Assembly: GCF_009914755.1 (NCBI RefSeq)
Contig: NC_060947.1
Reading direction: 5' to 3' (one strand)
Origin: the human T2T-CHM13v2.0 reference genome, Homo sapiens
Length of the DNA stretch: 64,000 bases
Each line of letters starts with the position of its first letter. Position 1 is the stretch's first letter. Of this stretch, positions 1 to 64,000 are shown piece after piece. The notes under the pieces are model-generated. The model was not told the DNA's origin. It was given only the letters and a program-made list of their open reading frames with translations, and did no database searches. A program made the translations under genes and the position numbers.

Positions 1-220
1 TCTTTCCTCTGATCTCAATCCCTCCAATCTATTACCAAGTTGTTGCCAGTCGTCACTGGCTGTCCAGTGCTTATTGGACAAAGTCAAAAGACACAGTTTT
101 GCCCTGTTAGTCTCCCCATTCACCTCTTTGACCTCATCTCTTTCCACTGTCCCCATCTCTCCCCTCTGCTTTTACTTTGATTTAGCAATCCCTAAATCTT
201 CTTAGATTCCTGTGAAGACC

Positions 221-621
<401 letters not shown>

Positions 622-1414
622 CTATACACCCTTAGAAACCCAGACAACACATCACCTCACCAAGTAACCTGTTCTGTCTCTCCTTAGAGTTAATTTCACC
701 TTCTGTGCTACATCTATATCTGGTGTGTATTTTTATTGTAATGAATTATATACTTTGTACTTCTCAAGAACCTGGGACCATTTGAGACAAAAGACAGCGT
801 CTTATTTTCCATGACTCATGCTCCAGCCCAGTAAAGTCCTAGGACAGAAGTTGAAAGGCAGGGATCCCTAGGCCCAGGTCTCTAAGTCCCTAGATCTGGC
901 TTATGATATGTTTTCTTCTACGTACACAATTGTTTATTCATGACCTCATCAACATTTGAAAGGGGTATTTCATGCAAAATAAAAGTCTGTTAACAACATG
1001 AAGATTTGGCAGTACTGGCTGTGCATTCCTGAATGGCTACAGTTGGCTAGAGCTGAATAACCAGTTAGAGAGACTTGGAGTTCTGGGCTTTTAAACACTT
1101 ATCTTTATGTTGTTTTTTGTGGTTCAATAATTTACCCAAGATTACCTGAGTCAATGGGTAGCTTCTCTAGACTTCTACCTTGTCCTTATGTAAGTTAGAT
1201 CAAATTTTACTCGTTAAGGAAATTACTGGATAGGCCAGACACAAGAAATAATCTGCTCAAGTAGCTAGTAGGACAAGGCAAGCATACAAATGGGGTGTGA
1301 TTTTATTCCTTCTGATATGGAGGGATCTCTCAAAAACATTGTTTTTTGAAATATGAATCACAATCCACTTAGGTAAGAAATATTCATTCAGAATCTCTGG
1401 AGGAGTGGGCATCA

Positions 1415-1680
1415 CTCAAGATTCAGTCAGCAAAAAAGAAACTACACTAGGTATTTCAAACAGAAAATATTTAATGTAGAATATCAGGTACTTAAAAGAA
1501 TCAGAAAGGTTAAAGAAGTAAAATCCAGGAGACTTACGCAGATAAGGTCATCTGGCAGTTGGAAGCTTTTTCATCCTCGTCTATGTTCTCTCCTTTGTTG
1601 CAGAAGCTGGAATCCTGTGAATTACATTTCCTAAACTTCTTGCCAGCAGGATTCTGAATATGGTTTAGGTATCACCAATG
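1415..1680. mobile_element. Old ERVL-type LTR fragments (LTR33/LTR16-like)
   Basis: ATTCAGTCAGCAAAAAAGAAACTACACTAGGTATTTCAAACAG resembles the reverse complement of the LTR33 3' end as recalled; boundaries approximate. Confidence 0.4.
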
Positions 1681-2900
1681 CTATGTATTTGTATGATATT
1701 TTTTAAATAGAAAGGAAATAAAAACTGTTCTTTATGTGGAATCTGGCAGATATAAAACAAATTTTTTTTCAGACCCTAGCATTCTTCTGTAAGTCTTGTA
1801 CTCAAAGGCTTTGGAGGATCTGTGAGATTAGCAATGGTTTTCTGCAGTTCCCTGACCTCTGTCTGACAGTAACAACTATATCAGTCAACAAATATATATT
1901 AAATTATGGAATTACTTTGTCCTTCTTAGGATCCACGGAAAATTCTGTCTCTGCCACTTTAACAGTAAAAAGAAGTGGTAGGATAATGCACAAAATAAAA
2001 TAAAATTATTAGTTAATTTTCTCCCCATCCTTCAACTGCATTTGGTGACATGCCATAACATGAAAATGCCACCAAACCTCAGTCATGCACTGTGACAATA
2101 AGCACACACTTCCCTTTCCCTCCTCTTATACTTATCATTGCTCTCAATGACAGTAATGTTATTAAGTGAATGCCAATGTAATTTATCTCACAGGAAAGAG
2201 GAGGTGGAATATAGCACAGAGTAGCAATTAAGGAAAGCCTGCTATGGGCCAGACGTTTCCTAGAATTTCCCAGTCTTCTCACAAAAGTGATGTTATATTG
2301 GGCTCATTAATTCCATTTAAAAACGCAAAACTCAGTCTCATGAGTGTAAATAACTTCTCCATGGTTCTTTACTTATTGATTAAAATGGTCTGTTTATATC
2401 ATTGACCCACAGGGAGGAGACTGTATTAATTGAAATGAATTTCAACTACCAATCCCCCAAATCATAGAAAGGAAACAAGGGTGGGATTAGGGGAGGGAAG
2501 TTGCGTGTAAGGTAGGGGTAGAGGTGCTAAAAAGAAATGAGAGAATATTTTTGCATATGTGAGAAATCAGCAAAAAACAAAAAGCATACCAGTGGTCATT
2601 TCACTATATTTGCAGTGAAATATAATATACCTCATTTGGAATAATATGGGGAAATTGAAAAGCCATTATCAACAAACACAATACATTTAAAGGCATCAGA
2701 AAATGGGAGAAATAATCCAAACAGAATTTAATAGCATATAAGTAATATGACTGACATAGGCATGAATCTGACTAGGTATAATAGTAATGTTTAATTTTAT
2801 TAACAAATGATTCAAAAGTGAGAAGCAATGGCAAACATCCAAAGTTGTTTAACAATACTAAAATTAAAGACAAATAAAAAGATACATTGAGATATACAAA

Positions 2901-2992
2901 TAATCACCTCCCAAAGGCACTACCACTTAACACTATTACATTGACAATTAAGTTTCAACATATGAATTTTGGGGAACATTCAGACAATAGCA
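2901..2992 (-). mobile_element. MaLR LTR 5' fragment (MST/MLT1A-like)
   Basis: TAATCACCTCCCAAAGGC...AAGTTTCAACATATGAATTTTGGGG...CAGACAATAGCA matches the reverse complement of a MaLR LTR start. Confidence 0.65.
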
Positions 2993-4129
2993 GTATGTAT
3001 AATGTGACTCAATTTTGAACAAAAATGTATTTGCACATATGAACATATAGCCTTGGAATTATATATAAACACACATAAAATATATCTGGAAAGTATATAT
3101 GAAAATACTATGAGTAGATAGCCTGTGGTAAGTCAGGCTTAAGATGAAACTATATGCTAATTAATGCATATATTTCCCCATTGTTTCAGGATTAATAGTG
3201 ATAGATAAAATTACAATAGTACAGGATGTACCTGGTAGGGAATGGAAGTTATAGAAATTTATCTTTATTGATATGAAATGTTGTCAAATATATATACATA
3301 CATATATTTAAATGAAAAAGAAGTTATACAGAACTTTTATAAAAATAGATCTGTGTATGCCTAATGTATTTGTCTCATAGTGTACACTTTCATATATTCT
3401 CATTCTTGTTCTCTGCTCCCTACCCTCATCACAGACACACGCACATGTTGTCAGCCTAGAGAGGGTCTGAAGGAAATATCCTAGCATGTGATTTCGTATC
3501 CAGATCTATGCCAGAATCACTCTTAATGTTTCCTTTCTATGTAAACATCTAGAAAGTTCCAGAACATTCTCACTGTTTGACTTTAACCATAGGGAAGTGT
3601 CTTCCTTTAACCTAAGCTTCTTTATAATTGGTTAAAGGAAGAATGTAGTTAGACATTGGTCACTTAATCATTCTGTGGAGTATGGAGTCGGTGAACGATT
3701 TCATCACTCCATTTTCCTTTGTTTCATGTGCCTTTCTGATCTCTGATTTTTATATTTTATGTTATTCATCCTCTTTATATCGCCATGCAGGTCTTGCTTT
3801 AAAAGGCATCAACTTTCCTTCCAGGTGGTGTCTAGAGTTGTTCTTTTGGATAAAAACTGTTCCCCGCATTCAAGTGACAATGAAGATAAATAAAAGTAAT
3901 TTGACATGTAATAGTGTATATTAGATTTTTAAAATTTAAGACTGATCCTAAACCTAGCTAATAATCATCTTCTGGATGTAAAGAACATCAGAATAAATGT
4001 CATTGTAGCCAATTTTTTTGTTATTGATAAAGGGTGTATTTCAGGTAGGCATTCTGAAAGAATTTAAGACAATTATAGAATGTGAAATTTTGTGCTAAGG
4101 GAAGAGGCTGAGAATTTAGCTTGATGATA

Positions 4130-4174
4130 TGTGTGTGTGTGTGTGTGTGCATGTGTGTGTGTGTGTGTGTGTGT
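4130..4174. repeat. (TG)n microsatellite, interrupted once
   Basis: Seen directly. Confidence 0.95.
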
Positions 4175-5032
4175 ACTTAAACCAAATCTAGGTGTTTGAA
4201 CTCTTCTTCAACAGAGCCACTCACCACAAGTCTTTTCTTCAGGAAAGAATGATTTTAAAATAACTCTATTCCAGGAGTGTTTGGGTGAGGGTCTGAACAT
4301 TTTTACCGGGCCTCGTATTCCAAAACTACTCAAAAGCACCACAGTATACTTAACTAATTATAACAGTTGGCATTTACTGAGTCCTGAGTATGATAAGAGA
4401 GAGAGTGGCCTACTTTAGGTGCTGCAAAGACTGATGGCTCTGATTATGGGATACACATCTGCTGACTCTCACTTTAGTGCTCAATCCAATAGACCTACTC
4501 CCCTGAGTATTGTGTCTTTTCAGCCTCCAGGGATAGCACAGAAATGAGGTTCCAAGAAGGGAAAACCTTGCAACTTTATAGCAAGTTTATATAGTAATGA
4601 TTCTGATAGTCCTTCCCCAAAGGGACCTATGACCATTTACTTAGCTAACTGTACACTGAGGGAAATTATTTATACATTTTTTAGGCCTTTGGACATAGGG
4701 TTCTAGCTGACCCTATGCCAACTAGATGCCTGAAGACCTGAAGCATCATCATGGCCCTCTATTGGAGGCCCTCACTGTGTTTCTACTGAGTCTGCTCAGG
4801 TCCGGTTCACTGTCATTCTAATGAACCCACAGACTAATCTGCTTGTCGTTTCCCTGATCCACAAATATATAATTAGAATGGATATACATGACAGATGATA
4901 GAATCTCCACATTTGTTCCTTAGCCTGTGAGGAGAAAGCTATCATTCTGGGGAAATTCAGTAGTAGCAGCTTCAGAGCTGCTACTATTCCAGCCAGTACA
5001 ATAAATAAAACAACCATAAAAAATCCTGTGTG

Positions 5033-5360
5033 GGCCAGGTGTGGTGGCTCATGCCTGTAATCCCAACACTTTGGGAGGCTAAGGTGGGCAGATCACCTAA
5101 GGTCAGGAGTTCAAGACCAGCCTGGCCAACATGGGGAAACCCCGTCTCTACTAAAAATACCAAAAAACAAACAAACAAAAAAAAACCGAGTGTGGTGGCA
5201 CACACCTCTAGCCCCAGCTACTCAGGAGGATGAGGCAGGAGAATCGCTTGAACTAGGGAGCTGGAGGTTGCAGTGTGTGGAGTTTGCACCACTGCACTCC
5301 AGCCTGAGTGACAGAGTGAGACTCCATGTCAAAAATAAATACATAAGTAAATAAGTAAAT
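5033..5360 (+). mobile_element. Alu SINE, AluS (Sx/Sz-like), inserted in ERVL
   Basis: GATCACCTAAGGTCAGGAGTTCAAGACCAGCCTGGCCAAC; TSD AAAAATCCTGTG (5019-5030/5361-5372). Confidence 0.95.
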
Positions 5361-6472
5361 AAAAATCCTGTGGGGAGTGGCAGAAATTTGTGCCACTCTT
5401 AATGAATTAAATGATGTAAGGGTAGTGATGTCTATCATTTTCCCATTTAATTCACTAGTCCAGAGAGATTATATAGAGGAGGAGAGTGAACTACCATAAA
5501 CACAAACAAGTATTAGCCCCGATGCAACTACTGTACTGGATGTGGTATTTTTGTCAGAACAGATGAACATGGTTTTAGGTACATTGTGTGTGGCCGCTAA
5601 TCTAGCAATGAATTATTTCCCATTACTGTCATGAAGAATGACCAAGTGCAGTTCACGTTCACATGCTTTGAAAAACAGAATCAATTTAGGGCTTTGCCCC
5701 AGAGATATGGTAACACTGCCACTGTTATAACGTAGTCTGAAGAGATATGGACTGTGTGGACATTCTGCAGAACATTGCTTTGATCCACTATATCGATAAC
5801 ACCACATCAATTGGATCAAATGAGAAAGAATTGGCAGGTACATTGAAGTCATCAGTAAAACACATGTGCTTCATAGGGTGAGGAATAAAATCATTGCAGA
5901 TTCATGTCAGTAGAGTTTCTAGGGGTCCAGTGGTTTTGGGCATATTGGCACAATCCTACAGAAACACTACACACATTGTAGTATTTTGTGTTGTCCACCA
6001 ATAAGTAGAAAACACCACACCTGATATACTGCTTCAGATTGCGGAGGCAATATATTCTAACTTGGGAATACTGCACTGATCCACTTACTGAGTGGCATGC
6101 AAGACTACCAACTTTGACTGGGGCTGAAAGCAGGAAAAGACTCTAAAGCAGGTCCAAGTTGGAGTGCAAGTAGCCCTGCTTCTTGGGCCATATGACCCAA
6201 CAGATCTTATACTATTAGAAGTGCATTTGGAGGAAATAGATTCCATGTGGAATTTATGGCAAGCTTCAACAGGAGACTTACAAATAATCTCTGATGTTCT
6301 GAATCAGGGCCATGCTATCTGCAGTGAAGAATTAGCATTCAAAAAAGATTCCCTGTCATGTTATTAGGCCTTAAAATACACAGAGCACCTGATTCTTCAA
6401 CATCAAGTGAACATATAGCCAGAATTTCCCATCATAAACTGGATACTGTCAGACTCACAAGATCATAAACTT

Positions 6473-9121
<2,649 letters not shown>

Positions 9122-10099
9122 ATTGGTAGTGGTACGGCTGTGATTGGGCATAGGCAGGTCCAGAAAGCACAGTGAAACGATTGGAGAGGGGATCCAGACT
9201 TCCAATTTATCAACACTGTTGCATCAGAGCCTCAGGTCTCAGCTCACATTTACGGCCATGGGAGATCCCTTATGACTAGCTGATGGAGAAGGAAAATGAC
9301 AGAGCCTGATTCATGGAGGGGTTGGCTCAATATGCGGGTACAAGCTGAAAATGGAATGCTGCTGCACTAAGCCTCACTCAAAGGTAACTGAAAGACATCC
9401 ATTTTAAGGGCAAAGCTTCCCAATATGCATAGGGAATACCAGGGCAGAGCATCTGGTAATTTATCTTGGTTCAAGGAGAATTGGCTGGAGGTAGGTATAT
9501 ATATATACTCACAGGCAGTGGAAAATGACTTGTCAGGTTGGTCAGCGTCCTGGAAGGAGAAATATTTGAATATCAAATACAGTAAAGTCTGGGGAGAAGG
9601 CAGGCATGTGGATGGACTAATGGGAATAGGCAGAAAGTGAAAATCTTTGTATTGCCCATTAATGTCCACTAGAGAGCATCTACCACAGAAAAGATACTAA
9701 ACACTTAAGTAGACAGGATAACCCAGCCAGTTACCTTCAGCCAGTCTCTATTAGCAGTCTATTATGGTGCTAGCAAAATGGGTACCTGAAGGGAGTAACC
9801 CCTAATGACAATGATGAATACTATGCATGGGGCCAACAGCATGGGTTTCCCGAATCCATTTTTCTATCAAGTGATCCCACTATTATGCTGTGTCCCTCTG
9901 TACCATCTTTTGGAACTCAATGGGAAATTTTCTCCTAAATCACACTATATGATAAAATCGGTGATTAGGAAAATACATGAAATAAAAGAAAATGATAAAA
10001 TTATTCTTTTCTTCTTTACTAATTCCATAAGGTAATTCATCCTATAACCACTGAATATTGAAAATAATGTGATAAGTCTCTTTCCCTTCCCCCCCCGCC

Positions 10100-10103
<4 letters not shown>

Positions 10104-10156
<53 letters not shown>
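10104..10156. repeat. Perfect (CA)n microsatellite, about 26 units
   Basis: Seen directly. Confidence 0.97.
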
Positions 10157-10157
<1 letters not shown>

Positions 10158-10727
10158 CTTTCCTTGAAAAATGAGATACTACTTATCAAGGAACAAATTC
10201 AGTACTTTGGCTGCTGGAGGGGCCACTGGACTGAATTCAGGAAACCTCTCTGGGTTCCAGTGAGAGATCTAACCCAGTAACTCTGCAACAACCTTGTGTA
10301 AATCCCTTCACCTCTCATTTTTAGCTTACCTGTCAGCCTGAATTTTATCTATCCTGCTTCTCGAATATCCAGAATTGTGCAGGAGAATAATGTGAGGATT
10401 AGATAAATTACTTTATTTAAACATCTTCTGGGTCATCACATTGAGGCATGATGGCATCAAAAGGCACACTGGGGCTAATTACTAGCAAGAGCAGAAGTCT
10501 TGGATTCAGTAGCCCTAGGTACCGGTTCCAGCTTTATGGTAAGGATGTGGAAGTGGTTTAAAGCACCCTGAATTAAAGTTATTGGTTATCATTTTACTAC
10601 AAAATAGAATCCAGTTTAACATAGTATGCAATGAGAGTCCACCCAAGTACCCATCAAACCAAAGTGTCCATTGCCTTAAAGGACCAGTTCCCCTCCTAGG
10701 TTATATATGATGTCTTCTTTCTCATAA

Positions 10728-11303
<576 letters not shown>

Positions 11304-11921
11304 CACATTTTCCATTTCTAGAACCCATATGATTTATAGAACACTTGCAATGTCTCTCAATAGCTCTTTTTCTATTAATATGTCTTCACATTAGACATTC
11401 AAATATATAATACAGATGACTTATCAAGTCAATTCTCATATTTTTGTTGATCTTACCTTAGGTTCTTTTCAATAATGACTAATGCTAAAGGCAATAACAT
11501 TGAATATAATGTCATAGGAATATGAGTTACAATATAATTTTTTCTATACAGTGACTGTGTTACCCAAGATTTCATCTGGTGAATAGAAATGATAACACTC
11601 CGGATCATAGTTATGCTGAAGGAAATAATTGGGTAATTTGTGTCAAGGAGCAAGCATAGTACCTGGCACACAGCAGTCATGGAGTTCCTGGGGTTCCCAG
11701 AGTACAAGGACCATGTAAACTTTCTTCAATCCTTCCCAAAACCAGTGAGCACATATTTGGTGATAACAGCAACAATAACAACAACAAAAAACAGTTTTTA
11801 AAGTTCCTTCTTAATGTAGAAAAAGATGAAAAAACAAGTTTAAAACAATATCACTTGTTGATATTTGTTGTGAAAAGTTGGTAGGATAAAATGAAGGAAG
11901 TTAATAGGATAAAAAAGAAGC

Positions 11922-12025
11922 ATGGGGTTGATAGGTGCAGCAAACTACCGTGGCACATGTATACCTATGTAACAAATCTTCACGTTCTGCACATGTATGC
12001 CAGAACTTAAAGTAAAATAAAAAAA
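11922..12025 (+). mobile_element. Short L1PA8-like 3' end
   Basis: GGGTTGATAGGTGCAGCAAAC...CAGAACTTAAAGTAAAATAAAAAAA. Confidence 0.85.
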
Positions 12026-12071
12026 TGGAAAGCTGGTGATTTTAAATCATGTTCACAAAATTTTTGACAGT

Positions 12072-12680
12072 TGCTATGGTCTGAATGTTTGTGTCCCTCT
12101 CAAATTCATATGTTGAAATCAATTTCCCAATGTGTTAATATTAAGAGGCGAGGTCTTTGGGAAATGACTAGGTCATAAGGGCAGAGGCCTTGTGAATAGG
12201 ATTAGTTTCCTTATAAAAGAAGCCTGCAAGAGCTTGTTTGCCCCTTTTGCCCTTCTGGCATGTGAGGGTACAGCTAAAGGGAGTCATCTTTGTAGCAGGG
12301 AGCAGGCACTCACTAGACATCAAATCTGCTGGCAACTTGATCTTGGACTTCTCAGGCTCCAGAACTGTGAGCCATAAATTTCTCTTGTTTATTGATTACC
12401 CAGTCTAGGGTATTTTGTTATAGCAACCCGAATGGACTAAGACAGAAACTGGTACCAAGAAGTGGATTGCTGCTGCAACTAGTATCTAAAAATATAGAAG
12501 TGGCTTTGGAACTAGGTAATGGGTAGAAGCTGAAAGAATTTGGAGGCACATGCTAGAAGAAGACTACATTGCCATGAGTGGAGCATTAAGAGTGATGCTG
12601 GTGAAGGCTCAGAAGAAGAGGAGTGCTGTAGAGAAAGCTTCAGTCTTCTTAGAGATTACCTAAGTGGTCATAAGCAGATG
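12072..12680 (+). mobile_element. MaLR LTR (MLT1A/MSTD-like, 12072-12444) plus start of internal sequence
   Basis: TGCTATGGTCTGAATG...GGACTAAGACA, followed directly by GAAACTGGTACC...GTGGCTTTGGAACTAGGTAATGGG, typical of the MaLR-int start. Confidence 0.85.
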
Positions 12681-14614
12681 CCAAAGGTGTTAACTGCTTA
12701 CACCCAGAGCCGACCAGTTGCACTTCAACAGTCCTAGGAACTGCCCAGACCACCCATTTTCCAGCCTAGGGTCTATATGGGTCTATTCAGATTACTGCAC
12801 CAGAGGGAGGGTACTGGACTAAACAAAATGCATTAAACTTCCTCTATCTCCACTAATCTTCATTCTCCTTCTGGTTGGCTGGTAGGATTACAAATTATGA
12901 TATATTCAGCTAACATACATTGAGAATTTAAGTGTCAGGAACAATACCACTTAAGATATGTGCACTCCTTCTTTTATTCTTTCCAACACTTTTATGTTGT
13001 GTGTACTTTTATTTTTATTTCATAGATGAGGAAATAAGTTCTTAGGGAAAACACATAACTATGGTTAATTATCATGCAAACAACAATAAGTTAAACTCAG
13101 GCTTTCATTAAATATATCTATATATTAGATCTCTTTATGAACTTGCCATTTTGTTCCTTAAACATTCATTATCATGTTTCTAGCCATAAAATGGGCACTT
13201 CTCACTTACGACTCTAGATATAGGATACCCAAATATAATATCACCTTCCACTTAATGACACCTTCCCATTTTACTACCTCTTTTCTATTTTGGCATAAAT
13301 TATGCCAGATTGATGCCTGGATTTAAGGAAGATAACAGAATGGGGATCAATAAAATCCAGAACCTCCCCCACCCCAAAAGTTTATTCCATATGCCACAAA
13401 AAGGCATTCTGCCAAAGTCTGCCGTCATTCTCCTTTATAATGGTTTTTAAGTTTAGTTAACTAACTGTAGGTTCTTAACAGGGAATAGAGATCTCTGCAA
13501 CTGATCCCACACTTACAACTGTGTAGATCTTCCAATGAAGAATAAAAGATCTGAAATTAGTATTCAGAGCCAATATTATTAAGTAGGATACCAGCTCTGG
13601 CTCCAACCCATCACAGTGATGTTGAATGAGGAGCCACTACAGGATTCAAGATGACAATATCCATGAATCTCATCATAATAAACAAACACCCTGAGCATAC
13701 CAGGGACTATATGCCAAAAGCCTGAAAATGTTGTAGAGCATTTATTCTGGTTATGCTTGTCCTGGCCAAGACTTAATTTAGTTCATGGTTTGGATGTGGA
13801 CTTTGCCACTTCTGCTCAATGCCAAAGTCCTTGGGCTTCTTTTCCTCCTTCTTGTTTGGAGTATTCAATTAGTTCACAGTTTTTCTATAAGAAGTGACTC
13901 TGTAACTGCTAGGGCAAAAGACAAATCTCTGGACACTTTCATAATAACTTTTCAAAGGTACTTTACCTCAAGGTCTTAAAGGTAGCTCCAGACTCACATC
14001 AGGAGCCCTGACCTCCCACCACACTAGGTTCTTTACAGTTAACATCCACAAGCAGTAATGAACAACACAGGCCAACAATCATCACCTCAAGAATGATGAC
14101 CTCAGACCGTCAATCCAACTTTTCCAAGATGATGACCTCTGCCAAAGAGACCAACTCTTTCCAAATGATGATCTCAGCACAACTGACAGTCCCAGCATTA
14201 ACAATGATACCCTAGGATGTCCTGCCCCCAAAATTCCATGCCCAAACCCACCAAACAAAGATTTTGATCTCCTCCTTGCTTCCAAAAACAACCCCTGGCT
14301 CTTCCACTCCACCTGTAAACCAACCTGGATCCCCTATAATTTCCCCAACTGCTCTTTCTTATTTCTCACCTCCTGCCTTATACCCCAAGTTTCAATCTAT
14401 GCAGATATTTGTTTCCTACCTACCAGATGCCAACACCACCATGGTTACTGTGAACTGCTTAACTAAAGATCCCACCCATCCTGCTTATATATGCCTTTGT
14501 GATTTCATATACTTCTTATTTATGCAATGTTAAGGATACCTTACAAAGAAGTAAAGCTTATTGGCAGGTCCTTACTTGCCTAGACCATACCTAAACCCTG
14601 TTGAATGACACCAT

Positions 14615-14700
14615 GGAGAGATCTCACAAATACAATCCCACTGGGGATTACTGTTTAAACATATTAATTTTGAGGGGACACAAACATGCAGCCCACAACA
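14615..14700 (-). mobile_element. MLT1-like LTR 5' fragment
   Basis: Reverse complement reads TGTTGTGGGCTGCATGTTTGTGTCCCCTCAAAATT. Confidence 0.55.
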
Positions 14701-15542
14701 ACCTCTCTCATTTAGCCTCCCCACAGAAAGAAGCACCAACCTATCTTTTTCTATCATATTGGACCTTATGACCATCTCTGGTATAACAGGAACACATTTA
14801 GTTATTTTCAATTCTGTAACACAGACTGAATTCATAAGGCCACTCAGACATTGTCACAGTCCTGGCAGACCATATACAGTAAGCATCTTAAGCCTTAGAA
14901 GCCCTTAATGAGGCACAAAGCCCTCTAGTTGCTGTGGTAGCTGACAAAAGATTAGCATTGGACTACCTACTGCCATGTCAAGGTAAAGTTTCTGCCTTAA
15001 AGAGGACCTCCTGCTGCATGTAGGTTAATAAGACAGAACAAGTCTCCAGAATATTTAAACAAATAGAACAAACCAAAATAATTAATAATACTACAAGAGT
15101 ACTCTAAGAGATTCTCCAGACCCCAGTTGATACCTTCTCTTGGCCGTCTCCTGCATGCAGTGACTGGCTCTGCCCTATCTTTCAGGGAGCTATAATAGTT
15201 GCTGGTCAAATTATTGTGAATTGACTTTGCAAATTTGATCTCTCTCAGACAAAGTATATGTCTATTTACAGGAAACCTGAGCAGTTGCTGTGCTTACTCA
15301 GATTTAGGCATAATTGAGAAGACCACAGGAAAAAAAATCTTGTATCCCCACTGATACTTGACTGAGTGTCAGCAACCCCTAAGCCACATTCCTACTGTGT
15401 CTTTTGCCTTCCTTTAGCATTAGTATCCTGATAACCGTCACTCTGCCCCCACACACATACCACAAGCTAATGCACCCTCTTGATTCCTCTTTTAAACTTT
15501 TTGCTGGCAACTTCCTCTTTTATAAAGTGCCTGTGTACTTGC

Positions 15543-15545
<3 letters not shown>

Positions 15546-15591
<46 letters not shown>
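15546..15591. repeat. (CT)n microsatellite
   Basis: Seen directly. Confidence 0.95.
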
Positions 15592-16179
15592 CCTCCTCAC
15601 CTGCCCCTAGGCTCTCTCCCAGAGGGCTAACCTTTCATCCTCTTGCCTTGAGATTTCCCTGCCTGTGTAAGTAATACATCTTCCTTTGATCATACCAAAG
15701 GATGACTGTTACAAGTTTCGATATCAGAAACAAATATTTTCAGGCCGGGAGATTTCCAGTGTCCCAGTACAGTTGCTATACCAAGAGGGTTTATTCACCA
15801 TCCATCACAACAAAAGCGATTGGGATAGGTCATCCTTCCTCCAATTGGTCTGAGTCTGCTTAGGTGAGCTGATGCATGTGCCCAGCTGAATAATTCCATA
15901 GGCTTCTGCTTCCATCTACTATATTCAGGCTCCTTTCTATGTCATTCAGTGTGACAATGTTGAAAAGAGAGACCACTATAATTCCATGTACACACTCATT
16001 TAAGCAATAGAGGAAGAGGATGAATAAGGGGAGATAAGAACCCTGACACATAATGAATGAATATGTATATTCTGGAAAATCTGTCTTTTTTGGAGGGAAA
16101 AACCAAATAAGGGGAAAATTCCATCTTTTTGGAGTGAACAGCCAAAACAGGAGAAAGGCTTTGCTTTGATTTAAGCAAA

Positions 16180-16330
16180 TTTATCCACTCATTCAATACG
16201 TATTTACTAAATACCTACTATGTTCCAGGAGTTGTACTAGATACTGTAAATAAAAAGATGAATAAGAGGGCATAGTCCCTGACCTCTGAAAGCTTACAAT
16301 TTGATGAAGTATACAGACAAGTAATCAAGC
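16180..16330 (-). mobile_element. L2 3' end fragment
   Basis: CATTCAATACGTATTTACTAAATACCTACTATGTTCCAGG...GTCCCTGACCTCTGAAAGCTTACA is the L2 tail pattern. Confidence 0.7.
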
Positions 16331-16456
16331 TTACAGCACATGTAAGAAGTGTTACTGGAGGGATGGGGGCTGTAGTCTGCTGTAGGTTGAAGAAGGAATT
16401 GAAGGTGAAAAACTGCAGAAATATAAGAGATAAGAAAGAATATAAGAAATAATTCT

Positions 16457-22931
<6,475 letters not shown>

Positions 22932-24146
22932 AAGAAATAGTTCTTTAAAAATATTTAATTATTGAAACAGTGACCAAAGAATCTCCATATTGTTTATTGA
23001 CTGCAATGAAAAACCAGTAAATAGTGAAATTTCAGAGACCCTAGGAGGAGAGGGAACAATTTATTCAGCAAAGTCCTGAAGTCATAGGAGGAGTGGGGAG
23101 TTCTAATGAGGTGGATATTACAGTGGAGTTTTCAGCCAATGGAGAGTTCAAAGGAAAGGAAGTATTTTGGATATAGCAGTATAAGAGACCGGAAGAGCTA
23201 ACCTCATGTGCAGAGATGACAGATATGTAGGATTTTGTTTTGAATGGGGAAATCTCCCATTCCACTAGGCTTCTAGGGAAGATTGTAGAAATAAATGCAG
23301 ATAAAGATATGGTTGTTTGGGTGGGAGGAGAAAGCTCAGGGAATCCTATCTTCTGGTATCTGTTTTCTTTGTCAAGTAGGAGATGAGGTCATTTGATAAC
23401 AGCCGAGGACTCAAGGACAACAGTAAATGTTTGAAATAACTCCTGGGATAAAGAGGATAAAGGGAAGAGAGACCCATAGAAGCATTATATAATTATTACA
23501 CAGCAATTTAATTAAAAAGTACCAAAATTATTCCCACTTTTTTTTAGATATGGAAACTGAGAAATCAACTTGCCTGTGGCTCTACAGCTAAGTGACACTA
23601 TTAGGTGATGGAGCCAGGAGTCCTAGGCAGGTATCTAAATGTTGCAGCTCCAAAATCACTGTGCAACTGTGTCTTTTTTACCTGCCTTTAATGGGAACTA
23701 CAAAAAGACAGCATAATGTAGCACACATAGTGCTCTATTTACAACTTTTTGTTAAGAAGATCCATTATTAATAAAGGCATACAATTTTAGTGCTAAAATA
23801 GATGGTAGCAATACTTTTTGTCACTCATTTTATAGGACAAGGCAAGTGAGATTACTAGAGGAAAGGTGACTAGCTCAACAACAGATAGTTAATTATCGGC
23901 AGAACTAAGAATCTAATCCATGTCATTCTGACTGCAAAATCTCACTACCACCCTTGAAGTACTAATTCTTTTGGCTTACCACAGGATATGAAAGTCAACC
24001 AATAGTAACTTCCTTTGAAATAAGGTTTTGTGTTAAGCCATCTGTCTTCATCACTCATTTGCATAAAGAGAAGGCCTATTATAAAATTTATTAGCTAAGC
24101 CATTAGTTAATGGGACACAGGACAAGTAATTTTTAATGAGAGGTAG

Positions 24147-24545
24147 TGATATGGTTTGCATTTGTGTCCCCACCCAAATTTCACATTCAATTGTAATCCC
24201 TAATGTTGGAGGTGGAGCCTGGTAGGAGGTGATTGGATTATGGGGACAGTTCTCATGAATGGTTTAGCACCAACCCTCCTTGGTACTGTATAGTGAGTGA
24301 GCTCTCATGAGATCTGGTTGTTTAACAATGTGTGGCACCTGCCCCTCTCTCTCTTCCTCTTGCTCTGTCCATGTAAGACATGCCTGCTTCTCTTTCACCT
24401 TTTTCCATGATTCTAAGTTTCTTGAGGCCTCTCCAGCCATGCTTCCTCTACAGTCTGTGGAACATGAGCCAATTAAACCTCTTTTCTTTATAAATTACAC
24501 AGTCTCAGGCATTTCTTTACAGCCAGGTGAAAACAGACTAATACA
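24147..24545 (+). mobile_element. MSTA-like solo LTR
   Basis: TGATATGGTTTG...ACAGACTAATACA; 5-bp TSD GGTAG/GGGAG. Confidence 0.9.
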
Positions 24546-25344
24546 GGGAGGAAGGAAAAAATGATCTATACTTGGAGAAAGGCAGATCAGGGCAGACACC
24601 AGCCTGTCTACTTCAAAAGTAAGAGGACAGAAGAAGAACACTGAACAACTGGAGAAATGAAGTCTAAAGAGGTACTACAGGGAGTAGTAAGGAAGGAGGA
24701 GTGGCAACATGTGTGCTATATATTTGCTTTCTCTGGGTTAGACACACTTATAAATGACTGTCTGGGACCCAAGATCATCACCTGTATGTAACCACACATC
24801 ATCCTCTTGGTGAAATTTGAGATCTCTTCAAAGCTTGGAGGGAAGAGAAGACCTCAGGAACAGTACTTAGGATGTGTAGCATAGAACAGTTTATGTAAAC
24901 AAAGGCTGGCTCCTGCTTGTGCATGCACTTCTAGCACAATTTCACAACCTAGATGAGTCATGTATCTTGTTTATTATAATTGCATTAGGACAGATCCTTC
25001 TTTGAACACATTTTAGGATCATGATGACATCAAGCACTCATTTTAAGTGTGGGAATGTCCTCAACGAGTTTGGAGAGCAGAAGATATATAATTTGAATAA
25101 CAAAATGGTCCTATTTGGCTAAGACATAGGATATGTGGGGAGTAAAAGGAGAGACGAAACTGAAACACCAGGGTGAGGAGTCTTCGTGTGATTCAGTATG
25201 TAGTAGGAAAGTAAAAAATGGCATCTGAGTGATATATGATCAGACTTATAGTTTAAAAAATAAATTGTTATAACAATAATAGCTAACTTGATTAAACATA
25301 CTTTGTACTACTTTATATAAGTGTTGGGAGAGGGTGTGTATGGA

Positions 25345-25525
25345 GAGGGAGTGCCCTCTCAGAAACCCTAAGAGATAGATGTTACTAACGTCCTCCTTTT
25401 TATCACAGGTGAGAAAATGGAAGCACAGAAGTTTACGTATTTTGCCTACTGTCACATGAGGAGCAAATGACAGAGCCAGAATTCAAGCCTAGGTTGTCCA
25501 GGTCTCTAGCCTATGTTCTTAACCC
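25345..25525 (-). mobile_element. MIR SINE
   Basis: CAGGTGAGAAAATGGAAGCACAGAAG...GTCACA...GACAGAGCCAGAATTCAAGCCTAGG core. Confidence 0.7.
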
Positions 25526-25527
25526 TC

Positions 25528-25685
25528 ACTGATTCTCAATTCTGAGTACACATTAGACTCACCTGGAGAGTTTTTAAAACATATTCATACCTGAGACTTA
25601 CCAAGGCTAATTAAAACAAAACCTCTGTAGTTTTTAAAAGCATCTGTATAATTCTGATGCACTGTAAAGTTTGAGAATCACCCCA
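25528..25685. mobile_element. MER5-like hAT-Charlie MITE
   Basis: TGATTCTCAA...CACATTAGACTCACCTGGAGAG...TTTGAGAATCAC with inverted termini. Confidence 0.7.
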
Positions 25686-25719
25686 TTACACTCTGCTGGA
25701 AATGGACAAAATGGATTCT

Positions 25720-26459
25720 TATAATCGCCCAATGGGTTTTTCTTGCCTGCTGCACAGACAAAACCAATTCACTGAGACCATGGCATTGCAGCAAAAAAAG
25801 AGTTTAATTGATGTGAGGCCAACCCACAAAGGAGAATTATAGTTATTACTCAAATCATTCTCCCCAAAGGCTCAGAGGTTAGGGTTTCTCAAGGATAGTT
25901 TGGTGAGGAGGGGACTAGGAAATCAGGAATATTGATTGATTGGGGATAAAATCACAGGGGTGTGGAAATGGTCCTCGTGTTCTGAGTTAGCCTCTGGGTG
26001 GGAGCCACAGGACTGATTGAGTCAGAAGTCACAGTCTGGGTGGGATAAGTCTGAAAAATATCTTAAACAATATTAGGTTCTATAATAGTGATGTTGTCTA
26101 TAGGAGCATTGGGGAAGACACAAATCTTGTGACCTCTGGCCTCATGACACCTGAGCAGTAAGGGAATATAGAAACAATGCCTACATTTTAGCAGAGTTCA
26201 GGTCCCTCTCATAATCATATTCTTGTGGCCTTTCATTATTTTACAAAGGTGGTTTTTGGTCTCTGAGCAAGGAGGAGGTTAGTCGTAGGGAGGGAACTAC
26301 TATCATCTTTGCTTTTAAGTCAAACTATAAACTAAATTCCTCCCAATGTTAGCTTGGTCTATGCCCAGGAATGACCAAGGATAGCTTGGAGGTCAGAAAC
26401 AAGGTGGGGTAAACTATGTCAGATTTCTTTTACTGTCAAAATTTGGAAAGTCAGTTTCA
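25720..26459 (-). mobile_element. LTR8-family (LTR8A-like) ERV1 solo LTR
   Basis: About 740 bp. Reverse complement starts TGAAACTGACTTTCCAAATTTTGACAG; plus strand starts TATAATCGCCCAATGGGTT...CACTGAGACCATGGCATTGCAG. TSD TTCT/TTAT. Confidence 0.8.
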
Positions 26460-28726
26460 TTATCACTTCCACAGTTAGACTTTTCATAAACATTCTAAGC
26501 ATATATAGGGAGATGATAGTTAAAATACTTACTAACTGATACGAGACAGGCAGCAAACAATCAGAATAGACATGCTGGTCATAAACAATGAGTATGGTGT
26601 TGCCTTACAGTGTGCTGAATTTTAAAAATTGCACACACATATACACACAGAGTAGATATTTTCCCTTGTCAACAAAGAGATTTATATTATCCTTTTAAAT
26701 AGCTGCATCTTTTCTCACTGTACAGAGTTAGCATACTTTATTTAACCAGTACCCTGGTTATGCCCATTTTTTTCATTTTTTATTGTTTGTTGCACACATT
26801 GTTTTGTGAGGTGACTCTCCCTAAACTACCCAAAAGTAACAAAATAGTAAACATTAGTTCCAACAGAATAGAAATATTCTCACATTGTAGATAGAAATCA
26901 AGATTTTCTTTCACATTATTTCTAGCTGCTGTAGGCCAGCGCTGCAATTAACATTCATCTTGCAGAAAATAGTTTAATCCTTTTGCCAGGAAATCTTGCC
27001 TCAGAGCCAGGTCTCCTAATGTAGAAAATAATATATTTGTTCTTTAGCTCACTCCACACACTTTGGCTTCTGTAGAGTTCCTAACTATACTTGAACTTCT
27101 ATCTATCTTCTTTTCCTTGTCTTTCCGTATCTTGGTCTTCCTTGAGTTTCTTAGGCACATATACCTGTGTTTCTCCCAGGTTTATTCTATTGCATGCATC
27201 TAATAACCATATGTCTTCTTCTTGCAGGCATGGTTTCTGACTTGATATTTGCCTCAACATTTGATTTGGGTGTGATTTCAGGTTTCTAGCTGCTTCCTAG
27301 CCTAAAATAACCATGCACTTGACACCCTGGACCCTTGACTTCTAATCCAATCTTTACACTGTCCCAAACCTGTGGATATCTGTAGCACTGTGGAACTAAA
27401 AATCCTACCAACACAGAGAGTACTCTTTACTAAGTGTAGAAAAAAAGAACAATGTTTTATTTTTGAATAAGCATAGCCAAGTTTTGTGTGCATAAGCAAT
27501 CTGAATGAGGCTACAATGTCAGGGCATTTTCACACACATTTATATAAAGAGTTTGTAGCCAGTACACAACTCACGTCCTTCAGGTTTAATGGTATCCTTA
27601 TTTTTCCTATAAGAGGGCTTAACAGCACAATGTGTGTATATATATTTTTTCATATAAGTCATCTTAAATTCATTGGCAAATTGAAAATAGCTATTTGTTT
27701 TAGTTAATTGCCTTCAGTCTAGGGAATAATAAAACATCTTTTATCTTCTTTTTGAGCAAATGGTTACAGCCAGAGATAAACTCCTGGATTAAGCTTCCAA
27801 GGTGCCAGGGAGGCTTCCCTGGGTGTTTACATTTCAAAAGAGATGAAGTTCAGACCCTTAGGGAGAGTTATTTACATTCCAAATGTTAAAGACTGTTGAT
27901 TAATTTGGTTTTCCAAAGAAAGGCTCTTAGAAGGGGAAGGGAAATTGTATATATGTCCCTTGTAAACAGACACAATCATTACAGTAGGTCTGTCATTGAT
28001 CCCAGTGGGATTTTAGACCCCAAAAACCGTTATGAGAACTGTCTAAAATGCAGCAGCAAAATCACCCACCGAGCTGAAAAGACTCAGGAAACCTTATTTA
28101 TCTTTCTGGAGAGATTTCTAGTAAGCTATAGGATTGCTCCTAAACTTCTCTACCAGCATCCCGGGTCCCCAAAGAGAATCAGTTCATGCTTTTCCTTTGA
28201 GAACAGAGGGCTCAAAAGCTCACTCTAATTTACTCTGGGTTTTAACGAAAGTAAGGGCTAAAGTCTCTTCTGATGCACGGACATTATTTTAGGGCCCAGG
28301 TGAGTGATAAGTTGGACCCTTTCCAGGAGTCCCAAAACTAGTAGAAGGAAAAAAGGGAGATGGGAAACAAGGATCAAAGGAAGGAGGAGAGGAGCCAGAG
28401 AAGCAGGAGGAAGGAAGGATAAAGGGAAATGTTGGCTTTTCACCTTTGAGGAGTTAGCAAATATCTCCATTATGGAATGCATGGGTGGAGGCTACAGAGA
28501 AGGAGAAAAAGAAACTTAAATGTACTTAACAGGTAGAAGCCAAACTAAAACTATTTACCATATACATGTTTACATGTACATATACAAAAGTGTTCATAAA
28601 GAAAGTTGACGCTAATTTAAAATTTAAGATGTGTCAGAAAGGTTGGCATTCTAATGAGGTTACCAGACCAGGATAAATCAAAAGACAAGAAAGAAAGGCA
28701 ACTGGTCACATCACAGATTGTCACTG

Positions 28727-29423
28727 TGTATAGAGCACACTTGACGTAAGTAACTCCATCTTAGAAAATGACTCGATCTTACATTTCAAAATACATCAAG
28801 CCAACAGGGGCCAAATATTGGTCTAATAAATAGAGACAACACCTAACTAGATATGGGGATAGCCCTTTACTATCAATTCTCACCAGAAGACTCAAAGACC
28901 ATAAAATGAGCAGGACATCACCAGCTAGACATGGTCATCTCCATAGACGACATCTTGCTGTCACTTGTGATCAGCACCCGACACCTGCCAACAAAGGCTC
29001 TTCCCAAATCAAGAACCCTTCCTTGCAAGACATTGATAATTGACAACCATCCAGATCAGTCTGGGACACTCTCCTTGTCTATGCCACTCTCCTTAGACTA
29101 GTTTGTAAACCTCCTTTTCCTGTTCACTTTTCTCTTGATGTTAAATGTTACCTTGTTTGATGTGGAATGTTTAATCTATAACATGTATATATTGATTAAT
29201 TATACTACTATGTATAATTTGAAATATTGACTGACCTGTGGAGTGGTTTGAGCCTGTGTGCCCACGACTCTGACTACTGAATGAACTTGTAGTACTAAGG
29301 AGAATTGCCATCTTGGGAACTCCTTCATGGCTTTTATAATTGAAACAGCATCAATAAAAGACTGATCCTGTGAAAAGCCACAAATGTGTGTGGACCAGTT
29401 ATGCCTTTGAGCTGCTCAAGACA
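28727..29423 (+). mobile_element. ERV1 solo LTR, MER72/LTR47 group
   Basis: TG...CA termini, AGAGCACACTTGAC start, CATCAATAAAAG polyA signal, flanking CACTG/CACTG duplication. Confidence 0.7.
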
Positions 29424-29766
29424 CACTGCTTAAAGGAACCAATAATAAGTTAGTTCAACTCTTTTATCTTATGAATGAGGAAACTGAGGTCCCAAATGAA
29501 AAGATTTGGGAAAATTCAGGTATTTAGAGACAAAACTTGGCCTTTTAAAATCTTAGAGTGTGCATGCTTTTAAAAAGTTTTCAAAATATTTTTCTGCTGA
29601 TTTTTTAGATTTGGCTATTTCAATAAAGATATCTATTTGATATTTTATAAAGACTATAAGTTCCCAGTTTTGAATCTAGAAGAACTAAAAAAGAGATTAG
29701 CAATCTTTAATATTGAGGAAATGTCTACTTTGTAGTTCAGACTAGGAGATTTGGTAATACTGTCAT

Positions 29767-30141
29767 TGTATTAGTTCGTTCTCACTCTGCTATAAAGGAC
29801 TACCTGAGACTGGGTAATTTACAAAGAAAAGAGGTTTAATTTACTCACAGTTCCACAGACTCTACAGGATGCATGGCTGAGGAGGCCTGAGGAAACTTAC
29901 AATCATGGCAGAAGGGCAAAGTAGAAGCAAGCACATCTTCACATGGTGGCAGGAGAGAGTGAAGGGGAAGGTGCCACCCACTTTACAACAACCAGATCTC
30001 ATGAGAACTCACTAGCTTAAGAAAAGAAAGGGAGAAATCTGCCCCCATGATCCAATCACCTCCCACCAGGTCCCTCCCCCAACATTGGGGATTACAATTC
30101 AATATGAGATTTAGGTGGAACCCAGAGCCAAATCCATATCA
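29767..30141 (-). mobile_element. MSTA/THE1D-like solo LTR
   Basis: TGTATTAGTTCG...CCATATCA; perfect TSD GTCAT. Confidence 0.92.
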
Positions 30142-31151
30142 GTCATTAACTAATAACATTTAGAGTGACAGAACAGGAACTAAAATTTACACATCAATTC
30201 TTTAGTCATAGAAACTATAAAATAACCATGAAAAGATTTGATAAACCACTAAATGTTTGTTCTATTTAAATTAGTTTTTTTATTTTGAAAAGAAAAAGGG
30301 GGTCTGAACTCTTTCTAAAAAGTGATTGTGAGAGCAGGTTGTAAAATGAATATAAAGGGCCAAGAGTAGAGAGGAAGGACTGTCTGCATTGCAGATGTAA
30401 GATGTTATCCCATGGGCTCTGTAAAGGTATGGGTAAGAACAGATCAGTAACACATTCTTCCCTACAGCTCCTATAATGCCTCATATACAACAATGCTCAA
30501 TAAATATTTTCTGGAATAGGTAATTTTAGATTCTTTGAAAAAAATACTGTTCTTACATAAGCAGATGGAAAAAGAGGAAGCTTTGACTAAAACGCCAAGG
30601 TTGTCCAGGGTTGGAAAAGTTGAGAGTATCCCTCCTAGGTAGGAAAAGAAAAAAGCAGTAGAGACTCAAAGAAAATAACTTAATGCCAAGAAGAAAGTAG
30701 AATCTTTATTTTTAAAAAGTAGGGAAGTGAATATTGGGAAGGCCAAAAGGATAGAGACAGGAAAAGGAACATGAGAACAGATAGGGAATTTACATTTCCT
30801 ACAATGAAATGCATCCTATTTCAATTGAAAAAAAAAATCACCATTTGAAAATTTATTTTGAAGAAATAACCCATGTATGTAGTTAAAACAAATCAAATAG
30901 CCCAAAAGAATATATAGGGAAAAGTAATTCTCTATCCCAACCCTGAAACCCAGTTCTTCCAGTTCACTTCCTCAGAGGAAACTACTATAATGAAGGAGCC
31001 CAGAGGAACTTCACCCCAAGATATAGCACCTAGGTATAATGAGTATTTTGAATTAAGAGCCCTCAAAGATCAACAGATTCTGCAAGAGACATTTCCCTTA
31101 TCTGCATTAAGACTGGCCCTATCAAAGAGAACAATTGTTTTCCTTCCCCTC

Positions 31152-31901
31152 TGTATTAGTCCGTTCTCACACTGCTGTGAAGAAATACCAGAAACTGGGT
31201 AATTTATAAAGAAAAAAGGTTTCATTGACTTACAGTTCTGTATGGCTGGGGAGGCCTCAGGTAACTTACAATCATAGCAGAAGTCACTGTCACCAGTGTC
31301 CGTATGAAGAGATCACCAAACAGGCTTTGTGTGAGCAATAAAGCTTTTTAATCACCTGGGTGCAGGCAGGCTGAGTCCTAAAAGAGAGTCAGTGAAGGGA
31401 GATAGAGGTGGAGCCATTTTATAGGATTTGAGTAGGTAATGGAAAATTACAGTCAAAGGGGCTTGTTCGCTGGTGGGCAGGGGCCGGGGTCACAAGGTGC
31501 TCAGTGGGGGAGCTTCTGAGCCAGGAGAAGGAATTTCACAAGGTAATGTCATCAGTTAAGGCAGGAACTGACCACTTCCACTTCTTTTGTGATTCTTCAG
31601 TTGCTTCAGGCCATCTGGATGTATACCTGCAGGTCACAGGGAATATGATGGCTTAGCTTGGGCTCAGAGGCCTGACAGGCACCCCTTACAGGGCAGGGGA
31701 GAGAATGAGCGCCCACAGGGGAAATGCCGGATGCTTGTAAAACCATCAGATCTCATGATAACTCACTATCATGAGAACAGCATGGGGGAACCACTCCCAT
31801 GATTCAATTACCTCTCAGCAGGTCCCTTCCAAGACACGTGGGGATTATGGGGATTACAATTCAAGATGAGATTTGGGTGAGGACACAGCCAAACCATATC
31901 A
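31152..31901 (-). mobile_element. THE1 (THE1C/D-like) solo LTR, interrupted by LTR7
   Basis: TGTATTAGTCCGTTCTCAC...CCAAACCATATCA; perfect TSD CCCTC (31147-31151/31902-31906). Confidence 0.92.
31288..31677 (-). mobile_element. HERV-H solo LTR (LTR7 family, LTR7B/C-like)
   Basis: Reverse complement starts TGTCAGGCCTCTGAGCCCAAGCTAAGCCATCATA; 5-bp TSD GTCAC/GGCAC. Confidence 0.93.
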
Positions 31902-33394
31902 CCCTCCTTGTTACCTCATTATATTGCAGAAAAGAAGACTGAGGAATGTAACCACACTTGAATGAACCCTTTCACATGCTAATGCTTATCTCTTAGGATC
32001 ACTGAATAGGACCATTTACAAGTTAATTTCTATTCCCTGCCTTGCATCCATTCATTCTCCCTAGTAATCATTTACTGCCCCTGGACAGAGTGACCTATAT
32101 TCCCCATTTTCCCCCTCTCCCAACTCCTCTATGATGAAGCTAAAGTATTTGGGCCCTATTGGGTTATTTGGGTAGTCACTCTGTGATTCTCCCCCATGCA
32201 TGTTAATAAATTTGTATGCATTTTCACCTATTAACTACCTTTTGTCAGTTTACTTTCAGTGAACTTTCAGAGGATAAAAGGGAATTTTCTTTACACACAT
32301 ACAGCAATCAGCTTCTATTAGGTGAGGAAACATTCCCAAAGTTGCATGGCACTTTGGCGAGAAAGCCAAGGTTTGAACTCATATACTATTCATGTTTCCC
32401 CACATCTCCTGATATTTTTCCAGTTTAATCTTAGATTTTCAGTGCATAAGAAATGAGTAAAATTGGAGTAATCATTAAGAAACCAAGCTTGGGAGTATTA
32501 CCATTGTTTTGCTATTTTTAAGGCTTAATTCTATTTCCTAATAAAATATTAGGCTGAAATATAAAACAGATTTGTGAGTCTGTAGAAAAAAAATGGGCAA
32601 TTAAAATTTGGAATATACCTGAGTTGACTGTAAATATAATAATTCCCAAATAATTATATTTTGTCTAATAAGTAAACATTTATTAAAACAGCGATTTCAA
32701 AGTATAAGATATATTGCTTTATAAGATGCCAAAATATTGATGAAATGATAGTTGAGTTGACTTAAGAACAGATAAATGACAATATTAAAAAATACTGTTA
32801 AAAGTCTTCTTGTTAACATGACAGTGTTAAAGTCTCTATTGCAGCACTAGTGGGCCCTGTTCTATTCTTACTGGGGTAATACAGCTACAGTTAATGCCAG
32901 TTGAATTATTAAAGAATCAGGAACTGTTAGACCTGTGTGTATTAAGCAGTGAGAGCCAGGAAGTGAAGTCCAGTACAGATGTATTCTCTTCCTCTGAGCC
33001 AGGCTTGGAAAATGCTACTTAATAAAAAGCACAGATTTCCTGATGAAGCCTTGAGAAATAAAAAGGGAAACTTTAGATAGAAATGTTCATACTCTCTCTG
33101 GAGCATATGAAATATTTTACTGTATGTGTTCTAAAAATATAGTTTTGGGTATAAACTGTTAAAGCTGCTTCAAAGTTATCCTCTAACAGGTGTCTCTGGA
33201 GCAGATGTGAGAGGGGAGGTATGGAAAGCATGGATTTACAGTGATAACTAGTATGATTGTGCTTGCTTCCCTCTTCAGACAATTTCCTGAGCCTCATATT
33301 TTCTTCTCTGTCTTAGGTTTATTCCTAGACTAGGTCTTGACACCCAGAGGGTGTGCATCTACCTTCCTCCTATTTCTCAACCTATGACATACTC

Positions 33395-33790
33395 TCATAC
33401 TTACAGATGACTCAAAACTTGGCACAGCAACATGAAAGATGGCCTGATCAAAAATCAAACTGACCTTGAGTCTGGTATGCTAGATTTAAAGCAACTAGAC
33501 AAGATTAAAAGTGAAGATCTGAATTTGGATTCTTTAAAAAGAATTATTGCAATATGGGCAAGCTAAGAAAATTCTCACCAAGCAGCAGCACCTGTGAGCA
33601 AAATCACCAGCAGCACTGGAGATTTTAATTGACTTTATTTGCAATATGACCTTAGATTAGTATGAAGTTTTGCTGAAGAAGGAAATGTGCCCAAGGGCTA
33701 AAAGAAGGACAGTGTCCAGATCCAGGAGGATTTGATGACATTACATCTGTACTGTTATACTGCATTCAGGACACCGTAATTTTTAGGTGT
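33395..33790 (+). mobile_element. Ancient CR1/L3 LINE fragment
   Basis: ACAGATGACTCAAAACTTGG resembles the CR1 RT FADDTKLG codons, followed by other L3-like blocks; highly diverged. Confidence 0.5.
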
Positions 33791-34583
33791 CATGACTAAG
33801 AATGGTAAGGAACCCTTGGTTAGGTACATTTCTGTGGCTGTCATTCTCCCTTCTACATCTAACTCCCCTTCCTCTCACCTGCCACACTTTTGCCTCTCTC
33901 TCTATCATTTTTCTTCCTTCCCCTCTACTCCCTTTTCTGAAAGAGTGTAACTGCCCCTCAGTTAATACCACTGAAGGAGCTTTTTGGGTCCTGAGATGTA
34001 ACTTCTCTTCCCATAAGGAACCCATCTAGCCCAAGCAGATAGTCATGTTGGATGTAAGGCCCTTCCTTTTCCCAGATTGAAACAGAGGGTAGACAGGAGC
34101 ATCTTGGGAGCAGAGGAGTGTTGGGAGTCAGAGAGATAAAAACCAGAGCTTCATGGTAAGGGCCTGCCTTGGAGCTGCAATGCCAGGGGCTTCATGATTT
34201 CTTGCATTGTAGACAGTGGACTGCAAAAGTATAAGGGTGGCCTTTGATATGTGGTAGTGGTTGTTTTTCTGTGGGCAAGCCAGGATCCTCCCTTCGATGC
34301 CAGTGAATAGGCTGAGACAGGAGAATTGTTATTAACAACAATAACACTTAATATTTACAGAGTCATTACCACATGCCAGTGATTCCCATATATTATCTGA
34401 TTTAATCTTTATAATAGCTCAGTGAAGTGATTTTAATGTTTCTATTTTATAGAACAGAATTTCAGAAAGGTTATATAAACTGCAAAAAAATCATACAATT
34501 AGCTGGTAGCAGAAGATGGACTAGATCCCACAACTGTCAGGTGACAGAGATTCTGCTCTTAACCATTACATTATTCAACCTAA

Positions 34584-34957
<374 letters not shown>

Positions 34958-35599
34958 TATCAATGTTAATTTCTGAATCAGATAACTTTCCTGCAGTTGG
35001 GAAAGATGCTAACTTTTGGGAAATCTGGGTGAAGTACATATGAGAATTCTCTGTATTATTTTTGCAATTTTTGTAAGAAATTAATCAAAATTAAAGTTAA
35101 AAAATTAAAATTGAAAATAAAAAATGTGATTACAAGACGGCTTTGGAAGCTGAATGGTTATAGAAAGCTTGGGAAAGAATAGCATGAGACTTTGTCAAGT
35201 CTCTGGATTTCAATCTTTCCTTATCAATTACAGGATGGGCACCATGAAAGGGATGTGGCCTCTGAAGTCAGGTGTGGGTCCAAATCCTTGCTCCAGTATC
35301 TAGCAGCTGTGTGACTTTGAGCAAATTCTCTAATCCTTCATTGTCTTATGTTAAAAGGGTAATAAAATACCTATCTGCTACTATATTTTATTTAGATTAA
35401 TGACTTTACTATTATCTTAAAAATAAAAGATGCTCATTATTAAAATATTTAAGAAAGAAGAAAAGTATAATGTTTTTTAATCACCCAAAATGTCACCATT
35501 CTGTTATTTGGAAGAGTAAATTTTTAAAAATATGTAAAATAGCCAACATATATATTTATGTTTATAAATTTTCATGTTTATCATTATATAAAACATAAT

Positions 35600-35647
35600 A
35601 TGACATCAATTGTTAATGTATCAATGACATCAATTGTTAATGTATCA
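35600..35647. repeat. Perfect 24-bp tandem duplication ATGACATCAATTGTTAATGTATCA x2
   Basis: Seen directly. Confidence 0.95.
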
Positions 35648-36679
35648 TTTCTATTTACCTTTTAGAAAAAAAAATCTACCAGTTATTCTATAATGTGCCA
35701 TGACTGTAGGCTGCATCAGGATTTTAGAAATGTTAAATTTTGGAATTATGCATTCTGAAATCAATAAAATACTTTATTATGCAATATTTACTTCATTCTA
35801 AAAAGAACTTTTTCACATTTCAATGTCTTAAATATAAGATATATATTACAATCAATATATAAATTCAGTGTATTATTTCTTGTACTAGCCTTAGCCCACA
35901 TGCAACCCATCTGAATCAAGGAAATATGCATTAAATAGGCATTAAATTTATATAAAAAGTTGCAAAGATATACAACAGAATGTTATCAGTCATTAAGTAC
36001 AAGATAAAGATTATTTTTAAAACTTTTTTCTTTTATTTCTATTTAAAATTTTTTTACAATGGGCTTTTTAAAAAGCTGAGTAAGGCAGTATAATGAGTCC
36101 CCAAATTTGTTGTACATTATTCAGAAGCCAAGCAGGTATATTCAACTTGAGGTAGCCATAGAACTTTTATTCACTGTCCTTCCAAAGACTGGGGATCTTG
36201 GACATAGCTCCTTGTAATGGTGAACAGGAGTAGTCCTCAGTAAACTGCTCTCCCACTAGCTGCTTCATTTTAACCTCCTTCTAATTCCAAATCTATAGTT
36301 AAATTACAACATGGAAGAAGGATGCAAATAGGCTTTATTTCAATGCCAATTCTGATTGATTGGTAGTGGCTCCTAAAGCCCCCACTTGGCAAGGATTATG
36401 AGGCCAAGTTGGAGTTCAGTAAAAAAGGGTGCCTTGTGATTAGTCATGTTTGCCAGGAAGCATGGTAGCACAATGTCTGAGATTTTCTCAGCCTCCTTGT
36501 TCTTTTATCTTTAAGCATAGCGCTTACTTTTTTCTATCAGCAACGTTAAAAATCTTAACCAGCCTAAAGGCTATACTGAATTCCTGTATTATTGTTATTT
36601 ATGCTAAATTAAATCTTTCCTAGAAAAGTCATAATTCAAATTTGAAAGACTAAAGAATGGCATAGCTTGGCATTTGATT

Positions 36680-36789
36680 TAGAGATATGGTCTCACTCTC
36701 TTGCCAGACTGGACTCAAACTCCTTGGCTCAAGTGATCCTTTCACCTCCCAAAGTACAGGGGTTATAGGCGTGAGCCACCGTGCCTGGC
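36680..36789 (-). mobile_element. FLAM/Alu left monomer
   Basis: GAGATATGGTCTCAC...GTGAGCCACCGTGCCTGGC. Confidence 0.85.
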
Positions 36790-36904
36790 TAAAATTTCAA
36801 ATAAATTGAATTATACAACATCAATTTTGTATATATATGGCTGGCTACTTTTAATCAGAATAATGCTTTTGAGATATATCCAATATCTGAATTCGATATA
36901 TATA

Positions 36905-36961
36905 AAATATTAATTGCAATATTAGCAGTTAGTGAAATATTAATAGCAATATTAGCAGTTA
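36905..36961. repeat. 30-bp-period tandem duplication within an old L1M fragment
   Basis: AAATATTAAT(T/A)GCAATATTAGCAGTTA occurs twice. Confidence 0.85.
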
Positions 36962-37327
36962 ATTCTTTTCCATTTCTGAGCAGTATTTCATTATATGAAT
37001 AAACTGTAGTTGGCTTGTTCATTCTACTGATTACTGATATCTAGGCTGTTTTCAGCTTTTGGCTAGCTATTATGAATGAAATCTGCTATGAACACTCTTG
37101 TACAAAGCTTTCTGTGGACATATGTTTTCATTTCTCTTTGATAAATACCTAGGATTGAATTACCGGGTCCTAAAGTACATTCATGTTTAAAATTTTAAAA
37201 AAATTGGTAGCTTTACACCATTCTAATTAATGTAGTGCTCAAAACAAAAACAAAGACATTCATTGTGCTTGGAGAGGTAAAGAGAAAGGCATAGCTTGAA
37301 ATAGCATGAATTTAAAAAGGGCTCAGG

Positions 37328-37456
37328 GGGCAGGCACCGTGACTCATGCTTGTAATCCCAGCACTTTGGTAGGCTGAAGCAGGAGGATCACTTGAGCCCA
37401 GGAGTTTGAGATAAGGCTGGGCAACATAGTGAGACCCTGTCTCTACTAAAAACAAA
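37328..37456 (+). mobile_element. FLAM_C/AluJ left monomer
   Basis: GAGGATCACTTGAGCCCAGGAGTTTGAG...GTCTCTACTAAAAA. Confidence 0.88.
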
Positions 37457-37649
37457 CTATCAAATGGCCTGAGGGATGGAGAGTCATTGCAAATAGACAC
37501 GGAATTTCTTTTTGGGTGATGGAAATTTTCTAGAATTAGATATTGAAGATGGTTGCACAACTATGTGAACATACTAAATATCAGTGAATGGTATATCTTA
37601 AAATGGTGAATTTTATGATACATGAATTATATTTCAATAAAGCTGATAT

Positions 37650-37938
37650 ATGCAGGACACGGTGGCTCACATCTTTAATCCCAGCACTTTGGGAGGATGA
37701 GGTGGGGGGGATCACTTGACGACAGAAGTTCGAGACCAGCCTGGCCAACATGGTGAAACCTTGCCTCTGCTAAAAATACAAAAATTAGCCAGGTGTGGTG
37801 GTGTGCGCCTGTAATCCCAGCTACTCGGAAGGCTGAGGCATGAGCATCGCATGAACCCAGGATCCAGAGGTTTCAGTGACCCTGCACCACTGCACTCCAG
37901 CCTGGGTGGCAGAGCAAGACTCTGTCTCAAAAAATAAT
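37650..37938 (+). mobile_element. Alu SINE (AluS/late J)
   Basis: Dimer; TSD AATAAAG(C/T)TGATAT (37636-37649/37939-37952). Confidence 0.92.
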
Positions 37939-38306
37939 AATAAAGTTGATATTAAAAAGTGCCACTGTATAGACGGACTAATAGGTAATCTTTTGTGGGT
38001 CACTCAGTTCTGCATTCTTGTCTGGTTTTCTTACTCCTCCTCTTCCTGGAGTTCATTTTGGTTCTCATCTACAGTGGTTAATTGTCACCGGGATCGTACA
38101 ATGTGAGCAAGGACAGAGAAGTCATAGCTTTTCTCTGATGCCACTCCAGACCACCTGAAGTATGTTCAAGGAAATAACAGTTACTCATCTGTGCAGTAGC
38201 AAGTGTAAGTAATATTATTTTGAAAGTAATATTGTTTTGAAAGTAAAAAGGAGTATATGTATATCAAAACATCACATTATACACCTTAAACATATACAAT
38301 TTTTAA

Positions 38307-38744
<438 letters not shown>

Positions 38745-41671
38745 TGTATTAATATTTTAGGTAAGATTTGTGTTTGCAGTATATACGAAAAGTTTTTATT
38801 TTAATTCTGTAGTCATTACTTCAAACAAAAATATCTGTGGTCATTACTTTTTTTCTGAAAAAAAAAAAAAAAAAAAAAAAAAAAAGGACACGACCTAAAT
38901 GCTTCAGTCAAAAAATAATGGCTAAGTAAGCTATATTTCCTAAGTCAGCTATACATGCACTTAGTATGCAGCTGTTAAATATTATATTCATGAAGAGTGT
39001 ACAGTAGCATACAAAATAGCTAAATTGTTGTGTTTTGTTTTAATTTTTAATTTATGGGGGTACATAGTAGATGAATATATTTGTGGGCTACAGATATCTA
39101 AGTTGTTAAGTAAAAATATAGGAATTTTTTTTTTCTTTTTCAACTTTTGTTTTAGGTTCAAGGGGTACGTGTGTAAGTTTCTTACATGGGTAAATTGTGT
39201 GTTGCTGGAGTTTGGTATACAAATGATTTCATCACCCAGGTAGTGAGCATAATATGTGATAAGCAATTTTTTAACACCAACTCTCACCTTCCTCCTATCC
39301 TCCACCCTCCACCACAAGACCCTGGTGTTTTTTGTTCCCCTCTTTGTGTCCATGTGTACTCAGTGTTTAGCTCCCACTTATAAGTGAGAAAATGTGATAT
39401 GTGGTTTTCAGTTCTTGTGTTAATTTGCTTAGGTTAATGGCCTCAGGCTCCATCCATGTTGCTGCAAAGGACATGTTTCATTCTTTTTTATGGCTGTGTA
39501 GTATTCCGTGGTGTATGTGTACCACATTTCCTTTATCCAGTCCACCATTAATGGGCATCTAGGTTGATCCCATGTCTTTGTTATGGTGAATAATGATGCA
39601 ATGAACATAGGAGTGCATGTGTCTTTTTGGTAGAATGATTTATATTCCTTTTGGTATAGATCCAACAATGGGATTGCTGGGTCCCCATGCATACCAAACA
39701 GAATGGTAGTTCTGTTTTAAGTTCTTTGAGAAATCTCCAAACTCTTTTACACAGTGGCTGAACTAATTTACATTCTTACCAGCAGTGTAAGCATGCCCTT
39801 TTCTCTGCAACCTCACCAACATCTGTTATTTTCTTCTTATTAATAGCCATTCTGACTGATGTGAGATGATATCTCATTGTAGTTTTGATTTGCATTTCTG
39901 ATGAGTGATGTTGAACATTTTTTCAAATGTTTGTTGGCCACAAGTATGTGTTCTTTTGAGAAGCATCTGATCAAGTCCTTTGCTCATAATTTTTTTTTAA
40001 TAGGGGTGTTTGCTTTTTGCTTGTTAATTTAAATTCCTTTTAGATTCTGGATATTTGACCTTTGTTGGATGCATCATTTGTAAATATTTTCTCCCATTCC
40101 ATAGGTTGTCTCTTTACACTGTTAATAGTTTATTTGCTGTGCAAAAGCTGTTCAGTTTAATTGGATCCCTTTTATCAATTTTTGCTTTTGTTGTAATTGC
40201 TTTTGGCATCTTCATCATGGAATCTTTGCCTGTTCCCATGTCCAGAATGGTATTGCCTAGGTGGTCTTCCAGGGCTTTTATAAATTGGGGTTTTACATTT
40301 AAGTATTTAATCAACTTTGAGTTGATTTTTGTATGGTGTAAGAAAGGGGTCCAGTTTCAATCTTCTGCATATGGCTAGCCAGTTATCCCAGCACCATTTA
40401 CTGAATAGGGACTGCTTTCCCCATTGACTGTTATTGTCATCTTTGTTGAAGATGAGATGACTGTATGTGTGCAGCTTTATTTCTGGGTTCTCTAACATAT
40501 TCCTTTGGTTTATGTATCTGTTTTTATACCAATACCATGCTGCTTTGGCTACCATGGCCTTATAGTATTGCTTGCAGTCAGGTAGTGTGATGCCTCTGGC
40601 TTTGTTGTTATCACTTAGGATTTTTTCAGCTATTCAGGTTCCTTTTTGGTCCCATATGAATTTTAGAATAGTTTTTTCTAATTCTGTGAAGAATATCATT
40701 TGGTAGTTTTTGACAATAATATCAATGAACCTCTAAATTGCTTTGGGCAGTATGGCCATTTTAACAGTTCTGATTCTTCCTTTCCCTGAGCATGGAATGT
40801 TTTTCCATTTGTTTGTGTAGTCTCCGATTTCTCTCAGCAGTGTTTTGTAATTCTTGTTGTAGAGACCTTTCACCTCCCTGGTTATTTGTATTACTAGATA
40901 TTTTGTTCTTTTTTGGCTATTGTGAATGGTATCATGTTCTTGATTTGGCTCTCAGCCTGGATGTTATTAGTGTATAGAAATGCTACTAGTTTTTGTACTT
41001 TAATTTTGTATCCTGAAACATTACTTAAGCTTTGTTTTAATCAGTTATAGTAGCCCTGGGGCAGTGACTATGGAGTTTTCTAGGTATAGAATAATATTGT
41101 CTGTGAATAGAGATAGTTTGACTTTCTCTGTTCCTATTCGGATACCATTCATTTCTTTCTCTTGTCTGATTGCTCTGGCTAGCACTTCCAGTATTATGTT
41201 GAATAGGAGTACTGAGGGTGGATATCCTTGTCCTGTTCTGGTTCTCAAGGGAAATGATTTCAGCTTTTTCCTGTTCAGTATGATGTTGGCTGTGGGTTTC
41301 TCATAGATAGTTCTTATTATTTTGAGGTATGTTCCTTTGATGTACAGTGGGTTGAGGATTTTTAACATGAAGTGATGTTGAATTCTATCAAAAGCCCTTT
41401 CTGTGTCTACTGAGATGATCATGTGGTTTTTGTTTTTAGTTCTGTTTATGTGATGAGCTACATTTATTAATTTGCATATGTTGAAGCAACCTTGCATCCC
41501 AGGAATAAAGCCTACTTGATCATGGCATATTAGCTGGTTGATGTGCTAATGGATTTTGGTTTGCTAAGATGTTGTTGAGGATTTTTGCTTCTATGTTCAT
41601 TAGGTATTCTGGCCTGAAGTTTTCTTTTTTGTTGTGTCTGTGCCAGGTTTTGGTGTCAGAATGATGCTGGC

Positions 41672-41794
41672 CTACTCAGGAAGCTGAGGTGGTAGGATCA
41701 CTTGAGCACAGGAGGTTGAGGCAGCAGTGAGCTGTGATCACATCACTGCACTCCAGCCTGGACAACACAATGAGACACTGTCTCAAAAAAAAAT
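41672..41794 (+). mobile_element. 5'-truncated AluJ right arm inserted into the old L1
   Basis: TSD AAT(G/A)ATGCTGGC (41660-41671/41795-41806). Confidence 0.9.
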
Positions 41795-43885
41795 AATAAT
41801 GCTGGCTTCATAGAATGAGTTAGGGAAGAGTCTCTCCTCCTTGATTTTTTGAATCATTTCAGTAGGCTTAACACAAGCTCTTCACTATATTTCTGGTAAA
41901 ATTTGGCTGTGAATCTGTCTGGTCTAGGGCTTTTTCTGGCTAGTAGGTTTTTATTACCAATTTAATTTCAGAACTCATTATTCATCTGTTCAGGATTTCA
42001 ACTTGTTCCTGGTTCAATCTTGTCAGGTTGTATGTTTCCAGGAATTTATTCATTTCTTCTGTTTCTAGCTTGTGTGCATAGAGGTGTTGTTAATAGTTTC
42101 TGAGGTTTTTTTTTTTTGGATATCTGTGGGGTCATAGATAATGTCATCTATGTCATTTCTGATTGTGTTTATTTGGATCTTCTCTCTTTTTTCTTTAATA
42201 ATCTAGTGGCTATTAATCTTATTTTTTTCATAAAACCTACTTTTGGTTTTGTTGGTCTTTTGTATGGATTTTCTCATCTCAATTTCATTCAGTTCAGCTC
42301 TGATTTTTAGTACTAAACTTCCTCTTAACACTGCTTTAGTTGTGTCCCAGAGATTCTGATATGCTGAATCTTTGTTTTCATTAGATTCAAAGAATTTTTT
42401 ATTTCTGTCATAATTTCATTCTTTACCCAAAAGCCATTCAGGAGCAGGTTGTTTCATTTCCATATAATTGTATAATTTTGAGAGATCTGCTCGGGATTTA
42501 TTTCTATTTTTATTGCATTGTGGTCCAACAGTGTAGTTGGTATGATTTTGATTTTTTAAAATTCGTTGAGAATTGGTTTATGGAAGAGTGTGTGGCCATT
42601 TGTGTAGATAAGCAGAATGTATATTCTATTATTGCTGGGTGGGATGTTCTGTAGATGTCTTTTAGGTCCATTTGGTCAAGTGTCAAGTTTAGGTCCTGGA
42701 TATGTTTGTTAGTTCTCTGCTTCAATAATCTAACAAGCTCAGTGAGGTCTTGAAGTCTCCAACTATTATTGTGTGGTTACTTAAGTCACCTCCTAGGTCT
42801 CTAAGAACTTACTTTACGAATCTATGTGCTCTAGTGTTAGGCACATATATATTTAGGATAGTTAAGTCCTCTTATTGAATTGAATGCTTTATCATTTATG
42901 TGATGTCTTTGTCTTTTTGATCATTGGTTGTTTAAAGTCTTCTTTGTCTGAAATAAGAATAGCAATCCCCCTCTTTTTTGTTTTCTGTTTTCTTGGTAGA
43001 TCTTTCTCCATCCCTTTACTTTGAACCTATGGGTGTCATTGCATATACGATGGGTCTCTTGGAGACAGCATATAGTTGGATCTTGCTTCTTTATCCAACT
43101 TGCCACTCCTTATCTTTTAAGTGGGACATTTAACCATTTATTTTCACGTTAATAATCACATTTGTGGATTTGATCATGTCATCGTGTTGTTAGCTGGTTG
43201 TTATGAGACTTGATTGTATAGTTCCTTTACAATGTCAATGACCTATGTACTTAAGTATGTTTTTGTGGTGACCTGTACTGGTCTTTTGTTTTAATGTTCA
43301 CAGTGCATTAGAGAACTCATGTAAGGCAAGTCTGGTGGTAATTAATTCCCTTAGTGTTTTCTTGTCCGGGCTGGATTTTATTTCTCCTTCACTTATGAAG
43401 CTTAGTTTGGCTAGATATAAAACTATTAGTTGGACTTTCTTTTCTTTAATAATGCTGAATGTAGGGCTGCAATCTTTTCTGGCTTGTAAAGTTTCTGGTA
43501 AAGGTCGACTCTTTGCCCAGTGGGGTTCCCTTTGTATGTGATGTGCCCCTGTTCTCTGACTGCCTTTGATATTTCGTGTTGTGTTGACTTTGGTGAATCT
43601 AGTGACTATGTTTCTTGGGGTTGTTTGTCTTGTATAGTGTCTCCCAGGGATTCTCTGAATTCCCTGAATTTGCATATCAACCTGTCTTGCAAGGCTGGGG
43701 AAATTTTTTGGACAATATTCTCAGATATATTTTCCTTGTTGTTTGCTCTCTCTCCCTCTCTTTCAGGGACTCCAATGAATCACAGGTTTGACAGGTTTGG
43801 TCTCTATACATAATCCCATATTTCCAGCAGGTTTTGTTCATTTTTTAAATTTTCCTGCCTTCATTTTTTCTGAGTGAGTTGTCCT

Positions 43886-44009
43886 CAAGATCTAACATTC
43901 TTTCCTTGGTTTGGTCTATTTTGTTAGTAATGCTTCCTATTGCATTCCAAGATCTAACATTCTTTCCTTGGTTTGGTCTATTTTGTTAGTAATGCTTCCT
44001 ATTGCATTC
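43886..44009. repeat. Perfect 62-bp tandem duplication in L1 ORF1 region
   Basis: CAAGATCTAACATTC...CCTATTGCATTC x2, identical copies. Confidence 0.95.
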
Positions 44010-44929
44010 CAAAATTCCTGTGTTGAAGTTTTCATTTCCAGAAGTTCAGTTTGGCTCTTTCTTAAAATGGCCATGCTATCTTTCAACTCTTGGACCATTG
44101 TACTGTGTTCCTTGGATTGGGTTTTAACCTTCTCCTCTTTGTTGACGAGCTTCCTTGCCACCCAGATTCTGAATTCTATCTGTCATTTTAGCCATTTCAG
44201 TCTGGTTGAGAACCATTCTTAGAAATCTAGTGTGGTCATTTGAAGGTAAGAAGGCACTCTGGCTTTTAGAGTTGCCAGAGTTCTTGCTCTGGTTCTTTCT
44301 CATCTTTGTGGGCTAATGTTCCTTTGATCTTTGAAGTTGCTACCTTTTGGATAGACTTTTTGCTTTTATATTATTTGGTGCCCTTGAGGGGTTGACTGTG
44401 GAATAAGTTGTGTTTAGTCAATTGGCTTCATTTCTGGGTCCATTGCCAATGCCTTCTTTTCAAAGATCTGTTCAGAGTATTCCAGTCTACTTGATGGTCT
44501 GATCTCTTGGTGGGATAAGCTCTTCCTGGATGCAACTAGTTTTCCACCTTGGCTCTTCCTCCTGCATTGTTTCTATCACATGATCCTAATTGTGTAGTTT
44601 AAACAAATTAGAATACAACTTTAACATATGCCAAAATGTTAATAGTGCCTATCTTTGGGCAATTATATATTTTTACTTCCTGAATTTTCTAAGTTAACTA
44701 GATTTTACTTAATTTTTTTTTATTTCCATAGGTTTTTGGGAACAGGTTGTATTTGGTTACATGAGTAAGTCCTTTAGTGGTGAGCCCATCTAAATTCAAA
44801 CATTATTGAAAAAGAAACTTCTTTTCTATTTTGCTTCTTAGGGAAAGGAAGCACCAGGAGATGGAGTTCTTTTCTACAATATGGTAGCATCCCAAATGTC
44901 GCTATTCATGTTCTGATGGTTTCTAGCTT

Positions 44930-46057
<1,128 letters not shown>

Positions 46058-47934
46058 GTGGCAAGTAAACTTATTGAGTTATCAGTGTTTTGGCCATCCA
46101 CTCTTCACTCCAAGGAGGATTTCATGAGAACCACTTGGAAAACTTTACCTATATCTCTGCAGTTTGAGTGCTAAAAGGAATCAGTATTTGAGTCCCACTT
46201 GTGGAAGACTGAGGGAACAAATTGTGACTAAAGTAGCTCTGGCCTGGTGGCAAAATTATAATATGGCTGCGTTTAAAACAAACTGCACTTTCACTGAAAG
46301 TATGAGAAATGTGTGAGTATTCCTGTGTAACAAGTGTCATTCCAACAGAAGGGGGCTATTCTGCGCTAACATTACAATGGACCCCATACAAGAGTGCTCA
46401 GAAAGCATTAAGATCCCATCAGAAAGTAAGACCATTAGAAGCATTGAAACTGAGGGGGACCTCAAAAGTAATAGCTAAAGGGGGCATTGTCCATAGTAAG
46501 ATGTTACCAGTAAGGGATCATGAAGGAACCTGCTTAAGCACCCTCTGAGAGAAGGAGTTGCCAATTTTTTATCTGCTGTGTTGAGGGTCCTGATTTCAGA
46601 TGGCAACTATACCAGTTGCTAAGTCATCTTAACTTTTTTTCTTCCTTTCTGCTCTATATTCCTATAGGTGCTGAAAGGAGTATTTAGTGTGCAGGATAAA
46701 GGGTGGGGAAAGAAAAGAGTGAAGATGACTATAGGCTTCTTCACCTGAGGCAGGCCAGAACTAAGGAAAGGGGAGACCTTCATCAAAGGGTACAAAATTT
46801 CAGTCAGACACAGGGAATAAGAGATAAAAGTTTTGAATTAAGTAAAGATTCAAGTTTTGATATTACATCATGTAAACTTTCAATGACAGAAACTGAACAT
46901 ATCTCACATGTGAAAGAAATCCCCAAAGCTGTGAGATCTTCCCAAGATATCCTAAGAGATGGGAAAAAATAATTCCTTCAAGTAGATTTAAAAGATCAGT
47001 GGGAAAAAGAATAAAGCAGCTTTCTACTTCTGACCTATAAAATCAAATTCATTCAATAAGCTTACTTGCCACTAATAGTGTTGGATCAGAATTCTTACCA
47101 AAGATTTTCCAGTTTTCACCTAAGTGGGTCTCCCATTGTTTGCAACATAGGCCTTACCAGTCTTCACAGGGATGCACCATGAGCATCACATAGCCTTTCC
47201 ATCCAACTGTCCTTGCTCCTGCCCATCTTGTTGTCAAAAAAGGGTGCTTTTCGGAGCATCCTCAAGACAATTCTAAGATCAAAGGGGACACCTAGACATT
47301 TGGAAAGGTGGTGAAATGGAGCCCTAAACCTTGGATATTCAATTGCACACAGTCAAGCCCCTTAATCTGGGGCAGTGGAGAGTGTATACTCTGAACACAC
47401 CAGCTCAGGCTGGTTTCTGTCTCCTACAAGCAGTTGGCTTAATTAATTTATCCAATGAATCCATTTGTCAGTCTTTGATGGGAATATGAAGGAGGCTTTA
47501 TGGAAAAGTCAATTTGTTCAGTTGGCTTCAATATTCTAGATAGAAAGCCCACATCACTTATTAACTTGTTACAAGCAAGTTGCATTAACAGAGTCTGTAG
47601 AACGCAAAAGTCTATTTTATTAAATCTTTTTTTAGTTATTCATAATTATTTATTATCAGCTTGCTTTGCATCAGGGACTCCTGTAGGCATGGAAGATATA
47701 GCAGTGAATAATACAGATAAAATGACTGTCCTTCTGGAATCTATGTTATTGTAGATGGAGATGGGGAAAAGACAACAGAAAATTAAGATAGTAAATATAA
47801 AGAAAGTATACAATGCAAAATAATGAGATATGTTATGATGAAAACAACTGCAGAAAAATAAGGTCATGGGATATATATAATAGGAATGTGTGCTTGGGGA
47901 ATGGTACAACAGTTTAGACCCCTCGAGGAGCATT

Positions 47935-48196
47935 GGCAGCAATGACATCAATCAGTGTTAGCAGCTGGAACTGTGGGGAACTTGGTGGAGGAAACTTCCA
48001 CTTGCCAGAAGTGGTGAGCACTTCCAGATCCTAGCAGCAAAGAATGGTAACAACTCCTTTATCTCTAGGAAACATCTACTTCTCCCCTTTAACACCTTTG
48101 TAACACCCTTGTAACCAATTCTCTGCATTAAATCCCTCTCTGCCTAAAATACTTAGAGTGATTTACGTTTCTGAAACAGAACTTCACTGGTAATAC
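47935..48196 (+). mobile_element. LTR33-like 3' portion
   Basis: TGTAACCAATTCTCTGCATTAAATCCCTCT...AAAATACTTAGAGTG; recalled consensus. Confidence 0.5.
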
Positions 48197-48349
48197 CTTG
48201 GAAGAGCAAAGATCCTCCTAGCCTTTAGAAGTAGATAAAATCAGGGTTCTCTTTTTCTGTCTCTTATATTTGCCACCTCTGTAGGGTGGCCTCACTTTTT
48301 ATCTCTAAAGAAACACTGCTTTCATGAAATAGTCCTTAAATCTGGTAAT

Positions 48350-48585
48350 TAGCAGTAGTGTGTACTGGTTAAGAATATGTACTCTTGAATCAAACTGCCT
48401 TGATTCAAATCCTGGCTCTACCAGGAGCTGTATGACCTCAGGCAAGTTGTTGAATCTCTTTTGCCACAGATTCTTCATCTGCAAAATGGGAATATTAATG
48501 ATTCTACTTCATAGGAGTTTGTGAGAATACATTAGATTCTGTATATAAAGTTCTTAGAATAATCTATGGCACATAGCACGTATAA
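48350..48585 (+). mobile_element. MIR SINE
   Basis: GGTTAAGA...TTCAAATCCTGGCTCTACC...TGACCTCAGGCAAGTT...TCATCTGCAAAATGGG. Confidence 0.85.
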
Positions 48586-48629
48586 AAGTGGCTGGGAAAA
48601 AGAATTTGCTTTTTCTTTTAATAGAAATT

Positions 48630-49990
48630 GAAAATTTTTCCATGTTAATGGATTGGAAGATGTAATATTGTTAAGATGGCAATACTACTCAAACTGATCT
48701 ACAGATTTATCACAATCTTGGTCAACATCACAGCTGATTATTTTGTAAGAATTGACAAGGTAGTCCTAAAATTCACATGGAAATACAAAGGGACCCAGAA
48801 CAGCCAAAGCAGTATTGAAAAAAAAAAAAAGAAGTTGAAGGATTCACACTTCCTGATTTTGAAGCTTACTACAAACCTACAGTAATAAAGGATTTGTCGT
48901 ACTAGTAGAAGGATAGACATATAGCTCAATATGTACTTACATTTGTGGTCAATTAATTTTCAACAAGGGTGTGTAGACTGTTAAATGGAAAAGAATAGTT
49001 TTTTCAACAAATGGTGCTTGGACAACTGGATGTCCACATGCTAAAGAATGAAGTTGAACCCCTACCACACATCATATGCAAAAATTAACTCAAAATAAAT
49101 AATGACCTAAATGTAAGAGCTACAACTATAAAACTCTTAGAAGAAAGTGTAAGGGCAAATATTCATTAGCTTGAGTTAGGCGATGCTTTCTTAGTTATGA
49201 CACTTAAAGCACAAAATCAAAAGAAAAATAGTTAAAATGAACATTGAAATTAAAGTATTTTGTGCTGCATAGGACACTATCAAGTAAATAAAAAGATAAC
49301 CTACAGAATAGGAGAAAATTTTTGCAAATCATATATCTGATAAGGGATAAGCAACTACAATGTATGAAGACCCCATAATTCAACAATAGAAAGACAAATA
49401 ACTCGTTTTTAAATTGGACAAAGGGTTTGCTCCAAAAACATGTACAAATGACCCTTGAGCATATAAAAAGATGCTCATCATAAGTCATCAAGTAAATTCA
49501 AATAAAAACCACAATCAGATAATCACTTCCTATCTACTGGAATGACTGTAATAAAAATATAGACAATAACAAGTATAAGCAAGGATATGGATGAATTGAA
49601 ACCCTTATATACTGCTACTGGAAATATAAATTAGTACAGTCATTTTGAAAAATATTTTGTCAGTTCCTCAAAATGCTAAATCTAGAGTTACCTTCAGTAC
49701 TTAAACTTTGCCTGGGAGAATAAATAACACTGCTGGCTTGCCTCTTTCAGCAAGTTCTTCCTAATGCATTTCTTAAATTAAGCAATGTGTGTGGTAGCTT
49801 GTCTCTGAGCAGGAGGATTCAATGGAAATACAAACGTTTGCACACAAACCGAACACTTATACATGAAAGTTTATAATGGCTTTATTTATAATTTCCCCAA
49901 ATTGGAAATAACTCAAATGTCCATCAACTCATGAATGGCTAAACAAACTATGATATGTTTATACAATGGAATGTTATTCTTCAATAAAAA
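48630..49990 (+). mobile_element. Old L1M (L1MB-like) ORF2 3' part and 3'UTR fragments
   Basis: MAILLKLIYRF translation; CTTTTCAACAAATGGTGCT-like block. Confidence 0.85.
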
Positions 49991-51119
49991 CTTGTCTTCC
50001 ATGAATACTCACTGCTCTCTGCCCTTTTCTAGGTTTCCCTGAAGGCTCCAGAAGCCCCAGCATGTGAGGACCGTGGCTTAGATGAATGGTTCCCAAATAT
50101 GAAAAGTCTTGCCATGTCAGAATCATCTGGGATCCTTGGCGGGATACATATTCCTGTGAACAACCCTCAGAGAATACAAATGGGTTTGTGATGAGGCCTA
50201 GGAATCAGATTTTAATAGGCTCCACAGGGTTGAGGACTCCTCTAATTCTGTCATGCAGGTTCTGTTAGAAAAAAATGCAGTGGACTGGCTTTTATCATGA
50301 CAGTAGGTACTCAAAGGCACCAAGGACAGAGGGTTTTCTGATTTGAATCAAGTGAACAGAAAGATTGTTATGTATATCTGCAGTTTACCTGTATACTTTG
50401 CTATACCACTTATGAAGTCATTCTAGATTTATTTTTCACACAGATGAGGAAAGTGATGCAAGTGTTATGCAGCAAGTCAGGAACCTCAGAAAGACTTGAA
50501 CTCAACACTTGACTCCCTGTCCAGGGATAAGCCACCACACCCATTGCTTAATTTAAATGATGCATTAGAAAGAACTTGCTGAAAGGGGCAAACCAAGAGG
50601 GTTTATTTTTTTCTCCCAGGTAGGAAAGAGAACCTGCCTGCCTGAATGTTGTGTCCACAGCTAAGATCTCTGCTATCAGCCTCAACCTTAGAGTAGGCTG
50701 AATTCCAGTGCTTTGGAGGCATGGATTCCCTGAGCCCTTGTGAAATGAAAGTTGGCTGCTGTGGAAGAAGAAACTATTATTATGGGTTATTTTTCATTCA
50801 GTATTTAAAGGGTCACCTCTAAGAGCAATGAAAAGTCATTTTTATAATAGCAAAAAAGCTAATAATCTCACCATATAAACACCTAAAAAAGAAAGCAAAT
50901 TATGGCACTATGGACATAATCATGAATATATTATTTGCATTTACTTGCACCTTTTTTTGAGGATAAATTCTTAAAAGTTGTTTTTTTTCAGGCAAAGCAT
51001 TATTTAGATTTCAAGATTTTTTGTCAATAAATAATATTAAAATATTTATATCAATTCACATTTCCACTAACAATGTGGGAGAGTTCATACCTCTCCCACA
51101 TTATTTACAAGGACATTTA

Positions 51120-52200
51120 GAGTTCATAACGCAGCTAATCTCCTACTCATTGGTGAGAGACTGAGCTCTCGCCATAAGATAGGAACAAGATAGAGGTGCC
51201 TGCTTTCACTGTTGCTGTTCAATGTTATAGTGGAAGTTCTAGCTATAACAATTACACTAGAAAAAAAATAAAAAGCATCCAAATTATAAAGGAATAAGTG
51301 AAATTAGACACAGATAACATGATCCTATATGTAGAAAACTGCAAGGAATCCACAAAAAAATCTACTGAAGCTAATAAACAAATTAGGCAAATTTGCAAGG
51401 TACAAGATCAACACACAAAAATCAGTTGTATTTCTACATACCAGCAACATATCATTTCTAAAACTTGCTGAGAAAACAATAGCATCCAAAGGAATAAAAT
51501 ACTTAGGAATAAATGTAACCAAAGAGGTATAAGACTTGTACACTGAAAAAAATACAAAACATTGCTGAATGAAATTAAGGAAGACCTAAATAAATGGAAG
51601 GGCATCCTGGGTTCATGGATTAGAAACTTAATATTGTTAAGATAGAAATACTACCAAAACAACGTACAGATTTAATGCAATCTCTATAAAAATTCCAATC
51701 ACCATTTTTGGAGAAATGGAACAGTCAATCTTCTAATTTGTATGGTATTTCTAGGGGCCCCAAATAGCAAAAATAGCGTTAAAAAGTATAAAGTGAGAGG
51801 ATTCACACTTCCCAATTTCAAAACTTACTACAAAGCTACAGTAATCAAAGCAATGTGGTATTGGCATAAAAATAGATATACAGACCAGTGGAATTAAACA
51901 CATTCCAGAAATAAATTCATACATCTATAGTCAATGGATTTTCCATAAAGTTAGCAGGACTATTCAAAGAGTATTCTCTTCAACAAATAGTTTTAGAACT
52001 ACTGGATATCCACAAGCAAAATAAAATGTTGGACTCTTACCTCACACCAAATAAAAAAATCAACCCAAAATGGATCAATAACCTAAATATAAGAGATAAA
52101 ACTATAAATGTCTTATAAAAAACATAGCAGTAAGTCTTCATAACCTTGGATTTGGCAAAGGATTCTTATATGTGATACCATATGTACAAGCAACAAAATA
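51120..52200 (+). mobile_element. Old L1M ORF2 (RT region) fragment
   Basis: ACAGATAACATGATCCTATATGTAGAAAAC (decayed FADD region); ACTTACTACAAAGCTACAGTAATC. Confidence 0.85.
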
Positions 52201-52379
52201 ATCTTGTAATTGAGAGATTGGAGGCTCACTAAATAGAGAAGAATGACTATGAATTGATACTGATATTATTGTTTAAAAGTTTCAATTAAAAATTAACTTA
52301 TACCTGAGAGGTTTGGGAAAAAATAAAAATAAAAAATAAATTATAAATAACTTAAAACTTGAACAAAATTATCATCATA

Positions 52380-52688
52380 ATTATTATTATTATCATTATT
52401 ATTTGAGACAGAATCTCACTCTGTCACCCAGGCTGGAGTGTGGTGGCACAATCTCGGCTCACTGTAACCTCTGACTCCCAGGTTCAAGCAGTTCTCCCTG
52501 CCTCAGCCTCCTGAGTAGCTGGGATTACAGGTGCCCACCACCACGCCCAGCTAATTTTTGTTATCTGTAGCAGAGACAGTGTTTCGCCATGCTGGCCAGG
52601 CTGGTCTCGAATTCCTGACCTCAGGTGATCCACCCGCCTCAGCCTCCCAAAGTGCCGGGATTAAAGGAGTGAGCCACCGTGCCTGGCC
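52380..52688 (-). mobile_element. AluSx-like with (ATT)n tail
   Basis: CCTGACCTCAGGTGATCCACCCGCC diagnostic. Confidence 0.93.
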
Positions 52689-52894
52689 AATATTATTATT
52701 AAGACTATTTTTATAAAACTCATTGATGCATGCCTCCAAATCAAGGGCCGTTTACCAGTTATCTGCCTTGTCAGGAATCTGGGAATTCTGAGTGTGTGCC
52801 TCATCTAGGTTCCCTCAGATATGTTATCAGAGTTCTCTGGGATGTGGAAATATCATTTCCATTCTCTGTGAGTCAGAGCTATGAAGCCTCTTTT

Positions 52895-52965
52895 CTAAGA
52901 TCCTATATGTTGTCCTAAGATCCTATATGTTGTCCTAAGATCCTATATGTTGTCCTAAGATCCTA
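52895..52965. repeat. Perfect 20-bp minisatellite CTAAGATCCTATATGTTGTC x3.5
   Basis: Seen directly. Confidence 0.97.
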
Positions 52966-53307
52966 CAGTGGGAAACCTGGGATTGGCACCAAGATTGCTC
53001 CCAAATTCCCTGTTCTTGTTTTAACTCCTTATTCCTTAACTATCAATTACAAGTCTAAGAGACAGAAAAGACATTTTGTCCTATTGTTCTATGGCATGGT
53101 ATCACCAGAATACTCATTTCCAGTTCCAGAGACCCAGATCTATGTTCCTCTCCTCCCACTAATGAGCTTTGTTTTCCTTGTATGTAAAGATTATGGAGAG
53201 AGCTTAGGTAATCAGGTTATTTTACCTATTCACATTTTATAATCTAAGGTCTGATACTCACCTCTTGAAATGGGTTACATTTTGTCCCCTCAAAAAAGAT
53301 ATGTTGG

Positions 53308-53963
53308 GGACTGTGTGGAGTGACTCACGCCTGTAATCCCAGTGAAGCAGGAAATGGGATCTGGAGGCAGGAAACATAAGGCCAATTCACACTTCAGCTA
53401 TGACAGGAAATATCTTCTCCACAGGGCATATGCTGAGTAAATGACTTTGTAATTTTACTTCATCCTCTTCATTTACATAGGGCATACTCCAAGTAACCAA
53501 TGGAATCCTCTAGAGGGTATTTAAACTCCCAGAAATTCTGCAACGGGGCCTTTGAGCCCCTATGGCAGGGCCCACTCCCACACTGTCCAGTGTACTTTCA
53601 TTTTCAATAAATTCCTTCATTCCTCCCTTGCTTTGTTTGTGCGTTTTGTCCAATTGCTTGTTCAAGATGCCAATAACCTGGACACTCTCCACCAGTAACA
53701 CCAGCACTTTGAGAGGCTGAGGCTGGAGGATCACATGAGGCCAGGAGTTCAAGACAAGCCTGGGCAACAAAGCAAGACCACATCTCTACAAAAAATAAAA
53801 TAAGTAACTTTGCATGGTAGTACATGCCTGTACTCCTAGCTGCTCTGGAGGCTGAGGCAAGAGGATTGCCTGAGCCTGGAAGTTCAAGGTTTCAGTGAGC
53901 TGTGATAGTGTTATGGCACTTCAGCTTGGGTGACAGAGTGAGATCCTGTCTCTAAAGTTTTTT
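53308..53963 (+). mobile_element. AluJ, split by an ERV1 LTR
   Basis: Alu 5' end to CTGTAATCCCAG, resumes CACTTTG at 53705; TSD AAAAAGATATGTTGG/AAAAAGTTGTGTTGG. Confidence 0.9.
53343..53700 (+). mobile_element. MER61A-like ERV1 solo LTR
   Basis: TG...CA termini, 358 bp, TCTGGAGGCAGGAAACATAAGGCCAATTCACACTTCAGCTATGACAGG; perfect 4-bp TSD CCAG. Confidence 0.85.
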
Positions 53964-55028
53964 AAAAAGTTGTGTTGGAGCCCTAGCCCCCAATATCTTA
54001 GAATGTGACCTTATTTGAAGATAGGGTTTTTATAGAGGTAATAAAGTTAAAATGAGGTCATTAGGGTGGGGTCTAATCCAATATCACTAATATCTTTATA
54101 AAACGAAGAAATCTGGACACAGAGAAAAGACCGTGTGAAGAGACACAGAGAGAAGATGGTCATCTATAAGCCATACAAAATTGCTTGGGGCAGATCCTTC
54201 CCTCAACACCTTCAGAAAGAACCATCTGTGTGTCACCTTGATTTTGGACTTCTAGTCTTCAGAACTATAAGACAATACACTTCTGATGTTTAAGCTACCT
54301 GGTTTGTGGTACTTTGTTATGGGAGCTCTAGGAAAGGAATACATCCTTACATTTCTCTGCCTTATCCCTTATATTACTTACACAAGAATTTGAATGTAGT
54401 CATTTAAAGTCATTAAGTTTGGGGAAAACAAGTAGAATGGAGGGGAAAACTGAGCCACAGGGAGTTGGGATCACTACAGAGGTATCCTCATGGAATCTGC
54501 ATAACAATCCTGTGATATAGGTATCAGAAAGGTTACTTGCATTTTCCAAATACACACAACTTGGGGAATGTCTGAGCAGGAATTCGAACGCGATTCTGAC
54601 TGCTTCCAAATTCTGTGTTCTCCCATTTTTCTACATGGCACTGCTTTAAGAAGTTGAAAAATAAGGCTCATGTACTGGCTGGAATAAATTAGATTGATCA
54701 GATATTCTTGTCTGGTCATGTATATGTGAGAGGGTATTCACAAAGACAACAATGTCTAGAAGTCAGGACAGACATGTCCAGTGATCATAGAGATACATAC
54801 TAGCAGGTTCTGGCCCTTAACATGAGTATATTAAATGCTTATTGAATGAGTAAATGGCATGACATTCTATGATATACACCCAAAAAAGAGTCCATCTCTC
54901 AAGGCTGAGATCCAGACCTTGGTGGAGAGGACATAACCATGGCTCATTGAAAGAGCAGTCACTTTGGTGTCACCGAGGCTCAATTTGCTGAAAATCCATC
55001 CTCTGGAAATTGCTGGAGATCATCATTC

Positions 55029-55213
55029 TAGAGTTGCCAAATGAAATACATCTAGTTAAATTTGAATTTCTAATAATAAATGAATAACTTTTAGTATAAT
55101 TATGTCCCAAATATTGTATGCATCTTGGTAATATAAATAATTATTCATTGTTTATCTGAAGTTCCAATTTCACTGGGTGTTCTCCATTTTTATTGTTAAA
55201 TGTGGCAAAACTA
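55029..55213. mobile_element. MER53 palindromic hAT MITE
   Basis: TAGAGTTGCCA...AGTTAAATTTGAATTTC...TTATCTGAAGTTCCAATTTCACTGGG...TGGCAAAACTA; long imperfect inverted repeat. Confidence 0.85.
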
Positions 55214-55315
55214 ATTACATGATAGCATAAAATGCAAGTTCATATGAAAAATGTAATTTCCTAAAATAAAGCAGATAACAGATTAACATTGTTTTACATA
55301 TTTAAAAATATTTTT

Positions 55316-55445
55316 CACCTGTGGTCCTAGCTACTCTGGAGACTGACATGGGACAATCACTTGAGTTCAAGAGGTCATGGTTGCAGTGAGGTGTGATCAT
55401 GCCACTGCACTTCAGCCTGGGTGACAGAATGAGACCCTGTCTCTC
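55316..55445 (+). mobile_element. FRAM/AluJ right monomer
   Basis: CACCTGTGGTCCTAGCTACT...GGGTGACAGAATGAGACCCTGTCTC. Confidence 0.85.
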
Positions 55446-56030
55446 TCTCTCTATATATATATGTATATTTTTTACTACCTGGGCAAATAGAGGTCCACTG
55501 TAATTTTATATTTACTTTTGAACAGAATCTATTGACATCTCATACATAAAGCACCACTGAAAAATTCCAGTCTATATTTGTGGAAGAATGAGAATTCGAA
55601 AGAATAATGTTATAAAAATAGTTACGACCTTACAGAACTTCTGGAAGGCTTTCCTAGAAAAATAACTACCGGAACTAACCTTTTAGTGAAGTAGTTATAT
55701 GGAACATTTTGAACATAATCCACTATTTTCCCTTGAACAAATTTAACTACAGATATATTAAACACAAAATTGTAATGTTTAGCTGATTATAGGAATGACA
55801 TCTTAAAATCAGCAGAATGCCACAAGTCAAAAATTAAAATAGAACAAACTTTACTGAGCTACTGTTACCCTCCTAATGATTTTCATACATATAAACTCTT
55901 ACACAGGGCTGGCATGTAGAAAATATTCAACAAAGAGTAGCCTTTTAAAAAGAAAAGAAAAGAAAAAAAGAAACTTTACTGGGCTATAGTTCATATACAT
56001 ATAATGTATACTATATATATATATATAATA

Positions 56031-56055
56031 GATGACTAAGGAAAAAAGCCTTTGG
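56031..56055 (-). terminator. Degenerate histone 3' stem-loop of the H2B pseudogene
   Basis: Minus strand CCAAAGGCTTTTTTCCTTAGTCATC versus consensus CCAAAGGCTCTTTTCAGAGCCACC; 36 nt after the stop codon. Confidence 0.65.
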
Positions 56056-56086
56056 ATTTTGCTACTCAAATCCTTCTGATGGCAGC

Positions 56087-56477
56087 TCATTTGTGGCTGA
56101 TGTACTTGATGACGGCCTTCATGCCCTCAGAACCAGTGTGAACAGCCACCTTTATGGGAAGCAGCAGGTGAAAAACAGTTTGAACCTCTCTGGAGATGAT
56201 GCCTGAGCACCTTTTGTAACAGACCAGCTAACAGGCCTTGTTTGGGATGCACTCATGGATGTCATCAAGTAAATAATCCAAGATGTTTGTGGGCTCTTAA
56301 TGAAATGCCTAAGTCAGCATGAACCTGCTTCAGAACATTGTGGGCATCGGTGGAGTAACTCTCTCAGTGGCCCCATCTCTTTCACTTCTTTTTCCCTACT
56401 GGGTTTTAGAGGCAGCTTTTTTTTTTTTTTGAATACTTCTTGCTAAACATAGGAAAGTCAGTAGAAGGTTCAGGCAT
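56087..56477 (-). pseudogene. Full-length, intronless, highly decayed histone H2B pseudogene (H2B.1/TH2B-like length)
   Basis: Manual translation with frameshifts: MPEPSTDFPMFSKKYSKK/AASKTQ*.../ESYSTDAHNVLKQVHADLGISLRA/TNILDYLLDDIHECIPNKAC*LVCYKRCSGIISREVQTVFHLLLPIKVAVHTGSEGMKAVIKYISHK*. This is collinear with H2B [24 protein letters not shown]...[35 protein letters not shown]. Confidence 0.92.
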
Positions 56478-56542
56478 GATAGAAGTACCTTTCTAGTGCC
56501 TTTGAAAAATGAGAATGGCCACTGATGACAAGGTGGGGCCCA

Positions 56543-56564
56543 GTTATAGGGTCTGTATTCAAAT
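56543..56564 (-). promoter_or_regulatory. Relict H2B-box: octamer-like element plus TATA
   Basis: Minus strand ATTTGAAT-ACAGACCC-TATAAC (octamer ATTTGCAT with 1 mismatch, 8-nt spacer), with the TATA about 65 nt upstream of the ATG. Confidence 0.7.
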
Positions 56565-57067
56565 GAAGTGTTGGGTAAACTCAATATTTGATCAGACAAT
56601 ATGCAGTGAGGGAAAGCCTGTCAATAAACCACACCATTTTAGATGTGATTGAATATTCCTCCTACTTTGGATGAGTCAATTAGAAGGCAAGAAGCCTAGA
56701 AGTTTCCTGTGACCTTCACTAAAAGCACATTGCAAAGATACCCCTACAGCAGCAACATTGTAGAGATGTCAGCTTCAGTCCCTTGAAAGATCCTTACCTC
56801 TGTATAACTGATGTCCATAATGCCAGAGGAATTATGCTGGCTACATTTGGGCCATTTGTCCTCCATCCCCAATCCACAGTTGTTTAGGTCCCAAGCCACC
56901 TTGACTTAAGGAGGAATACTCTGACTTGGGGAAACGTATTGCTTCTGGAAAACAAAGGACCTAGTTGACCAACCACTGCCTCTGGTTCTCACCAAAAACC
57001 TCACTGGATTGGAAAAAGGAGAAATGGCAAAATCCAGTCTCAAAACAGACAACACAAACAAAAATGG

Positions 57068-57264
57068 AGATATATATCTATATGTATATCTTTATCTATG
57101 TCTATATCTATCTACTCCATATACACAAAATATATATGTATATATATACTATATATGTGTGTGTGTGTGTATATATATATACACTATACATGTGTGTGTG
57201 TATATATATATATACACTATATATGTGTGTGTGTGTGTGTATATATATGCTATATATGTGTATA
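57068..57264. repeat. Compound (TA)n/(TG)n microsatellite
   Basis: Seen directly; sits at the TA target site of the adjacent Tigger. Confidence 0.95.
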
Positions 57265-58756
57265 CATTGCTCAATGAGGGGGGACGTTCTGAGAAATGCC
57301 TTGTTAGGTGCCTTTGTTGTGCCAACATCATAGAGTGTACTTACACAAACCTAGATAGTATAGCCTACTACACACTTAGGCTGTATGCTATAGCCTATTG
57401 TTTCTAAGTTACAAACCTACACAGCATGTTACTGTACTGAATACTGTAGGCAATTGTAATAAAATAATAGGTAGTTATTTATTTAAATATATCTAAACCT
57501 ACAAAAGGTACAGGAAAATACAGTATAAAAGATTACAACATGGTACACTTGTGTGAGATACTTAGCATGAATGGAGCTTGCAGGATGAGAAGTCACTCTG
57601 AGTGAGTCAGTGAGTGCATAATATTGTAGGCAGTTGTAACACAATAGTAAGTATTTGTGTCTCTAAACATATCTAAACCTAGAAAAGGTACAGCAAAATA
57701 CAGTACAAAAGATAGAAAATGGTACACTTGTACAGGGCACTTACCGCGAATGGAACTTACAGACCTGAAAGTTTCTCTGGGTGAGTGGTAAGTGAATGAG
57801 TAAGTGGTAAGTGAATGTGAAGGCCTAGGACATTACTGTACACTGCCATAAACTTTATAAACACTGTACACTTAGGCTAAGCTGAATTTATTTTCAAATG
57901 TCTTTCTTCAATAAAAGCTTACTGTAACTTTATAAATTTTAAACTTTTTGACTTTTATAATAACACTTACCTTAAACACAAACACATTGTACAGTTGTAA
58001 AAATATTTTCTTTCTTTTTATCCTTATTTTATAAGCTTTTTTTCTAGTTTTAATTATGTTTTAATTTTAAACTTTTTGATAAAAATGAAGACATAAACTT
58101 ACACATTAGCCTAGGCCTACACAGGGTCAGGATCATCAATATCACTGTCTGTCACCTCCACATCTTGTGCCACTGGAAGGTCTTCAGGGACAATAACATG
58201 GATGGAGGTGTCTTCTATGATAACAATGCCTTCTTCTGGAATAGCTCCTGAGGGATCAGCCTGAGGCTCTTGAGGAGATATCACTCTTTTCAGGAATATG
58301 TCCAAGATTGTTTGCTTGGTTTGTTTCTTTTTGTCATCATAGATTTGCTTGTAGACAGATAATGCACCATGCACATTCTTCTCCATTAATGAAAACCTTT
58401 TGGTGTTGGGGTCCATGTTTTCAAACTTTCTATGAAGCTTGTTGGGGTCTGTAAAATCTTTTTCTAAACCCTTTACTGTAAATTTTCTTGGGAGTTCTTC
58501 TTCTTTTTGTTCTCCTGTAATTTCTTGCCCCTTTATGCATCCTTATTCAAGTTTCAACAACTGCTCACTAGTCAATTCATCAGAAACCACCTCTGGGAGC
58601 TCCTCAGTGTTATTCTTATCCACAGGCAGGTTAAAGTTGTTTGCCATCAGCTACGGTGTCACAAAGTGATAGCAATTTTTCAGCTTCATTATAATCTTAT
58701 GAGACCACTGTTGTACACGTGGTCTGTCATTGACTGAAACATCTTTATGGCACATG

Positions 58757-58760
<4 letters not shown>
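57265..58760 (-). mobile_element. Tigger3 (Golem)-like TcMar DNA transposon, internally deleted
   Basis: CGTTCTGAGAAATGC...CATCATAGAGTGTACTTACACAAACCTAGAT end, CATGACTG terminus, and a transposase C-terminal peptide in ORF 58117-58416 (MDPNTKRFS...KKKQTKQTILDIFLK). Confidence 0.9.

Positions 58761-58787
<27 letters not shown>
58759..58787. repeat. (TG)n microsatellite
   Basis: Seen directly. Confidence 0.95.
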
Positions 58788-58790
<3 letters not shown>

Positions 58791-58919
58791 CATACATAAA
58801 TCTTTAAACATATATCAAGTTCAAGATTGTTTTCTTGACAATACTTAGGTCCTAGAAAAATACCTGAAACATGAAAACTGTTGGCAGGAAAAAATTATTA
58901 AATTATACCTCTAAGTAAT

Positions 58920-59540
58920 CTCCTCAGGGAGAAAGAAAAGATTAATATAATAGAAACTATGTTAAAATAAAAGGGATACTCCTCTAAAATCTATGATAAT
59001 ACATTCAAAAAATATTGATAAAATGTATGAATTTGTGGAAAAAGCTAACACCTCTCCCCATACCCTGAAAGACTAAGAAGAATTGAAGAAATTAAGGTAA
59101 TTAATGAGCTACCATCACAAATGTCCAAGCTTCCAGGTATGTTTTCTGACAGACCATTAAGGAATGGATATTTCTACTGCTAATGAAATGGTTCCGACTT
59201 ATGAAAAAAAAATCAATTTTTTATTTAAAGAAAATAAAATATGATGATAAAACATACTGAAGAGAGCATGTTTTAAAAGTTCCTATAAATCATATTTATA
59301 AATGATGACACAATCCATCAGAATATATTAGCAATAAAATTTGATTTCTCACTAAAAGATGAACATTAAAGGACCAACCAGGATCCATAAAAAATACAGA
59401 AATTGTTTAGTATTGAATAAAATACAAACACGATTCACTTTATGGCATTAAGATAAAAGAGAACATCTTGGCATAATTTCAATAGATGCTTCAAATTCCT
59501 TTGCTAATATAATGAGTTAGAAAATGTTTGTTTCATGTTG
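58920..59540 (+). mobile_element. Very old L1M ORF2 fragment
   Basis: A-rich, with a diverged ATAATTTCAATAGATGC (IISIDA) block; boundaries uncertain. Confidence 0.55.
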
Positions 59541-59553
59541 AAATAATCGTATT

Positions 59554-59840
59554 AGCTGGGAATGGTGGCTCACACCTGTAATCCCAGCACCAGCACTTTG
59601 GGAGGCAGAGAAAGGAGGATTCCTTGAGTTCAGGAGTTCAAAAGCAGTCTGAGCAATATGACAAGAATCCTTCTCCACAAAAAATAAGATGGTGCACACC
59701 TGTGGTCCCAGCTTCTCAGGAGACTGAGGTGGAAGGATAGCTTGAACCCAGGAGGTCAAGTGTGCAGTGAGCCATGTTTGTGCCACTGCATTCCAGCTTG
59801 GACTACAGAGCAAGACCCTTTCTCAAAAAAGAAAAAAAAA
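59554..59840 (+). mobile_element. AluJ
   Basis: GAGGATTCCTTGAGTTCAGG and CTGTGGTCCCAG J-type features; degenerate TSD AATAATCGTATT/AAGAATAGTATT. Confidence 0.9.
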
Positions 59841-59958
59841 AAGAATAGTATTATCATCATTAGAGTCAGGATTCAGGACAAATAAGCCATCTCATCAGGA
59901 AATTATTGATCATTATTCTAGAATATTGGAGAAATCATTTAAAAGAATTTGGAAAAGG

Positions 59959-60012
59959 ATATTGCTGCCCAAGGGGACTGAGAAAAATGGCCTCAAAATC
60001 ATCTGCAAGTGC
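59959..60012 (+). pseudogene. Histone H2A C-terminal remnant
   Basis: ILLPKGTEKNGLKIICK-tgc aligns without gaps to H2A.1 VLLPKKTESHHHKAQSK-stop; a histone stem-loop follows 46 nt later. Confidence 0.72.
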
Positions 60013-60053
60013 TACGTGACTGACTTATACTTCTGGAACAAAATTTTGGAAAA

Positions 60054-60099
60054 CCAAAGACTCTTTTCAGAGCCATGCATATAATCAGAGAAAAGCTGT
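60054..60099 (+). terminator. Histone 3' stem-loop plus histone downstream element (U7 site)
   Basis: CCAAA-GACTCT-TTTC-AGAGCC-A (15/16 to GGCTCTTTTCAGAGCC; 60059-60074), then GAAAAGCTGT at 60090-60099 (HDE consensus AAAGAGCTGT). Confidence 0.85.
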
Positions 60100-60764
60100 T
60101 CATAAGTTCTAAAAAACAAAAAATGGTGTTTTGCTGAGTCACTTAATTTCTACTGGCTGTTTGAAAGTGCTAATACTTGTCAATATGCTGCACCAGTATT
60201 TTCCCCATTTTTTTAATATACTGATTTCATATATTACTGTATTATATGAGATAGCATTTTAACATACTGAATCCATTGTGACAGTTGTGTTGCGTTTTGG
60301 CTATTTTCCATTTGCAAATTCATAAAGAAAATAAAAGGATTAGCACATTAAGTTTTAAAATGCACCATAATTGAACTATAGAATGAAGACTGAGATGACA
60401 GAGGTGATTGAGATAGATGAAACCTGGCAAAGAGAGAGGAAAATTGAGGCTTGATATTATAGATTAAAAGGGAAAATTAATACATCTGATTGTTAACCAG
60501 TGGAAGAATAGGAAAAAACATTAAGTGAGCTCTGGGAGTGGGTGAATGGGAGAATAGGGACTAACTGTGCAATTGTGTGCTAATGCTGTGACTTAATGAC
60601 AAAAGGTGAAATAAGAAAAACACCTTTACCACAATAAATAAAATATTCTAAGTGTCAACCCAAGGAAAACAATATAATAATAAAAGAGTATTAATTTTTT
60701 CAACAGGACTTAAATTAATAGACTCAAATAAATACATAACCAAGGACCCCCAAACAGCACATAA

Positions 60765-64000
<3,236 letters not shown>

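What the first reader, a model, noticed from the sequence alone, without database searches (positions are those of the whole stretch)
56031..60099. Fossil orphan head-to-head H2B/H2A histone gene pair
Seen: a full-length decayed H2B on the minus strand with its own promoter and stem-loop relics, and an H2A C-terminus with stem-loop and HDE on the plus strand pointing away from it. Known: replication-dependent H2A and H2B genes occur as divergent pairs sharing a promoter of roughly 300 bp and normally sit in clusters. No other histone gene is visible in the preceding 56 kb. Inference: this is an unprocessed, once-functional bidirectional unit outside or at the edge of a cluster, possibly a lost histone-variant locus that is still intact in other mammals. 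Its annotation status is unknown to me.
Basis: partly seen in the sequence, partly recalled or inferred. Interest (0 to 1): 0.8.

Follow-up and report, generated by a model that had tools for sequence, protein, structure and literature searches.

The report
Dead H2B gene with H2A stub
This is a long-dead copy of a histone H2B gene with the tail end of a histone H2A gene beside it, and it is one of several ancient X-chromosome copies of a unit that also gave rise to the testis histone genes H2BW1 and H2BW2.

Summary
A full-length, decayed H2B lies on the minus strand (CDS 56087-56477; nhmmer E 5.8e-49). It keeps relics of its own TATA, octamer and CCAAT elements (56507-56607; E 2e-5). On the plus strand at 59959-60101 sit the last 16-17 H2A codons, a histone stem-loop and an HDE-like element (nhmmer E 1e-7 to 1e-9; Rfam Histone3 31.2 bits, below its cut-off of 34, E 6.6e-6). 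H2A codons 1-114 were found nowhere.

The pair is not an orphan. The non-repeat DNA between and around the two relics matches only other Xq22 loci. One is a collinear fossil twin 1.6 Mb away (68.3% identity). The others include the H2BW1, H2BW2 and H2B.W-pseudogene loci, which carry the same truncated H2A relic. So H2A was already truncated before this locus arose. H2BP8's private substitutions are flat across codon positions, so nothing shows it was ever functional here.

RefSeq annotates the H2B half as H2BP8. I found the H2A relic and the link to H2B.W neither in that table nor in print. Orthologues could not be examined. Interest is moderate.

The parts
55454..55889 (-). Flank downstream of the H2B 3' end, shared with the paralogues. 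It is part of the duplicated unit.
   Evidence: blastn: window 55454-55889 = L023 3153-3575 at 64.8% identity. The same L023 stretch also matches downstream of the H2B.W genes in L025, L027, L028 and L029.
56028..56086 (-). H2B 3' UTR with a decayed stem-loop relic. The 5' flank, 5' arm and loop are recognisable; the 3' arm is lost.
   Evidence: The nhmmer H2B profile alignment runs to model position 439. There is no Rfam hit and no stem forms on folding.
56087..56477 (-). H2B pseudogene CDS (RefSeq H2BP8). It is full length from ATG to TGA and has a canonical-type MPEP N-terminus. It is broken by frameshifting indels and stop codons.
   Evidence: tblastn E ~1e-17. nhmmer E 5.8e-49. 60.3% nt identity to the canonical consensus, with indels of +10, -1 and +1 nt. 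One frame across 56087-56479 holds 5 stops.
56507..56607 (-). Relic of the H2B-proximal half of the canonical H2A-H2B intergenic promoter: TATA, an octamer with one mismatch, and a degraded CCAAT.
   Evidence: nhmmer against a profile of 10 canonical intergenic regions, positions 31-130, E 2e-5. The paralogue L023 keeps positions 31-229 (E 1.1e-6).
56608..57086 (.). Family-specific spacer, part 1. It is not histone-like and not a dispersed repeat.
   Evidence: The genome search finds only chrX paralogues: 6 of 6 first-look candidates, all on C23. Collinear with L023 3960-4519 and with the H2B.W loci.
57087..58815 (.). Insertion private to this locus: TA/TG microsatellites and an old dispersed repeat at 57280-58745.
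   Evidence: Absent from the collinear paralogue L023. The repeat has 7282 first-look candidates genome-wide, and the 40 scored copies are 71-80% identical. Pfam finds no domain in its ORF.
58816..59554 (.). Family-specific spacer, part 2.
   Evidence: The genome search finds only chrX paralogues: 5 of 5 candidates. Matches L023 4540-5287 at 67.6% identity. Homology in the H2B.W loci runs to about 59226-59418.
59555..59838 (+). Alu insertion private to this locus.
   Evidence: Rfam Metazoa_SRP match at 59555-59826. Absent at the corresponding point of L023.
59839..60790 (+). Block that carries the H2A relic. It is shared with L023, L025, L026, L027, L028 and L040.
   Evidence: nhmmer with the two-paralogue profile gives E 1e-44 to 1e-67 for window ~59856-60498 in those loci. 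The genome search finds only chrX copies.
59959..60012 (+). H2A C-terminal coding relic. Codons ~114/115-130 read ILLPKGTEKNGLKIICK, and the stop has mutated to TGC.
   Evidence: nhmmer H2A profile from position 345. 19 of the first 23 aligned nt match (alignment printed). ORF translation. Canonical C-termini for comparison.
60052..60079 (+). Histone 3' stem-loop relic with its flanks. The second stem pair is broken (A.C).
   Evidence: Rfam RF00032 at 60054-60099, 31.2 bits, E 6.6e-6. 25 of 28 nt match the profile consensus (alignment). Folds to 4 bp at -2.2 kcal/mol, z -0.6.
60086..60099 (+). HDE-like purine-rich element, about 10 nt downstream of the stem-loop flank.
   Evidence: Inside the nhmmer and Rfam matches. 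A homologous element appears in L023, L025, L027 and L028 in the 5-way alignment. That it is the U7-binding HDE rests on recalled consensus.

Best explanation
The locus is a non-functional, unprocessed fossil of a replication-dependent-type H2A-H2B gene unit. It is one member of an ancient Xq22 family of segmental copies.

The inferred history has four steps:
1. A DNA-level copy of a canonical H2B gene with its promoter, plus an H2A gene, arrived on the X.
2. H2A lost codons 1-114, leaving only its last 16 codons, stem-loop and HDE. About 1.1-1.3 kb of unrelated spacer lay between the promoter and that stub.
3. The whole unit (H2B 3' flank, H2B, promoter, spacer, H2A stub) was then copied several times within about 2 Mb of Xq22. 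One lineage became the H2B.W genes. In those loci the H2A-stub block sits about 1.65 kb downstream of the gene on the same strand.
4. The window copy (H2BP8) and its collinear twin at chrX 102.02 Mb decayed neutrally. The window copy later received microsatellites, an old dispersed repeat and an Alu. These stretched the interval from 1.45 kb to 3.48 kb.

Shown by the calls: the homologies, the collinearity, the truncated H2A in all copies, and the flat codon-position pattern. Inferred: the order of events, that the head-to-head layout is the ancestral one, and that the founding event copied a divergent pair. I see no sign of a present function. The ORF is broken, the octamer and CCAAT are mutated, and the stem-loop is mispaired.
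For: Identity of the parts:
- H2B CDS and 3' UTR, E 5.8e-49.
- Promoter relic, E 2e-5.
- H2A 3' end, E 1e-7 and 1.1e-9, and Rfam Histone3 E 6.6e-6.

Family membership:
- Spacer segments 56608-57055 and 58800-59555 and block 59843-60790 match only chrX places in the whole genome.
- L023 is collinear over 2364 aligned nt at 68.3% identity and lacks the window's repeat insertions.
- A profile of window + L023 aligns in one piece from the H2B 3' UTR through the spacer to the H2BW1 locus (window 56039-59342 = L028 5315-3581, E 3.3e-123). It finds the relic block in L025, L026, L027, L028 and L040.
- The 5-way alignment shows the same truncated H2A end, decayed stem-loop and HDE-like element in L023, L025, L027 and L028.

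H2A body absent:
- tblastn and nhmmer on the window.
- Canonical and short H2A proteins against both fossil units.
- The 2-locus and 8-locus profiles against 12 canonical loci. Beyond H2B and its promoter they hit only H2A 3' ends, best E 8.6e-9 and 2.1e-8.

Not a retrocopy:
- The promoter and an HDE-like element are present.
- The A-rich run after the HDE aligns to ordinary sequence in the paralogues.

Neutral decay: private substitutions are 21 of 71, 19 of 79 and 19 of 57 by codon position.

Age:
- Paralogue identity of 68.3% gives a Jukes-Cantor distance of about 0.41 (my calculation).
- The private dispersed repeat has copies only 71-80% alike, so the locus predates an old insertion.

The H2B tree groups H2BP8 + L023 with the H2B.W clade, apart from canonical H2B, TH2B and H2BK1 (SH-aLRT 85.1, UFBoot 67).
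Against: - The tree support for H2BP8 + L023 + H2B.W is only moderate (85.1/67). Support for H2BP8 + L023 as sisters is weak (46.6/41).
- H2BP8 has a canonical-type N-terminus, not the H2B.W extension.
- In 5 of the 7 relic-bearing places the layout is not head-to-head. In L025, L026, L027 and L028 the relic lies downstream in tandem. In L040 the block is solitary. So the window's divergent layout could be secondary.
- The canonical promoter relic was detected only in the window and L023, not in the H2B.W loci.
- Rfam did not detect the relic stem-loops of the paralogues at E <= 0.05. Only L029's own H2B.W stem-loop scored, at 25.6 bits.
- The window stem-loop is below Rfam's gathering score.
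- The origin of the 1.1-1.3 kb spacer is unexplained.
- No orthologous sequence from another species was examined, so ages and polarity rest on divergence within one genome.
Confidence: 0.68

Rival explanations
1. The head-to-head layout here is secondary. The ancestral X-linked unit had the H2A stub about 1.65 kb downstream of H2B on the same strand, as in the H2BW1, H2BW2 and H2B.W-pseudogene loci. An inversion of the ~2.2 kb segment (H2B 3' flank, H2B, spacer) in the common ancestor of the window locus and L023 produced a look-alike of a divergent pair.
For: - Four H2B.W loci (L025, L026, L027, L028) have the tandem layout. Only two loci (window, L023) have the divergent one.
- Spacer homology stops at about 59226-59418 and block homology starts at about 59856-59866 in all H2B.W-type loci. 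This fits rearrangement breakpoints there.
- Even the divergent copies have 1.45 kb, not ~0.66 kb, between the H2B ATG and H2A codon 115.
Against: - The four tandem loci are close relatives of one another, forming one clade at 99.8/100. L025 and L026 gave identical scores at mirrored coordinates, as a duplicated pair would. Independent lineages therefore count roughly 1 against 1.
- The canonical pair, taken as outgroup, is divergent, with the H2A side of the promoter facing the spacer.
- H2B.W-type loci carry extra copies of a family-specific segment (L023 6100-6640) around the gene. This looks like the more rearranged, derived state.
Confidence: 0.2
2. This is a lost histone-variant locus. 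H2BP8, or the ancestor it shares with L023, encoded a working X-linked H2B for some time, and orthologues are still intact in other mammals.
For: - Derived changes shared by H2BP8 and L023 relative to the canonical consensus are richer at third codon positions: 10, 6 and 18 at positions 1, 2 and 3. This would fit a period of constraint before they split.
- Raman et al. 2022 (PMC8857922, passage read) report H2B.W copies just outside the syntenic location in cow and sheep.
- The sister lineage, H2B.W, is functional.
Against: - The third-position excess is also expected from synonymous change in the canonical genes used as reference.
- Changes private to H2BP8 are flat across codon positions.
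- The H2A partner was already truncated in all copies.
- No orthologue was examined.
Confidence: 0.1
3. The two relics are unrelated. A 5'-truncated retrocopy of an H2A transcript, or a chance match, happens to lie 3.5 kb from an H2B pseudogene.
For: - Only 16-17 H2A codons are present, and the protein-level match alone is not significant (E 10-18).
- An A-rich run follows the HDE-like element.
Against: - DNA-level E values are 1e-7 to 1e-9, and Rfam gives E 6.6e-6.
- The element downstream of the cleavage site is included.
- The A-rich run aligns with non-poly(A) sequence in four paralogues.
- The same stub travels with the H2B unit in six other places.
Confidence: 0.02

Closest known systems
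H2B.W gene loci on Xq22 (H2BW1, H2BW2, H2BW3P/H2BW4P; Raman et al. 2022, PMC8857922; Seal et al. 2022, PMC9526256)
   Same: - Same chromosome band.
- Contiguous homology from the H2B 3' UTR through the CDS and about 1.2 kb of upstream spacer (E 3.3e-123 to the H2BW1 locus).
- Same truncated H2A stub block.
- The H2B CDS groups with the H2B.W clade (85.1/67).
   Different: - H2BP8 lies about 2 Mb proximal to those loci.
- It has a canonical-type MPEP N-terminus and no N-terminal extension.
- It keeps a recognisable canonical TATA/octamer promoter relic, which the H2B.W loci lack.
- The stub is upstream and divergent rather than downstream and tandem.
- It is a dead gene.
Canonical divergent H2A-H2B pairs of the replication-dependent clusters (chr6 and chr1 loci L009-L015, L020-L022)
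   Same: - Opposite strands, head-to-head.
- H2B-side promoter elements.
- H2B and H2A 3' ends of the stem-loop type, with an HDE-like element.
   Different: - Canonical intergenic distance is 303-381 bp in 10 of 10 pairs. Here 130 bp of promoter relic is followed by unrelated spacer.
- H2A codons 1-114 are absent.
- Both genes are broken.
- The location is outside any cluster.
The collinear fossil twin at chrX 102.017-102.020 Mb of this assembly (locus L023)
   Same: Same order and orientation of all parts at 68.3% identity: H2B pseudogene, promoter relic, spacer, H2A stub with stem-loop and HDE-like element.
   Different: - L023 lacks the dispersed repeat, microsatellite and Alu insertions.
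- It keeps more of the intergenic promoter (positions 31-229).
- It keeps the H2A stop codon.
- Its H2B CDS relic is shorter (profile positions 34-337).
In-situ and variant histone pseudogenes such as H2BC19P/H2BC20P, H2BL1P and H2AQ1P (Seal et al. 2022, PMC9526256, passages read)
   Same: These are unprocessed histone gene copies that died where they lay, and are named as pseudogenes.
   Different: Those are single genes with intact orthologues known in other mammals. For H2BP8 no orthologue was examined, and its partner H2A stub is not in the RefSeq table supplied.

Membership tests
Histone H2B gene (pseudogene of replication-dependent type) | Full-length similarity to the H2B coding sequence | tested here: met
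   Residues 1-59 and 62-126 matched, E ~1e-17. DNA profile positions 1-439, E 5.8e-49.
Histone H2B gene (pseudogene of replication-dependent type) | Open reading frame intact | tested here: not met
   One frame across the gene holds 5 stops. Indels of +10, -1 and +1 nt.
Histone H2B gene (pseudogene of replication-dependent type) | H2B promoter with TATA, octamer and CCAAT upstream (an unprocessed copy) | tested here: met
   Profile of 10 canonical intergenic regions, positions 31-130, E 2e-5. The octamer has one mismatch and the CCAAT is degraded.
Histone H2B gene (pseudogene of replication-dependent type) | 3' stem-loop | tested here: inconclusive
   The alignment runs through the stem-loop region. 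Rfam gives no hit and no stem folds.
Divergent replication-dependent H2A-H2B gene pair | H2A and H2B on opposite strands, 5' ends facing | tested here: met
   H2B on the minus strand at 56087-56477. H2A 3' relic on the plus strand at 59959-60101.
Divergent replication-dependent H2A-H2B gene pair | Shared intergenic promoter of about 300-380 bp | tested here: not met
   Canonical spacing is 303-381 bp in 10 of 10 pairs. Here only positions 31-130 are recognisable, followed by 1.1-1.3 kb of unrelated spacer that L023 also has.
Divergent replication-dependent H2A-H2B gene pair | Complete H2A coding sequence | tested here: not met
   Only the last ~49 nt (profile positions 345-393) are present. 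No match to codons 1-114 in the window, in L023 or in family profiles.
Rfam RF00032 Histone3 stem-loop (H2A relic) | Score at or above the gathering threshold of 34 bits | tested here: not met
   31.2 bits, E 6.6e-6.
Rfam RF00032 Histone3 stem-loop (H2A relic) | Six-base-pair stem with a four-base loop | tested here: not met
   The second pair is A.C. Only 4 pairs form, at -2.2 kcal/mol, z -0.6.
H2B.W locus family (X-linked) | Homology of non-coding flanks with the H2BW1/H2BW2 loci | tested here: met
   Single alignment of window 56039-59342 to L028 (E 3.3e-123), plus block matches. The flanks match only chrX places.
H2B.W locus family (X-linked) | CDS groups within or next to the H2B.W clade | tested here: inconclusive
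   Sister position with support 85.1/67. The H2B.W clade proper, at 99.8/100, excludes H2BP8.
H2B.W locus family (X-linked) | Extended, diverged N-terminal tail | tested here: not met
   H2BP8 starts MPEPSTD..., aligned from canonical codon 1. The H2B.W ORFs have longer, different N-termini.
H2B.W locus family (X-linked) | Position between RAB9B and SLC25A53 (Seal et al. 2022) | not testable with these tools
   No gene map of that region was available. The window lies about 1.9-2.1 Mb proximal to the H2B.W loci by assembly coordinates.
Processed (retrotransposed) pseudogene | No promoter; ends in poly(A); target-site duplications | tested here: not met
   The promoter relic is present. An HDE-like element is included. 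The A-rich run aligns to ordinary sequence in the paralogues.

The most novel reading that the evidence does not exclude
One replication-dependent-type H2A-H2B gene pair, copied as DNA onto the proto-X, founded both kinds of X-linked germline histone variant. Its H2B became H2B.W. Its H2A, before being truncated in the copies that survive here, gave rise to the short H2A variants (H2A.B/L/P/Q). The window locus and its twin would then be the least-changed witnesses of that founding pair. Both papers leave room for this. Raman et al. 2022 could not resolve how H2B variants arose. Molaro et al. 2018 could not tell whether the short-H2A ancestor was X-linked (passages read). Against it: 10-kb flanks of four short-H2A loci share nothing with the unit, and the stub keeps a long canonical C-terminus that short H2As lack.
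Probability: 0.06. Interest if true: 0.75.

Novelty: new member of a known kind. Interest (0 to 1): 0.4.

Why it matters
Raman et al. (2022) left open how the mammalian H2B variants arose from replication-dependent H2B.

The two fossil loci keep three marks of an unprocessed replication-dependent-type copy: a canonical H2B promoter relic, a canonical N-terminus and an H2A 3' end with its processing signals. They also share long non-coding flanks with the H2B.W genes.

Three things follow:
- H2B.W probably arose through a DNA-level copy of a canonical-type unit, not through retroposition.
- The family is wider than the one conserved location described so far.
- There are concrete landmarks (the stub, the spacer, the breakpoints at about 59.4 and 59.86 kb) that can be traced in other mammals to date the events.

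For annotation, the H2A stub and the paralogy of H2BP8 with H2B.W could be recorded. For present-day biology the locus is most likely inert.

Tried and rejected
- **Pfam scan of raw frames across the relics.** The tool does not take translations with stops. I used tblastn and nhmmer against reference genes from the same genome instead.
- **Search for the H2A body.**
  - I ran tblastn with 5 H2A and 4 H2B reference proteins over the whole window.
  - I ran H2A and intergenic+H2A DNA profiles.
  - I ran canonical H2A, H2A.X and three short H2A proteins against both repeat-excised fossil units.
  - I ran the 2-locus and 8-locus family profiles against 12 canonical loci.
  - Nothing turned up beyond the last ~16 codons.
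  - A weak pair of matches at homologous places (L023 unit 850-921, E 0.05; window 56906-56941, E 17) was not confirmed by any profile. I treat it as noise.
- **Link to short H2A variants.** 10-kb regions around H2AB1, two H2A.L-like genes and one H2A.L-like pseudogene share no flank with the unit.
- **The label 'Tigger transposase' for the 57280-58745 repeat.** This was my recollection. Pfam found nothing in its ORFs. Only 'old dispersed repeat' is shown.
- **Rfam on six paralogous loci.** It did not detect the stub stem-loops there.
- **Folding.** It gave no support for a functional stem-loop.
- **The ~2 kb match between window 61854-63858 and several paralogous loci.** This is a young high-copy repeat with copies 97-98% identical genome-wide. 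It is not part of the unit.
- **L019 (chrX 101.06 Mb).** It is an H3 pseudogene and is unrelated to this unit.
- **Literature.**
  - Full-text searches found no mention of H2BP8, of an H2A remnant beside H2B.W genes, or of this paralogy. The two hits for 'H2BP8' are unrelated chemistry papers.
  - Searches of the held supplements of PMC9526256 (2 files) and PMC8857922 (1 file) also found nothing.
  - Subscription papers, for example the original H2BFWT description, and unheld supplements may bear on this.

Full report
**What is there**

The window is chrX 100,378,001-100,442,000 of T2T-CHM13 (the hub's table; confirmed).

The minus strand carries a complete but broken H2B gene:
- tblastn with canonical H2B proteins, translated from chr6/chr1 loci of the same genome, gives two HSPs covering residues 1-59 and 62-126. 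Identity is 45-49% and E is about 1e-17.
- A DNA profile of 13 human H2B genes matches 56477->56028 with E 5.8e-49. The match runs from the ATG through the stop and the 3' UTR into a decayed stem-loop.
- Against the canonical CDS consensus the copy is 60.3% identical (229 of 380 aligned nt) and has indels of +10, -1 and +1 nt.
- One frame across the gene holds five stops.

Upstream, 56507-56607 matches positions 31-130 of a profile of ten canonical H2B-H2A intergenic regions (E 2e-5). It has a TATA, an octamer with one mismatch and a degraded CCAAT. The H2B copy is therefore unprocessed.

**The H2A piece**

On the plus strand, 59961-60101 matches H2A gene profiles from position 345 to about 483. 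That covers the last ~49 coding nt, the 3' UTR, the stem-loop and a purine-rich HDE-like element (E 1e-7; 1.1e-9).
- Rfam's Histone3 model hits 60054-60099 at 31.2 bits and E 6.6e-6, just under its gathering score of 34.
- The H2B profile matches the same place only over the stem-loop (E 5e-4), so the coding part is specific to H2A.
- In frame it reads ILLPKGTEKNGLKIICK, then TGC where the stop should be. Canonical H2A ends VLLPKKTESHHKAKGK.
- The stem has an A.C mismatch at its second pair. It forms only four pairs and is no more stable than shuffles.
- H2A codons 1-114 were found nowhere in the window.
- No H3 or H4 similarity is present either.

The caveats are that the H2A part is a 16-17 codon stub and that the H2B stem-loop relic shows only by alignment.

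**The interval between the relics**

The H2B ATG and H2A codon 115 are 3.48 kb apart.
- 57280-58745 is an old dispersed repeat. It has 7282 first-look candidates genome-wide, and the 40 scored copies are 71-80% identical. It is flanked by TA/TG microsatellites.
- 59555-59838 is an Alu (Rfam SRP match).
- The remainder (56608-57086, 58816-59554, 59839-59960) is neither a histone sequence nor a dispersed repeat. Whole-genome searches with these segments find only a handful of other places, all on chrX between 100.95 and 102.50 Mb.

**A family of X-linked copies**

I fetched those places.
- L023 (chrX 102,014,000-102,023,999) is a collinear twin. It has the H2B 3' flank, an H2B relic (nhmmer E 8.8e-39), a promoter relic reaching intergenic position 229 (E 1.1e-6), the spacer, and the H2A stub with stem-loop.
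- L023 is 68.3% identical to the window over 2364 aligned nt. It lacks the window's dispersed repeat, microsatellites and Alu.
- Removing those private insertions still leaves 1.45 kb between the H2B ATG and H2A codon 115 in both loci. A canonical pair has about 0.66 kb.

A profile built from the two twins then finds long homology in every H2B.W locus.
- In the H2BW1 locus (L028; ORF identified), window 56039-59342 aligns in one piece with E 3.3e-123.
- L025, L026, L027 and L029 behave likewise.
- The block 59856-60490 that carries the H2A stub is found in L025, L026, L027 and L028 (E 1e-44 to 1e-51).
- The block also occurs once alone, in L040 (E 1e-67).
- L024 keeps only the spacer.

A five-way alignment shows the same truncated H2A end in L023, L025, L027 and L028, with the lysine-stop codons still legible in three of them. 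It also shows a decayed stem-loop and the HDE-like element in those four loci. The A-rich run after the window's HDE aligns with ordinary sequence there, so it is not a poly(A) tail.

An 8-locus profile searched against 12 canonical loci hits nothing beyond H2B and its promoter except H2A 3' ends (best E 2.1e-8). It never hits the H2A body.

Rfam did not detect the paralogues' stub stem-loops at E <= 0.05. The window's copy is the best preserved.

**Layout**

In the window and L023 the stub lies upstream of H2B on the other strand (head-to-head). In L025, L026, L027 and L028 it lies about 1.65 kb downstream of the H2B.W gene on the same strand.

The two layouts differ by an inversion of the ~2.2 kb segment that holds the H2B 3' flank, H2B and the spacer. 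The breakpoints lie near window 59.4 kb and 59.86 kb.

I favour the head-to-head layout as ancestral, for three reasons:
- The canonical pair is divergent, and the H2A side of its promoter faces the spacer.
- The tandem loci form one recent clade.
- The tandem loci carry extra copies of a family-specific segment around the gene.

This is inference. The opposite polarity keeps about one chance in five.

**Relationships and decay**

An IQ-TREE analysis of H2B nucleotides 97-381 used 14 sequences: seven canonical, TH2B, H2BK1 exon 2, four H2B.W-type, L023 and H2BP8.
- H2BP8 + L023 sit next to the H2B.W clade, apart from the canonical genes. Support is moderate (85.1/67).
- The pairing of H2BP8 with L023 is weak (46.6/41).
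- The flank homology is the stronger evidence.

Substitutions private to H2BP8 are spread evenly over codon positions, 21 of 71, 19 of 79 and 19 of 57. Those of L023 are likewise even, as expected for neutral decay since their split. The third-position excess among changes the two share (10, 6, 18) could reflect earlier constraint. It could equally reflect synonymous drift in the canonical reference genes.

The 68.3% identity between the twins corresponds to a Jukes-Cantor distance of about 0.41 (my calculation). The private dispersed repeat is itself old. Both fit an origin around or before the eutherian radiation, the age Raman et al. give for H2B.W (PMC8857922, passages read). The rate calibration is from my own knowledge and was not computed here.

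**Comparison with what is known**

RefSeq annotates the H2B half as H2BP8 (the hub's table). The H2A stub is not in that table.
- Seal et al. 2022 (PMC9526256; passages; two held supplements searched) place all H2B.W paralogues at one conserved X location. They do not mention H2BP8.
- Raman et al. 2022 (passages; one held supplement searched) could not resolve how H2B variants arose. They note stem-loops at H2B.W genes but no H2A remnant.
- Molaro et al. 2018 (PMC5880237; passages) derive the short H2As from one X-linked gene. They leave open whether the earlier ancestor was X-linked.
- I tested a link to short H2As through flanks and found none.
- Full-text searches found no description of this paralogy.

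**Verdict**

The finding is real and its anatomy is as described. But it is not an orphan, and nothing shows that it worked as a pair at this site.

It is one decayed copy of an ancient X-linked unit: H2B with a canonical promoter, plus a pre-truncated H2A stub. That unit also gave rise to the H2B.W genes.

The H2B half is already annotated. The stub, the twin locus and the tie to H2B.W appear to be unrecorded. They are of moderate interest for the origin of germline histone variants.

The decisive test is to compare the orthologous regions in other mammals, which could not be done with the tools at hand.

Noticed in passing
L023 (G000:C23:102014000-102023999), about 3150-6600: A collinear fossil twin of the whole unit: H2B relic on the minus strand at 3571-3882, promoter relic at 3941-4127, and the H2A stub with stem-loop at about 5365-5560. 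It has none of the window's repeat insertions. I do not know its annotation status.
   Followed up: yes
L029 (G000:C23:102341000-102350999), 4675-5076, minus strand: An intact 133-codon H2B.W-like ORF with its own stem-loop (Rfam 25.6 bits at 4599-4644). It is the earliest branch of the H2B.W clade in my tree. Whether it is one of the loci named as pseudogenes (H2BW3P/H2BW4P) could not be checked.
   Followed up: partly
L040 (G000:C23:102450000-102459999), 4250-4909, plus strand: A solitary extra copy of the H2A-stub block lying between the H2BW2 and H2BW1 loci. No H2B was detected within 10 kb.
   Followed up: partly
L024 (G000:C23:100948500-100958499), about 4697-5858, minus strand: A partial copy of the unit's spacer only, interrupted by an Alu. 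No H2B and no stub were detected.
   Followed up: partly
L019 (G000:C23:101058500-101063000), about 1860-2280, minus strand: An H3 pseudogene with stops and a stem-loop relic, 626 kb distal to the window. It is unrelated to the H2B unit.
   Followed up: partly
L028 (G000:C23:102461500-102471499), 4756-5646 and about 5660-5700: In this assembly the H2BW1 frame reads on through its own stem-loop sequence. A short ORF segment about 350 nt further downstream looks like the annotated C-terminal exon as I recall it. This would imply a 3' intron whose donor lies just before the canonical H2B C-terminus. It lies in the flank homologous to window 55454-55889.
   Followed up: no
window 57060-57280 and 58745-58800: TA/TG microsatellites on both sides of the dispersed repeat give a series of sub-threshold Rfam microRNA matches (mir-297, mir-3149, mir-466 and others). 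All are far below their gathering scores and are low-complexity artefacts.
   Followed up: no
window 61854-63858: A young high-copy repeat with copies 97-98% identical across the genome. It marks the right-hand limit of the ancient unit at about 60.8 kb.
   Followed up: yes
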